Assembly: GCA_051859245.1 (NCBI GenBank)
Contig: JBHYGA010000005.1
Location: 32,001 to 96,000 of the forward strand
DNA from: Gemmatimonadaceae bacterium
GTDB taxonomy: Bacteria; Gemmatimonadota; Gemmatimonadetes; Gemmatimonadales; Gemmatimonadaceae
Direction of reading: 5' to 3'
DNA: 64,000 nucleotides
The notes below the pieces were generated by a model. That model did not search any database, was not told the DNA's origin, and saw nothing but the letters and a program-made list of their open reading frames with translations. Shown in pieces: positions 1-64,000 of this stretch (position 1 is its first letter; the number at the start of each line of letters is the position of its first letter). The position numbers were made by a program, and so were the translations under genes.

Positions 1-3000
1 CGTCTGCGAGTAGCTGTTCGGGCCGGTTACCGTAATCGGTGCATTCGTGCCGCTCGGCAGTCCACTCACGGTGACCGTGAGTCGACCGCTCGTTGCCGCG
101 TAGGCAATTGCGTGCGACTTGGCTTCACCCGACGCTACGGACACGCTCGATGACGTGGGTGTTGCGCCGTACAGGTAGCCGCCCGACGAAATGGTGCCAG
201 CGGCAACGGTGTACGTACCCGAAGACAGATCGGTCAGTGTTTGCGACGAGGTCAGCGACCGCGTAAAGCTGCTCGGACCTGTCACGGTGACCGCTGCGCT
301 CGCACCCAGCGGCACGCCGCTCACCGTCACCGCCAGGGTGGCGGAGGTCGCAGCGTACGTGACGCTGCGCGAGCTCTGTGCGCCAGCGGTGAGCGATACC
401 GTTTGTGTGGTTGGCGTTGGCGAGTACGTGATCCCGCTGTTCGTCACGCTCGCGCTCGTGATGGTGTACGTACCCACTGCGAGTTCCGTGAGCGTGGTTG
501 ATGTGGTCACGACGCGTGAGAAGCTCGCCGGACCGGTCACCGTAATCGCCGCGTTCACGCCCGACGGGACACCGGACACGTCGATCGTCAGCGCGGTGGT
601 GCTGCTGGTGTACGCCACACCACGCACCGCGGTGTTGCCGCTGCTGACGGCAACACTCTGTGCGGCAGTCGCCGGTGTGAAGCTGGTGGCACCACTGCTC
701 GTGGTCGCGGCGGTAATCGTGTACGTGCCGGCCACAAGATCCGTCAACGTTTGCGACGACGATACCACTCGCGAGAAACTGTTCGGGCCGGTCACGGTCA
801 CCGGCGCGTTCACGCCCGCTGGCAATCCGCTCACCGTCACCGTGAGCGCGCCGCTCGCGACGCTATACGCAAGTGACGCTGACTTGCTCTCACCCGTGGC
901 GAGCAACACGCTCTGCGACGCCGGTGTGGCGTTGTAGCCGTAGTTGCCCACGACAATGCGCGACGCGGACACGGTGTACGTACCGGCCGACGGCGCCGAT
1001 AACGTGGTGCTGCCACTGACACTCTGCACAAATCCGTTCGGGCCGCTCACCGTGATGTCGGCCTGACCACCAGTCGGCACACCCGACGCGTTGATCGCGA
1101 GCGACGTTGTTGCTCCGGTGTACGCCACGGAACGCGACGCTGACGCGCCAGCCGCAACCGACACAGTCTGTGACGCGGCGGACGGCGAGTAGTTCGTGCT
1201 GCCAACGGCGACGGCGTCGGCGGAAATCGTATACGTGCCGGCCTCAAGTCCAACGAGCGTTTGCGATCCGTTCAGTACCCGATTGTATCCGTTCGGACCC
1301 GTGACCGTGATGTCAGCACTCGTGCCGCTTGGCAAACCTGTCACGGTCACCGCGAGATGGCCCGTCACTCGTGCAAACGTGAGCGGCGCATCGACGGTAT
1401 CAGCGCTGGCAACAGCAATGGAACGCGTGGCTGGCGTGGCGGCCCACCGATCACCATTCACGGTGACGGAGTTACCCGTGACCACCCACGAGCCCACCGC
1501 GAGATTGCCCACCAGGCTGCTTTGCGACAACGAAATCGAAGCGCCCGCAGGACCAGAGAGTGTAGCCGCGCCCGCGGTCGGTGCGGGCAATCCGCTCATC
1601 GTCACCCGTACCGCGCCGGACGCGGTGCTGTAGTTCACTGGTGCACCCACCGCCACAACCGATGCGATCACGGAGACGGTGCGCAGTGATGGTGATGCTG
1701 CATACGACGTGCTGCCGGACGTGACAGCGGCGGCACTCACCGAGTACGTGCCGGGCGCGAGTCCCAACAATGTTTCGGTAGACGTGACCGTCTTGAAGTA
1801 GCTGTTCGGACCCGTCACGCTGATGTTCGCATTCGTGCCAGCCGGCAGTCCGGCCACACTGATGGCAATGGATCCCGTGCTGATGGCGTACGTGATCAAC
1901 TGCGTTTCGCGGTCGCCGGACGTCAACGCAACATCGATGCTCGCAGGCGTTGCATCATAGGAAGCGATGCTCGAGTTCACGCGCGACGACACAATGCGAT
2001 ACGTGCCGGGCGTGAGATTTTCGAGCACTGTGGGGCCGGAGATGTCACGCGCAAAACCAGACGGACCGGTCACGCGCGTGTCCGGCGCGGTGCCACCTGG
2101 CAGTCCGCTGAAATCAATGGTGAGCGACGTGGACTGTCCGCCGTAGCTCACCGTCTTTGTGGTCGTATTGCCACGTGTTACTGACACCGTGCTGGTGGTG
2201 GGCGACGCCGTGTACTGCGTGCTACCACTCGTGACCGGTGACACGGTGACCGTGTACGTGCCTGGCTGCAGGCCGGCGAGCGTAGTCGACGAGGTCACCG
2301 TCTGATCAAACGACGTACCGGTCACACGAATCGCCGCCGCAGTGCCGGAGGGCAATCCCACCACCGAGATCGCCAGCGCACCTGTGCGCGGCGAGTATGT
2401 GACGCCCGTTTTCGATGTCTCCCTGACCTTTACCTGCTGCTGACGCGATGTCACATCCGGATCCCAGCTCTCCGAACCGACTTTCACCGTCTGCGCTTCG
2501 ATCAGATACTGGCCCGGTGCGAGATCCTCGAGTGTCTGCGTTTCGTCGACCCACACCACAGAGCCGTTCGGACGCGTGACCTTCACGAGCGCGCCCAGTG
2601 TTGGCGGCAGACCGTTGATCTCAAGTTCCAGCGCACCCACGGCGCCACCGTACTGAATCTCGGCGGGCACCGCAATCATTGACGCGGCAACGGTGACTTC
2701 GAGCGTGCTCGGAGCGGCTGCGTACGTGACACCGCTCGCGGTGACACTATTGGCCGCAATGCGATACACGCCAGGCGCTAGATCGGTGAGCGTTTGCGTG
2801 CTGCTGACAGAGCGCGAATACCCTGACGGCCCCGTGACCGTGATGTTCGCATTCGTGCCGCTCGGCAATCCACCCACGAGTACGGCAATCGCGCCCGTGC
2901 TCAGGCGATACGAAAACGCGAGCGTGCGCTGCTGCGTACCACTGATTGACGCGTCGCGCGTTGTACCATCTGGATCATATGAATATCCATTGGCGCTCAC

Positions 3001-3885
3001 GCGGGCTGCGGTCGCACGGTACACACCAGGCTCGAGTCCCTCGAACACACGCGTTGCATCAGCGCGGCCGGAGAATCCATTCGGACCCGTTACACTGATG
3101 CCGGCGAGCGTGCCACCAGGCAGGCCGTCAACGGCGATCGTGAGTTTGCCCTTCGCACGTCCGAACGCGAACTGCGCGGTTCCCACCGTGGTGGCCGCGA
3201 GCGAAACGCTGAGCGTTGAAGGTGTTGCTTCAAAACGGCCGTCGGTCGTTTCAACGGCTTCGGCAATCAATGTGTACTGTCCGGCACCAAGCAGCGTGAC
3301 GGTGTCACCCGTCAGCGCCGTGCCCGAGAAGCCGCTTGTGCTCGAAATGCGAACGGTTGAACGCGCGTACGACGGCAAGCCCGTGGCCGAGATCACGATC
3401 GACGCGGTGACGGGGCGAAAGCGCACCGTGACTCGCGGTGCGGCCTGACCGGCGCGCACACTGACCATCTGCGTGGCCGGATCTCCTTCCCACAGCACCG
3501 AGTCCACGCTCACCGGCTCCGCGATCACCTGATAGTCGCCGGGCGGCAGCGAATCGACTGTCGCGGTGCGCCGAACGATCCGCTGCACACCGGCTGCCTT
3601 CACGACAATTCGTGGCTCTATGCCACTCGGGGCATTCGCAACTTCCACGGCCAGCGCGCCGAGCGTCGGTGCTGGTGGTGGCGCATCCGGATTCTGGACG
3701 GGTGGTGGTGTCACAGGTTTGGACGGTGGCGCCGTAGGCGCATCACCGCCGGCACACGCGCTAAGCGCAGCCAGTGCTGTGATGGCGACAATCTGTCGCG
3801 GAAATCGGCGTGCCCAGAACCGAGAAAGAACACCACTGCGAAATGGCGCAGCGTGCAGGCGCGAGACGATCGTTGAGAGTGACAT
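1..3885 (-). CDS. Giant tandem-repeat surface lipoprotein (>=1295 aa, 3' end outside window)
   Basis: ATG at 3885 gives MSLSTIVSRL...IVAITALAALSAC (lipobox), a Pro-rich linker, then about 15 repeats of ~85 aa (GLPxGxxAxVxVTGP...L..L.PG.Y.V.A). The frame was spot-checked at 1-60, 1801-1860 and 2281-2340. All antisense shadow ORFs keep one register. Presumably absent from the ORF track because its stop lies outside the window. Confidence 0.9.
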   Translation of the reverse strand, partial: MSLSTIVSRLHAAPFRSGVLSRFWARRFPRQIVAITALAALSACAGGDAPTAPPSKPVTPPPVQNPDAPPPAPTLGALAVEVANAPSGIEPRIVVKAAGVQRIVRRTATVDSLPPGDYQVIAEPVSVDSVLWEGDPATQMVSVRAGQAAPRVTVRFRPVTASIVISATGLPSYARSTVRISSTSGFSGTALTGDTVTLLGAGQYTLIAEAVETTDGRFEATPSTLSVSLAATTVGTAQFAFGRAKGKLTIAVDGLPGGTLAGISVTGPNGFSGRADATRVFEGLEPGVYRATAARVSANGYSYDPDGTTRDASISGTQQRTLAFSYRLSTGAIAVLVGGLPSGTNANITVTGPSGYSRSVSSTQTLTDLAPGVYRIAANSVTASGVTYAAAPSTLEVTVAASMIAVPAEIQYGGAVGALELEINGLPPTLGALVKVTRPNGSVVWVDETQTLEDLAPGQYLIEAQTVKVGSESWDPDVTSRQQQVKVRETSKTGVTYSPRTGALAISVVGLPSGTAAAIRVTGTSFDQTVTSSTTLAGLQPGTYTVTVSPVTSGSTQYTASPTTSTVSVTRGNTTTKTVSYGGQSTSLTIDFSGLPGGTAPDTRVTGPSGFARDISGPTVLENLTPGTYRIVSSRVNSSIASYDATPASIDVALTSGDRETQLITYAISTGSIAISVAGLPAGTNANISVTGPNSYFKTVTSTETLLGLAPGTYSVSAAAVTSGSTSYAASPSLRTVSVIASVVAVGAPVNYSTASGAVRVTMSGLPAPTAGAATLSGPAGASISLSQSSLVGNLAVGSWVVTGNSVTVNGDRWAATPATRSIAVASADTVDAPLTFARVTGHLAVTVTGLPSGTSADITVTGPNGYNRVLNGSQTLVGLEAGTYTISADAVAVGSTNYSPSAASQTVSVAAGASASRSVAYTGATTSLAINASGVPTGGQADITVSGPNGFVQSVSGSTTLSAPSAGTYTVSASRIVVGNYGYNATPASQSVLLATGESKSASLAYSVASGALTVTVSGLPAGVNAPVTVTGPNSFSRVVSSSQTLTDLVAGTYTITAATTSSGATSFTPATAAQSVAVSSGNTAVRGVAYTSSTTALTIDVSGVPSGVNAAITVTGPASFSRVVTTSTTLTELAVGTYTITSASVTNSGITYSPTPTTQTVSLTAGAQSSRSVTYAATSATLAVTVSGVPLGASAAVTVTGPSSFTRSLTSSQTLTDLSSGTYTVAAGTISSGGYLYGATPTSSSVSVASGEAKSHAIAYAATSGRLTVTVSGLPSGTNAPITVTGPNSYSQT

Positions 3886-4139
3886 ACGGTGCTACGACGA
3901 CCCACAAAAACGCGAGGAACGGAGAACAGCGGCTTTTCATGTTGTTTGTGCTCCATGATGCCGGTTGAGTGACAGTGGCTAGTGTCGGACGCAACCTGAC
4001 AGACTTCAGCAAGCTCTGCTGTGACCGTCTTGTAGGTGCAGAATGTGACGCCGCGCACGCGTTTTTCGGATTGTGCTCGCTGTGTGACAACCGTGCCTGC
4101 TGTGTAACGGTCCAGTCATGAAACAGTGCGCTGGGTCGC

Positions 4140-4175
4140 AAAAAAACCGCGCGCAACCCGAAAGTTGCGCGCGGC
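4140..4175 (-). terminator. Rho-independent terminator of the metalloprotease gene
   Basis: 11-bp perfect stem CCGCGCGCAAC/GTTGCGCGCGG followed by T7 on the minus strand. Confidence 0.85.
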
Positions 4176-4248
4176 ACGGAGTACAGATTTCTCACTCTTT
4201 GTGACGATTATTTCCCGCTGGTGAACGTGTCAGGCGTGATTTCAACCG

Positions 4249-6807
4249 CTACGGAACAATTCGACTCGTCGTGGAGCGCACACCGTCGCTCACAATGACA
4301 TCCACCGGCCCGCCTCGCCACGCAACGAGATCACTGGACGCGCGCAGAATCGACAAAACGCGACCCGTTGCCGCGTCGCGCACCATCGCACGCGGAAACT
4401 GTGCCGTGTCCCACTGCACGCGGAGTCGATCACCGTTTCTGGTCACGCGAGTTGCCGCCACGCTGCGTGCGGCTGTGACGGCACTGGCGACCTGCGCCGC
4501 GCGTGAACGATCGCGCGAGGCCACGGCCACAGGCGAGCGTACATCCTGCACGCGAAGCGACACAATCGACGCGTGTTGTTCCGCCGTGACGGGCAACGTG
4601 GTGGCAAATGCCCGCGCGTTACTCGCGCTGTGGTCAATCGTGGGAGCGGGTGTGGTTGTGGTGGCGACCACGCGGCCGTTCGCATCGAGCGCATCAATCC
4701 GCAGCCACTGCTCACTCTCAGCTGCAGTCTCTGCCTGGCCACTGCCGGCGCCGTCGAGCAGAAACGCTGGCTCCACGCTAATGCGTCCGTCGCGCACCGT
4801 GCCCCACACCAGCAGGCGATCGATATCGCGCGCGTGCAGCGCAGCGTGCGTTGGTTGCTCCAGTGCATTCACTGACACGCCACGGTAGTTCAGCGCGCGC
4901 GACCAATTGTGCGCGCTGATCCACTGATTGCTGCAATAGCCCATCAGATCGGTGGCCGTTGGGGACACCAATGCATTGGTCAGCGAATTCCACCCCCACG
5001 CGCCAATCACGCCGCCAGCGTGCGGATACTGCGAGTCTGAGCTCGCCACGTTACCGCACGGCGCGTGCGGACGGCCGAAGTTGTGTCCCCACTCGTGGGC
5101 TGCCACTCGCGCGCCGCCAGGCAGATAGTCCCAGCCCACCGCGGCGCGACCAGGCACAAAACCGTAGCCTGCAATACCGCTGCTGTAGTTCACCTTGACC
5201 ACACCGTACCAATACTCACCGGCTGTGCCTTCCACGGCGCGCAGCGCGTTGATCTCGCTCAGCAGCGACGTCCACGCGCGGTTTGCGTCGCCCGATTGCA
5301 ACACGCCAACGTTGGCGGTGTAGGGCTGGCGCACTCGCACATCAATCGCCGAAATAGGCAACAGGCGTTCTGCGACGTCTGTGAACGAGCGCTTGTTGGC
5401 CTCTGTCACGTTGCCAGTGCGTGTGGTCAGTGAATCCACAACGTTCACTACCGGCACGAGCACCGTACGCCACGTACTCACGCGCGTGACGGCCACTGAC
5501 TGTGGTGTGCCATTGCGCGGCCACACGTTATCGCTCGGATCATCATCGCCGGCAATGGAGCGCGTGGGGTCGGCCTCAATCAGGATGCGCAAGCCAGGCA
5601 CGATGTGCACCGCGCTAATGCGTACGTTCCAGCTTTTGCTCAGCACCCCTTCGCTGATCACGGTGTCGACGCTTGCCGACGCAGCGGGCATGTCAACGGT
5701 CTGCACGAGCGTGTTGCCATTGTACACACGCGCGCGCACGGACGGCCGCCAATCGTTCGGCTCGTTGGCTCGTAAAAACACGCGGAGCAAGGCGTCACGT
5801 TCGGCAACAAGTGGCGCGCTTCCGTCGAACGTCTGAATGGCCTGCGTGAGGTAAGCGCTCTCCACCGAAAAATTTGTTTTGATCGGTGTGGACGTAAACG
5901 TGACGGGCACGTCGGTCAGCACGCCGAGTGCCACGTCGATCGGCTGTGTCACGACAGCGGGTGCGTACCGAGATCCACTAATCGTGACCGGGCCTGTGGA
6001 CAGCTGCCACGTGCCAGGCGCAAGATCGGGAAACAGTCCGGGGCCCACGCGCGTGTGCACGGTGGTGCCGCGCGAAATCGTGAATGACGGTGACGCCACG
6101 CCACCTAAACCCGTGGCCGTGATTTCAATGGCTCCGCTGGCGACCGCGAACGGAACAGTCGCGGTGGCGGTGTCGCCCGGCACGACCACGCGCGCAATGG
6201 GCGCATCGACCGGTTCCCACACGAAGTTGTTGGCGCTCAAACGTTGTCCCGTCAGCGTCCACCGACCGGCCACAGGCGCCACAAACGGTGTGCCGGCAAT
6301 CGCCGTATAGTCCGTTCCATCCGGCGCCGTCAAACGCATTGTTGCGGTGGTGCTCGGCGGCAGCCCTTCGGCCGTGGCCGACAGCACAATCGGTGCGGCG
6401 GCGTACCGCACCGTTTCATTGGTGACGAGTGCGACCACAATCGTGGCACCATACTCGTCGCGTTCCGGCACCCACCGACCAACACCCGCGACCGATGGTT
6501 GCGCGGGGCGGATGGTCACGAGCCCCGGCGTAAGATTGCGCACGGTGTCCGTGCCCGCGACCACACGCACGGCGCCATCGGCAGACGTGATGGTAAACGT
6601 GGGTGTGTGTGTGGCCGGCAGACCGGCGGTGCTGAGCACCAGCGTGCCGGTGGTTACAGGCGGTACGGCCGGCCCGCTCGGACCATCGCCGCACCCGACA
6701 ATGAACGCGGCCGCTGCGACCAACGCGGCCGATCGAACAACCCTCTGGCGGTGCAACGAGCGCATGGACGGGTGTCTCGAAGAAGAAGCAGCCTCCGTCT
6801 GATGCAT
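4249..6807 (-). CDS. Lipoprotein zinc metalloprotease (M66/StcE-like metzincin) with 3 N-terminal repeats
   Basis: Lipobox FIVGC; HEWGHNFGRPH zinc motif; DLMGY Met-turn. The start may be the ATG at 6765. Confidence 0.85.
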   Translation of the reverse strand: MHQTEAASSSRHPSMRSLHRQRVVRSAALVAAAAFIVGCGDGPSGPAVPPVTTGTLVLSTAGLPATHTPTFTITSADGAVRVVAGTDTVRNLTPGLVTIRPAQPSVAGVGRWVPERDEYGATIVVALVTNETVRYAAAPIVLSATAEGLPPSTTATMRLTAPDGTDYTAIAGTPFVAPVAGRWTLTGQRLSANNFVWEPVDAPIARVVVPGDTATATVPFAVASGAIEITATGLGGVASPSFTISRGTTVHTRVGPGLFPDLAPGTWQLSTGPVTISGSRYAPAVVTQPIDVALGVLTDVPVTFTSTPIKTNFSVESAYLTQAIQTFDGSAPLVAERDALLRVFLRANEPNDWRPSVRARVYNGNTLVQTVDMPAASASVDTVISEGVLSKSWNVRISAVHIVPGLRILIEADPTRSIAGDDDPSDNVWPRNGTPQSVAVTRVSTWRTVLVPVVNVVDSLTTRTGNVTEANKRSFTDVAERLLPISAIDVRVRQPYTANVGVLQSGDANRAWTSLLSEINALRAVEGTAGEYWYGVVKVNYSSGIAGYGFVPGRAAVGWDYLPGGARVAAHEWGHNFGRPHAPCGNVASSDSQYPHAGGVIGAWGWNSLTNALVSPTATDLMGYCSNQWISAHNWSRALNYRGVSVNALEQPTHAALHARDIDRLLVWGTVRDGRISVEPAFLLDGAGSGQAETAAESEQWLRIDALDANGRVVATTTTPAPTIDHSASNARAFATTLPVTAEQHASIVSLRVQDVRSPVAVASRDRSRAAQVASAVTAARSVAATRVTRNGDRLRVQWDTAQFPRAMVRDAATGRVLSILRASSDLVAWRGGPVDVIVSDGVRSTTSRIVP

Positions 6808-6869
6808 CAGACGGAGGCGTGCACACTAACCCTCAAGAGTGATAACCTGTCGGCCCGCGGCTCGTTCCG

Positions 6870-8258
6870 TCAATACAACATGAGGAATGGATTCTCAAGC
6901 AAATGACGCACCGTCTGGAGGAACCGCGCACCCACCGCGCCATCGATCACACGATGATCGCAGCTCATGGTCACGCGCATGCGCTGACGCGGCACAAAGG
7001 CGCCATCGATCCACACAGGCTTCGTTTCAGTTGCGCCCACGGCCAGAATGCCGGCCTCGGGTGGATTGATGATGGCCGTGAACTGGTCAATGCCAAACAT
7101 GCCGAGGTTGCTCACGGAGAACGTTGACCCCGTGTATTCCTCGGGCTTGAGTTTGCGCTCACGAGCGCGACCGGCCAGTTCACGTGCTTCGCGACCGATT
7201 TCGCCGAGTCCTTTGCGATCCGCATCACGAATAACGGGCACAATCAATCCGTCGTCCGTGGCCACAGCCATGCCAATGTGCGCGTGCGCGAAATAACGAA
7301 TCGTGTCGCCAAGCCAGTGCGCGTTGCATTCCGGATGTTTCGCGAGCGCAACCGCCACGGCCTTCATGACAATGTCATTCACGCTGACCTTGAAGGCATC
7401 ACCAGCGGCGGCCATTTGCGTGCGCATTTCGCCGACGGTGGTCATATCGATTTCCGACGTGAGATAGAACGTCGGAATCGGACCGATCGACTCACCCAGT
7501 CGACGCGCAATTGTTTTGCGCATCTGTGTGAGCGTGACGTCGCGCACGTCGCCATCAATCTGCATGGCGGGCGTGAGCGGAATCGCAGGCGGCTTACCGG
7601 CGGGCTTCGCAGGCGCGGCCGTTGTTGATGACTTGCTCGAAGCACCCGCTGTGGCCGGTGCCACCGCTGCAGCGCGCGGTGCGGACGCGGCGGCTTCAAC
7701 ATCGCGGCGAATCACGCGGCCGCTCGGTCCGGTGCCTACCACGTTCGCCAGTGAGACGCCTTGTTCACTCGCCATGCGACGCGCGAGTGGTGAGGCTTTC
7801 ACGCGCCCGTCGTCAGCTGTAGGCTCGGCGGTGGGCGCAGCTGTCGAAGCGGGCGCTGAAGTCGGCACTGAAGCGGGCGCCGCAGCTGGAGCTGCGGCCG
7901 CTGCTGCGGGCGGGGCTGCCTGCGTCGACGGTGCAGCTTCTGCTGGTGCAGCTGCTGGTGCGCCCGCTGATGCAGCGGCGGCCGCTGGCGCACCACTCAA
8001 GAGCGCCGAAATATCTTCGTCGGCCGCCGCAATAATGCCGATCAGCTGACCAACAGGCGCCGTACTGTCGTCGCCAATGAATCGCTTGCGCAACACACCA
8101 TCGCCACGCGCGACGAGCTCCATGATGGCCTTGTCAGTTTCGACTTCGGCCAGCACATCACCGTTAGCAACGGTATCGCCTTCCGCTTTGAGCCACTTCG
8201 CCAGGCGTCCCTCTTCCATGGTTGGAGAGAGCGCCTCCATCATCACTTTGGTTGCCAT
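6870..8258 (-). CDS. pdhC: Pyruvate dehydrogenase E2, dihydrolipoamide acetyltransferase
   Basis: Single lipoyl domain (ETDKA), Ala/Pro linker, ASPLARRMA E3-binding domain, DHRVIDG catalytic motif. Confidence 0.97.
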   Translation of the reverse strand: MATKVMMEALSPTMEEGRLAKWLKAEGDTVANGDVLAEVETDKAIMELVARGDGVLRKRFIGDDSTAPVGQLIGIIAAADEDISALLSGAPAAAAASAGAPAAAPAEAAPSTQAAPPAAAAAAPAAAPASVPTSAPASTAAPTAEPTADDGRVKASPLARRMASEQGVSLANVVGTGPSGRVIRRDVEAAASAPRAAAVAPATAGASSKSSTTAAPAKPAGKPPAIPLTPAMQIDGDVRDVTLTQMRKTIARRLGESIGPIPTFYLTSEIDMTTVGEMRTQMAAAGDAFKVSVNDIVMKAVAVALAKHPECNAHWLGDTIRYFAHAHIGMAVATDDGLIVPVIRDADRKGLGEIGREARELAGRARERKLKPEEYTGSTFSVSNLGMFGIDQFTAIINPPEAGILAVGATETKPVWIDGAFVPRQRMRVTMSCDHRVIDGAVGARFLQTVRHLLENPFLMLY

Positions 8259-8271
8259 GATCGGGGTCGGG

Positions 8272-9255
8272 TCAGGCGTCGATGTAGAGGACCTGCTTTA
8301 CCGCCGCGATCGTTTTCGGAACGTCGGGCTTCGCGGCCTTCTCAATGTTCTTGGCGTACGGCATGGGCGCGTCGGCCTGATGCACGCGGAGTACGGGTGC
8401 ATCGAGGTGATCAAAACAGTGGCGCTGCACGTAGTCCACCACCTGCGCGCCAACGCCGCACACTTCCCAGCCTTCTTCCACCACAACGCAACGATTCGTT
8501 TTGCGCACGGACGCGGTGATCGCATCCACATCCATCGGGCGAATGGTGCGCAGATCCACGACTTCCGCGCGAATGCCTTCTTTCGCGAGTTGTTCCGCGG
8601 CCTGCAACGCCACGAGCACCATCTTGCCATGGGTGATCAATGAGACGTGATCACCTTCGCGCTTGACTTCGGCCTTGCCAAGCGGAATCACGTACTCTTC
8701 GTCGGGCACTTCGCCCTTCGTGTTGTACAACATTTCGCCTTCAAGAAAACAGACCGGATTGTCGTCGCGAATCGCAGCTTTGAGCAGTCCCTTCGCGTCA
8801 TACGGCGTGCCCGGCGTGACCACCTTGAGACCGGGAATGTGCGCCAGCCACGATTCCCAGGCCTGCGAGTGCTGCGCCGACAGCTGCAGCGCCGCACCGT
8901 TCGGTCCGCGAAACACCATGGGCATGGGGAACTGACCGCCCGTCATGTACAACATTTTTGCCGCGGCGTTCACAACCTGATCGAGCGCCAGCAACGCGAA
9001 GTTCCACGTCATGAACTCAATGATAGGACGCAAGCCAACCATCGCCGCGCCCACACCAACGCCTGCAAAACCAAGCTCGGTAATCGGCGTGTCGACCACG
9101 CGCATTTCACCAAACTCCTGCAGCAATCCTTTCGACACTTTGTACGCGCCCTGATACACCGCGACTTCCTCGCCCATGAGGAACACGCGATCGTCGCGCA
9201 ACATTTCTTCCCGCAGCGCCTGATTCAGCGCTTCGCGATACGTAATAACAGCCAT
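8272..9255 (-). CDS. pdhB: Pyruvate dehydrogenase E1 beta subunit
   Basis: GEEVAVYQGAYKVSKGL, DTPITE and AQHSQ motifs. Confidence 0.97.
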   Translation of the reverse strand: MAVITYREALNQALREEMLRDDRVFLMGEEVAVYQGAYKVSKGLLQEFGEMRVVDTPITELGFAGVGVGAAMVGLRPIIEFMTWNFALLALDQVVNAAAKMLYMTGGQFPMPMVFRGPNGAALQLSAQHSQAWESWLAHIPGLKVVTPGTPYDAKGLLKAAIRDDNPVCFLEGEMLYNTKGEVPDEEYVIPLGKAEVKREGDHVSLITHGKMVLVALQAAEQLAKEGIRAEVVDLRTIRPMDVDAITASVRKTNRCVVVEEGWEVCGVGAQVVDYVQRHCFDHLDAPVLRVHQADAPMPYAKNIEKAAKPDVPKTIAAVKQVLYIDA

Positions 9256-9261
9256 GGCGGA

Positions 9262-10341
9262 TCAGTCCGAAGTAGTGTCAACGAGCACGTCTTCAAGCAG
9301 CGCTTCAAGCGGCGGCTCCGGACTGTTCTCGGCGAAGTCAATTGAGTCTTGCACGATAGCCTTGATCTCTTCATCCATGGCGTTCCACTCGTCGGCGGAA
9401 AGATCACCAGCCTCTTCCATGGTTGTGCGCAGCAGCACCACCGGATCACGCTTGAGATACTTCTCAAGCTCTTCCTTGGTGCGATACGTGCCGCTCACCG
9501 CGTCCGACATGGAGTGGCCCATGAATCGATACGTGCGGATTTCGAGCAGTGTGGGCATGGACTCGGTGCGCGCGCGTGCAATCGCGGTTTCTGCAGCCGC
9601 GCGCACGGCAAATACATCCTGACCGTCGACTACATCACGCGGCATATCGTACGACGCACCGCGCTTGTAGATGTCGTTGATTGCCGAGGCACGTTCAACG
9701 GCCGTACCCATGCCGTAGCGATTGTTTTCAATCACAAACAGACACGGCAGCTTCCAGAGCGCGGCCATGTTAAGCGCCTCGTGAAACGCGCCGTTGTTCA
9801 CGGCGGCCTCACCCATGAAGCACACAATCACCTGATCGCCGCCGCGATATTTGATCGCAAAGCCCACACCGGCCGCAATGGGAATGTGTCCACCCACAAT
9901 GCCGTGACCGCCCAGGAAGCCGAGCGACTTGTCGAACAAGTGCATCGAGCCGCCCTTGCCGCGCACACAGCCGTCCACACGGCCAAACAGCTCGGCCATG
10001 ATTGCGCGCGGTGTCATGCCACGCGCGAGTGCCTGACCGTGATCGCGGTAGGTGGTGATGATGTAATCGTCTTCGCGCAGCAGCGAGATGAAGCCTGTGC
10101 TCACCGCTTCCTGTCCGATGTACAAATGACAGAAACCGCCGATGCGACCGATCGCGTACATCTCGGCCGTACGCTCTTCGAAACGACGCTGCATCAGCAT
10201 CGAGTACAGCAACTCGGTGTGCAGCTTCTTGCGCTCGGCCGGCGACAGTTCTGCCGACGGGCCCGATGACAATGCAGCGTCAGTCGAAGCGCCGTCGGAA
10301 GACGCCGCGCCCCGGCGTCGGGATGGCTTGGTGGTGCTCAT
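9262..10341 (-). CDS. pdhA: Pyruvate dehydrogenase E1 alpha subunit
   Basis: GFCHLYIGQEA, GKGGSMH, TPP motif GEAAVNNGAFHEALN, GHSMSD. Confidence 0.97.
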   Translation of the reverse strand: MSTTKPSRRRGAASSDGASTDAALSSGPSAELSPAERKKLHTELLYSMLMQRRFEERTAEMYAIGRIGGFCHLYIGQEAVSTGFISLLREDDYIITTYRDHGQALARGMTPRAIMAELFGRVDGCVRGKGGSMHLFDKSLGFLGGHGIVGGHIPIAAGVGFAIKYRGGDQVIVCFMGEAAVNNGAFHEALNMAALWKLPCLFVIENNRYGMGTAVERASAINDIYKRGASYDMPRDVVDGQDVFAVRAAAETAIARARTESMPTLLEIRTYRFMGHSMSDAVSGTYRTKEELEKYLKRDPVVLLRTTMEEAGDLSADEWNAMDEEIKAIVQDSIDFAENSPEPPLEALLEDVLVDTTSD

Positions 10342-10404
10342 GGTCAAATAAGGGAGTGGTCAGACGCGCTGCAGCCGAGAGCCCGGTGTGCGGCGCGTGG
10401 ATAG

Positions 10405-11313
10405 TCAGACGCCAGCGGCCTGCACTTGCTCCCACGCGTGATAACTGGAACGCACGAGCGGTCCGCTTTCGACGTGTTTGAAGCCCATGCCCATGCCGAC
10501 TTCACGAAACATCTTGAACTCGTCGGGCGTGACAAAACGATCGAGTGCGATGTGTCCGTCAGACGGACGGAGATACTGACCCAACGTGAGAATGTCGACG
10601 TCGACCTCACGCAGATCTTTCATCACTTCAATGACTTCTTCGTTCGTTTCGCCCATGCCAAGAATGATGCCCGTTTTGGTGGGAATCGTGGGGGCGATGC
10701 GCTTGGCCGTACGGAAAATGTTCATCACGCGCTCGTACCGTCCGCCCGGACGGGCCTTCTTGTACAATCGTGGTACGGTCTCGGTGTTGTGATTGTAGAT
10801 CTCGGGGCGCGCTTCAAGGACCGCGCGAATCGAATCTTCATTGCCCTGAAAATCGGGCACGAGCACTTCTACCGAACAGCCCGGCAGACGCTGATGAATC
10901 TGCCGGATGGTTTCGGCAAAGATGTACGCGCCAAAGTCGGGCAGGTCGTCGCGATCAACCGACGTGATCACCGCGTGACGCAGTCCCAGCTGCGCGACCG
11001 CTTCGCCCACACGCTCGGGCTCGGCAATGTCATACGCCGGTGGACGACCGTGTGACACGGCGCAGTACGCACAGTTACGCGTGCAGACATCGCCGAGGAT
11101 CATGAACGTGGCGGTGCCATGCTCCCAGCATTCACCAATGTTGGGGCAGTGCGCTTCCTGGCAGACGGTGTGAAGGTTGAGTTCCTTCATCATCTGCGTG
11201 AGTCGCAGATACGTGGGTCCACCGGGCGCCTTGACCTTGAGCCATGATGGCTTGCGTTCCGGCAACGGGTCGCGGCGATGCCGCCCCATGATCTGATAAA
11301 GCTGTTCTGCCAT
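10405..11313 (-). CDS. lipA: Lipoyl synthase
   Basis: CQEAHCPNIGEC, radical SAM CTRNCAYC, C-terminal RSSY. Confidence 0.98.
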   Translation of the reverse strand: MAEQLYQIMGRHRRDPLPERKPSWLKVKAPGGPTYLRLTQMMKELNLHTVCQEAHCPNIGECWEHGTATFMILGDVCTRNCAYCAVSHGRPPAYDIAEPERVGEAVAQLGLRHAVITSVDRDDLPDFGAYIFAETIRQIHQRLPGCSVEVLVPDFQGNEDSIRAVLEARPEIYNHNTETVPRLYKKARPGGRYERVMNIFRTAKRIAPTIPTKTGIILGMGETNEEVIEVMKDLREVDVDILTLGQYLRPSDGHIALDRFVTPDEFKMFREVGMGMGFKHVESGPLVRSSYHAWEQVQAAGV

Positions 11314-11417
11314 GCGAAGTGCAGCGAATGGGTGACCACCGCCAAAGGCAATCTTCCAATGGCGATCGGCAAGGTACAGCCGGGGACAGAGAGCAACCAG
11401 ACGGCGTAACCGTTCAC

Positions 11418-11426
11418 TGGTATAAT
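11418..11426 (+). promoter_or_regulatory. Extended -10 promoter element (TGnTATAAT)
   Basis: Perfect TGGTATAAT in the divergent intergenic gap, upstream of the gene at 11563. Confidence 0.5.
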
Positions 11427-11562
11427 GAAGGTTAACGCAGTGAACGACTTGCTGTAGAGTTGCTGGCGCGAGCCGCGAAACTCAGGGCATGCGAGCCGCG
11501 TACGGGTGAATAGGCCCGCGAAATGGCGCGAGCTACTGGCAGAACTTCAGAGGGAACGGAAC

Positions 11563-11793
11563 ATGTTGCGCACCATCTTCGTGGTCGGCGCTATGGCGCT
11601 TCTCGGACTTGTGGCCTTGAAGCTGGTATTTGGCCTCATGGGCCCGCTCGTGGCGCTGCTCTTCTGGATCGCTGGTCTGGCTCTCAAGGTGGCCGTGCTG
11701 GGCTTCGTCGGCTACGTGGTCATTCGCCTGATCAGCCCCAACACCGCCCAGCGCCTCAAAGACCGCTGGAGCGGCTCCTCAAGCTCCTTCTGA
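11563..11793 (+). CDS. Small two-TM membrane protein (76 aa)
   Basis: Purine-rich RBS (GAGGGAACGGAAC) before the ATG; two hydrophobic helices. Confidence 0.75.
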   Translation: MLRTIFVVGAMALLGLVALKLVFGLMGPLVALLFWIAGLALKVAVLGFVGYVVIRLISPNTAQRLKDRWSGSSSSF

Positions 11794-13443
11794 GCTGCCG
11801 CCGGCGCCTTCGTCGCGCCGGCCAGCGTCTGATCCACCCTCGCGCGGCTCGCCCTCACCCGGCGAGCCGTTCGTGCGTTTGCGGCTGCCGCCTCGGCGGC
11901 CACGCCGGCTGCGACGACGCTTCCGGGCGGCTTCGTCCGCGTCGCCAGCGGTCACTTCCCCGTCGCCTGCCTCAGCACTGCCTTCGTCGGTCGAGCCAGC
12001 GTCGCTGTTGGAATCGGCGGTACGCGAACGCCCCTGACGCGGCTGGTCCGGTTCGGCCCCGGTATCAGAATCGTCGGCTCCTTCAGCGGCATCCGCACCG
12101 TTCGTTGACCGTCCCTCACCGCGGCGACGCCGTCCTCGGCGTGACCGCTTGCGACGGGCTGGAGCGTCGCCGGTGGCCTCAGCGCTGAGCGCTGTTGGGC
12201 CATCCGAGGCGTCGTCGTTACCCGCGTCGTCTCCGTCTTCGCGCCCCGTGTTCTGCGGCTGCGAACGCTCGGCGTTTGCGGCATCTAACTGGCCGCCGGT
12301 CTCGGCGTCATCTCCGCCATTTCGCGGCGGCGCCGAACGATCTTTTCGTGCACCCCGTTTGCGACGCTTGCGAGCCGGACGCGGCGCGGCGTCCGAATCG
12401 GTCGCATTCGCGACGGATTCCGCGTCGGTCGTGATAGGGGCCAGCAATGCGGACTCCACGCGCGGCGCGCCCTCGTCACGTGCGACGCGCTCGCGTGGTT
12501 GCCGATCCCGGGGCGGACGCTCGCGCGTCGGGCGTTCGTTCGTGGCCCGTTCGTTCGTTGCTCGGTCGTTCGTGGCGCGGTCGTGTGTTGCTCGTTCGCG
12601 CGCAGGTCGTTCGCGAGGCGAACGCTCGCGGGCTGGCCGTTCCACCACATCGGGCGCCGTCGGTTCGTCTGTCTCCACGACTTCCACCGCGCGCGCAATC
12701 ACCTTGGCGGCGACACGCTGTCCACGGCGACTCCATCCCCACTTGGCGAGCGCGATTGCGTCGGGCCATGCCGTGCGACGCGTTTCGCGGGTGCGCACGG
12801 TGAACGTGGGTGTGACAGGGATGGTCTCCACACGACGCGCGTGTGGTGCCGTGCGGAGAAGAAAATCGGCGTTGGCCGACCACGCATCGCCAGACACAAT
12901 GGGCGTATCACCAGCGGCCTTGATCAGGTCGCGCAACACCGCAATGCGCACCAACCGAAAGCTCGTGGTGAGATCACGTACATCACTGATGCCCACAAAC
13001 GGTCGCAGGACCCAACGCGACGCCTGCCACAGACGACGCACCGACTTGGGCGCGTCGCCAGACGACACACGCTCACCAATCACCAGATCGGCGCCGCCTT
13101 CGAAGCGGCGCAGGAACTCCGGGACGAGCGCTGGCGGATCGGTGAAGTCGCCTTGCAAGAGCAGCAGCGCGTCGCGCCGTGGATAACGCGTGGTACGCGC
13201 AACATGGCGCACGAGGGCGTCAGTCGCGCCAGCGTAACCCAATCGCTGTGTGCCGCGAATCACCGTGAGGGGTAATACACGGGAGTAGGGCGCGAGTGTG
13301 TCCGCGGTCTGATCGGTACTCGCGTCGTCATAGACCACGACTTCATACTCCCGCGAGACTTCTGCGAGCACGCTGCGCAGACGCCAAAGCAGGACGCCGA
13401 TCGTGGTGGCCTCGTTATACGCAGGAATGCCGATGTAGAGCAC
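11779..13443 (-). CDS. GT2 glycosyltransferase (DPM1/GtrB-like) with long disordered Arg/Asp/Glu-rich C-terminal tail
   Basis: GTG start giving VLYIGIPAYNE; VVYDDASTD; GADLVIGER. The ORF-track extension to 14352 overlaps the opposite-strand gene. Confidence 0.85.
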   Translation of the reverse strand: MLYIGIPAYNEATTIGVLLWRLRSVLAEVSREYEVVVYDDASTDQTADTLAPYSRVLPLTVIRGTQRLGYAGATDALVRHVARTTRYPRRDALLLLQGDFTDPPALVPEFLRRFEGGADLVIGERVSSGDAPKSVRRLWQASRWVLRPFVGISDVRDLTTSFRLVRIAVLRDLIKAAGDTPIVSGDAWSANADFLLRTAPHARRVETIPVTPTFTVRTRETRRTAWPDAIALAKWGWSRRGQRVAAKVIARAVEVVETDEPTAPDVVERPARERSPRERPARERATHDRATNDRATNERATNERPTRERPPRDRQPRERVARDEGAPRVESALLAPITTDAESVANATDSDAAPRPARKRRKRGARKDRSAPPRNGGDDAETGGQLDAANAERSQPQNTGREDGDDAGNDDASDGPTALSAEATGDAPARRKRSRRGRRRRGEGRSTNGADAAEGADDSDTGAEPDQPRQGRSRTADSNSDAGSTDEGSAEAGDGEVTAGDADEAARKRRRSRRGRRGGSRKRTNGSPGEGEPREGGSDAGRRDEGAGGSSEGA

Positions 13444-13571
13444 GCAGGACGGGTTGACGGGTCGGACGAAATGACGCGATTCTCTTACAAGCGTCCGATA
13501 ATAACAGGTATAGTGGCGCCGCGGGGCATCCGTGCTCGCGGCGAGACCGTTCAAGCTTCTGGAGGAATGCC

Positions 13572-14303
13572 ATGATGCTCGCGAACGTACGGTCCCAGTT
13601 GGGACGGGAGGATGCGCAGCTTGTGCTGCGCTTATTGTCTCGTGGCGGGGCCGAGGCCTCGCGATCGGCCGAGGCCATGCTGGCCGATCAGGGCCTTGAC
13701 CCACTGCTGGACGATCCGGAGCTGCTCCGCGCCCTGATCGAGGCCAGACAGTCGGCCCACGCGTCGCTCCCGCTGTTTTGTTACGTGGTGGTGCGACACG
13801 CCCTCCGGCGCACCGGCGCGGAGAGCCGGAGCTTGGCCGATTACGTGGCCAGCGTGCTGCTGCACTTTGGGCTGCGCGAGCGCGCCCGGCGAATTGCCGA
13901 CAGTGACGACCAGACCTACGACACGGTGGCTCGCATTGCCGAAGATATCGACAGCGCCGACGCGGAGCGTGCTTTTCTCGCCCGTGCGCACCTGGGCAAC
14001 TACGCGCTGTGGCTGAGCGGTCTGTTCCCTGACCACATTGAACATCGGCGCTGGCGTCGCGGTGGCCCCAATCTGGAGTATTACGAAACAATGGGGCAGC
14101 GGGGCTTTCGCCTCGCGGCTGACCACCGGCTGGCGGGACGCCACGGCCTGGCGCCGCTCTACGGCGCGGCCGCCGAGGCGTTCCCGAAAATGCGCCGCGC
14201 CCTGAACGCGGTGAGTGATTCGCTGCTCTTTCGGCACGTGCATTCGCCGGAACGTCTGATGCGTCAGGTGCGCGACGCCTTTGAGAGCGACCAACTGAGC
14301 TGA
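13572..14303 (+). CDS. Hypothetical alpha-helical protein (243 aa)
   Basis: GGAGG RBS, natural amino-acid composition, LGNYALWLSGLFPD...YYETMGQRGF motif; divergent from the GT2 gene. Confidence 0.8.
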   Translation: MMLANVRSQLGREDAQLVLRLLSRGGAEASRSAEAMLADQGLDPLLDDPELLRALIEARQSAHASLPLFCYVVVRHALRRTGAESRSLADYVASVLLHFGLRERARRIADSDDQTYDTVARIAEDIDSADAERAFLARAHLGNYALWLSGLFPDHIEHRRWRRGGPNLEYYETMGQRGFRLAADHRLAGRHGLAPLYGAAAEAFPKMRRALNAVSDSLLFRHVHSPERLMRQVRDAFESDQLS

Positions 14304-14460
14304 GTCGGGGTATATATGCGGATAAGCTGGTCTGTGGCGATCGTGTTGCCACAGACGGCCGACCCGCGCTAAGCTGCCGCGGATATTCACAACGTGTGGC
14401 TCACCGTCGGGCCACTGCGACCGCGCGTCTTCGCGCCCCGACCGATCACCTGACCGCCCG

Positions 14461-15042
14461 ATGTTCGAACAGTTTCGAGATGCACTGCGTGGCATGAGTC
14501 GCGAGAGCGGCGCTACCGACAAGCGTGCCGCGATGTCGAGTATGAAAGACGCGCTCGTGCACGCAAAACTCGCGTTGCAGGATCTGCGCGAAGGTGTCGC
14601 GATCACGGAAAAGCGGTTGGGCAGTGAGCAGAAGGAATTGGATACCGCCACGCGCCGTCGAGCGATGGCGGCGCAGATTGATGACGCCGAGACCGTTGCC
14701 ATCGCTGACAAGTTTGTGGCGCAGCACGCGGAGAAAGTGCGCGTGCTTGAGCAGAAGCGCGCCGCACAGCTCGACGAGCTGTCGCTGGCGGAACGCGAGT
14801 ACGACGAGATGTCGCGCGAGCTCAAGCGTGCGATGGCGGGATTGCCGTTTGGCTCGGCCAGTCCCGAGAGCGTTGAAGCGTCGGCCATGCGCGAAGTCGA
14901 AGAAGCGCTCGGCGAACGACAGGCGGCCGCCGAAACCGCCGAGCTGAACGCGATGGCTCGGGCGCGAGCGCGTGAGGCGCGTGAGGCGGATGCAACGGAA
15001 CGACTGGCGGCGCTCAAGCGACAGCTCGGCAAGGAGCCGTGA
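14461..15042 (+). CDS. PspA/IM30-like coiled-coil protein
   Basis: Continuous heptad coiled coil; PspA-like C-terminus ERLAALKRQLGK. Confidence 0.6.
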   Translation: MFEQFRDALRGMSRESGATDKRAAMSSMKDALVHAKLALQDLREGVAITEKRLGSEQKELDTATRRRAMAAQIDDAETVAIADKFVAQHAEKVRVLEQKRAAQLDELSLAEREYDEMSRELKRAMAGLPFGSASPESVEASAMREVEEALGERQAAAETAELNAMARARAREAREADATERLAALKRQLGKEP

Positions 15043-16808
15043 ACTCTCGCAGTGCAGCTCGTGTGCGCGTGAAGGGAATGATGCGATGTGGTGGCATCGC
15101 GGCGATGGCTGCGTGTGTGTGCGGCAGCGTTGTACAGGCGCAAACGCCGCCGCTCGCGCCGCGTATTCCGGTGGTGTGCAACGGACAGCGCATCAGCAAC
15201 ATCGTGGTGCTCACGCAGCCGCCGTACACCGACAGACTTCCCAAGTCGCTCGACTTTGTGCGTCGAGGCATGGTCAAGTTTCACGCCAACACGCAGGACG
15301 ACGTGGTGCGTCGTTACCTGCTGTTTGGCGTTGGTGACGCGTGTACTGAGTTGGAGCGATCGGAATCTGAACGTATTCTGCGTGTGCAGCCGTTTCTGGT
15401 GGACGCAGACGTACGTGCGTTCTCCGATGGTGAAGGTGGCGTTGAACTGGAAGTCGAAACGCGGGATGAATTTTCGGTGGTCGCCGGACTGCTCGTTTCC
15501 GGCGTCAGTCCGGTGGTGCGCGGCGTGACCATGGGCGAGAGCAATCTTGCCGGCCAGGCTATCTATTCGGCGGTGCGTTGGCGCGACGGCGGTGCGTACG
15601 ATGATTTGTACGGTGCGCGTGTCGTGGATCATCAGTTCATGGGGCAGCGCAATATCGGTCGGCTGTTTGGCGAACGTTCCATTCGTGGTCACGAATACGG
15701 CGCCGAAATACTGCGTCCGTACTACACAGACCTGCAGCGGTTCGCGTGGCACGGCGCATATGGCAGCAAGCGCGACTACATTCGGTTCGCGCGTGAAGAC
15801 GAAGCGAACGTTGGACTCGCACAGCAGCGCGACTTTGGTGATCTCGGCGCGGTGTTCCGCATCGGTGAACCGGGTCGACTGAAACTGCTCGGCGCGTCGC
15901 TCTCGCACGAACAAGACAATGTGTCGTCGCAGCCCGTGATCATGGATGTCACCGGATTCCGGGAGGACACACTCGCCAGCACGTTCCCCGATATCTACCG
16001 CTCGGCCCGCGTCACGCGCGTGAACGCGCTGGCTGGAATGCGTCGATTGTCATTCATGCGCGTCGAAGGTTTTGACGCCCTCACCGGTGTGCAGGACGTG
16101 CGCAAGGGTGTGCAAACCGCGCTCACGCTCGGCCGTTCGATCGGCATTCTGAATGGTCGCGACCGGGATTTGTTTGTGCGCTATGACGTGTATGCGGGTG
16201 GTGGCTCGCCCAAGAATTTCCTTGGGTTTGAAACGCTCACCGAGGCCCGTCGCGACGCGAACACGCGCGAGTGGGATGGCGTGATTACGAGCGGTCGTGT
16301 GGCGTGGTATCTCAAGCCGTGGCGGAATCAGCTTACACTCACATCACTCGATTGGGGTGGTGGCTGGAACGTACGCGTTCCGTATCAGCTCACATTCGGT
16401 GATCGAGACGGCGGATTGCTCGGCTACCGAAACTCACGTCTCGGCGGCGCGCATCGCGCTGTGCTGCGCGTGGAGCAACGCTGGTTGCCCACGCCACGCA
16501 CAACCGTTGGCGATCTGGGCGTCACGTTCTTTGCCGACGTTGGGAAGCTCTGGTCCGGCGAGGTGCCGTACGCTACACAATCCAGCGTGCGCGGAACGGT
16601 GGGCGTTGGCGTGCTGGCGGCGGTGCCGCGTCGTTCTCGTCGACTGTGGCGCCTGGATTTCGGGTTGCCCGTGGGCGGTGATCCGAACGCGAAGTTTGAA
16701 GTGCGCATCAGCAGCGTTGATCGCACGCGCGTGTTCTGGCGTGAGCCGCTCGACCTCAACACGGCACGCGAACGTGCCGTGCCGTCAAGTTTGTTCAGCT
16801 GGCCGTAG
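15039..16808 (+). CDS. Omp85/BamA-like outer-membrane beta-barrel with POTRA-like domain
   Basis: Signal peptide (VQA-Q), ESERILRVQPFLVDADV POTRA-like segment, amphipathic strands, FFADVGKLW; GTGA overlap with the upstream stop. Confidence 0.7.
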   Translation: MNSRSAARVRVKGMMRCGGIAAMAACVCGSVVQAQTPPLAPRIPVVCNGQRISNIVVLTQPPYTDRLPKSLDFVRRGMVKFHANTQDDVVRRYLLFGVGDACTELERSESERILRVQPFLVDADVRAFSDGEGGVELEVETRDEFSVVAGLLVSGVSPVVRGVTMGESNLAGQAIYSAVRWRDGGAYDDLYGARVVDHQFMGQRNIGRLFGERSIRGHEYGAEILRPYYTDLQRFAWHGAYGSKRDYIRFAREDEANVGLAQQRDFGDLGAVFRIGEPGRLKLLGASLSHEQDNVSSQPVIMDVTGFREDTLASTFPDIYRSARVTRVNALAGMRRLSFMRVEGFDALTGVQDVRKGVQTALTLGRSIGILNGRDRDLFVRYDVYAGGGSPKNFLGFETLTEARRDANTREWDGVITSGRVAWYLKPWRNQLTLTSLDWGGGWNVRVPYQLTFGDRDGGLLGYRNSRLGGAHRAVLRVEQRWLPTPRTTVGDLGVTFFADVGKLWSGEVPYATQSSVRGTVGVGVLAAVPRRSRRLWRLDFGLPVGGDPNAKFEVRISSVDRTRVFWREPLDLNTARERAVPSSLFSWP

Positions 16809-16862
16809 AACACGCAGTAACGAGCGGCGTGTAATCAGCCGCTCGTCTACGGAGCGTTATCG

Positions 16863-18413
16863 CTACTTCACGCCACTCATCATGCGGCGTACGGGCACAA
16901 TCAGTGCGCCAAGAATCGCCGTGGCTATGAAGAGCGACATGGTGGTGATCGTGAAGAGTTTGGGCATTTGCTCAAGCTTTTCCGGATCCACGTTGCCACC
17001 AACGAGGCCGCCAATCAGGTTGCCGAGTGCCGAGGCAAGGAACCAGATACCCATCATCTGACCAACGAACTTACGCGGCGAGAGCTTGGTCATTGAGGAC
17101 AGGCCCACGGGGCTCAAACACAACTCGCCAAGCGTCTGAAAGAAGTAGCTGGCCACCAGCCACCACGGCGAAACAAGCACCGTACCGCCGCTCGCGACCA
17201 CCGTGTTGGCGGCGAAGATCATGATGAAGAAGCCGATACCCGCCAGAAACAGACCGAGTGCAAACTTGGCGGGACTCGAAAGATCGATGCCACGTTTGCC
17301 AAGTCCGGTCCAGATCACGGCGAAAATCGGCGCGCACAAAATGATGAAGCCCGAGTTCACCGACTGGAACCAGGTGGCAGGAATCGTGAAGCCTCCAACA
17401 ACACGATCGGTAAAGTCTCGCGCGAACAGGTTGAGCGATGTGGGCGCCTGCTCAAACGCTGACCAGAAAATCGCGGCGAAGATGAACAGCACCACGATTA
17501 CTGCGACACGTTTCTTCTCGTCGCTGTTCAAGCCCCCGGCCGCGAATACGTAACCAAAGAACGCGACCGCGAGACCGACCAGCACAAACGTCATGTAGCC
17601 GCCGAGCACCTGCGCGTCGAGCGTGATGATGCCTGTTGCTGCCAATACGAACACGACCGCAATCAGTCCGAGTCCTGCACCGGTGGCGAGCTTCACCTGC
17701 GATTCCTGTTGCGCCTGCAACACCGGATCGGCGTTACGCGTGGGCAGCACACCAATCGGACCGAGTGTTTTGTTCGCGCTCAGCCAATACACAATGAGAC
17801 CAATGAACATGCCCACGCCGGCCGCACCAAAGCCGTAGTGCCAGCCAACCGCCTCACCGAGAATGCCCGTGATCAACTGTCCGGCAAACGCGCCGAGGTT
17901 GATACCCATGTAGAAAATCGAGAAGCCAGCGTCGCGACGCGCACCACCTTCTGGATACAGATCACCCACGATCGCCGAGATGTTCGGCTTGAGCAGACCG
18001 GTACCGAGCACAATGAGGATCAGGCCCAGAAAGAAAAACACCTTGCCCAGATCGGCGCCTGCAAACCCCGACAATCCGATGGATAGGTGGCCGAGCGTAA
18101 TCAGTACGGCGCCAATGAAGATCGCGCGTCGCAATCCGAGCAGACGATCCGCAATCCATCCGCCCGGCAGCGACGCCACGTACACGAACGCGCCATAAAT
18201 GCCGACAATCGCCGACGCCTGTCCGCGGTCAAAACCAAAGCCGCCTTCCGCAAGCGCCGCTGCCATGAAGAGCACGAGCAGCGGACGCAGGCCGTAGAAC
18301 GAAAACCGTTCCCACGTCTCGGTGAAGAACAGCGTGGCGAGGCCGCGGGGGTGGCCGAAAAACTTGGTGTCCCGTACGTACGGCGTGGGATCAGAAGACG
18401 TGACCTTGGACAT
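16863..18413 (-). CDS. Proton-dependent oligopeptide transporter (POT/PTR, MFS)
   Basis: GHPRGL, ETWERFSFYG (ExxERF), GTGLLKPNI, FSIFYMGINLG. Confidence 0.96.
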   Translation of the reverse strand: MSKVTSSDPTPYVRDTKFFGHPRGLATLFFTETWERFSFYGLRPLLVLFMAAALAEGGFGFDRGQASAIVGIYGAFVYVASLPGGWIADRLLGLRRAIFIGAVLITLGHLSIGLSGFAGADLGKVFFFLGLILIVLGTGLLKPNISAIVGDLYPEGGARRDAGFSIFYMGINLGAFAGQLITGILGEAVGWHYGFGAAGVGMFIGLIVYWLSANKTLGPIGVLPTRNADPVLQAQQESQVKLATGAGLGLIAVVFVLAATGIITLDAQVLGGYMTFVLVGLAVAFFGYVFAAGGLNSDEKKRVAVIVVLFIFAAIFWSAFEQAPTSLNLFARDFTDRVVGGFTIPATWFQSVNSGFIILCAPIFAVIWTGLGKRGIDLSSPAKFALGLFLAGIGFFIMIFAANTVVASGGTVLVSPWWLVASYFFQTLGELCLSPVGLSSMTKLSPRKFVGQMMGIWFLASALGNLIGGLVGGNVDPEKLEQMPKLFTITTMSLFIATAILGALIVPVRRMMSGVK

Positions 18414-19420
18414 CAGGCGGGGGCGAGAGTGGACGCGGCGGGAAGGGTGACCGGAACCTTGTGACAGGCAACCCAGTGGGCAGGACTCTTCTCTTCAAGG
18501 GCCGGCACGCGGGCCGAGCACTCCAGATCCTTGAGCGGATGCGAACATCGTGGATGAAACACGCAACCGGACGGAGGGTTCGCCGGTGACGGCGGATCGC
18601 CCGCCAATAGTATGCGCGTGCGCACCCTCCCCGGCTCCGGAACCGGCACCGCGGAGAGCAGCGCCTGCGTGTACGGCATTTGCGCCGAGGCAAAGAGCGA
18701 GGCACGCGTAGCGAGTTCGACGAGGCGTCCCAGATACATCACAGCGACACGATCGGCCATGTGCGAGACGACCGCGAGATCATGCGCAATGAACAGGTAC
18801 GCCAGCCCGCGGTCGCGCTGCAAATCGCGAAGCAGATTCACCACCTGCGCCTGAACGCTCACGTCGAGTGCGGAGACTGGTTCATCACACACAATGAACT
18901 TCGGCTCAACGGCGAGCGCGCGTGCAATTCCAACACGCTGTCGCTGCCCACCAGAGAACTCATGCGGATATCGCGACGCGTACTCAGCGCGCAGTCCGAC
19001 TTCATCGAGCAACTGCGCCACGCGCTGATCGGCCGCCGCTCCGCTGGCGATGTTGTGCACGATCAGCCCTTCGCGAATCGCGGCGCCAATAGTGAGCCGC
19101 GGATTGAGTGAGCCGAACGGATCCTGAAACACGATCTGCATGTGGCGTCGCAGCTTGCGCAATGTTTCACCGCGCAGTGCGAGCACGTCGGTGTTGTCAA
19201 AACGCACGGAACCACTCGTGGGCTCAACAAGTCGCAAGATGGAACGCCCGGTGGTTGTTTTTCCGCAACCGGATTCGCCTACCAGCGCGAGCGTTTCGCC
19301 AGCGTGCACGTCGAACGAAACGCCGTCGACCGCTTTCACAGTGCCCGCATCCCGACGAAACAACCCACGCCGGATCGGAAAGTGTTTGGTCAGATTCCGC
19401 ACTTCAAGCAATGCCGTCAT
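18413..19420 (-). CDS. oppF: Oligopeptide ABC transporter ATP-binding protein (OppF/DppF)
   Basis: [24 protein letters not shown], Cys-rich C-terminal domain; start MTALLEV. Confidence 0.93.
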
Positions 19421-20418
19421 GTGCGTCGGCGCTCGGGTTCCTGCACCAGATGACAACGCACGCGATGTGCGGTTTCTACTTGTACCAGTGCCGGTGCGTC
19501 GGTGGCGCAGCGTTCCCACGCGTGCTCGCAGCGATCGCGGAAACGGCATCCGGATGGCCACGCCGTTGGTGGCGGCACGGTACCGGGAATCGTGCGCAGT
19601 CGCTCATGCGCCGGTTCCGCGGCGCGCGCGAGCGACGGCACTGCTGCCAGCAATCCTTCCGTGTACGGATGAATGGGCCGCGCAAACAGTGATTCCACCG
19701 GTGCTTCTTCCACCACTTCGCCAGCGTACATCACCAACACGCGTGACGCCATTTCAGCCACGACTCCCAGATCGTGCGTAATGAGCAGCACGGCCATACC
19801 GATGCGTTCGCGCAGCTCTCGCAGCAGCTCGAGAATCTGCGCTTGAATCGTGACATCGAGCGCCGTGGTTGGTTCGTCGGCAATCACCAATGCGGGATCG
19901 AGCACCAGCGCCATGGCAATCATCACGCGCTGTCGCATGCCGCCGGAGAGCTCGTGCGGATACTGCGACGCGCGTGCGGCCGCGTCGGGGATTCCCACGC
20001 GCGCCAACATGGCCACCGCCAGCGCCCAGGCTTCACTGCGCGAGCGTGTCGTGTGCACCCGCACCACTTCGGCCACCTGATCGCCCACGGTGAGCACAGG
20101 ATTAAGCGCCGTCATAGGCTCCTGAAAGATCATGGCCATGCGACGCCCGCGCACGGCCCGCAGTTCACGCTCCGGAATCGTGAGCATGTCTGCGCCCTCA
20201 AACTCCACGCGGCTCGACGGGCCGAGCTTGCCGCCCGCCGGAATCAATCGCAGCAGCGAGAGCGCCGTGAGTGATTTGCCGCAGCCCGATTCTCCCACGA
20301 GCCCCACGGTTTCACCCGCGCTCACGGTGAACGACACCCCGTCGACTGCACGCGCCACGCCTGCGTCGGTTTGAAACGACACACGCAAATCGTTGACAGA
20401 GAGCAGGGGGCTGGTCAC
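19417..20418 (-). CDS. oppD: Oligopeptide ABC transporter ATP-binding protein (OppD/DppD)
   Basis: [27 protein letters not shown] start overlapping the oppC stop. Confidence 0.93.
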
Positions 20419-21230
20419 GCGGCAACCTGTCTCGGTGCGAGGGTTTCGCGCAAGGCGTCGCCGAGCGCATTGCAGGTGAGCACGGCGCTCACGATGGCCA
20501 ATCCGGGGAAAAGTGTGATCCACCAGCGCGACGAGACCAAAGCGCTGCCGTCACTCAGAATGCTCCCCCAGCTGGCCTGCGGCGGCTGTACGCCGAGTCC
20601 CAGAAAAGACAGCCCCGCTTCGAGCGCGATCGTGTGGGCAATACCGAGTGTGGCCGTGACCACCAGTGTGGGCCAGATGTGCGGCAGCACATGACGCCAC
20701 AACACGCGCACCTCGCTTGTCCCCACAGCTCGCGCGGCGATCACAAACTCGCGGTCTTTGAGCGCGAACACATCACCGCGTACGAGTCGCGCGACATCGT
20801 ACCAGCCGGTGAGGCCAAGCAGCAGCACCAGGCCGGAGAGTGGCAGTGCGCCCCAGAGCGCAGATACACATAGCAGCACGAGCACGCGCGGCACCGACAG
20901 CGCGACGTCGAGCAGTCGCATGAGTACCGCGTCGAGTCGACCACCGATCCATCCGGACAGTGCGCCGAAGAGTGCGCCCACGGTGGTTGCAATGGCGACG
21001 CTCAGGAGCGCCACCCCGAGCGAAACCCGCGTGCCGTGCAACACCCGGCTCAGCACATCTCGGCCACTGGGGTCGGTGCCAAACGGATGCGCCGCTGACG
21101 GTGGCTTGCTGGCGATCACACCTTCGGTTGGAATCGCGTTTGGTGCCTCGGGTGAGAGCCAGGGCGCGGCGGCGGCAATCACTACAAACACGATGAGTGC
21201 CGCGAACGGCCAGAAGAGGCGTCGCAACAC
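20415..21230 (-). CDS. oppC: Oligopeptide ABC transporter permease (OppC)
   Basis: HPFGTDPSGRDVLSR, EFVIAARAVG (EAA loop), LSFLGLG. Confidence 0.93.
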   Translation of the reverse strand: MLRRLFWPFAALIVFVVIAAAAPWLSPEAPNAIPTEGVIASKPPSAAHPFGTDPSGRDVLSRVLHGTRVSLGVALLSVAIATTVGALFGALSGWIGGRLDAVLMRLLDVALSVPRVLVLLCVSALWGALPLSGLVLLLGLTGWYDVARLVRGDVFALKDREFVIAARAVGTSEVRVLWRHVLPHIWPTLVVTATLGIAHTIALEAGLSFLGLGVQPPQASWGSILSDGSALVSSRWWITLFPGLAIVSAVLTCNALGDALRETLAPRQVAA

Positions 21231-21232
21231 GG

Positions 21233-22207
21233 TCAGGTGGTTGTTCGTGGGTCAACCGCGCGCTGCAAGATATCCGCGATCAAGCTTCCGGTTACGGTCA
21301 TCACGCTGCCAACAATGACTGCGGCGACGACCAGATTGTAATCACGCGCGCTGACCGCAATCACCGCGGTGTGTCCCATGCCGGGCCACGAAAAAATGCT
21401 CTCGACAAAGACGGCGCCGCCCAACAGCGAGGGGAACATCAACCCGAACATCGTCACCACTGGTACGAGGGCGGTGCGCCAGGCGTGCCAGCGCACGCCA
21501 CGCTCGGCGAGCCCCTTGGCGCGCGCCGTTTGCACGTACGGTTCGTTCCACGCGTCACGCATGCTGCTGCGCTGAAAGCGTGCAAACAGTGATGTGCCGA
21601 GCAGTGTGAGCGCGGTGAGTGGCAACACGAGATGCCGGATACGGTCGACGATCTGTTCGCTGAACGGGAGATATTCATATTCGACGGACACCATGCCGCT
21701 TGCGGGTAGCCACCCGAGGCTCTGTGCGAACAGTTGAACGAGCAATATTCCCAGCCAGAACTCCGGTACGGAGTAGGCAAACAACGACGCGGTCGAAACC
21801 AGAGAATCGCCGGTTGTGCCAACTCGCGTTCCTTGCCACGCGCCAACGGCCATGCCGAGCAGCACGCTCGCTGTGAGCGCTAGCGACATCAGGAGCAAGG
21901 TGCGCGGCAGTACATCGCGCAGCACGTCGCGCACGGGGCGATTGTATCTGGACGACTCGCCGAGTTCCCCGACGGCGAGATTGCGCAGCCACTTGATGTA
22001 CTGCACGTGGATCGGCTGATCGAGACCTCGCTGCGCGACCCACTGCGCACGCCTGTTCGCGGGGACGTCCATCTGCTGCGTGTAGGGATCGCCAGGCGCC
22101 GCGCGCATCAGAATGAACGCCGCCGTCGCCGCCGCCCACACCACGAAGAGCGATTGTAGCAGTCGTACGAACAACCGCGATGAGTGCGCGCGTGCGGGGC
22201 GACTCAT
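21233..22207 (-). CDS. oppB: Oligopeptide ABC transporter permease (OppB)
   Basis: PGDP, GLDQP, YVQTARAKGL, VESIFSWPGMG. Confidence 0.93.
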   Translation of the reverse strand: MSRPARAHSSRLFVRLLQSLFVVWAAATAAFILMRAAPGDPYTQQMDVPANRRAQWVAQRGLDQPIHVQYIKWLRNLAVGELGESSRYNRPVRDVLRDVLPRTLLLMSLALTASVLLGMAVGAWQGTRVGTTGDSLVSTASLFAYSVPEFWLGILLVQLFAQSLGWLPASGMVSVEYEYLPFSEQIVDRIRHLVLPLTALTLLGTSLFARFQRSSMRDAWNEPYVQTARAKGLAERGVRWHAWRTALVPVVTMFGLMFPSLLGGAVFVESIFSWPGMGHTAVIAVSARDYNLVVAAVIVGSVMTVTGSLIADILQRAVDPRTTT

Positions 22208-22216
22208 GAGGCCGCG

Positions 22217-23902
22217 TTAGCGAACGGGAGTAAGGCCGATCCGGTCGCGACCGTTTCGTTTTTCCGCCGGAATGCGCCACGACGGCAAGCCGTGCCACCA
22301 GCCGGTTGCTGAGAGCACGCCTGGTTCGATGCGCTCGTGCATGCCGGCGATGGCGCCGTCTTCGGCGAGCCAGATGCCCGGTGCATCGTCGATGATGGTT
22401 TGCAATGCACGAACCAACGTGCGCTGCGCGACGGCTGGATCAAATGACGAAAGCGCGCTGTCAATGTTTGCATCATATGTTGCGCTTCGATACCCGCCGT
22501 AGTTACTGCCCGCGCCACCAAAGCTGCTCGTAGTCCAGACCTGACGCAGCCCGACCAAACCGGGCGACATACTCCAGCCGTGCATGAAGGCGTCAAAGTT
22601 CGCGCTCTCCAGTCGCGTGATGAGCGCGTTAATCTCCAGGCGCTGCAACACCACCTCGGCTCCCACCGTGCGCAGCTGATCCTGCAACAGCACGGCCATG
22701 CGATCACGATTTGTACTGCCAGCGGGAATCAAGACTTCGAAGCGCATGCGTACGCCGTTCTTCGAGCGAACACTATCGTTCGCGCCCATGACCCACCCTG
22801 CGGAATCAAGCAACGCGCGAGCCGCTGCAACGTCGTACGGCAGTTCCTTCAACGTGGCGTTTTCGGGAATGAACAGCCGTGTGGTTGGCGCTTGGGCAAC
22901 CGCGGTGGCGGAGTCATACACGGCGCGAACTACTCGCTCTCGATTGACCGCCATGCTCAGCGCGCGACGTACCGCCACATCGCCCAACACCGGATGCGGC
23001 TGCTCGACACTCGCCGGATCGCGCACATTCATCAGCATGAGCTGGTACTTCAGCGACGGATAGGCACGGACACGCAGCGACGGTGTCTTGCCCGCTCTTT
23101 CGAGGTCGTCGGGCGGAAGCGGTGAGAAAAAGTCGATGTCGCCGGTAAACAGACTGACAACCGCGGCACCGACATCGGTGAAGGGACGATAGATGACGCG
23201 ATCAAGCGTCGCCCGTCCACGAAAATTTGTTGTGTCCGCGACAACTTCGATGCGATCACCGCTGTTCCATTGCACAAAGCGAAACCGGCCAGTGCCAACG
23301 GGTGACCGCCCAAGTGAATGCGATGACAGTTGTGCAGGGTCTGCGTCTGCCAGCAGGTGTGACGGCGCGATGAACATGTGGTACGCCGCATCGTAGAACT
23401 GTTGCGGTGACCGACGCTTGAACCAGAAGGTCGCGGTTCGCGGCGGGCTCACGCTGACCGAGTCGATGTTGGCCAGCAGCGCGGCCTGGCTGGAGGCCAC
23501 TTGTGGATGCGTGTACAGATCGAACGTGCGTTTTACATCATCCGCCACGACCGGTTGTCCGTCGTGCCAACGCGCCCGATCATCGAGCGTGAACGAAATA
23601 GACATCGAGTCAGCGGCCCACTGCCACGAGCTCGCCAAACGCGGCGTAAATCCTGCGTCACCAACCGTGGAAAGCGCTGGACCAATGTCGGCGAGACGAT
23701 CGTACAACACTTCAACAATCGCCTGATCGTGATCACTCCCCACCAGCGGTGGCAGAAGCGACGTTGGTTCTCCGTTCAACCCAATCACCACCGTCCCACC
23801 CTCCGCACGCGTTTCGATCGGCGGCTGTTCCGGCGAGCACGCCAACAGCAGCGTGCTGACCGACGCGCCAGCAAGGAGGCGACTGTAACGAAACGATGTC
23901 AT
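22217..23902 (-). CDS. oppA: Peptide ABC transporter substrate-binding lipoprotein (SBP family 5)
   Basis: Lipobox LLAC; ARWHDGQPVVADDV; PVGTGRF; VRRALSMAVNR. Confidence 0.9.
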   Translation of the reverse strand: MTSFRYSRLLAGASVSTLLLACSPEQPPIETRAEGGTVVIGLNGEPTSLLPPLVGSDHDQAIVEVLYDRLADIGPALSTVGDAGFTPRLASSWQWAADSMSISFTLDDRARWHDGQPVVADDVKRTFDLYTHPQVASSQAALLANIDSVSVSPPRTATFWFKRRSPQQFYDAAYHMFIAPSHLLADADPAQLSSHSLGRSPVGTGRFRFVQWNSGDRIEVVADTTNFRGRATLDRVIYRPFTDVGAAVVSLFTGDIDFFSPLPPDDLERAGKTPSLRVRAYPSLKYQLMLMNVRDPASVEQPHPVLGDVAVRRALSMAVNRERVVRAVYDSATAVAQAPTTRLFIPENATLKELPYDVAAARALLDSAGWVMGANDSVRSKNGVRMRFEVLIPAGSTNRDRMAVLLQDQLRTVGAEVVLQRLEINALITRLESANFDAFMHGWSMSPGLVGLRQVWTTSSFGGAGSNYGGYRSATYDANIDSALSSFDPAVAQRTLVRALQTIIDDAPGIWLAEDGAIAGMHERIEPGVLSATGWWHGLPSWRIPAEKRNGRDRIGLTPVR

Positions 23903-23954
23903 GGGTGGGCGGACAGTGGAGGGAGTGATGAAGTCAAACGATGCCAAGCCGTGC

Positions 23955-24833
23955 TCATCGACGCCAGAGCCAGTCACTCGAACCGAGTTGCTCGCGCGCA
24001 CGCGCAAACGCGATCTGGTAGGCGGCTGTCTCAACAATACGACGCGACGAGATTGACGCAACGCCGAATGCGGCGGCGAGTGCTTCTCGAAGGCGAGTCG
24101 CGGTTGCGGACGCATCGCACGTGGATGGTAGCGCCGCTCGCACCGAGGTTATCGCAGCCGCAGAACCGCGCTCGTGAGCGCCGTCTCGCGCAAAAGGCGC
24201 GAGCAGATCCTGATCGTTGTCCAGCAGTATCGACCCGTGCTGCAAGTAGCCTCCGTGCGCGCGCCACACCGAGCTACCCGCCAGCTTGGCCCCCTCAAGG
24301 ACCAGTTCGCCCGCCGACGGTTGCGCGTAGCACCGCGTACCCGATCGCAAGGCCTTCGCGTCGTCGCTCGAACCGGTGTGCAGCGCGGCCGGTACGCCAA
24401 TGGCCTGCAGGGCGAGCAAGAGTTTCGTGTTCACCGCGGCGTACACGGCGCGCCACGGAATGTCATCGGGCACGGGCAACGTCACGCTCCACGTCACCTC
24501 TCGGCTGTGCAGCAACGCCCGGCCACCCGTTGGCCGCCTCACCACGTCGTAGCCCGCGGCCCGGATGGCGTCCACGTCCCACAATGTGCGCACGGCTTCG
24601 TTGCGCCCAAAGCTCACGGTGGGCCGCGTCCATTCGTAAGTACGCAGCACCGCGCGCGCATCGGTGCGGGCGCTCAATGTGAACGCGAGGTCCCGCGCCA
24701 TATTGTCAATGGCTGGTTCCGGTCCGTCAGGGGCGACCTGCCACCGATCCGGCCACCAAACCGGCGCCGGTTCGGCCGGAGACTGCGCCTCGGCGCGTGA
24801 GGTGGCGGAAGTTCGTCGCGGCAGGGTCGGCAC
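23955..24833 (-). CDS. lipM: LipM-type octanoyltransferase / lipoate-protein ligase family
   Basis: [33 protein letters not shown]...LQHGSIL, matching Bacillus LipM motifs. Start uncertain. Confidence 0.8.
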
Positions 24834-24963
24834 GATTATTAACTTACGGGAGTTGACCATCCGGCGGTTGATGTTTCCCCTGGTTGGCCCGTGGATTCCC
24901 GGCCCGTTCGCGGGCCCCCCTTATCGCATTGTGTCTCCACCGGGCTGCGCCCGGTTTCAGAGG

Positions 24964-27855
<2,892 letters not shown>

Positions 27856-27857
27856 CG

Positions 27858-29354
27858 ATGTTCGGCCGTGTTCTCGCGGCGTTGGTGCTTCTTCTCGCGC
27901 CGCGGTTCGCGCCAGCGCAGGAAGTATTCGGCACCCTCCGCCGCGAGGATACCGGCATGCCGTCACAGGGCACAATCGTTGTGGCCGAGCGGCTGAGTGA
28001 TGGTGCGACAATTGCACGAGCTGTGACCGGTGCACGAGGCACGTGGAGATTGCGAGTGAGCACCGACCGGCTCGTGATTCGCGCGCTCCGGATCGGATTC
28101 GAACCGCATGTTCTTGATACTCTGCAACTCGCCGAGGGCACGCAGCGGGAGCTGAACGTCACGCTCCCCGGCACGTCGGTCGTACTGCCAACCGTCCGAA
28201 GCGCCGCAGACTCGCGCTGTCGAGTTCGGCCAGATTCCGCATCTCTCGTTGCGAAAATTTTCCATGAGGCGCGCACAGCACTTACCGCGTCGCTGCTCAT
28301 CACGCCCGATGGTCCGGTGCGTTCTCGCGTTCGCATTACCGACGAGCTCTGGCCCGCGGACGAGTCGAAACTCATTGAAGTGCAGCACCGGGAGTACTAC
28401 GCCGCGTCCTTGCGACCATTCCGAACCGCCTCTGTTGACTCGCTCTTGGAGTTCGGCTTCGTGACGCGGCACCGCGAATCATTCGCGCTTGTACGCCCGG
28501 CTTCTGACGTGGCGGTGGACTATCGCGTGCCAAGTGTGGACCTGATCGTGGACGACCGGTTTCTCGCGGACTACTGCCTGTATTTGGCGGACGAACGCGC
28601 CGATCGTCCGGATCTGATTGGTGTCGGATTCCGCCCTGCGCGAAACAAGCGCATTACGCAGATCGAGGGCACGCTTTGGTTGGATCGCAGCACTTCGGCA
28701 CTGCAACGCATGGAGTTTGGCTACGCGGGGCTCGACGGCAGCGAACGGCGCATCAAGCCAGGCGGCTGGCTTGAGTTCACCCGTTTGGAAACTGGCCTCT
28801 GGTTCGTGAATCGCTGGGCGCTGCGCGTGCCAGCGATTGGTTCGTGGATTGAGTCTCGCGGGGCTACGACCCTGCGCATCATTCTCCGCGATGTGCCGCT
28901 CGTTCGCGTGAGTGGCGAGGTGCTCGACATCGCAGTGGACGCTCGCACGGTGTTCACCGCAGGGGCGACAGATTTCCTCGAGGCGGGTGCACTGGTGACA
29001 ATGCCCAGTCCCGTGGACTCAACCCAGCCAGCGTGTGTGGAAATGAGCGGAACGGCGTTTGCCTTTGGCACCGTTCGTAGCACGTCCGGCGCAGCGCTGC
29101 CAGCGGCCGAGCTCCGATTTTTCTGGCGCGCCGCCAGCGGCACGCCCGACCAGTGGCTGCATGCCGACGCTCAAATATCTGCGACTGGCCAGTATCGTGT
29201 GTGCGGGCTACCACACGATGTGCTGCTGACCGTACAAGTTCGGGCAGACGGACACGAGCCCGCCTCGATAGCGCTTCGGGTAAGCTCGCCGCGCCCATCA
29301 GCGCGTGTGGATTTGGTCCTCACTCCGCTCCCAAGCACGTCGCCGAATCCGTAG
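27858..29354 (+). CDS. Secreted protein with carboxypeptidase-regulatory-like domains at both ends
   Basis: Signal peptide (APA-Q); GTWRL...RALRIGFEP and GQYRVCGLP...VRADGHEP prealbumin-like motifs. Confidence 0.7.
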   Translation: MFGRVLAALVLLLAPRFAPAQEVFGTLRREDTGMPSQGTIVVAERLSDGATIARAVTGARGTWRLRVSTDRLVIRALRIGFEPHVLDTLQLAEGTQRELNVTLPGTSVVLPTVRSAADSRCRVRPDSASLVAKIFHEARTALTASLLITPDGPVRSRVRITDELWPADESKLIEVQHREYYAASLRPFRTASVDSLLEFGFVTRHRESFALVRPASDVAVDYRVPSVDLIVDDRFLADYCLYLADERADRPDLIGVGFRPARNKRITQIEGTLWLDRSTSALQRMEFGYAGLDGSERRIKPGGWLEFTRLETGLWFVNRWALRVPAIGSWIESRGATTLRIILRDVPLVRVSGEVLDIAVDARTVFTAGATDFLEAGALVTMPSPVDSTQPACVEMSGTAFAFGTVRSTSGAALPAAELRFFWRAASGTPDQWLHADAQISATGQYRVCGLPHDVLLTVQVRADGHEPASIALRVSSPRPSARVDLVLTPLPSTSPNP

Positions 29355-29389
29355 CGCTGGCATTGCGCTAAGGATTCTCTAGTCTCGCG

Positions 29390-29773
29390 TTATCCCACCA
29401 GCGCCGTGTAATCCGCCGCGCTCATCAGCCCCGCGTCGCCACCTTCGGCGAGCTTCACCTTGATCATCCATCCGCCGCCGTACGGGTCGCTGTTGACGAG
29501 CGCCGGCTCGCCGTCGAGCGCACCGTTGATTTCAAGGACTTCACCCGTCACCGGCATGTACAACTCGGACACCGCTTTCACCGCTTCCACGGTGCCGAAG
29601 ACATCGTGTGAGTTGAACTTTGCACCGGCCTTGGGCAGGTCGACGTACACGATGTCGCCGAGCTCACCCTGCGCGAAGTCCGTGATGCCGATGTACACCA
29701 CACCCGCCTCGTCAGTCGACTTCACGTATTCATGTTCTTTGGTGTAGCGCAGATCGGCGGGAATGTTCGACAC
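29390..29773 (-). CDS. gcvH: Glycine cleavage system H protein
   Basis: GITDFAQGELGDIVYV, lipoyl lysine EAVKA, NSDPYGGGW; GAAGGAG RBS before the GTG. Confidence 0.98.
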   Translation of the reverse strand: MSNIPADLRYTKEHEYVKSTDEAGVVYIGITDFAQGELGDIVYVDLPKAGAKFNSHDVFGTVEAVKAVSELYMPVTGEVLEINGALDGEPALVNSDPYGGGWMIKVKLAEGGDAGLMSAADYTALVG

Positions 29774-29799
29774 AGAAAAACTCCTTCAGGGGAAAAGAA

Positions 29800-30405
29800 T
29801 CACGGCCCGATCAGGGCCAGCATGTCCTGCCACACAGCGTCCGTACGTTCGAGCAGCGATTCGCGCGTGCCATCGTTGTCAATGACCCACGTGGCGCGCG
29901 CCCGCTTTGGTGCAACTTCGCCTTGCGCAGACATCATCGCCTGCGCCACGTCACTCGGCAAGCCACGATCCTGCATCAATCGGCGAAGTCGTTCCGCGGC
30001 TGGTGCGTCCACGAAAACTATCGCGTCGAACTGATCGGCGAGTCCCGCTTCAAAGAGCAGCGGGATCTCGTCCACGAAGATCATCACGCCGTCCCCGAGC
30101 GCCTCACGGGCCCGCTGCGCGCGCAAGCGACCGACTTCCGGATGCACAATCGCATTCAGGTCGCCGAGCGCCTCTGGGTTGTTGAAGACGAGCTCGCGCA
30201 GTGTTTTCCGGTTCAGTGAGCCATCGGCGTTCAGGACGGCGGTGCCGAAGCGGTTGGTGATCGCGGCCAGTGCGGGGGTGCCGGGAGCGACAGATTCACG
30301 GGCGAGCACGTCCGCGTCTACGACACGCGCGCCGAGCTCGGCGAGGCGACGGGAGACGGTGGATTTACCGCTGGCGATGTTGCCGGTGAGTCCGATTCGG
30401 AGCAT
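29800..30405 (-). CDS. coaE: Dephospho-CoA kinase
   Basis: MLRIGLTGNIASGKS, DAD, IVHP, EIPLLFE. Confidence 0.96.
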   Translation of the reverse strand: MLRIGLTGNIASGKSTVSRRLAELGARVVDADVLARESVAPGTPALAAITNRFGTAVLNADGSLNRKTLRELVFNNPEALGDLNAIVHPEVGRLRAQRAREALGDGVMIFVDEIPLLFEAGLADQFDAIVFVDAPAAERLRRLMQDRGLPSDVAQAMMSAQGEVAPKRARATWVIDNDGTRESLLERTDAVWQDMLALIGP

Positions 30406-30455
30406 GGGGGGAAGAAAGACCACGGGCGAGGTGCGGGGAAGGGCAGTTGCGGTTC

Positions 30456-30669
30456 CTGATTCGGTCATTCGGCCGAGTGGCGGGAGCCCAAGGCCATTTG
30501 GCCTTTCGGCCTCACCGTTTCGAAAGGGCGCACGGAACGTACGAGCAGCTGTTTTTTGTGTGCCGAGATAGGAAACCGGCGTTGGTGACGGGTGCGGCCT
30601 TTCGAAGCTACGAGGCCGAAAGGCCAAATGGCCTTGGGCTCCGTCTACTCGGCCGAATGACCGAATCAG
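30456..30669. repeat. Long imperfect inverted repeat (78-bp arms, ~58-bp spacer), REP/MITE-like
   Basis: 30456-30533 is the reverse complement of 30592-30669 with only a few mismatches. Confidence 0.9.
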
Positions 30670-30675
30670 AAAAGC

Positions 30676-30703
30676 AAAAACGGCGCCCTCGGGCGCCGTT
30701 TCT
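30676..30703 (-). terminator. Rho-independent terminator after the AraC gene
   Basis: AAACGGCGCCC-TC-GGGCGCCGTTT hairpin with a T-run on the minus strand. Confidence 0.8.
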
Positions 30704-30720
30704 TCCTTCATGCAGTGAGC

Positions 30721-31536
30721 TTACGCCGCCGCAGAGGCATCCTCGTCGTGCGCATCGATCATTTCATCGCGCCGCCGATCGCGCGTGACGAGCAGCTCCT
30801 GAATCACCCAGGCCGCGCCACCCTTCAAGCGAATCTGATGCGGTGTGCAACCGAGATACCGCTGGCACGTGTTTCGGAACGCGCTGCCTGACGGGAAGTC
30901 GAGTGCTCCGGCCACGCCATCCGCACTGCGCGAACCATCTTCGAGCATGCTCGCGGCAACAATCAATCGGCCCCACGTGAGCATCTGGTGCGGAGGCGGC
31001 AACTGCGCGCCCTCAAGTCGCTTGCTCAGCAACCGACGTGAAACGGCAATCAGGCGCGCCAGTCCATCCGGAGTGAGCCGTTCATGGGCCCGCGTGACCG
31101 ACAGCATCACGGCGTCGCGCACAACAGAACGCAGGCCGGCCAGATGCGGCTTGAGCAGGCTTGAGACGCTGCGCGCTTCGGCTTGATCGAGCAGTGCGCC
31201 GAGCTGCGCGGGTGAGTCGGATTCGTCGGCCACGATCAGGACATCGATACCGCAGCGACCGGCGTCGAACATGTCGCGCGCACGTTCACGCGAGAGGTCT
31301 ACGTAGGCCACGAGGGCGGCGCGGGGTACACGAACGCGGAGCTGACGAACGCGCTCGAAGTCAGCGCGACCATCGACGTAGAGATCGAACACCACGACAT
31401 TGATCGGGCCGCGCTCGCACGCACGCGTGAGCGAAGTCCAGTCGTCGCAGGGCACGAACCGATACCGGTCGCGCGCCGCCTGACGAAGTCGTGCCGCACG
31501 GTTCTCGTGCGCCAGCAGCGTAGCAATCACACCCAT
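30721..31536 (-). CDS. AraC-family regulator with receiver-like N-terminal domain
   Basis: C-terminal double HTH (VAGALDFPSGSAFRNTCQRYLGCTP); N-terminal beta/alpha domain with VVVFD. Confidence 0.85.
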   Translation of the reverse strand: MGVIATLLAHENRAARLRQAARDRYRFVPCDDWTSLTRACERGPINVVVFDLYVDGRADFERVRQLRVRVPRAALVAYVDLSRERARDMFDAGRCGIDVLIVADESDSPAQLGALLDQAEARSVSSLLKPHLAGLRSVVRDAVMLSVTRAHERLTPDGLARLIAVSRRLLSKRLEGAQLPPPHQMLTWGRLIVAASMLEDGSRSADGVAGALDFPSGSAFRNTCQRYLGCTPHQIRLKGGAAWVIQELLVTRDRRRDEMIDAHDEDASAAA

Positions 31537-31747
31537 GGCACAGCCTGTGGGGAACGGGGAAACAAAAAAGGCGTCGTGTGAGAGACGCGGGACCCCTGCT
31601 ACAGGTCACGCCCCGTTACGCTCGTGGCCCGGGGACGAGGGGGCCCTTGCTCTCTACACCCGTCCGACCGTGCGGGTGCGGGTGGATTCATGGGGGCCGC
31701 GGAGGGCGTGGGCCAGAGGCCCGCACTTGCGCTTGGGCGGCATCGGA

Positions 31748-31924
31748 ACTGCATAGAACGCAGAGGCGCAGAGGCGCAGAGGCGCAGAGGCGCAGAGACT
31801 GCATGCAGCTTGGGGAACGCGTCTCAACAATTCAAAAAAAAAATGAAAGTGTGCGCCCTCTGATGACGCAGCTCGTAGCGACGTGCAGTCTCCGCGTCTC
31901 TGCGTCTCTGTGTTCCAAGCAGTT
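31748..31924. repeat. Inverted-repeat element with arms of tandem 8-mers (CGCAGAGG)
   Basis: Five CGCAGAG(G/A) units at ~31759-31798; complementary TCTCCGCGTCTCTGCGTCTCTGTGTTC at ~31889-31915; outer AACTGC/GCAGTT. Confidence 0.85.
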
Positions 31925-32000
31925 GCAGTTAAAGCAGTTACCCGGCCCCGCCGCTGCCCAAACCGCCCGGCAATGCTGGAACAACTCCGCGACCTCTCAG

Positions 32001-32612
32001 CTACAGCAACCGCCCCTGCGCCGCATCTCTCCGCGGCACGACATGACACGCCCGACACCGTGCCTCATACGAATCCGCCGCCCCGACCATGATCGTGGGC
32101 GAGTCGTACGGCGCCGGCTTCCCGTCGATCAGCCGCTGATTGCGACTCGCCGACGATCCGCACAGCACACAAATCGCGTGCAGTTTGTCCACCTGTTCAG
32201 CCACGGCCATGAGCTGCGGCATCATACCAAACGGCTCACCACGAAAATCTGTATCCGTGCCGGCCACAATCACACGCCGACCACGCTCGGCCAGCGCCGT
32301 GCACACGTCCACGATGCCGGCATCAAGAAACTGCGCCTCATCAATCGCAATCACGTGCGCCGTGGGATCCACCCGCTGCGCAATCTGCGCGGATGAATCC
32401 ACCGGCACCGCACTGAACGTGCGCTGATCGTGACTGGCAACGGCCCACAATCCCGCGTAGCGATCGTCAAGGTGTGACTTGAACACCTGCACGTGCTTGC
32501 GCGCGATTGTGGAGCGTCGCACCCGACGCATGAGTTCTTCGGTCTTTCCACTGAACATCACGCCGGCGATGACTTCAATCCATCCGCCGGGCGCGTGAAA
32601 GCCTGAACTCAT
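32001..32612 (-). CDS. tdk: Thymidine kinase
   Basis: [17 protein letters not shown], zinc ligands CVLC and CRAC, YEARCR. Confidence 0.97.
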
Positions 32613-32618
32613 GCGGTA

Positions 32619-34715
32619 TTACTCTCCCTGCGGACGACGACGGAACGGCAATGACGGACCGTCACCCATGCGCGAGTTGCCACGGTCACCGCCACGCGCA
32701 TCCGGACGCGGACGTGCGGCGCGCGACAACGCTTCACCACGCGACGCCCATTCACCGCGCATTTCCGTGCGCTCGGACGGCGAACGATCGCCGTACTCGC
32801 GACGCGCGGCATCATTGCCGAACGAACGCGGGCCGCCATCACGCGGCGAGCCGCCACGTGCACCATCACGAGGCGCGCCACCACGCGCACCGTCGCGCGG
32901 CGGACCACCGCGCGGTCCATCACCACGCGGCGCATCACCTCGCGGACCACGATCAAAGCTGCGCGCCGGTCCACGATCCGATCCGGCACCAAAACTACGA
33001 CCGGCGCCCGCACCCGGACCACGGCCCGGTCCACGCGGACCCGCAGCCGGTCCACGACCTTCACCACGCGGGCCGCGGCTCTCGCCACGATCTTCCCACG
33101 GCTTGCCACCACGTGACGCACCGCGATCTCCACCACGCTCACGCGGCGGACCACTGCGCGGACGCTCGCTACCACGATCCGCACCACCACGTGCACCGGC
33201 GAAGCCGGCGTGTCCGCCCGCTCCACGATCATCACGGCGCACATGCAACTGGCGTCCACGCAACGTGACGCCGGTGAGCTTTGCAATTACCGTTTCGACG
33301 GAATCACTCGCGATCTCCACGAGTGCGTGTGATTCGAACAGATCAATGCTGCCAATGCGATCGCCCGGCAATCCAGACTCACCAGCGATGGCGCCGAGCA
33401 AATCACCAGGGCGCACGTTGTCGCGCTTGCCCACGTTGAAGAACACGCGCGTTGTGCCGCTGTTCGCGGCCGATTCACTCGCCGCTGCTGCAGCCTGGCG
33501 AACAGGTGATGCAAACACCGCACGATTGGCGAGCGCGCTGCCCTGCGCAATGCTGAGCGCACGTCGCGCGTCGTCATACAAACGTACCGCTGCGGCCGCG
33601 ACTTCCACGGGATCAAACTCGTCGAGCAACGGCGCAACAAGCGCGAGATCCGCAGCACCAACGGTGCGCATATCGGTGAGTGCACCACGCATGGCGCTGA
33701 TCACCGCGTCTGCACCCTTGGCCGTTTTTGTCTGCGCGATTTCCAGCGTGAGCGGACGCGCGGCACCACCACTGATTGCGGTCATCGCCGGCACATCGCT
33801 CGGCTGAATAAAGAACACCGCTTCAACGGGCTGACCAGCGAGCGCACTCGCGAGCGCTTCGGCTGACGACGGCATGTCCCAACCAATGACGGCGGCCGTG
33901 TGACCAAGCGGCGACACGCGCACAATCTGCGTGGCACGTCCGTCAACACGAAGACCAAGATGTGCGAGCGCTTCTGCTGCCTCAGCCTCTGCCACATCAG
34001 TGCTTGCAATAACTGCAAGCGATGGCGGATCACGTTCATCAAGGAATGTGCGCAGCGCAGCGGTGCGTGCAGCCGGTGCGGTGATGAGATAGTGCGGCGT
34101 CACATTGAACGACACCGACATTGCCTTGACCAACGGTGTGATGTGACGCGCCTTGGGCAGATAGCGCTCAAGGAACTCTTTCACATCGCTGTCGTCTTCG
34201 GTGGCACTTGATACAACGCGCACCGCGCTCGATGGAAGGTCGGTGAGCAGCGCTTCGATGGCGTCGCGCGTGCCCTGTTCGGCGAGCATGACGTCGATGC
34301 CGAGCAATACAACTGCCTGGAGCGATTCCATCGACATGGCCGACGCGCGGCGCAGTGCCAGCAAATCAGCTGGGGTGCCAACTACGATCGCAACCGGACT
34401 CGTGGCCAATACACGCTTGGCGCGTGCGGCCGCAGTGACCGGCACAACACGAAGTGTTGGTGCGTCGAGCAAATCACGCGCCTCAGCGGCGGCGAGATGT
34501 GTCGCGGCGGCACTCGGCGTAATCACGAGGCAGGCCGGACCGGAGGGGGCGCCGCCCTGGCGGCTCCGCTCAACGCCGGGGCGAAGAGCTGCTTGTACAG
34601 TGCGCGGTTCCATCGCGCCCATCACGACCACATGCTGGCTGCGCGTGCCGCCAGTAGCCCCGGACTCCACGCCCGTTGCGGTTCCTACCCGTTCGTCGCC
34701 CACGTCCCGCTCCAT
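32619..34715 (-). CDS. Degenerate DEAD-box-like protein with DbpA/CsdA RNA-binding domain and RGG-rich tail
   Basis: Remnant motifs ITPS, VVGTPADL, SSAT; DbpA domain RVFFNVGKRDNVRPGDLLGAIAGESG...IGSIDL; no GKT or DEAD. Confidence 0.85.
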   Translation of the reverse strand: MERDVGDERVGTATGVESGATGGTRSQHVVVMGAMEPRTVQAALRPGVERSRQGGAPSGPACLVITPSAAATHLAAAEARDLLDAPTLRVVPVTAAARAKRVLATSPVAIVVGTPADLLALRRASAMSMESLQAVVLLGIDVMLAEQGTRDAIEALLTDLPSSAVRVVSSATEDDSDVKEFLERYLPKARHITPLVKAMSVSFNVTPHYLITAPAARTAALRTFLDERDPPSLAVIASTDVAEAEAAEALAHLGLRVDGRATQIVRVSPLGHTAAVIGWDMPSSAEALASALAGQPVEAVFFIQPSDVPAMTAISGGAARPLTLEIAQTKTAKGADAVISAMRGALTDMRTVGAADLALVAPLLDEFDPVEVAAAAVRLYDDARRALSIAQGSALANRAVFASPVRQAAAAASESAANSGTTRVFFNVGKRDNVRPGDLLGAIAGESGLPGDRIGSIDLFESHALVEIASDSVETVIAKLTGVTLRGRQLHVRRDDRGAGGHAGFAGARGGADRGSERPRSGPPRERGGDRGASRGGKPWEDRGESRGPRGEGRGPAAGPRGPGRGPGAGAGRSFGAGSDRGPARSFDRGPRGDAPRGDGPRGGPPRDGARGGAPRDGARGGSPRDGGPRSFGNDAARREYGDRSPSERTEMRGEWASRGEALSRAARPRPDARGGDRGNSRMGDGPSLPFRRRPQGE

Positions 34716-35006
34716 TCAGTTGTCTAACAGCAATGCGCACGTCCGCCCAGCGGGCGTGCGGAGAGCACACACCGTAGCGTGTACTCCTCAAGGATCGGCC
34801 TGCTCGTCAGGCCTGTTGGGTGGAGGCAGCCGTCTCGACGCCATCGTCGTGACGATCCCCGCTCCACCATTGGCGCCATCGTGTCCGGCGCGTGTAACTT
34901 CAGCGCCATCACGGCGCATCTACGAAAGATAGCCGATTCCCCGCCAACTCTCCATGTGTCGCCCGAGCCGGATTTTCACCCGGATGGGCGCAAACCCCGT
35001 TTTGCC

Positions 35007-36200
35007 ATGTCGAGACCGTTCATCCCGTCGTCCAACATTGCCCGCCTCAAGGAATCGGCCACGCTGGCGGTGGCCGCAAAGGCGCGCTCCCTCAAGGCGG
35101 CTGGTGTGCCGGTCATCGACCTCGGTGCGGGCGAGCCCGATTTTGATACGCCGGCGTTCATCCGACAGGCGGCGGCCGCCGCCGTAGAGGCGGGCGCCAC
35201 GCGCTACACCGCCACAGAGGGCATTCCGGCACTGCGCGAGGCCATCGCCGCCGATGCGAACCGGCTTCTTCCGCCGGGCGCCGAACCATTCACCGCAGCC
35301 CAGGTGGTGGTATCGAACGGCAGCAAGCAGTCACTGTTCAACGCGTGCATGGCGTGCTTTGGCCCGGGCGACGAAGTCCTCGTGCCCACCCCCAGTTGGA
35401 CGAGCTACTACGAAATGCTCGAACTGGCGCGGGCGACGGCGGTACCTGTGATGGGCGATCCGGCCAACTCGCTCAAGGTGACGGCTGCCATCCTTGAGGA
35501 ATCGAGCACGCCGCGCACACGCGGTGTGATGCTCAACTCGCCGTGCAATCCAACCGGCGCCGTGTACACCAGGCAGGAGCTCGAGGATATTCTCGCGTTG
35601 GCGGACAAGCACGCGTGGTGGGTGATCTCCGACGAGATCTATTTGCGCATTGCATACGATGCCCCGGCGACCTCGGTGCTGCAGTTGGCTCCCGCGCGCG
35701 ATCGCTTGATCCTGATTAATGGCGTGGCGAAAGCGTACGCCATGACGGGGTGGCGTATCGGCTGGGCGATTGCGCCGCTCGCCGTCAGCAAGGCCATGAT
35801 CGCGGTGCAGTCACACACGACGTCCAATCCGGCCGCGGTGTCGCAGCACGCGGCGCTGGCGGCGCTCACCAATCTCACGGCCGCAGATGCCGCCATCAAC
35901 GACATGGTGCACGCGTTTCACCGTCGCCGCGATGCCGTGCTCAATGCGCTCGGCGATGTAAAACAATACGCCGTGCACCCCGCGGGCGCGTTCTACCTGT
36001 ACATCGACGTGTCGTCATTCGGTGGTGACGATCCCGGCGCAAAGTTCTCGGGCGCACTGCTCGATGAACATCAGGTCGCCGTGGTGCCAGGCAGCGCGTT
36101 TCTTACGCCGCAATGGATTCGCGCGTCGTACGCGTGTGCCGACGAAATCGCGGTCGAGGGCATGCAGCGCATCGCGCGCCTGCTCTCGGCCGGACGATGA
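35007..36200 (+). CDS. aspC: Aspartate aminotransferase (class I PLP enzyme)
   Basis: GEPDFDTP, NSPCNPTG, SDEIY, KAYAMTGWRIG. Confidence 0.93.
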   Translation: MSRPFIPSSNIARLKESATLAVAAKARSLKAAGVPVIDLGAGEPDFDTPAFIRQAAAAAVEAGATRYTATEGIPALREAIAADANRLLPPGAEPFTAAQVVVSNGSKQSLFNACMACFGPGDEVLVPTPSWTSYYEMLELARATAVPVMGDPANSLKVTAAILEESSTPRTRGVMLNSPCNPTGAVYTRQELEDILALADKHAWWVISDEIYLRIAYDAPATSVLQLAPARDRLILINGVAKAYAMTGWRIGWAIAPLAVSKAMIAVQSHTTSNPAAVSQHAALAALTNLTAADAAINDMVHAFHRRRDAVLNALGDVKQYAVHPAGAFYLYIDVSSFGGDDPGAKFSGALLDEHQVAVVPGSAFLTPQWIRASYACADEIAVEGMQRIARLLSAGR

Positions 36201-36223
36201 TCTTTGATACCACCGGAGCATCC

Positions 36224-36502
36224 ATGATCACCACCATCGTACTGATTCAGGCCGATCCGAAGCGCATTGCGGAATGCGCCAACACTCTGGCGGGCATTGA
36301 AGGCGTCGCCGAGGTGTACTCGGTGTCAGGCGCGTGGGACCTTGTGGCGATTGTTCGCGTGGCGGATCTGGAACGCATTGCCGATGTCGTCACTCGTGAC
36401 TTCGCCACGGTGCCAGGCATTGAACGCACGCAAACGCTCACGGCCTTCCGCGCCTACTCGCGCAAGGATCTCGAGCAGGCGTGGGATATTGGTGTTGAGT
36501 AG
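36224..36502 (+). CDS. Stand-alone Lrp/AsnC ligand-binding (RAM) domain protein
   Basis: VAEVYSVSGAWDLVAIVRV...GIERTQT; GGAG RBS; no HTH. Confidence 0.88.
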   Translation: MITTIVLIQADPKRIAECANTLAGIEGVAEVYSVSGAWDLVAIVRVADLERIADVVTRDFATVPGIERTQTLTAFRAYSRKDLEQAWDIGVE

Positions 36503-36509
36503 TTGCTGA

Positions 36510-37514
36510 TCAGAAGTCGCAGCGATTACCGGTGAAGCGAAACACTTCACGCCACGCATCGTTCTCGAAACGCAGCGCGGTCGTGAACAGCGGCGCCAGC
36601 TCGCGTTCTGTGAGTCCGAAAAAGATCTCCGGCACACCGTCGTTGTCCACGTCGAGATAGTCCAGATATTCGACGCGCGGCGCGGTGCCACGATTACCCA
36701 CCGTTGAAAACGTGTACGTGGGTCGATAGCCGTAGGTGCCCTTGTCGAGAATCACAATGAGCTGTCGCGGACGTTCGCCAAACGAACGCACGCTGTCGGG
36801 CAACGGCGAGCGATCATTGTACTCCACCAGCAATGACGAGCCGCCATTGATGCCCGTGGGTATCTGATGCACGCGGCGTTCGTAGCGAGGCAGCTGCGAT
36901 GCGCCCACACCGGCGGCCGGTGCGACAAGCGTGCCCACGTTGGCGAGCGCGCGGGCGATCTCGGCCTGGTCAAGCGTTGGTCCATGCTTCAGTGGCGGAC
37001 GCTTGCCATTGGTTGCAAACGGCGGCAAACGCGTGTCTACCGTACCCGTGAGCAACGACCGTCCCATCGGAACAACCACGGGACAGTTGAGCGAGTCGAG
37101 AGCCGCAACACCGGGCTGCCACATGCCGCGAAACATGCGCATGTCGGTCTGCGCGCGGTTTTCACCGTAGGGCGTGAGTGTCTTGCCGGCGTGCATGAAG
37201 CTGGCGTCCACCCGCCGCCAACCACGGCTGGAGAGCTTGAGCGGGCGAATCCCCTGCGCGCCAATCGTGCCGATGGGGACAACCAACGCGCCGCCCGCAT
37301 CGGGAATCACGCGAAACAGCACCTCAGGATTCGAGGCCAGCAGCAAGCTGTCGCGCGTCCACCGCGAAACCGTTGGATCACCACTGATCGCACGACGAAT
37401 CGGCCCGCCTTCGTCGCAGGCGCTCGCAACCAGTACCATCGCACTGAGCGAGCCGAGGGCCATGGTGCGGCGCATCGATCGGGGTATCAGAGTCGCCGTG
37501 AACGGCAAGGCCAT
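36510..37514 (-). CDS. Hypothetical lipoprotein
   Basis: Lipobox VASAC; C-terminal DVDNDGVPEI Ca-binding (FG-GAP-like) motif. Confidence 0.75.
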   Translation of the reverse strand: MALPFTATLIPRSMRRTMALGSLSAMVLVASACDEGGPIRRAISGDPTVSRWTRDSLLLASNPEVLFRVIPDAGGALVVPIGTIGAQGIRPLKLSSRGWRRVDASFMHAGKTLTPYGENRAQTDMRMFRGMWQPGVAALDSLNCPVVVPMGRSLLTGTVDTRLPPFATNGKRPPLKHGPTLDQAEIARALANVGTLVAPAAGVGASQLPRYERRVHQIPTGINGGSSLLVEYNDRSPLPDSVRSFGERPRQLIVILDKGTYGYRPTYTFSTVGNRGTAPRVEYLDYLDVDNDGVPEIFFGLTERELAPLFTTALRFENDAWREVFRFTGNRCDF

Positions 37515-37784
37515 AAGAAATCAGGAGAGACGGGGAAGAACGGCTGTCACAAGAATTACGGATCGGCCGGGTGTTTGTCACTGGAGAGGCGTCACAGTTC
37601 CTTCGCGCTGCGAATCGTGCGGTACCCCGGAGCCAGCCAGAAATGACGATCCAGACCACCGCAGGCCACGCTCAATCCAACGGCGGAGCCTGTCGTCAAC
37701 ACTGGGGTACAGCTCCTCGACCGGTCACCGGCCGGACCTCCCCACTGGCGCGTTTGTTTCTCGTTGCACAATCTCCGCCCAATC

Positions 37785-38771
37785 ATGCATGCTGTGACTC
37801 ATTGTTCCGTTCGCCTGCACGCGCGCGCAGTGGCGCTGCTGCTCACCTGTTCGGTCCTGTTTTCCGCCGCCCTCGGCGCACCACTCTCCGCGCAAAGCAC
37901 GGCGGGGGAAGCAAACTCGCGACGGGAGCGATCGAGCGGTGACGGAACCAGTCGCGCGATCTCGCTGGTCGTGCAGCCGCAACGAGCCGATGTCTTCCGA
38001 CTGCATCTGCGACAGGATATCGAGATCAGTGGCACCAAGCGTGAAGCGCCGGCCATGCCGGGTGAGCGGGTGACACCAACCGTCGCGAGTGCCAAGCAAC
38101 GAGCCACGGTACTTGGTCCTCGACGCAACGCCACGCCCACGCGGGTCACGATCATGGACTTCTATGCCAAGTCCACCGTTGAAAAGGTCGACGCGTCGGG
38201 TGCGGTACTGTCGGCGGTTACAGATTCATTGCTTGTGCGCTCGGGGGAGCTCGGGGAAAAGCTTCGTGCCGAACGTGTGCCAGTTGCCGCAGGGACGGCG
38301 CCCACGCGCATTCGCGTGAAGGAAAACGGCGCCATGGTCAATCTCGATGCTGCAACCGGCGTGACCGCGACTCTCGCCGCGATGCCCGCCTTGCTCCCCG
38401 ACCAACCGGTACGAGTGGGCGATCAATGGGAGCGCGAAATTGCGATTCCGGCGCTGCCGCTCACCACGTACCGAGCGGACGGTGTGCTGCACGCTGTCTT
38501 CACGCTGGACTCCACGTCGCGAGGCGGTCGGGATGCGCATGTCTCGGTCACCGGCACGCTGCGACGGGACGGATCGGCGCGCGAACTGCCGCCAGGTTCG
38601 CGTGTGATCACGGCAGGCGAGATGAGTGGATCGCTCGTGCTCGATCGGCAACGGGGCTGGATCATGGACGCACGCACCACGATCGACGTGCAATCCGAAG
38701 TGGTGGCCGCCGACGCGGCTCCTGCCATGCAACTCGGCATTCGTATCACACAGCGACTTCGGGTACGCTGA
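37785..38771 (+). CDS. Hypothetical secreted beta-rich protein
   Basis: Signal peptide ending LSA-Q; LPDQPVRVGDQW motif; long open frame. Confidence 0.7.
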   Translation: MHAVTHCSVRLHARAVALLLTCSVLFSAALGAPLSAQSTAGEANSRRERSSGDGTSRAISLVVQPQRADVFRLHLRQDIEISGTKREAPAMPGERVTPTVASAKQRATVLGPRRNATPTRVTIMDFYAKSTVEKVDASGAVLSAVTDSLLVRSGELGEKLRAERVPVAAGTAPTRIRVKENGAMVNLDAATGVTATLAAMPALLPDQPVRVGDQWEREIAIPALPLTTYRADGVLHAVFTLDSTSRGGRDAHVSVTGTLRRDGSARELPPGSRVITAGEMSGSLVLDRQRGWIMDARTTIDVQSEVVAADAAPAMQLGIRITQRLRVR

Positions 38772-38856
38772 GCGCGCAACGCGTCCGCGTTCGGCGTGGT
38801 GCGTTGGCTAGTTTTCACGAGCACGCCGCGACACTTCGCACGCCCTGCCTCAATAC

Positions 38857-40119
38857 ATGCGTCTCGTACACCTGTCCGATCTGCATCTCGGTTTCCGACA
38901 GTTTCAGCGTCAGACCCCAACCGGTGTAAACCAGCGGGAGGCTGACGTTGCGGCCACCTGCGCACGCGCGATGACGCAGATCATTGCCATCAAGCCAGAC
39001 ATCGTGCTGGTTGGCGGCGACGTTTTTCATCAGGTGCGGCCTCCAAACTCGGCCATCCTTGACGCGTTCCGGATGTTCGCGCAGTTGCGTGCGGCGTTGC
39101 CCAATACGCTCATCGTGATGATTGCCGGTAATCACGACGTGCCGCGCACCACAGATGCGGGATGCATTCTGCAGCTGTTCACCGAGTTGAATGTACGCGT
39201 TGTGTTTCGTGGTGCGGAACGCATTGATGACGCGGCGCGTGACGTGTCCGTGCTGGCCGTGCCCTACGCACCACCCGGATTGCCGAGCTCGAACGGCGCG
39301 GTCGCGGTGCCGTCACACGTGTTTCAGATGGATGCGCGTCGCAAGTACAACGTGCTCCTGCTGCATGACGAAGTACGCGGTGTGGTGCCAACGGCTGCGC
39401 AGCCCGGCGATCGACTGTACACGCCCATTGATCCCGTAGACCTTGAGCGCGAGCCGTGGGACTACGTGGGGCTCGGCCACTATCACGTGTACCGACGCAT
39501 CGAATTGCAGCACGGCGCAACCCGACGGGCCATTCCGTGCTATTACAGCGGTTCACTCGACTACACGAGCACGAATCCGTGGGCCGACGTGCGTGAGGAA
39601 GTGCAGCGCAACGGTGCAAGCGCAGGGCAGGGCAAAGGCTTCATCGAGCACAATCTTGAAACCGGTGAACACATATTTCATCCGGTATCGGTGTCGAGAC
39701 GCCTGCTGGATCTGCCCGCGATCAACGCGGCTGACTGCACCGCAGCCGAACTTGATGATCTGATTGCGACCACACTCTCGCGAGCCGGTCGTGCACTGGA
39801 TGATGCGATTGTGCGACTCGTCGTGCGCGATGTGTCGCGGCATGTGGTGCGTACGCTGGACTATGCACCGCTCCGCGAAGCACGAAAGCGCACCATGCAC
39901 TTTCATCTTGACACACGCAAGCCGGAAGTGCTCGAGTCTGCCAGCACCGGTGGCGCCCCAAGCCGTCGCGCCACGCTGCGCGACAGACTCGCGGCGCGTT
40001 TGCAACTGCGTCCGCTCGCGCCGGGGCTCGATCGGGATCGGCTTGTACAACTCGGGCTGGCGTATCTTACGCGCGCCGAAGACGCCGCTGTAGCTGCGCT
40101 TCCCGTGGCGGAGGCGTAG
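38857..40119 (+). CDS. sbcD: SbcD/Mre11 nuclease
   Basis: Phosphoesterase motifs SDLHLG, GGDVFH, GNHD, LGHYH. Confidence 0.93.
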   Translation: MRLVHLSDLHLGFRQFQRQTPTGVNQREADVAATCARAMTQIIAIKPDIVLVGGDVFHQVRPPNSAILDAFRMFAQLRAALPNTLIVMIAGNHDVPRTTDAGCILQLFTELNVRVVFRGAERIDDAARDVSVLAVPYAPPGLPSSNGAVAVPSHVFQMDARRKYNVLLLHDEVRGVVPTAAQPGDRLYTPIDPVDLEREPWDYVGLGHYHVYRRIELQHGATRRAIPCYYSGSLDYTSTNPWADVREEVQRNGASAGQGKGFIEHNLETGEHIFHPVSVSRRLLDLPAINAADCTAAELDDLIATTLSRAGRALDDAIVRLVVRDVSRHVVRTLDYAPLREARKRTMHFHLDTRKPEVLESASTGGAPSRRATLRDRLAARLQLRPLAPGLDRDRLVQLGLAYLTRAEDAAVAALPVAEA

Positions 40120-40122
40120 CCC

Positions 40123-42609
40123 GTGCGACTGCATGCGCTCACGCTGCGCAACTTTCGGCAGCACGTCGACACGCACATCACCTTTGCTGCTGGTCTCACC
40201 GGCATCATTGGCGCAAACGGTGCGGGCAAGACCACAATTCTCGAGGCGATCGCGTGGGCGTTGTACGGCAACAGCGCCGCCCGTGGTACGCGCGAGTCCA
40301 TTCGCCACGCACGCGCGAGTGACAGCGCTCCCGTACGCGTTGAATTGGAGTTTGAGCTTGGGGCGCATCGCTACCGCGTAGAGCGCACGCTGCGTACCGC
40401 CGAAGTGCGGCTTGATGGCGGCGCCGAGCCGATTGCTAAAACCATTCGTGGTGTCAACGAGCTGTTGCAGCGCAAGCTTGGCATGTCGCGCGCGGAGTTC
40501 TTCAACACGTATTTCACGGGCCAGAAAGAGCTGGACGTGATGGCCGCGCTTGGTCCGGTCGAGCGCGCTCGGTTTCTGGTTCGCGTGCTTGGCTATGATC
40601 GACTTGGTGTGGCGCAGGAAATGTTGCGCGAGCAGCGGCGGACCCTCATTGCCGAGTTGGCCGGATTGCGGAGTGGCATGCCGGATCGCGATGAGGTGGA
40701 TCAGCGCGTGATCGATGCCGATATCGCGCTGGCCGCCGCGCGTGATCAGGGGGAACTCGCCAGTGCCGCGATGTCCGAAGCATCGCTGCAACTCGAGCAG
40801 GTGGCTCCGGTGTGGAAACACGCCGAGCAGTCGCGCGAGCGCTGGGTTGCGCTTGAGGCCGATCGACGTGTGCTCGTGGAGCAGATTGAAGCGCAAACGC
40901 GAGACCTGAATCGTCTGCAGCGTGAACGTGACGCCGCACGTGAAGCGCGCGAGGCGGCAGTGCCACTGCAGCGTGAAGCGACCGCGTTGCCCGGGCTGCG
41001 TGTGCAGTTGCAAGCGCTGGATGCACTCGCGGCCACGGAGAGTGAGCGACGCGTGATTGTGGAGCGGCTTCGTGCGTTGCGCGACGACGACGCGCGACTC
41101 GACGAGCGACTCTCTAAACTGCAATCGGCTCCGCAGTTGGAGATTGAGCAACGCGGCGCGCTTGATGCGCTGCGCGTATCGCTCGCCGAGGCGGGCACGT
41201 TGCATGACGACGCGCGCACCACCTGGGCACGTGATCGACAGGAAGCGGAAACGCGACTCGACGCATTGCGTCTGCAGCAGGACGAACTCACCGTCCAGCA
41301 AAAGGCGCTCGAGGGTCTGGGTGAGGAAAGCCCGTGTCCAACGTGCGGCCGTCCGCTCGGCGCGTCGTTCCGCGATGTGCTCGCGCTTGTGACCGAGCAG
41401 CTCGACACCGTAACCGTTGATGCGAGCTATTACCGGCAGCGCGTGCGCGAGCTGGCGTCGGTGCCGGAGTCCGTGACGGAACTTGATTCGCGACGTGTGG
41501 CCATCCAGCAGGAGATCACGGCTGCAGAACGGCGATACGCTCGAATTCAGGCCGCCCTGCTTGAGCGCGAACAGCTCACGCCGCAACTGCAAACGTTACG
41601 TGACCGAATCGCTGAAATCGCGGCCCAGTTGGCCACCTATTCATCTGATTACGACGCCGCTTTGCATGCCAAAGTTCGGGCCGATGTGGTGCGTGTGCAG
41701 GACATTGCGGCCAGAGCGGCCCAGCTCCAGGTCTCGGCCGATCGTGAACCGTCCGTGCGTGACCAGCTTGAGCAAACCGATGTTGCGCAACGGGCCGCGC
41801 AGCTGCGCCTTCGCACAATCGATGAGGAGCGGGTCGCGCTGCACTTTGATGCCACGCGTCATGAACAGCTGCGCGCCGAACACGCGGAGGCAACGCGACG
41901 CGTGCACGAAGCGCAACTGCATCACTCGGAGTGCCGAGGGGCAGTGAAGCGCGCGGAGCAGCAGCGGGAGGCCGCCTACGCGGCGCGCAAGGCCCTTGAG
42001 CAGCTGTTGGTTCGCGCCGCCGCGCTCGAGAACGAACGCTCGCTGCACGATGAGCTGGATGATGAGTACGCCGCACTTCGTGAAGAGCTGAACGATCAGC
42101 TGCGTCCTGAACTCTCCGAGCTGGCGAGCGCATTTCTTGAATCGCTCACGGATGGGCGCTACGCCTCGCTCGAACTGGATGAGAACTATGCGGTGCAGGT
42201 GCTGGAAGACGGCCTGCCCAAGACCGTGCTCTCGGGCGGCGAAGAAGATTTGTGCAACCTCGTGCTGCGTCTGGCCATTTCACAGATGATCGCCGAGCGG
42301 GCCGGTCAGCCGTTTTCGCTGCTTATACTGGACGAAGTATTTGGTTCACTGGATGAGTCGCGTCGCGAAAATGTACTGGCGCTTCTGCGTCGCTTGCACG
42401 ATCGTTTTGAGCAGGTGATGGTGATTACGCACATCGAAGACGTTCGCGAGGGCTTGGATCGCGTGTTGAGTGTGACCTACGATCAGGAAACAGGGAGTAG
42501 CCGGGTGCAGGCTTCGCTTGGTGGCGCGGCCGGTGCTGAGGCCGCTGCGTGGGAAACCGAGGGTGCCGAGCTCCGCGCGCGCGGTGCGTTGGACGAGGCG
42601 CAGGCGTGA
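40123..42609 (+). CDS. sbcC: SbcC/Rad50 SMC-like ATPase
   Basis: GANGAGKT, coiled coil with CPTCG zinc hook, LSGGE, LDEVFGSLD. Confidence 0.95.
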   Translation: MRLHALTLRNFRQHVDTHITFAAGLTGIIGANGAGKTTILEAIAWALYGNSAARGTRESIRHARASDSAPVRVELEFELGAHRYRVERTLRTAEVRLDGGAEPIAKTIRGVNELLQRKLGMSRAEFFNTYFTGQKELDVMAALGPVERARFLVRVLGYDRLGVAQEMLREQRRTLIAELAGLRSGMPDRDEVDQRVIDADIALAAARDQGELASAAMSEASLQLEQVAPVWKHAEQSRERWVALEADRRVLVEQIEAQTRDLNRLQRERDAAREAREAAVPLQREATALPGLRVQLQALDALAATESERRVIVERLRALRDDDARLDERLSKLQSAPQLEIEQRGALDALRVSLAEAGTLHDDARTTWARDRQEAETRLDALRLQQDELTVQQKALEGLGEESPCPTCGRPLGASFRDVLALVTEQLDTVTVDASYYRQRVRELASVPESVTELDSRRVAIQQEITAAERRYARIQAALLEREQLTPQLQTLRDRIAEIAAQLATYSSDYDAALHAKVRADVVRVQDIAARAAQLQVSADREPSVRDQLEQTDVAQRAAQLRLRTIDEERVALHFDATRHEQLRAEHAEATRRVHEAQLHHSECRGAVKRAEQQREAAYAARKALEQLLVRAAALENERSLHDELDDEYAALREELNDQLRPELSELASAFLESLTDGRYASLELDENYAVQVLEDGLPKTVLSGGEEDLCNLVLRLAISQMIAERAGQPFSLLILDEVFGSLDESRRENVLALLRRLHDRFEQVMVITHIEDVREGLDRVLSVTYDQETGSSRVQASLGGAAGAEAAAWETEGAELRARGALDEAQA

Positions 42610-43583
42610 CCGCGTCTCCGCGCACCTGGCGCACGACGCGCCCTGTGGATGGGCCGTCTCGTGCTACCACAAACGACATCGCAGCGCTCAACGAGGTCTT
42701 CACGGAAGCGTTCAGCGATCGCTATCGCAAAGACGGCATGGTGGGCGTGCGCGTGCCACCGCTCAACCCGGCGATCTGGCGCTACGCCATTGAAGACGCG
42801 GCGGACGGCGCCATGTGCTGGCGCGATGATCGTCAACAGATCGTGGCGTTCAACATTGTGCACCGCTCCGGCGAAGAAGGGTGGATGGGGCCGCTGTGCG
42901 TGCGGCCCGACTACCAGAGCTCCGGGCTGGGCACCAAAATCGTGAAAGCGGGGCTGTCTTATCTGCGGGCGCACGGTGCGCGCGTGATCGGGCTGGAAAC
43001 CATGCCGCGCACGGTCGACAACATCGGTTTTTACTCGGCGCTTGGATTTGTGCCTGGCGCGCTCACGATCACGCTCACGCTCGAAGCGACTGGCGATGAT
43101 CGGCCGTTGCAGTTGTTGTCGCGACTGTCGCCGCTGGAGCGGGAGATCTCGATCAATGCGTGTCGCGCTTTAACGCAGCGCCTGCTGCCCGGCTACGACT
43201 TCACGCGTGAGATCGATCTCACGGAGCGGCTCGCGCTTGGCGACACGTTGTTGCTTGGCGATCCGGCGGCGCCAGATGGTTTTGCGCTCTGTCATTCGGC
43301 GTCGCTGGTAGAAGGGCGCGCACGTGATGAGCTGCGTGTGCTCAAACTGGTGCTCGCACGCCGTGCCGAGTTGCCCACGATTGTGCGAGCCCTCTGCGAC
43401 TTTGCGCGTCGCGGCGGCACACCGCGTGTCGCGATCCGCGTGCAGGGCGATTATCCGGACGCGTACCGTTTGCTGATTGCGCTAGGCGCTCGTGTCCGCT
43501 GGACGGATCTGCGTATGAGCGTGCACGGCTGGACGGAGCGCACGCCTGCTGAGGGTTTGGTGCTGTCGAACTGGGAAATCTGA
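42606..43583 (+). CDS. GNAT N-acetyltransferase (probably tandem GNAT)
   Basis: VRPDYQSSGLG acetyl-CoA motif, FYSALGF; GTGA overlap with the sbcC stop. Confidence 0.88.
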   Translation: MTASPRTWRTTRPVDGPSRATTNDIAALNEVFTEAFSDRYRKDGMVGVRVPPLNPAIWRYAIEDAADGAMCWRDDRQQIVAFNIVHRSGEEGWMGPLCVRPDYQSSGLGTKIVKAGLSYLRAHGARVIGLETMPRTVDNIGFYSALGFVPGALTITLTLEATGDDRPLQLLSRLSPLEREISINACRALTQRLLPGYDFTREIDLTERLALGDTLLLGDPAAPDGFALCHSASLVEGRARDELRVLKLVLARRAELPTIVRALCDFARRGGTPRVAIRVQGDYPDAYRLLIALGARVRWTDLRMSVHGWTERTPAEGLVLSNWEI

Positions 43584-43595
43584 CGCCGCGCGGAA

Positions 43596-43790
43596 TCAGC
43601 GACGTGGCTTGGGTTTGCTGGTGTTGGACGGCTCGACCGGATCCGGTGTCCCGCGCACGACGATGCGCCAGATGATCAGAAATACACCTGCCGTCAGGAA
43701 CAGATGGACCCAACCGGGCGCTGTGGTGGTAAACGTGATCCACGCCCAGCCGATCAGCATGGTGACGCCAGCGATGATCCAGAAGTCCAT
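43596..43790 (-). CDS. Small membrane protein (lmo0937/DUF5670-like)
   Basis: Two TM helices with a GWVHLFL loop motif. Confidence 0.7.
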   Translation of the reverse strand: MDFWIIAGVTMLIGWAWITFTTTAPGWVHLFLTAGVFLIIWRIVVRGTPDPVEPSNTSKPKPRR

Positions 43791-43891
43791 AGGCTGTGTG
43801 GTGCGTAAGGGGTTTGCGCGAAAACGTGCGTGCCTTGTACAATGAAGAAGTTAAGCGAGCCGCGCACCTCTGGCTGGCCGAAAAACGAGTT

Positions 43892-44041
43892 CGGGACGGA
43901 GAGATTTACTTCTTGAGCCGATAAGCTCTTGGAGTGGGCCTGACATACTGTGTGGACGCCATGCCCCAGTGCGGGGAAGACGGAAGTGCGGTGAGGGTCT
44001 CATTATTTCTCTTGGGCTTCAAGATCACCTCTTCGATCCCG
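43892..44041 (+). ncRNA. ssrS: Probable 6S RNA
   Basis: Long irregular hairpin: CGGGA/TCCCG ends, TCTTGAGCC/GGCTTCAAGA stem typical of 6S, central bubble, terminal CCCC/GGGG. Upstream TTGCGC-N18-TACAAT promoter; downstream terminator. Confidence 0.7.
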
Positions 44042-44049
44042 TAGTAAAC

Positions 44050-44089
44050 GCAGCGGCTCCGTCCTTCTGGGCGGGGCCGTTGTGTTTTT
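44050..44089 (+). terminator. Rho-independent terminator after the putative 6S RNA
   Basis: GCAGCGGCTCCGTCC-TTCT-GGGCGGGGCCGTTGT followed by GTTTTT. Confidence 0.8.
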
Positions 44090-44265
44090 CCGGTCCTCGA
44101 TCGGAGGCTCGCGTATAGCCGCGGCGCGGGCAACGGCGTACCGTTCACTATCCCGACAGTGCCTTTCGGGAACGCGCGCCCCGCCGAAGGGGTTGACTGC
44201 CGCGTGGGCTGCAACCGGCCGGCCCACGAACGCCTGTTCCCTTGCTGGCCGGAACCTGAGTCCGC

Positions 44266-44679
44266 ATGTCCATCGTTACAGTCACGCGGCGTCTGCGATT
44301 CAATGCAGCCCACCGCGTGCACAATCCGGCGCTTTCCGACGAAGAGAACGCGCGTCTGTTTGGCAAGTGCAACAACAAAAACTGGCACGGGCACAACTAC
44401 GTGCTGGAAGTGTCGGTGCGGGGAGCCATTGATCCCGTCACGGGCTACGTGGTGGATCTGGGTGTAGTGCGCGATATCGTCGAGCGCGAAGTCATTGAAA
44501 AAACGGATCACCGAAACCTGAACCTCGAGGTGGATTACCTCGCGGGGATCAATCCCACCTCGGAGAACATCATCGTTGCCATGTGGCGCGTGATCGAGCC
44601 CGTGCTGTTGCCTGCTCGGCTGCAGCGGCTCCGCCTCTGGGAGACCGAGAATAATTATGTCGAATATGAGGGGGAGTGA
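44266..44679 (+). CDS. 6-pyruvoyl-tetrahydropterin synthase, PTPS-II (animal-like) type
   Basis: FNAAHR...[23 protein letters not shown] has the C-X5-HGH spacing; TSEN; WETENN. Confidence 0.9.
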
Positions 44680-44683
44680 GCGC

Positions 44684-45343
44684 ATGATTCGTCCAACGCG
44701 AGATCTCATCGATCCGACGCTCCTGCGCGGCGCGACGGAAGTTGATACCGATGAGATGTCGGTGGACACCGATCGTATGCGCGAGTTTGAGCAGGTGATC
44801 CGTCGTCAGCTTGAGCTGGTGGGCGAAGATCCGGAGCGTGAGGGATTGCTGAAAACGCCGAGCCGTGTGGCCAAGGCGTTGTCGTGGCTCACGCGCGGAT
44901 ATGAACTGGATCCGGCTGAAGTGATCGGCGACGCGATCTTCAATGAAAACCATGAGAACATGGTGATGGTGCGCGACATCGAGTTGTATTCGATGTGCGA
45001 GCATCACATGCTGCCGTTCTTTGGTCGCGCGCACGTGGCGTATATCCCCGACGGCAAGATTGTTGGACTGTCCAAGATTCCGCGCGTGGTTGAAGTCTTT
45101 GCGCGCCGTTTGCAGGTGCAGGAACGGCTTGGCGAACAGGTCGCGGATGCGCTCGAGGAAGTGCTCAAGCCAAAGGGCGTGGGCGTGGTGATCGAAGCGG
45201 TGCATCTCTGCATGATGATGCGCGGCGTCGAGAAGCAGAACTCGCGCACGATTACATCGTCGCTGCGTGGTGTCTTCCGTGACGATGCGCGCACGCGCAG
45301 TGAGTTCTTGCGCCTCGCACACCCGAACGGTGCTGGATACTGA
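44684..45343 (+). CDS. folE: GTP cyclohydrolase I
   Basis: [44 protein letters not shown]. Confidence 0.98.
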
Positions 45344-45362
45344 CGGGACGCACGCCCAGCGA

Positions 45363-46085
45363 GTGGCAACGCTGTCACTCGCTGGACGTTCTGCGCTGGT
45401 CACGGGCGCGTCGCGCGGTATCGGATTTGCGATTGCAGCCGCACTCACCTCGGCGGGTGTGCGCACGTGGATGATTGCGCGTGATGCGGCGCGATTGCAC
45501 GACGCGGCACGACAGCTTGGCGGCAATGCGTTCACGCTGCCGTGTGATGTTGGCGATCGCAGTGCGGTGCAGCACGCGGCGTCGGCGGTGAGCGAAAATC
45601 TTGGTGGTGCACCGGATATTCTGGTGAACAACGTGGGCGTGTTCCCGTTGCACAGCATCGAGAGCACCTCGCCGGAATCGTTCGCCGACACGTTGCAGGT
45701 CAACGTGCTGGCGCCGTTTCTCTTTGCGCGTGCCTTCCTGAGTGACATGCGTCAGCGGGGCAGTGGGCATGTCGTCACGCTCGGCTCGGTTGCTGATCGT
45801 CATACGTTCCCCGAGAACGGTGCGTACGCGGCGAGCAAACACGCGCAGCGGGCGTTTCACGAGGTGTTGCGTCAGGAACTGCGCGGCAGCGGTGTGCGCG
45901 CCACGCTGGTGAGCCCGAGCCCGACGGATACGGACATCTGGGATCCCGTTGATCCCGACAACCGCGAGGGGTTTCCGCCGCGCGCGTTGATGCTGCGGCC
46001 GGCGGATGTGGCGGATGCCGTGATGTTCGCGATCACGCGTCCGGTACACGTGAACATTGACGAGTTGCGGGTGTCGCACAGCTGA
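45363..46085 (+). CDS. Short-chain dehydrogenase/reductase (candidate sepiapterin reductase)
   Basis: TGASRGIG, NNVG, catalytic Ser and YAASK; the specific function is inferred from gene context only. Confidence 0.85.
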   Translation: MATLSLAGRSALVTGASRGIGFAIAAALTSAGVRTWMIARDAARLHDAARQLGGNAFTLPCDVGDRSAVQHAASAVSENLGGAPDILVNNVGVFPLHSIESTSPESFADTLQVNVLAPFLFARAFLSDMRQRGSGHVVTLGSVADRHTFPENGAYAASKHAQRAFHEVLRQELRGSGVRATLVSPSPTDTDIWDPVDPDNREGFPPRALMLRPADVADAVMFAITRPVHVNIDELRVSHS

Positions 46086-46140
46086 CTCCAACGCACCGTT
46101 CGTGCGTTCGGCGTATCGTGGCGCGCGCCGGTTGCTCAGC

Positions 46141-46193
46141 GGGTTTCGCGCCGGGTTTCACGCCGGGTTTCACGCCGGGTTTCGCGCCGGGTT
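46141..46193. repeat. 12-bp tandem repeat (GGGTTTCRCGCC x ~4.4)
   Basis: Read directly from the sequence. Confidence 0.9.
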
Positions 46194-46227
46194 GCGCAGC
46201 CCGCGCTGACATCGCCAGCTTGGTGGC

Positions 46228-46905
46228 ATGCACGTAGACCTGATAGAGTCGCTCCGATGTCCGCGTCGTCATGAAGACGGTTGGCTCGTCGCCGCGACCG
46301 ATGAGGTGATCGATCGACAGATCGTGCGCGGCACCCTTGGCTGTCCGATTTGCGGTGGTGAGTGGCGCATTCAAGCGGGCGAGCTCGATTTCGGCCAGGT
46401 GGCGTTTGCTGTTCACGAGACGGCGGGTACGGACACCGGCGCGGCGCACGAACTTGCGTCCGCTGAATCACACGCTATGCGACTGGCCGCGTTGCTCGAT
46501 CTCCGCGATGCCAACGGCTTTGTTGTGCTCACCGGTGAGTCGGCTCTCGTGGCGGACACGCTGCACTCGCTGACCGGTGTACGCGTGCTCGCTGTGAACG
46601 CGTCACGTGGCGCCGCCACGCGTCATTCACGACTTCGTGTGGCGAATGCGCTGCCGCTTGGTGTGGGCACCGCGCGCGGCGTGGTACTCGACTCGATGCA
46701 TGGCGACAGCGATTGGCTCGACAGCGCCGTGCGCGCCGTGGCGCGCGGCGGACGTGTGGTTGCACCTACACACGTGCACGTCCCGAGTGATGTTGAAGAG
46801 CTGGCGCGCGATGAACGGGAGTGGGTTGGTGCAGTGCGTGTCGCGGCGAGTGGATTGGTGCCGCTTCGGCGGGGTGGGGATCCGATGGGCGAGATCAGCC
46901 GCTGA
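46228..46905 (+). CDS. Trm112-like Zn-finger domain fused to a degenerate methyltransferase-like fold
   Basis: LIESLRCP...LGCPICGGEWRIQAG Trm112 pattern; C-terminal AVRAVARGGRVV. Confidence 0.6.
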   Translation: MHVDLIESLRCPRRHEDGWLVAATDEVIDRQIVRGTLGCPICGGEWRIQAGELDFGQVAFAVHETAGTDTGAAHELASAESHAMRLAALLDLRDANGFVVLTGESALVADTLHSLTGVRVLAVNASRGAATRHSRLRVANALPLGVGTARGVVLDSMHGDSDWLDSAVRAVARGGRVVAPTHVHVPSDVEELARDEREWVGAVRVAASGLVPLRRGGDPMGEISR

Positions 46906-48034
46906 GCTCAAAGCAGGGGTCGACGCCGGGATTGCCCAAGCCCCACGCAGCGACTCGACGCGCCGCCGGTAGTGCCTGCAACGTGGTCGGTTCGTTCAAT
47001 CCGCCTGTTGCGACCTTGCCCAGCCCCAACACCACACTGGTCAGCGCGAGCCGCTTCTGGTCGCCGAGGAAAGATTCGCCGCCGCTGCAGGTGCGTGTGT
47101 TGCCGACTGAGTTCACACGACCGTCCGGTGCCACTCGCTGAGCGAGCCAAGCGGCCCCGCGGTGCATTGCGGCGAGCAAGGCTGCTCGTGCTGTACCACT
47201 GTTGAGCACACTCGCGACATCCATCCCAATGTCGAGCGCCACCGCCTGATATGATGTGTCCCAACCATCACCCTCGGCGAACCAGCCGGCAGCGTTTTGC
47301 TTGCCCAGCGCCGCCTCAATAAACGGTTGAGCGTACTGCTGCGTGACCGTGTCGTCGGCCAGCGCGCCGCACGCGTGATACGCCCGCGCGTCGAAGAGCA
47401 GCCGATTAGGCGCGTTCGCATCGGCGGCCGCGAGCAACGCGCGCTTTCCGGCGAGCCACACCACAGCCTGTTGCGCCGACGCGCGCAGCGATGCGCGTTG
47501 TGATGCTGCCACTACCGCGTCTCGCTGGGCGTGTGCTTCGAGGGCGAGTAAACCGAGGCACGCGTCTCCCAGAAAGAAGGCAGCGCCACTGGCGACATCG
47601 GCGTCACTCGGCTGCATCCCCATGGAAACACTCAGCGGAACTGACGCCGGAAGTGCGCCGTCCTGCTGCATCGTGCTGAACGCCACTTCAATGCCGCGCA
47701 CAGCGCGCGTGCCATCAGTTACGCGTCCGGCGATGAGCGCCATTCGCAACGCAGTTCCAGTACCCATCTGGAATCGTGATGCATACATCCGACCCCATTC
47801 GCGATTGCGCCCAATGAGTCCATCATCAGCAGCAGGAAGGCCCGCGGCCACGCTCGCTAGTACTTCCGCACCAAGCGGCGCCATCAACAACGAGTCATTC
47901 GCGCGCACCGCGCGCGCGGTGCGTTCAACCGCGGGAGTCACCGGTGACTCGGGCAGAGGAGACAGCGGTGTGTCGACCGCACTCTCGGCGCATGCCGCGA
48001 GCGCAACGAGCATGAGTGCATGGAGTACTCGCAT
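46895..48034 (-). CDS. Hypothetical lipoprotein, probable alpha/alpha-barrel
   Basis: Lipobox LAAC; repeated QxxDG-like turns (QQDG, QNAAGWF, APDG). Confidence 0.7.
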   Translation of the reverse strand: MRVLHALMLVALAACAESAVDTPLSPLPESPVTPAVERTARAVRANDSLLMAPLGAEVLASVAAGLPAADDGLIGRNREWGRMYASRFQMGTGTALRMALIAGRVTDGTRAVRGIEVAFSTMQQDGALPASVPLSVSMGMQPSDADVASGAAFFLGDACLGLLALEAHAQRDAVVAASQRASLRASAQQAVVWLAGKRALLAAADANAPNRLLFDARAYHACGALADDTVTQQYAQPFIEAALGKQNAAGWFAEGDGWDTSYQAVALDIGMDVASVLNSGTARAALLAAMHRGAAWLAQRVAPDGRVNSVGNTRTCSGGESFLGDQKRLALTSVVLGLGKVATGGLNEPTTLQALPAARRVAAWGLGNPGVDPCFELSG

Positions 48035-48042
48035 CGCTGATT

Positions 48043-49263
48043 CTACCGCCGCACAATCCGAAACACCCGGATCACCGGACGCCCCTCGTCATCTTCCGCC
48101 GGCACCGCCACGCGATCTTTCCCCCACGCTTCAGACGTGAACTGCTCCTTCGGCCACAGCGCCGCCGGCACGCGCACCACATCAAGCCACTCGCGCCCCG
48201 GACCGAACACGTCAAACTCCACCATCGTGGTATCAGCCAGCGAACGGCGTGCCCACACGCGACCTGACAAATCCACAAGGAAACGTTCAAACGGCGGACG
48301 CACACTCGGAATCTTTCCCGGATCCATCGACGCGCGCAGTGTTGCTTCGGGCGGGCCGCCGGGGCGCGAGGTCATTCCCGTAATGCGCGCGTCAACAATC
48401 GCCTGTTTCTCCGCGCCGGTGACAGTCGCCGGCGAAAACACGCGCCCGAACAGCGCCGCCGTATCCGTGCCGTCGCGCGACACGCGCAGCAGATACTCGT
48501 TGTTCCACGCCGTGATGAATCCGCCCTGTGGATCGGCGGTGACCACTTCGCGCGGCTGCAAAGGCACGCTCATAATCATTTGCAGCTGGTCGCCGTTGCG
48601 CACCTCCCACTGATGATCCGGACCTGATGGCTCACGCCGGTGCCACACAAACACCGTGTCCGCTTGTGTGGCGCCAAAATCTGTGCGAATGAACACGGCG
48701 GCCGCGCGTGTCGTATCAGGCGGCGAGTGGTTGGCGGGCATCAACGCACGCCCGTCTATGTCAATCCCGAGCGGCGACCAGTAACAGCACGTCGTGGAGA
48801 TGGACCGCACATATGTGCCGTCGCTGATCCGAAAGCTGCTGGCACGACCGGCCATTGGATCTTGCACCAACAGGGTGTCACCGCGCGCTGCAATCCAGCC
48901 AACACGAAACTCTCCAGGGCCCGATCCGCGCTGGCCAATGCGCCGCAGAAACGAGCCGTTCGCATCGAAGACTTTCACGTGCGCGTCATCATCTTCGGCC
49001 ACGAGCACCAGCCCTTCGGCGGTCATCGTAATGTCGTTGGGATTCATCAGCTCGCCGGGCTCGCCTTCGGCCGGTTGAATCTCGTGCAGCAACTCGAGAG
49101 ACCACCGCCCGGAGTCTGCGGGCGCTGATGACATCGTGCGCACGATGCCGCCAGGCAACGTATCAACCGTCATGCGCTGCGGCGCAGACGAATCGCCGCC
49201 ACCGCAAGCGGTAACGGCGATCAGACAAGCGGTGAACCAGAACCCGTGCGTGTGTTGAGGCAT
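48043..49263 (-). CDS. 6-bladed beta-propeller (NHL-like) lipoprotein
   Basis: Lipobox VTAC; VKVFDANGSFLRRIGQRGSGPGEF. Confidence 0.85.
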   Translation of the reverse strand: MPQHTHGFWFTACLIAVTACGGGDSSAPQRMTVDTLPGGIVRTMSSAPADSGRWSLELLHEIQPAEGEPGELMNPNDITMTAEGLVLVAEDDDAHVKVFDANGSFLRRIGQRGSGPGEFRVGWIAARGDTLLVQDPMAGRASSFRISDGTYVRSISTTCCYWSPLGIDIDGRALMPANHSPPDTTRAAAVFIRTDFGATQADTVFVWHRREPSGPDHQWEVRNGDQLQMIMSVPLQPREVVTADPQGGFITAWNNEYLLRVSRDGTDTAALFGRVFSPATVTGAEKQAIVDARITGMTSRPGGPPEATLRASMDPGKIPSVRPPFERFLVDLSGRVWARRSLADTTMVEFDVFGPGREWLDVVRVPAALWPKEQFTSEAWGKDRVAVPAEDDEGRPVIRVFRIVRR

Positions 49264-49306
49264 ACGCGATTAGACAACCGATCTGCGTAACGGGTTGTAC
49301 GACGCG

Positions 49307-51190
49307 CTACTCCGCGTACAGACTCTCAATAAACTCGGCATTCGTTTTCTCCACCACCCGACGCTTCACGCTCAACTTGGGCGTCAGCTCACCACGCTCA
49401 ATGCTGAAGTCATGCTCGAGCAAGCCGATCTTCTTGGGCGTCTCGTAACTGCCGAGTCCGGTGAGCTCACTCTTGACTTCCTTCTCCATCTTGGCCTGCA
49501 CGGTCGGCATCTTGAGCAGTTCCGCTCGGCTCGTCCACACAATGTTCTGCTCGGCCGACCACTTCTCGAGCTGATCCCAGTCCGGCACGATTAGCACAAT
49601 CGGGAACTTGCGCTTATCGCCAATCATCACCGCCTGACTCACGTACTTGTTCGTCTTGATGCGGTTTTCAATCGGCTGCGGCGCCAGATTCTTTCCTCCG
49701 GCGGTGACAATGATGTCTTTCTTGCGGTCGGTGATCTTGAGAAACCCGTCTTGGATTTCACCAATGTCGCCGGTGTGAAACCAGCCTTCGTGATCGATCG
49801 CTTCGGCCGTGGCTTCCGGGTTCTTGTAGTACCCTTTCATCACGTGCGGGCCGCGCGTGAGAATCTCGCCGTCGTTTGCAATGCGCACTTCCACGCCGGC
49901 AATCGGCTTGCCCACCGTGCCAATCCGAAAGTTCTCGGGCGTGTTCGCGGAAATGACAGGCGATGTTTCCGTCAGGCCGTAGCCTTCGAGAATCACCAGC
50001 CCCGCTGAGTAGAAAAACTTGTTGATCGTGGGCGAGAGCGGTGCACCACCAGAAATGAAATAGCGAAGTCGTCCACCAGTGCGCTCCTTGAGTTTGGAAA
50101 ACACCAGCTTCTGCGCGAGACCGTATTGAAAGGCGAGCAATCCACCAGGCTCACGTCCAGAGAGCTTGACATCAGACCAGCGCTCACCAACCGCGCGTGC
50201 CCAGAAAAAGATCTTCGCTTTCAATCCGCCCGCCGCCACGGCGTTCTCCAGCACGCGTGCGTAAATCTTCTCGTACAGTCGCGGCACCGACATCATGAGC
50301 GTGGGGCTCACTTCCTGCATGTTGATCGGCACGGTGTCGATCGATTCTGCGTACGCAATGGTCACACCGTTCGCGAACAGGTAGTAGTCACCCATGCGCT
50401 CGAAGATGTGACTCAGCGGCAAGAAGCTGAGTGCGACATCACCGCCAATGAGCGGAATGCTGTGCTGCGTGGCGATGCAATTGGAGTACACATTGTCATG
50501 CGTGAGCATGACACCTTTCGGGTTGCCGGTGGTGCCCGACGTGTAGATCAACGTGATCAAATGATCTGGCTGCACGGCGAGTGCATCGGCCTTGAACCTG
50601 GCGGCCACGTCGGCGTTGTCCTGCGCGGCGCCCAACGCTTCAAGTTCAGCCAGCGTCATGTCGCAACCGTCTACTTTCGTTGCGGCAAATCCGATCACCC
50701 ACTGCAACGCCGGGATGGAACTGCGAATTGACGCGATCTTCTGCGCCTGCGCCGCGTTCGACACAAAAATCACTTTCGCGCCGGAGTCGTTCAGCACATA
50801 CGGAATCTGCTCAGCCGGTAGTGTGGGATACACCGGAACGTCGATCACGCCCGAGCAGAGGCACGCGTAGTCTGCAATCGCCCACTCCGGCCGATTCTCC
50901 GACAGAATGCCGGCGCGATCACCAGCCAGCACACCCAGTTGCTGCAATCCAAGCGCGGTGCGACGCACACGCTCCAGCACGGTGGCGTGCGAGAGCGACT
51001 CCCACGTGCCTCCCACTTTGTGCATCAGCGCCTTGGGCAGCGCACGTTCTTCGATCGCTTTGAAGAACAAGGCATTGATGGTGCCGGGCGCCTCCATGCG
51101 CGGACCGCCCGACGTAAATCGGTTGGGAGACGGCACGGAGGACAGCGTATTGGCGAGCGACGCGAAAGCGCTTCCGGAAGGAGCGGTCAT
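49307..51190 (-). CDS. fadD: Long-chain fatty acid-CoA ligase
   Basis: YTSGTTGNPKG, EGYGLTET, GWFHTGDIG, DRKKD, TPKLSVKR. Confidence 0.93.
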   Translation of the reverse strand: MTAPSGSAFASLANTLSSVPSPNRFTSGGPRMEAPGTINALFFKAIEERALPKALMHKVGGTWESLSHATVLERVRRTALGLQQLGVLAGDRAGILSENRPEWAIADYACLCSGVIDVPVYPTLPAEQIPYVLNDSGAKVIFVSNAAQAQKIASIRSSIPALQWVIGFAATKVDGCDMTLAELEALGAAQDNADVAARFKADALAVQPDHLITLIYTSGTTGNPKGVMLTHDNVYSNCIATQHSIPLIGGDVALSFLPLSHIFERMGDYYLFANGVTIAYAESIDTVPINMQEVSPTLMMSVPRLYEKIYARVLENAVAAGGLKAKIFFWARAVGERWSDVKLSGREPGGLLAFQYGLAQKLVFSKLKERTGGRLRYFISGGAPLSPTINKFFYSAGLVILEGYGLTETSPVISANTPENFRIGTVGKPIAGVEVRIANDGEILTRGPHVMKGYYKNPEATAEAIDHEGWFHTGDIGEIQDGFLKITDRKKDIIVTAGGKNLAPQPIENRIKTNKYVSQAVMIGDKRKFPIVLIVPDWDQLEKWSAEQNIVWTSRAELLKMPTVQAKMEKEVKSELTGLGSYETPKKIGLLEHDFSIERGELTPKLSVKRRVVEKTNAEFIESLYAE

Positions 51191-51377
51191 CGCCATCTCC
51201 AGCACAGAGGTGGGCAAACAGGAGGGAGGCTGGCGCCCGAAATCATTCCGGGCACACACGCAGAGGGCAACCAGCGCGAACAGCACGCGCTACGCACTGG
51301 AGATCTCGACAATTTGCAGTACACGGCGTCTGGGCGGGAGTACCCCCAGGGCACCCATGAACCGGCGTGCGAAAGGA

Positions 51378-52223
51378 CTACCCGCGCGTGGACGGGCTGA
51401 AGACCGGAACAAGAAAACGAATCGGTGCGCCTCGAACCCGCTGGCCGCGGCGCCAGATCATCGCTTCGACCTCCACCGTATCCACCGTGCGACCAGCCGC
51501 CGGAAACTGCAGCGGACGAACGCGAACCCGGCGCGATGACGCACCGCCACCATCTGTCGTATCAATCTGCGACGGTCGGCCAGTTTCATTAACCAGGAAA
51601 ACTGACGCGGTCGTGTCATTCCCAAGATTGGCCGGCCGAACGATGGCGTAACGCACGATCCAGTCATTCACCGGCTGCAGCGCTCCCGCGGCGTTCTTGT
51701 ACTGCACGCGCGTGGTGACCGCAACACTGTTTGAATCCACACCACGCCGCCCGGTGTCCGGCACAAATCCAACCAGCCGGAGATCCGAGTCTGTGGTAAA
51801 CGCGGTATCGGGTGCGTTGGTGACAATCACCGGAATGAGCACTTGCAACGAAAACGCATAGCGCGCCGCGATCTGTAACTGTCCCGCCGCCGGTTGCTTG
51901 ACCACGCGAACCATGCCGGTGGTGGAGTCTACTTCGAGCGCGGTGTCGCGCTGCGCTTGCACGTACAGATAGCGAATCGGCGCGTCTTGAATGACATCGC
52001 CCTGAATGTTGCGAAGCGTGACGCGTATTGGCTGCGCCACGCCAAGGGTATCGCGCAACGAATCACCAATCGCGATGGACGGGAACGCCTGCGGTTCCGC
52101 TTCGATGGAAACGGGCACCAGCGGATCCGTGACAATATCTGCACAGGCGGCCGCGATGACGAGCGAACTCACCGCGCCGAGCACGAACACACGTGACGAC
52201 AATTTCGACGAGAGTTGAGACAT
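51378..52223 (-). CDS. Hypothetical lipoprotein with Ig-like beta domains
   Basis: Lipobox IAAAC; beta-rich sequence. Confidence 0.7.
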   Translation of the reverse strand: MSQLSSKLSSRVFVLGAVSSLVIAAACADIVTDPLVPVSIEAEPQAFPSIAIGDSLRDTLGVAQPIRVTLRNIQGDVIQDAPIRYLYVQAQRDTALEVDSTTGMVRVVKQPAAGQLQIAARYAFSLQVLIPVIVTNAPDTAFTTDSDLRLVGFVPDTGRRGVDSNSVAVTTRVQYKNAAGALQPVNDWIVRYAIVRPANLGNDTTASVFLVNETGRPSQIDTTDGGGASSRRVRVRPLQFPAAGRTVDTVEVEAMIWRRGQRVRGAPIRFLVPVFSPSTRG

Positions 52224-52246
52224 GCCAACAGATACCCAACGCCCCA

Positions 52247-53014
52247 TTAAACGAGCCGTTCAGCGAGAATCGTGGCGAGGTTGACGTACGCCTGACTGGC
52301 CGGGTCTGACGGCGTGCGCAGCACGACGGGTTGTCCGGCCGCGAATGCATCCGCCGTGGCGGGCGTACGAGGAATGCGCGTAGGAAACACCAGATGCGCC
52401 GGCAAATGCTCGCGCACGTAATGCACCACGCGCTCGGTCGCGGCGCTGCCTGGCTCAAACATGGTGAGCAACAAACCTTCGAGCACCAGTTCGTCGTTTT
52501 CGCCCACCACATCCTGAATCGCACGCAAAATTTGCGGTGTGGTTTGCAACGCCAGCGGCTCGCACTGCAGCGGCACGATCACATGCTGACTGGCCGCCAA
52601 TACTCGTCGCGTAATCGCTCCGAGTCCCGGCGGGGTATCCACTACCACCACGTGACAGCGTTCGCGCGCGGTGTCGAGCAAGTCGGCCAACACACGCGTA
52701 CCGCCAATGCGCGTTTGAAACTCACTATGGTCCGCCTGATCACTCACCGATCCGGCCAGAATCACACGCAGCCACGGCAATGCAGTGGGCAGGATCACTT
52801 CGCGCAACGAACGCTCACCGCGCAGGTAATCGTCGAAACCAACCGTGGGATGACCGCGACGCAAACCCACACCGTAGCGCACTGCACCCTGCGGATCGGT
52901 GTCGACAAGCAGCGTCTTGAGTCCACGACGCGCAAACGCCGCCGCAAGATTTACCGCTGTGGTTGTCTTTCCGACGCCACCTTTCTGACTGACAACAGAG
53001 AGAACGCGTCCCAC
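52247..53014 (-). CDS. ParA/Soj-family ATPase (orphan)
   Basis: Deviant Walker A SQKGGVGKTT, DTDPQG, DTPP; GTG start 1 nt after the TPR stop. Confidence 0.92.
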   Translation of the reverse strand: MGRVLSVVSQKGGVGKTTTAVNLAAAFARRGLKTLLVDTDPQGAVRYGVGLRRGHPTVGFDDYLRGERSLREVILPTALPWLRVILAGSVSDQADHSEFQTRIGGTRVLADLLDTARERCHVVVVDTPPGLGAITRRVLAASQHVIVPLQCEPLALQTTPQILRAIQDVVGENDELVLEGLLLTMFEPGSAATERVVHYVREHLPAHLVFPTRIPRTPATADAFAAGQPVVLRTPSDPASQAYVNLATILAERLV

Positions 53015-53015
53015 G

Positions 53016-53579
53016 CTAGCGTCCCGGTCCCGGCTCAGCCGGTCCCGAGTTGTAACCACCGCGCGACCGGTCGGCGTGTCCGTTCACCGACGGATCACTC
53101 CATTCGCTCTGTTCGTCATCGGCACCGTTGGTGTGCGTGTCATCCGGCATCGGGGCCGCGCCACTGAGTGATGCCAGGGTGCGTTCCGCGTGCGCCACAA
53201 AACGTGCAGCGTCACCGTCGCGCCGCGTGGTGCGCAGGAACGCTTCAAGATGCGCCGCGCAACCCGCCGTGTCCGCGCGCTTGAGCAACAGGAACGCCAA
53301 TCCGTAGTGCGCACCGGACAAAGCGGGTTCCAGCTCAAGCGCGCGTCGATACGCTCGAATCGCTTCTTCCGGCTGCGACGTTTTCGAAAATGCAATCGCA
53401 ATGTTCTGCAGCACTTTCGGATCATCGGGACGCTGACGAAGCGCGAGTCGATACGACGTGAGCGCGTTGGCGTAATCGCCTCGCGCTTCGAGGTCGATCG
53501 CCTCAGCGAGATAGTCTGTAGCGCGTGGAGAACCGTCGCGCTCCGAAGAGCCGCCGGTGAGGCGTTGCCACCAGGACAT
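53016..53579 (-). CDS. TPR protein
   Basis: About 3 TPR motifs (ALTSYRLAL, EAIRAYRRALEL, AHYGLA); N-terminus MSWWQRLTGG. Confidence 0.85.
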   Translation of the reverse strand: MSWWQRLTGGSSERDGSPRATDYLAEAIDLEARGDYANALTSYRLALRQRPDDPKVLQNIAIAFSKTSQPEEAIRAYRRALELEPALSGAHYGLAFLLLKRADTAGCAAHLEAFLRTTRRDGDAARFVAHAERTLASLSGAAPMPDDTHTNGADDEQSEWSDPSVNGHADRSRGGYNSGPAEPGPGR

Positions 53580-53832
53580 GCGCTCGCGCGGGGTCGGAGA
53601 AAGAAGGAACAGAAGCCAGATTGGCGCGGATGGCAAAAGTTACGCAGCGACTCTGGTTGCTACAAGCGCCGTCGAGCGCATGCAGGCCACCATTCAGGTG
53701 TGATATATCACGAAGCCGCATCTTCACCGCGTCTTCACCATGTATTCACTGGCCAGCTGAGCGCGGGACGTGTACACTCCCTCCAGCAATGCGCGCTCCC
53801 GCGCCTGATCGTTCCCGCTCTCGGAGATGCAC

Positions 53833-54360
53833 ATGACGCTGGCCGGCTATCGCCCCGATCCTTCACGTGGGGTGCTGATTGTGGACTGGCCGCTCTTCGG
53901 TGAACTCTCGCGCGCGTTGGCGCTCAAAGTGGCACGCACGTACGAACCCGAAATCGTGGTGGGCATCGCGACGGCGGGAGTGGTACCCGGCGCCGCGATT
54001 GCCGCGATCCTCGATCGGCCGTTTTACTCGATTCTCGTGAGCCGCCGTTTCAGCGCCGAGCGCGTTCGCGATACACCGGCCGTGTTTGGCGCCGCGCCGC
54101 CGGAAGTCCGCGGCAAGCGCGCACTCATCGTGGATGAGACCTGCGGCTCAGGCGACACATTGCGGCTGGCCGTGGGGGCACTCGTCAACGCGGGCGCAAA
54201 AGAAGTGCGGACCGCCGTGGGCTTCAAAACGGGCAGCTATGAGCCCGACTATCACGGGCTGGCCACCGAGAGCGCGATTGTGCTGCCCTGGGACCGCGAG
54301 ATTCTGGTGGACCGGGACCTCGTGCCGAATCCCAAGTACGCCGGTCTGCTGCCCGAATAA
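53833..54360 (+). CDS. Type I phosphoribosyltransferase (purine PRT-like)
   Basis: VVGIATAG, PRPP loop LIVDETCGSGDT, IVLPWD. Confidence 0.88.
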   Translation: MTLAGYRPDPSRGVLIVDWPLFGELSRALALKVARTYEPEIVVGIATAGVVPGAAIAAILDRPFYSILVSRRFSAERVRDTPAVFGAAPPEVRGKRALIVDETCGSGDTLRLAVGALVNAGAKEVRTAVGFKTGSYEPDYHGLATESAIVLPWDREILVDRDLVPNPKYAGLLPE

Positions 54361-54393
54361 GCGCGCGGCCGTGTCAGGCCGCGCGAACGCCGA

Positions 54394-54954
54394 TCAGCCC
54401 GTCGCGGCGCTGTTGGCGGCCCGGTCGTACGGCACGCCGCGTTCCATGGCTTCGTACACGTACTGCAGCACGTCCACACTGCCGACCAGAAAGCGGCAGC
54501 GAGCGTCGCCCTGCGAACGGCATTCCACTTCGAGCACGGCCAGCGGCGCCTCGGCGACACGGCCAAAGAATCCGGCCAGCAACCCCGTGCCGGCGTGGCA
54601 CGACGTTCCGTTGGCGGCACCATCGGGCTGCACTTCGGCCCAGTCCGCCGCGTCGAGCGCGACCACCGCGCTGCTGAGCTGCTCAACGCGCAGGCCGCCC
54701 CAGCCGGCTTCCGTGAGGAACTCCGCCATCAGCACGCCGAAGTGATCATCGGCCAACAGTTCCGCAGACGATTCACCACGATCAGCAAGCCACTGCTCGA
54801 ACGAATCGTAAAGTGACACACCGGCGGCGTACCCCGCGTCACGCAAGGCCGCGACCGGGTCAGCGTTATGCGCCGCCGAGGCGCGCAACGCGCCAAAGAA
54901 GCTGGCGGGCACGGAAACGGAGCGGGGCGTCAGAGTTGGAATCGTGCTGGTCAT
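54394..54954 (-). CDS. Stand-alone V4R domain protein
   Basis: LRDAGYAAG, AGWG, CHAGTGLLAGFF, EVECRSQGDARCRF. Confidence 0.88.
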   Translation of the reverse strand: MTSTIPTLTPRSVSVPASFFGALRASAAHNADPVAALRDAGYAAGVSLYDSFEQWLADRGESSAELLADDHFGVLMAEFLTEAGWGGLRVEQLSSAVVALDAADWAEVQPDGAANGTSCHAGTGLLAGFFGRVAEAPLAVLEVECRSQGDARCRFLVGSVDVLQYVYEAMERGVPYDRAANSAATG

Positions 54955-55103
54955 GACCGGAGCTTCACGCTGGCTGACAGAAGTGGGCCTCGCGCACGAG
55001 GCGTACGATAGGGGACGCGCGCCGCGCGGCGCCGTCACTTCGGGCGAGCCGCGGGTGAGGTGTGGTATAACAGTCCATGCCAGCAACGTAACGCCAGCCC
55101 AAT

Positions 55104-57176
<2,073 letters not shown>

Positions 57177-57315
57177 CTATGGCACTTCGTGCCGGGAGAC
57201 GGGTATAATCAGAAATCGGCGGGTGATCATTCGGTCGCTTGTCCCATTGCCTCGTGCCGGATCGGCGCCGTTCCGCATGATTCTAAACGCTGGTGCTTCT
57301 CAAGGAGACTCTCCC

Positions 57316-57648
57316 ATGCTCGAATCTTTCCGTCGTGATCGTCATCACGAATCTGAAAAGCTGCAAATCCTCGGCATCGGCTTGCTCGTTGGCGCAGTGA
57401 TCGGCGCAGCGTCCGCACTGCTGCTCGCGCCGGCTTCAGGAGAAGAGACCCGCCGCGCGCTGGCCAAGAGGGCGCGCAAGGCGTACCGGGAAGGGCATGA
57501 GCTGGTCGAAGACAAGTGGACCGACGCCGAGCGTGCCGCTCGCCGGGCTGCTCGCCTGGGCATGAAGCGCGCCCGGGTTCAGGCCGCGCGACTTCGCGCC
57601 ATGGGTGAAGACGCGGTAGAGAACGGTCGTTCACGCCTGCGCGTCTAA
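57316..57648 (+). CDS. YtxH-domain protein
   Basis: GLLVGAVIGAASALLLAPASGEETR; AAGGAG RBS; TATAAT at 57204. Confidence 0.88.
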   Translation: MLESFRRDRHHESEKLQILGIGLLVGAVIGAASALLLAPASGEETRRALAKRARKAYREGHELVEDKWTDAERAARRAARLGMKRARVQAARLRAMGEDAVENGRSRLRV

Positions 57649-57689
57649 CGCGCTGGTCAGCGATCGGCGGTCAGTGGCCGCCGATCGAC

Positions 57690-57725
57690 AAACGGGACGT
57701 GCCTCGCGGCGCGTCCCGTTTTTTT
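57690..57725 (+). terminator. Rho-independent terminator, preceded by a second 10-bp hairpin at 57661-57687
   Basis: AAACGGGACGTGCC-TCGC-GGCGCGTCCCGTTT followed by a T-run. Confidence 0.85.
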
Positions 57726-57742
57726 GTCGCATTGGCTAGCGC

Positions 57743-58525
57743 CTATCGCAGCTCCGCGAGGTCCTTCCTCGCCTCTCGCTTGTAGGCTTCGTCATTGGCA
57801 TCAAAGAGCGGCGCTTTGATCGCTGCCTCAAACGACGCGCGCGCTTTGACACGGTCACCCGAGTCGCGATACACCTGCGCGAGTGCGAGCTGGTGCACGG
57901 TGCGATTGGGTTCTGCGGCCGCCGCGCGCTCCAGCAACCGAACGGCCTCGCGCCAGCTCGCTTCGCCGAACACTTTTCCGCCCATGAACGTCTTCGCGAT
58001 CATGCGCGTCACGCCATTCAATCGCATCACCTCGGCGTGCCAACGCCCCATTACATGGAGCGCGCCCGCATGGAGCGAGTCAATCGCAATCGCACGCAGC
58101 GCGGACTCTCGCACGTCGAGCGCGTATTTCGTGCGTTCCCGTGCACTCACGGAGAGCGCCTCGCGCCCCAGCGCACGCGCCAGATGAAAGTGGCCGGCAG
58201 CGTCATTCGGATTCACGGCGATCGCCTGGCGCGCCAGTGCACCGGCTCGCTGAAACGCGGCTTTGCGACGCTTGGCATCCGTGTCGAACTCGGAGATGTC
58301 GATCAAGGTGCTCGACGTACGCCACAACGCGTGATAGTTATTGGGCGCCAGTGCAAGTGCCGCTTCAAAGTGCGTCAGCGCCACGGCCGGCTTGCGCGCA
58401 ACGATTTCCCGTTCGCCGGCCGCGAGTTCGTCAGCTACCGAACGCTGCGCCTGCGCACTGGTTACCGTCATCACACTTACAGCGATTGCTGTCAGCCACT
58501 GTCTCGCTCTCACACCGACTCTCAT
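57743..58525 (-). CDS. Secreted TPR-like protein resembling eukaryotic RMDN/FAM82
   Basis: Signal peptide (AQA-Q); ALWRTS, HFHLARALG, ALHVMGRWHAEV, TRMIAKTFMG. Confidence 0.75.
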   Translation of the reverse strand: MRVGVRARQWLTAIAVSVMTVTSAQAQRSVADELAAGEREIVARKPAVALTHFEAALALAPNNYHALWRTSSTLIDISEFDTDAKRRKAAFQRAGALARQAIAVNPNDAAGHFHLARALGREALSVSARERTKYALDVRESALRAIAIDSLHAGALHVMGRWHAEVMRLNGVTRMIAKTFMGGKVFGEASWREAVRLLERAAAAEPNRTVHQLALAQVYRDSGDRVKARASFEAAIKAPLFDANDEAYKREARKDLAELR

Positions 58526-59858
58526 GTTGGCCCGACCTCTGATTGAACGAAAGCGAGATGGTGGTCGAATCAGCGCGAGTGAATGGCGCCGACTCATGAA
58601 TGCGTACGCCGCGGGCGACATACCCGATTACCAGATGGCGGCGCTCAGCATGGCGATCTACTTTCGTGGACTCGATCGAGACGAAACCGGAGCGCTGACT
58701 GACGCGATGTTGCATTCTGGTGCGACACTGGATTTGTCGCACCTGAAACAACCGCGCATCGACAAACACTCAACAGGCGGTGTGGGCGACAAAGTTTCGC
58801 TCATTCTCGCCCCGCTTGTGGCCTCGCTCGGTGTGACCGTGCCCATGATGTCAGGTCGCGGACTCGGTCACACGGGTGGTACCCTCGACAAACTCGAGTC
58901 GATCCCCGGTTTCCGTACCGCGTTGACGCTTCCCGAAACAGTTCGGCAACTCGAAGCAATTGGATGCGCACTGATCGGACAGACCGGCGACATTGCACCG
59001 GCTGATCGGCGTTTGTACGCGCTGCGTGATGCAACTGCCACCGTGGAATCGATTCCTCTCATTGCGGCGAGCATCATGAGTAAAAAGCTCGCCGAAGGGC
59101 TGACCGGCCTGGTGTTGGATGTCAAAGTCGGCTCCGGCGCATTCCTGCCGGAGGTGGAACGCGGCCTCGAGTTGGCGCGCACCATGATTGATCTTGGCAC
59201 GGATCACGGGTGTCCAGTGATCGCCTTGCTCACCGCCATGGATCGACCGCTCGGCCGCGCGTGCGGCAACGCGCTGGAGGTTGAGGAGTGCATCATGGCG
59301 CTGCGCGGCGAAGGGCCGCCCGACCTGATGCGCGTGACGTATGCGCTCGGCGCCGAAATGCTGTTGCTCGCTGGTGTAGTGCGTGACCGCGATGACGCGC
59401 GGCGCCGGATGGAAGTGGCCATTTCGAGCGGCAAAGCGCTGGCGTGCTTTCAGCGCATCATCGAAGCCCAGGGCGGTGACCCGGCGGTGATCGAGGATCC
59501 CGGCTTACTTCCGGAAGCGCCTGAATGCGAGCTGTTCACGGCGCCCAGAAGCGGCGTGGTGGCACGAATCGACCCGCGCGCCGTGGGTCACGGGATCATT
59601 GCGCTCGGCGGCGGACGCACGCGGGTGGAAGACGTGGTCGACCCCGCCGTGGGCTTCGTGATTACGGCGCGACCGGGCGACGTGGTTCGCGCGGGCGAAC
59701 CACTCGCCACGATCTATGCGCGCGACGAGGCTGGCACGGCGGCGGGCCTAAGGGCGCTTGGTGAGGCCATTGTGATTGCGAACGAGGGTGAGCCGCCGCT
59801 TCCACTGATTTCGCATCGGGTGACCGAAGCGGGGGTGGAGTTGTACAGCGAGGGGTGA
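58524..59858 (+). CDS. deoA: Thymidine / pyrimidine-nucleoside phosphorylase
   Basis: LIERKRDG, DKHSTGGVGDK, SGRGLGHTGGTLDKLESIPG, SIMSKK. Confidence 0.96.
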   Translation: MLARPLIERKRDGGRISASEWRRLMNAYAAGDIPDYQMAALSMAIYFRGLDRDETGALTDAMLHSGATLDLSHLKQPRIDKHSTGGVGDKVSLILAPLVASLGVTVPMMSGRGLGHTGGTLDKLESIPGFRTALTLPETVRQLEAIGCALIGQTGDIAPADRRLYALRDATATVESIPLIAASIMSKKLAEGLTGLVLDVKVGSGAFLPEVERGLELARTMIDLGTDHGCPVIALLTAMDRPLGRACGNALEVEECIMALRGEGPPDLMRVTYALGAEMLLLAGVVRDRDDARRRMEVAISSGKALACFQRIIEAQGGDPAVIEDPGLLPEAPECELFTAPRSGVVARIDPRAVGHGIIALGGGRTRVEDVVDPAVGFVITARPGDVVRAGEPLATIYARDEAGTAAGLRALGEAIVIANEGEPPLPLISHRVTEAGVELYSEG

Positions 59859-59981
59859 GCCGCGCGATTACGCCCTGGGAACCAACAGACTGGGCTCCCG
59901 TCTTCGCCTGCAGCGGTGTAAACTGGTGTCATCGTTGAACGGGCCGCCGCGCCCGTTGCCTTTTTCTTCGGATCGTCTGCC

Positions 59982-60224
59982 ATGTCGCCTTCCGTCCTCC
60001 GTTTGCTCAGCCTGGTTATTGGCGGCGCCGCGTTGCCGCTCTTCGGCCTTTACGCGTTGCTCATCTCCATCTCCATTCCCAATGCAACGGGCGGTATGGA
60101 GCCGATCATGGCCACGATCTGCTACACGGCGTTCACGTGCATCTTTGGCGCGCTGATCACGGTGGCCATCAACTTCTCGCTGCAGCTGTCGCGCGAAGCA
60201 AAGGGCGCGCATCGCTTGCCGTAA
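59982..60224 (+). CDS. Small two-TM membrane protein (80 aa)
   Basis: Two hydrophobic helices; followed by a terminator. Confidence 0.65.
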   Translation: MSPSVLRLLSLVIGGAALPLFGLYALLISISIPNATGGMEPIMATICYTAFTCIFGALITVAINFSLQLSREAKGAHRLP

Positions 60225-60245
60225 GTTTTGCACGGCGAAGAAACA

Positions 60246-60284
60246 AAAACGGGCGGTCTCCATTTTGGAGACCGCCCGTTTTTT
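60246..60284. terminator. Bidirectional terminator
   Basis: AAAACGGGCGGTCTCCA-TTT-TGGAGACCGCCCGTTTT perfect stem between convergent genes. Confidence 0.9.
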
Positions 60285-60299
60285 CTTTCCGAGAGACGG

Positions 60300-61469
60300 T
60301 TACTTCGCCACGGGTTCGAGACGCACGATTGAACCAGGGCCACCGTTCTTGTCGATGGCAAGATAGATAAAGCCATCGGGTCCCTGACGTACATCGCGAA
60401 TGCGACCAACAACATCCTTGAGCAACGTTTCTTCGCTCTTGAACGTGTTGCCGTCGAGCGTGACGCGTGCGAGCTGCTGACCGGCGAGCCCACCCACGAA
60501 GATGCTGCCTTTCCACGACGGAAACTTGTCGCCGGTGTACACCATCAGCCCTGATGTCGCGATGGACGGCACCCAGTATTTCACCGGCTGTTCCATGCCC
60601 GGACGCGAACGCTCTTCGGTGATTGGCGTGCCGCTGTAGTTGATGCCGTACGTGATCACGGGCCAGCCGTAGTTCTTGCCCTTCTGCACAAGATTCAGTT
60701 CATCGCCGCCGCGCGGACCGTGTTCCACGTCGAACAGTGCGCCGGTGGTTGGATGCACGATGAGTCCCTGCGGATTGCGATGTCCGTACGACCAGATCTC
60801 CGGAAGTTTTCCTGCCTGACCAACAAACGGATTGTCGGCTGGCACGCGTCCGTCGTCATGCAACCGGTTGATCGTGCCCTGATGATTGCCCGGGTTCTGC
60901 GCGGGATGCGCCTCAAGATCTCCGCTCGGCGGCGCACCACGATCACCAACCGAGAGATAGAGGAATCCGTTGCGATCAAACGCGATGCGTCCACCAAAAT
61001 GCTGGCCCGCTGAGCTGTTGGTCTGCGCAACAAAAATTTCCTTCACGTCAACCAATGCGTTGCCTTCAAGACGTCCACGCGCGAGGACGGTGGTCGCTTT
61101 CCCGCCGTCCATCATTTTGGCGTAGGCAATGTAGATCAGCTTGTTGGTGGCAAACTGCGGATGCGGTGTGACCTCGTGCAAACCGCCCTGACCACGGCTG
61201 TGCACGGCCGGCACACCGCTGATTGGCGTGGGGTTGAGCACCCCATTCTTCACGCGACGCAATGTGCCGGCTTTTTCCGCCACCAGCATTTCGCCATCGG
61301 GGAGGAACGCGATCGAAAGTGGGAACGCGAGTTCGTCCACCACGCTGACCACTTTGAAGGAGACGTTGCCGGCCTGCTGAGTGGCTGGCAGCTGCGCGGG
61401 CGCTGGTTGTGCGGCGCAGGCGCTGAGCACCAGTCCGGCAGCGAGCGACTTGAAAACCGAAGGGGACAT
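60300..61469 (-). CDS. PQQ-dependent glucose/sorbosone dehydrogenase (YliI-like) lipoprotein
   Basis: Lipobox LSAC; GQGGL, HFGGRI, YGHRNPQG, EHGPRGGDELN, NYGWP, GRIRDV. Confidence 0.93.
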   Translation of the reverse strand: MSPSVFKSLAAGLVLSACAAQPAPAQLPATQQAGNVSFKVVSVVDELAFPLSIAFLPDGEMLVAEKAGTLRRVKNGVLNPTPISGVPAVHSRGQGGLHEVTPHPQFATNKLIYIAYAKMMDGGKATTVLARGRLEGNALVDVKEIFVAQTNSSAGQHFGGRIAFDRNGFLYLSVGDRGAPPSGDLEAHPAQNPGNHQGTINRLHDDGRVPADNPFVGQAGKLPEIWSYGHRNPQGLIVHPTTGALFDVEHGPRGGDELNLVQKGKNYGWPVITYGINYSGTPITEERSRPGMEQPVKYWVPSIATSGLMVYTGDKFPSWKGSIFVGGLAGQQLARVTLDGNTFKSEETLLKDVVGRIRDVRQGPDGFIYLAIDKNGGPGSIVRLEPVAK

Positions 61470-61557
61470 GGAACGGCCCATGGCGAGAGCGAAGAAAGGA
61501 AAGGCGATTGGACGTGCAGTAAGATAAGAAACCACCCGTGGGGAGGTGTTCCTGTGT

Positions 61558-62976
61558 TTACGGGAAAATGCCGCGCTCGTTGTAGGCGTTCGCCACCTTC
61601 TGCACGGCCGTGGCCAGGGCCGCGCTTCGGAAGTCGGCATTCTTGGCGCGTGCCAGGTCACGCATCTGGTGAAAGCCCGACACCATGGTGTCTTCGAGCC
61701 CGGAGTTCACAATGTCGAGTTCCGACGCGCCCACCGCGACCTGATCGAACACGCGCTGGTTGAATTTTGAACCGGTGAGTTCTTCTACGGCACGCAGCAG
61801 TCGTGCGTTCGACGACGCCTCGAATCGTTGCTCCATGCGACCAAATCGCACGTGCGACAGATTCTTGAGCCACTCAAAGTACGAAACGGTCACACCGCCC
61901 GAGTTCAGATACAGGTCGGGCAACTGCACAATGCCACGCTCGTTGAGAATGCGGCCTCCGTCTGCGGTGGTTGGACCGTTTGCGCCCTCGGCAACCATGC
62001 GCGCCTGTACTCGCGGTGCGTTGTCGGCGTGCAGCACATTTTCAATCGCGGCGGGCAACAGAATGTCGCACGGCCACTCCAGGCCGGCGAGTCCATCTGT
62101 ACCGGTGAGTTTGATTTCGGCGTCGAGGTCAAGCAGCGATCCGCCATTGGCGCGATGTGTATACGCGTGTTCAACATCAATGCCCGCTGCGTTGTAGATC
62201 GCGCCTTCGCGCTCCACAATGCCAACAATGCGCGCGCCATCTTCACTGAGATACTTGGCCGAGAAGTAGCCAACATTTCCGAGGCCTTGTACGACGACGG
62301 TCTTTCCATCGAGGCCGGTTGTCATCCCCAGACGCTGCATGTCGTCGGCTTGCGCAACGGCTTCGCGCAGTCCGAAATACACGCCTCGCCCTGTCGCTTC
62401 AAGACGTCCGCGTACGCCGCCAAGGGCGAGTGGCTTTCCCGTAATGCATCCTGCGGCCGACACTTCAGCGCCGGCTTTCATGGCGATGTACGTGTCAGCA
62501 ATCCACGCCACTTCGCGCGGACCGACGCCCATGTCCGGACCCGGCACATCAACGCCGGGACCAATGCAGTTCCGCTGCACGAGCTCAAACGTGTAGCGAC
62601 GAATGATGCGCTCCAACTCGCCGTCGGAATACTTGCTCTTGTCCACCCGGATCGCACCTTTGGCGCCACCAAACGGAATGTCCACGAGCGCGCACTTGTA
62701 GGTCATGAGCGCCGCAAGCGCGGTCACTTCATCTTCGTTGGCGTGCACCGACAGTCGAATACCGCCCTTGACCGGTAACCGATGCTGCGAATGATGCGCG
62801 CGCCAGCCATGAACTACTTCGATGGTGCCATCATCACGCCGCAGCGGAAAGCTGACGTGATAGACTGCGTTGCACGCCTTGATCTGCTGCAACAATCCGT
62901 CGGGCAGATTCAGCAGTGTGGCAGCCTTGTCGACATATCGATTGACCTGCTCAAAAAATTTCGGCGAAGCCGACAT
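61558..62976 (-). CDS. gdhA: Glu/Leu/Phe/Val dehydrogenase, glutamate dehydrogenase (animal-like)
   Basis: KGGIR, MTYKCA, GGAKG, GLGNVG, EGANGP, GGVTVSYFEW. Confidence 0.95.
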   Translation of the reverse strand: MSASPKFFEQVNRYVDKAATLLNLPDGLLQQIKACNAVYHVSFPLRRDDGTIEVVHGWRAHHSQHRLPVKGGIRLSVHANEDEVTALAALMTYKCALVDIPFGGAKGAIRVDKSKYSDGELERIIRRYTFELVQRNCIGPGVDVPGPDMGVGPREVAWIADTYIAMKAGAEVSAAGCITGKPLALGGVRGRLEATGRGVYFGLREAVAQADDMQRLGMTTGLDGKTVVVQGLGNVGYFSAKYLSEDGARIVGIVEREGAIYNAAGIDVEHAYTHRANGGSLLDLDAEIKLTGTDGLAGLEWPCDILLPAAIENVLHADNAPRVQARMVAEGANGPTTADGGRILNERGIVQLPDLYLNSGGVTVSYFEWLKNLSHVRFGRMEQRFEASSNARLLRAVEELTGSKFNQRVFDQVAVGASELDIVNSGLEDTMVSGFHQMRDLARAKNADFRSAALATAVQKVANAYNERGIFP

Positions 62977-63059
62977 AATTCGGGGAGTCAGAGGTGATGT
63001 CGCGCCGCTGGCCTACGGCGCCTGCGCGGAATGTCTGTTCGGCGCCGTGCTCGGGCAAG

Positions 63060-63113
63060 CGTTTGGGGTGCGGGTTGGGGTGCGCGTTGGGGAGCGCGTT
63101 GGGGTGTGCGTTG
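63060..63113. repeat. Degenerate 12-bp tandem repeat (GTTGGGGTGCGC x ~4)
   Basis: Read directly from the sequence. Confidence 0.8.
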
Positions 63114-63150
63114 GAGATCGCGCCGGGGGCGCGACACGCCCACACCCGTT

Positions 63151-63314
63151 CGCGGCTCAACGGCTTCGCCGACAGCCACTCGCGCCACTCGCGCCACCGT
63201 CGTTGTGGCGCCGCGTCTCGCCCCCGCCTGCCGATGGTCGCAGGAGCCCCACCCCGTGCGTTTTCGCGGCTGTCGGCGAAGCCGTTGAGCCGCGCAAACG
63301 CAGGGGGTGGGGCG
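63151..63314. repeat. REP-like element: perfect 27-bp inverted repeat with nested hairpin
   Basis: CGCGGCTCAACGGCTTCGCCGACAGCC (63151-63177) against its reverse complement (63268-63294); the right copy sits inside a second hairpin (63246-63314). Confidence 0.88.
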
Positions 63315-63358
63315 ACCCCCGCACCAAAAGCACAGGGGCGAGCCCCGCAGCCAAACGC

Positions 63359-63391
63359 AAACGGGCCCGACTCGCGAAGAATCGGGCCCGT
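63359..63391 (-). terminator. Probable gyrB terminator
   Basis: ACGGGCCCGA...TCGGGCCCGT stem then TTTGCGTTT on the minus strand, just after the gyrB stop. Confidence 0.7.
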
Positions 63392-63413
63392 CGCGCCTAC
63401 GCAAACGCGCAAA

Positions 63414-64000
63414 CTACACGTCGAGATTCGACACGAACCGCGCGTTCGATTCAATGAACAGACGACGCGGTTCTACTTCGTCGCCCATCAGCATCTGGAA
63501 CGTCTGATCCGCGAGCACCGCGTCTTCCATGGTCACGCGCCACATGCTGCGCGTTTCCGGGTCCATGGTCGTTTTCCAGAGCTGCTCCGGATTCATTTCA
63601 CCGAGACCCTTGTAGCGCTGCACGTTGAGATTGGTTTTGCCGTCACCAAAGCGCTCCGAAATCATGTCGCGCTCTTTCTCCGTGTAGGCGTAGTACTCTT
63701 CCTTGCCCTTGGCCACTCGGTAGAGAGGCGGCTGCGCGATGTACATGTAGCCCGCTTCGATCAGCTCCGGCATCTGACGGAAGAAGAACGTGAGCAGCAA
63801 CGTGCGAATGTGTGCACCGTCCACGTCGGCGTCAGTCATGATGATGACCTTGTGGTACCGCGCCTTCAGAATGTCGAACTCTTCGCGAATGCCGGTACCG
63901 AGTGCCGTGATGATCGTACGAATTTCTTCGTTGCTCAACACTTTGTCGATGCGCGCTTTTTCCACGTTGATGATTTTGCCACGCAGCGGAAGAATCGCCT
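63414..64000 (-). CDS. gyrB: DNA gyrase subunit B (3' part; 5' end outside window)
   Basis: [47 protein letters not shown]. Confidence 0.97.

Follow-up and report, generated by a model that had tools for sequence, protein, structure and literature searches.

On the reverse strand of the window (the whole 64-kb stretch of DNA analysed, 64,000 nucleotides) lies a gene whose product is laid out like the RNA helicase DeaD/CsdA without the residues by which such proteins use ATP. The question is whether this is a helicase gene in decay or a working protein of another kind and, if the latter, what it might do. Motif loss, fold, homology, purifying selection, restriction to one phylum and an operon-like link to tdk were all computed. 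Judged from its sequence, the protein is still built like a DEAD-box RNA helicase while all parts for ATP use are gone, and it looks like a non-enzymatic RNA-binding protein at work rather than a gene in decay. We take it to be functional because the identical dead design is kept throughout the Gemmatimonadota. This accords with the pseudohelicase concept as applied to Utp25, since a helicase fold has lost its catalytic motifs and is conserved under selection.

The frame is open over its full length, as stated in a preliminary description of this DNA (Table 1). The GTG is a likelier start than the ATG at 34715, because a TGA stands in frame immediately before the ATG, a GGAG lies 6 nt upstream of the GTG, and the database form of the protein (P0002) has 694 aa.

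Table 1. Features of the pseudo-helicase gene and its downstream neighbour (positions in the window; res, residues of the 698-aa frame; fractions, rows of the family alignment).
Feature	Position	Strand	Details
Pseudo-helicase ORF	32619..34715	(-)	Open frame, 698 aa, stop codon included
Probable true start	GTG 34703	(-)	694-aa product
RecA1-like domain	34116..34643	(-)	res 25-200; AF2 pLDDT mostly >90, Foldseek, collinear hhalign
Walker A position, VVVMGAMEPRT	34599..34631	(-)	res 29-39; no glycine-rich loop, no lysine
Motif Ia remnant, ITPS	34512..34523	(-)	res 65-68; aligned to PTRELA; P 58/79, R 3/79
Motif Ib remnant, GTP	34371..34379	(-)	res 113-115; aligned to TPGR; P 51/79, R 0/79
Motif II position, VLLGIDVML	34284..34310	(-)	res 136-144; L-G-I-D aligned to DEAD
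Motif III remnant, SAT	34200..34208	(-)	res 170-172; S 4/79, A 20/79, T 11/79
Reduced RecA2-like domain	33756..34103	(-)	res 205-320; motif IVa/V segment and motif VI deleted
Helical region, DeaD/Hera dimerisation-domain homologue	33459..33743	(-)	res 325-419; hhalign
DbpA-type RNA-binding domain (RBD)	33231..33455	(-)	res 421-495; Pfam PF03880; PDB matches to DbpA, YxiN and DeaD RBDs
RG/RGG/PRG-rich disordered tail	32622..33221	(-)	res 499-698
C-terminal peptide motif RREYGDRSPSERTEMRGEW	32748..32804	(-)	res 638-656; conserved
Putative Shine-Dalgarno-like run, GGGAGAG	32622..32628	(-)	In the last codons of the pseudo-helicase; the ATG of tdk follows 9 nt downstream
tdk (thymidine kinase)	32001..32612	(-)	PF00265, E 1.7e-51; conserved downstream partner

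By hhalign, and by a Foldseek search with an AlphaFold model, the domain order is RecA1, RecA2, putative dimerisation helices, RBD and a 200-aa RG-rich tail, which bears out the DeaD/CsdA-like layout first proposed. The family aligns with intact helicases over 452 collinear columns (hhalign probability 100%, E 1.1e-55). The AF2 model has a mean pLDDT of 88.1, and over 40 structures of DEAD-box proteins match it at E<=1e-11. DbpA 7pli is the top Foldseek match in the PDB (E 1.6e-18, 513 columns), followed by CshA 5ivl (E 1.5e-15) and then eIF4A, DDX6, Dbp5 and others; the structural comparison recommended at the outset returned DEAD-box cores, with DbpA and CshA the best. By hhalign, AF2 and Foldseek alike, the two RecA-like domains are homologous to the helicase core, activity aside, and the second carries a conserved DPPS at residues 229-232. 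Pfam reports no DEAD (PF00270) or Helicase_C (PF00271) match at E<=1, the DbpA domain being the sole Pfam domain found, and all eight NCBIfam helicase models fall far under their cut-offs (e.g. PRK11634 DeaD, 27 bits against 989). Hera, CsdA (DeaD) and CshA have RecA1, RecA2, a dimerisation domain and an RRM-like DbpA-type RBD in the same order. The pseudo-helicase differs from them in that motifs Q, I, II and VI and the IVa/V segment of RecA2 are missing or deleted, and in that, unlike the Hera/CsdA/CshA sub-family, it is matched by none of the Pfam models DEAD, Helicase_C and DeaD_dimer. Going by this homology, the ancestor is a dimeric DEAD-box helicase of the DeaD/CsdA/Hera type.

Motif retention was counted at aligned columns, in 46 close relatives (P0002-P0047) and in 79 family rows; these are the reliable counts, as position-blind motif regexes pick up 'DEAD-like' and 'SAT' strings by chance. 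In a profile alignment with intact helicases, VVVMGAMEPRT falls on Walker A and VLLGIDVML on DEAD, where the preliminary description had read them. The Walker lysine occurs in 0/79 rows, as does the GKT threonine, and for DEAD the first aspartate is found in 0/79, the glutamate in 2/79 and the last aspartate in 69/79. Orthologues retaining GKT/DEAD, the outcome named beforehand as the one that would speak against a dead helicase, were accordingly sought, and the Walker lysine and first DEAD aspartate proved to be present in 0/46 close relatives as well. At the N-terminus the segment of the Q motif is absent or unalignable (glutamine in 0/79 rows). Motifs V (TDVAARGxD) and VI (HRIGRTGR) are deleted outright, with gaps in 74-79 of the 79 rows, rising to 78-79 at the H-G-Q-R-...-T-D and motif VI T-R-A-G columns; the H and R of motif VI are each kept in 0/79. 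The HRIGRTGR reported as missing has thus gone by deletion, and motif V likewise. ITPS, GTP and SAT do stand at motifs Ia, Ib and III, as first described, with the restriction that SAT is confined to the closest relatives, a remnant without family-wide conservation. The statement that the RNA-binding modules are kept is true of the DbpA RBD and of the RG tail but not of the core, in which the RecA2 IVa/V segment is deleted and the GG and Ib motifs are degenerate.

Two arginine features of the core are recorded separately. In the closest subfamily R38-T39 occupies the position of the Walker Lys-Thr pair, and R38 is near-invariant in a 15-row alignment (A2); on sequence grounds some phosphate contact through this pair is possible. 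Six further arginines (R25, R50, R98, R101, R166 and R217) are invariant or nearly so in the family, which may hint at a specific surface function of the core.

The family is large: at E<=1e-30 it numbers 118 cluster representatives (clusters at 50% identity), and Walker A and motif VI occur together in none of the best 150 matches. In a quick phylogeny the degenerate forms make up one clade, whose stem is long (1.01 changes per column) and whose taxonomically labelled members all belong to the Gemmatimonadota. A scan of loci with alignment A2 used patterns from the RBD, so that most of its 80 loci are ordinary helicases of other phyla; the 35 loci classified are 13 of the family, 18 intact helicases, 3 of a sister subclade and one, L015, cut short where its contig stops. 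Some members of the sister subclade (P0048, P0219, L017, L061 and L062) keep GKT, motifs V and VI being absent, whereas the subclade of the window has none of these. Such graded decay is in keeping with an origin by steps following duplication. Selection is purifying in every domain, as the dN/dS analysis proposed at the outset reveals: from three unsaturated pairs (dS 0.24-0.8), dN/dS stays within 0.02-0.12 throughout the domains. It is 0.06-0.12 in RecA1, 0.05-0.10 in RecA2, 0.03-0.055 in the helical region, 0.095-0.12 in the tail and lowest, at 0.016-0.022, in the RBD. Selection on the core is about as strong as on the tail, for which a role as no more than a 'spacer' offers no obvious reason.

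The RBD is recognised by PF03880 over residues 423-493 (E 3.5e-23; score 81.9 bits, cut-off 25.6), and retains 11 of the 12 columns that 15 intact helicases share without exception (mean over the family 0.84). The closest PDB sequences are those of DbpA (7pli) and YxiN (2g0c). E. coli DbpA and B. subtilis YxiN, specific for hairpin 92 of 23S rRNA, have their RBDs in the same Pfam family; unlike the pseudo-helicase, they are monomeric active ATPases with neither a dimerisation domain nor an RG tail. For Hera, CsdA and CshA, the available part of PMC11850223 describes the RBD as the chief RNA anchor, binding at ~0.3-1 uM in isolation, and the dimeric core as a weak binder, at 18-28 uM. By analogy, a protein with a dimerisation domain and an RBD would keep most of the RNA affinity, because the RBD anchors and the core is weak (PMC11850223, same part).

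Beyond the RBD, the tail contains 26% G, 21% R and 12% P, carries a net charge of +17 and has 25 RG/GR dipeptides and 7 RGG; tandem repeats of 27 nt and 15 nt lie within its coding sequence at 32836-32945. An RG-rich tail had been described correctly, at '~170 aa' somewhat short of the actual 200. In the intact DeaD paralogues of the Gemmatimonadota the chain stops after the RBD, with no RG tail: their median length is 571 aa, against 636 aa for the pseudo-helicases, and the R+G fraction of their last 150 residues is 0.21, against 0.45. E. coli DeaD also has an R/G-rich C-terminal region, according to the available text of PMC3093544; compared with the intact Gemmatimonadota DeaD paralogues, the tail of the pseudo-helicase is much longer. 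Within it, the peptide motif RREYGDRSPSERTEMRGEW is present in 35 of the 46 close relatives and in 40 of 340 fetched proteins, every one a family member. A search for the motif among proteins of 383-1222 aa found it nowhere outside the family, to which all 7 matches belong.

What had been called a linker does lie between the core and the RBD, and is probably a conserved dimerisation domain of the DeaD/Hera type, predicted to dimerise. By hhalign, residues 325-419 align to the segment of the intact paralogues that bears PF25399, with an AAA motif in 78/79 rows, while the Pfam DeaD_dimer model (PF25399) itself gives no match to the window protein at E<=1. Structure prediction yields a homodimer score of 0.47 against 0.00 for the best control, which may reflect resemblance to the solved CshA, Hera and CsdA dimers rather than binding by this copy. 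Of 30 proteins with structures solved as pairs, 20 reach the mark set for this score, and of 23 solved as single chains, 1 does. The homodimer runs agree in 82% or more of their contacts, with a partner pLDDT of at least 75. The predicted interface covers residues 335-394, including EFDPVEVAAAA, and would use the helical segment equivalent to that of the Hera, CsdA and CshA dimers.

The remaining feature of the locus is its neighbour. The tdk gene, identified as such by PF00265, was said to start 6 nt after the pseudo-helicase stop, and this is exact (TAA at 32619-32621, ATG at 32612). It lies directly downstream in all 13 family loci, from 13 species-representative genomes, at a spacing of -4 to ~+20 nt and across 33-74% protein identity; the sister subclade has this synteny in 0/3 loci. 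Rfam at E<=1 gives just one chance-level snoRNA match, a signal scan found 0 sigma-70-like promoters and 3 terminator-like sites where 3.2 are expected, and a GC3 filter for real genes does not discriminate.

The most likely function, to which we give a little better than an even chance, is that of a dimeric scaffold or chaperone that binds RNA without need of ATP. The chaperone, scaffold and regulator roles first proposed would all be compatible with the sequence analysis. The picture that we infer has the protein devoid of ATPase activity, bound to RNA and dimeric in the cell, with the following role. The pseudo-helicase would act as a homodimer without ATP, its two RBDs fixing it to structured RNA, plausibly rRNA or the hairpins bound by the RBD of the intact paralogue. 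The paired basic, disordered tails would contribute non-specific RNA binding and annealing capacity, and the dead core could serve as a rigid spacer or as a surface for protein docking, for a net role as an RNA chaperone or as a scaffold in ribosome or RNP assembly. The conserved coupling to tdk is left unexplained by this model.

A different use of the same parts would make the pseudo-helicase a regulatory subunit of an intact DeaD, either by forming a heterodimer of one live and one dead core with the RG tail attached, or by competing for the targets of the RBD; helicase activity would be tuned, localised or inhibited either way. The dimerisation segment EFDP..AAAA, common to pseudo-helicases and intact Gemmatimonadota DeaD, is consistent with this, as are the RBDs, near-identical to those of intact helicases at the invariant positions. 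Potential partners are at hand, intact DeaD-type helicases with PF25399 being widespread in Gemmatimonadaceae and Gemmatimonas (L038, L050, L054 and L067); an intact Gemmatimonas DeaD used as query gives at least 120 matches at 66-95% identity. In the available part of PMC11850223, Hera-type domains are described as dimerising very stably, and heterodimers engineered to contain a single dead core as working tools. However, the 93 long ORFs of the window include no DEAD-box gene, the genes for intact DeaD and pseudo-helicase are not neighbours, and none of the at least 120 intact-DeaD matches listed is assignable to the contig of the pseudo-helicase. The long stem of the clade would also have allowed divergence to a self-specific interface. 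We consider a regulatory subunit unlikely, if a serious contender. Rather less probable still is the specific form of a two-component DeaD system in the Gemmatimonadota, in which the pseudo-helicase would pair with the tail-less DeaD paralogue through the shared Hera-type domain as an asymmetric live/dead dimer, and its RG tail and C-terminal docking peptide would target or restrain the enzyme. If true, this would be nature's counterpart to the half-dead Hera heterodimers that have been engineered, and the first case in bacteria of a helicase under the control of its own pseudo-enzyme paralogue.

The composition of the tail, with its many RG/GR and RGG elements, raises the thought of a protein that is mainly a scaffold for RNA-protein condensates, the tail driving phase separation and the dimeric folded part making it multivalent. 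That the RG tail is specific to the pseudo-helicase would agree with this, and the predicted dimer would double the valency; the idea draws on composition alone, though, and the C-terminal peptide motif suggests specific docking beyond bulk phase behaviour, so that we regard it as improbable. The invariable position of tdk in the family loci, and the Shine-Dalgarno-like GGGAGAG inside the final codons of the pseudo-helicase, would favour a role tied to thymidine kinase or nucleotide salvage, such as control of tdk translation or mRNA stability, in place of a general chaperone. Against such a role, we know of no functional link between DEAD-box-type proteins and Tdk, membership of a bacterial operon often means mere co-expression, and the degenerate proteins of the sister subclade lack the synteny; it seems a long shot.

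Very little probability attaches to a cryptic nucleotide-dependent activity at a remodelled site such as R38-T39, which would make the protein a divergent enzyme and no pseudo-enzyme. The Arg-Thr pair of the closest subfamily, the widely kept last aspartate of DEAD and the GKT of some sister-subclade members all point that way. Acidic and proline residues stand in place of the glycine-rich loop, however, retention is 0-2 of 79 rows for the Q motif, for the first D and the E of DEAD, for motif V and for the arginines of motif VI, and R38-T39 is not conserved in the consensus of the wider family. As for a strain-specific decaying gene, pseudogene or annotation artefact, whose sole possible hint is the faintness of the Pfam signal over the N-terminal half and for which nothing else was found, it is ruled out to a negligible residue by the intact frame, low dN/dS in all domains, motif losses shared by 46/46 close relatives and by 13 species-representative genomes with conserved tdk synteny, and the confident fold prediction.

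The nearest known parallel to the ATP-independent scaffold or chaperone that we favour is Utp25/Def of the eukaryotic SSU-processome, which according to the available text of PMC9539457 has a conserved two-RecA DEAD-box fold with vestigial motifs, like the pseudo-helicase, together with a long disordered accessory region and a proposed structural role in ribosome assembly. As presented there, Utp25 differs in being eukaryotic and nucleolar, in having its disordered region at the N-terminus rather than as a C-terminal tail, and in being without the DbpA RBD and predicted Hera-type dimerisation domain of the pseudo-helicase. Its independence of the motifs is backed by mutation (PMC9539457, same text), whereas the Gemmatimonadota family is known from sequence only. 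No relationship between Utp25 and the pseudo-helicase was detected in this analysis. Among bacteria, the available part of PMC4504706 describes PriA of Deinococcus radiodurans, an SF2 homologue that has lost its helicase function and is nonetheless retained; it is a DNA replication-restart protein from another helicase family, no RNA-binding DEAD-box derivative, and a single lineage-specific case. An earlier description of a bacterial DEAD-box pseudo-helicase was not found in the literature searched. The one trace met with is a remark from 2011 in the available text of PMC3093544, with 'data not shown', that Gemmatimonas aurantiaca has a gene with a DbpA RBD outside a recognised DEAD/Helicase_C context. 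In public databases the family goes under 'ATP-dependent RNA helicase DeaD', 'hypothetical' and 'DbpA RNA binding domain-containing protein'.

In genome annotation, such genes should not be counted as helicases. The documented helicase-derived pseudo-enzymes are, in the texts available, Utp25 in eukaryotes and a single DNA helicase in bacteria (Deinococcus PriA). The Gemmatimonadota family makes visible a stepwise route from enzyme to pseudo-enzyme, and offers a natural experiment on what the dimerisation domain, RBD, basic tail and inert core of a dimeric DEAD-box helicase do alone.

The reading frame of the pseudo-helicase, described as intact in the preliminary description, is indeed open throughout. 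An in-frame TGA lies immediately before the ATG at 34715; the GTG four codons further on (34703) is probably the true start, because it has a GGAG 6 nt upstream and the database form of the protein (P0002) is 694 aa long. The DbpA-type RNA-binding domain (RBD) is the sole Pfam match of the protein (residues 423-493, E 3.5e-23), with no match to DEAD or Helicase_C at E<=1, and the eight NCBIfam helicase models that match it are all far under their cut-offs (e.g. CshA, 39.7 bits vs 646; DeaD PRK11634, 27.2 vs 989). Among PDB sequences, phmmer returns 24 distinct matches at E<=1, all of them DEAD-box proteins or their RBDs. The alignment with CshA (5ivl, E 1.6e-7) spans residues 62-260 and pairs ITPS with PTRELA, GTPADL with GTPGR, LLGIDVML with LDEADEML, and SAT with SAT. 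The sequence elements listed in the preliminary description were all found where it had placed them, as was the 6-nt gap between the TAA of the pseudo-helicase and the ATG of tdk (PF00265, E 1.7e-51).

A word-indexed protein search with the window protein gives 73 matches, the closest 46 of which (P0002-P0047) are 32-100% identical to it. PF03880 is the sole domain in 43 of these, P0019 also has PF00270, and two truncated ones are domain-less. Database names of the relatives are 'ATP-dependent RNA helicase DeaD' (JGI), 'hypothetical protein' and 'DbpA RNA binding domain-containing protein [Gemmatimonadaceae bacterium]'. Retention of GKT or DEAD by orthologues had been raised at the outset as a possibility, and when all 74 sequences are aligned with MAFFT, not one of the 46 has either at the corresponding position; motifs V and VI are gapped in every degenerate sequence of that alignment. 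An exhaustive HMMER search of representatives yields 3046 matches at E<=1e-3, of which 860 reach E<=1e-10 and 118 reach E<=1e-30, and no protein among the best 150 has Walker A and motif VI together, as judged by position-blind regular expressions. In one relative, P0219, Walker A, DEAD and SAT are present and V and VI absent. For motif scoring, 79 family rows and 15 intact helicases were combined in one alignment, and retention was counted at the columns that do not vary among the intact proteins. The window protein keeps 1/10 of these in the N-terminal/Q region, 2/11 around motif I, 5/24 in Ia-Ib, 11/21 in II-III, 9/41 in RecA2, 3/6 in the dimerisation domain and 11/12 in the RBD. The Walker lysine and the first DEAD aspartate, already reported as gone from the window protein, occur in none of the 79 rows, and the same is true of the Q-motif glutamine and the histidine and arginine of motif VI. 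The last DEAD aspartate is retained in 69/79, and six arginines (R25, R50, R98, R101, R166 and R217) are invariant or near-invariant in the family.

Profile-profile comparison of the family alignment with that of intact helicases from Gemmatimonadota and elsewhere gives a probability of 100% (E 1.1e-55) over 452 collinear columns, extending from the P-loop position through the end of the RBD. RecA2 carries two real deletions, one from motif IVa to V and the other of motif VI, the latter accounting for the missing HRIGRTGR. An AlphaFold2 model of residues 1-498, built with the 79-row alignment (mean pLDDT 88.1, pTM 0.58), has a pair of alpha/beta domains, a region of helices (H325-348, H354-366, H369-419) and a small RBD, also alpha/beta. 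Its top Foldseek matches in the PDB are DbpA (7pli, E 1.6e-18, 513 columns) and CshA (5ivl, E 1.5e-15), followed by eIF4A, DDX6, Dhh1, UAP56, Dbp5 and others, with TM-scores of 0.3-0.4, low as expected where flexible domains are oriented differently. Collinearity and structural matches thus bear out the proposed DeaD/CsdA layout. The linker is a predicted dimerisation domain: the Pfam DeaD_dimer segment (PF25399) of the intact paralogue P0236 (residues 385-438) aligns in hhalign with residues ~325-378, sharing the motif EFDP..(I/V)AAAA, and PF25399 itself has no Pfam match in the window protein. The AAA columns are retained in 78/79 family rows, and D368 is invariant. Homodimer prediction for residues 205-420 with their own alignment scores 0.47 (runs 0.47, 0.48 and 0.40; best control 0.00), on a tool whose mark is met by 20/30 proteins solved as pairs and 1/23 solved as single chains. 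The runs share at least 82% of contacts, with partner pLDDT of at least 75 and an interface at residues 335-394. Since dimers of CshA, Hera and CsdA have been solved, this score may show likeness to them rather than binding.

The C-terminal tail was recognised correctly as RGG/RGP-rich, and at 200 aa is longer than the ~170 aa first estimated. It is 26% G, 21% R and 12% P, with a net charge of +17, 25 RG/GR dipeptides and seven RGG. Part of it consists of PRDGARGGx and PRGDx peptide repeats, encoded by the 27-nt and 15-nt tandem repeats respectively (see table). Tail length differs between relatives (proteins of 557-723 aa), and intact paralogues are without the strongly basic disordered tail seen in the pseudo-helicase. 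The C-terminal peptide RREYGDRSPSERTEMRGEW (residues 638-656) is kept in 35/46 close relatives, and a search for it gave no match outside the family. The ORFs overlying the tail have no Pfam match and are most likely composition artefacts of G+C-rich repeat DNA.

Features of the window in and around the pseudo-helicase gene
Feature	Position	Strand	Description
Lipoate-centred housekeeping cluster	6873-11313 and 23958-27852		2-oxoacid dehydrogenase E1 alpha, E1 beta and E2; lipoyl synthase; lipoate-protein ligase-type gene; glycine dehydrogenase GcvP
AraC-type HTH gene	30721-31536	-	PF12833 in C-terminal half; N-terminal half without Pfam match
Pseudo-helicase ORF	32619..34715	-	intact frame, 698 aa
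Tandem DNA repeats in tail	32836-32945		27 nt x 3.3 copies; 15 nt x 3.5 copies
Overlapping ORFs on RG-rich tail	32611-33804, 32609-33286, 32651-33268	+, -, +	205-398 aa, alternative-frame/antisense
SbcCD-like genes	38857-42606		

A scan of species-representative genomes confirmed 560 of 600 matched stretches; the best 80 loci were kept and 35 of those classified. Thirteen (L001-L013) are family members, all labelled as Gemmatimonadota, Gemmatimonadales, Gemmatimonadaceae or Gemmatimonas, the nearest among the best 80 being L001 of an uncultured Gemmatimonas sp. (74% identical), which makes a Gemmatimonadaceae source of the window very probable. Eighteen are intact helicases, four of them from Gemmatimonadota (L038, L050, L054, L067), L015 is truncated, and L017 (Longimicrobium), L061 and L062 (Gemmatimonadales) keep Walker A and lack V and VI. 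Look-up in the Atlas gives unnamed 'hypothetical protein' clusters with Gemmatimonadota as the commonest phylum. The tdk gene lies directly downstream in 13/13 family loci, from a 4-nt overlap to ~20 nt away, and in 0/7 other loci tested. A divergent class I/II aminotransferase gene accompanies 11/13, an Lrp/AsnC-like gene 11/13 and the AraC-type gene 9/13, several of the misses falling at contig ends. The AraC-type gene is the best-conserved in the neighbourhood, its protein being 87-94% identical over nine related loci where the pseudo-helicase is 42-74%. In L013 (9524-10125) tdk matches in three pieces in different frames, reflecting either a frameshift or a MAG assembly error. The lipoate-centred cluster and SbcCD-like genes are ordinary chromosomal context.

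Selection was gauged by Nei-Gojobori dN/dS on codon alignments, as the preliminary description had proposed. In the three unsaturated pairs (L003/L005, L002/L003, L002/L005; dS 0.24-0.8), values over all domains are 0.016-0.12: RecA1 0.06-0.12, RecA2 0.05-0.10, helical region 0.03-0.055, RBD 0.016-0.022 and tail 0.095-0.12. The low values in RecA1 and RecA2 mean that purifying selection acts on the motif-less core, whose constraint matches that of the tail. Ratios for more distant pairs, in which dS is close to or past saturation, are 0.07-0.45. Among the matches listed, identity between intact DeaD proteins of Gemmatimonadaceae is 66-95%, vs 42-45% for the pseudo-helicase over a comparable range; the latter evolves faster yet stays constrained. 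In a quick IQ-TREE tree (LG+C20+F+G4, SH-aLRT only; 71 rows chosen from ~340 proteins and 35 locus ORFs), 41/41 degenerate rows, all without motifs V and VI, form one clade (support 100, stem 1.01) separate from that of intact Gemmatimonadota DeaD, although long-branch artefacts are possible with so long a stem. The window protein groups with the rest of the fully degenerate forms in a 24-row subclade (support 99), whose 17-row sister (support 98) comprises forms with GKT (P0048, P0219, L017, L061, L062) or GPGAGT. The simplest reading, with the tree rooted on intact helicases, would be that a single early duplication in Gemmatimonadota was followed first by loss of the RecA2 motifs and later by gradual decay of the ATP-binding motifs of RecA1. 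The sister proteins, which also include P0054-P0068, are Gemmatimonadota degenerate DEAD-box/DbpA proteins not beside tdk, and probably represent a second paralogue as well as an intermediate stage of decay.

On balance, the pseudo-helicase probably works without ATP, as a dimeric scaffold or chaperone that binds RNA. It has retained the high-affinity, ATP-independent parts, in combination with a strongly basic disordered tail; from this anatomy it would be expected to bind RNA, to dimerise in vivo and to be devoid of ATPase activity. That it regulates the intact DeaD, by heterodimerisation or competition, is unlikely, and that it is a condensate scaffold distinctly more so. A function linked to tdk appears improbable, and cryptic nucleotide use through R38-T39 highly improbable. 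Strain-specific decay is ruled out by the family-wide motif loss and the purifying selection.

By descent the pseudo-helicase belongs with the dimeric Hera/CsdA/CshA sub-family of DEAD-box proteins. It is not a DEAD-box helicase when judged by the motifs that define the group: motifs I, II, V and VI and the Q motif are missing, and its scores fall short of the family-model cut-offs. It fits the 'pseudohelicase' concept proposed for yeast Utp25 (PMC9539457); PriA of D. radiodurans is a bacterial precedent in a DNA helicase family (PMC4504706). A remark in a 2011 paper notes a Gemmatimonas aurantiaca DbpA-RBD gene outside a recognised DEAD/Helicase_C context (PMC3093544), which probably refers to this family as Pfam shows it. 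Treponema genes in which the DbpA-RBD stands alone are mentioned in the same paper. Together with an Atlas 'hypothetical protein' cluster of Spirochaetota (feature score 0.90), in which 15% of members have Helicase_C, they hint that spirochaetes may have their own, independent lineage of degenerate DEAD-box proteins. In the openly accessible literature no description of the Gemmatimonadota family was found. The initial reading as a pseudo-helicase holds, and is extended by the RecA2 deletions, the retained predicted dimerisation domain and a phylum-wide bacterial family.
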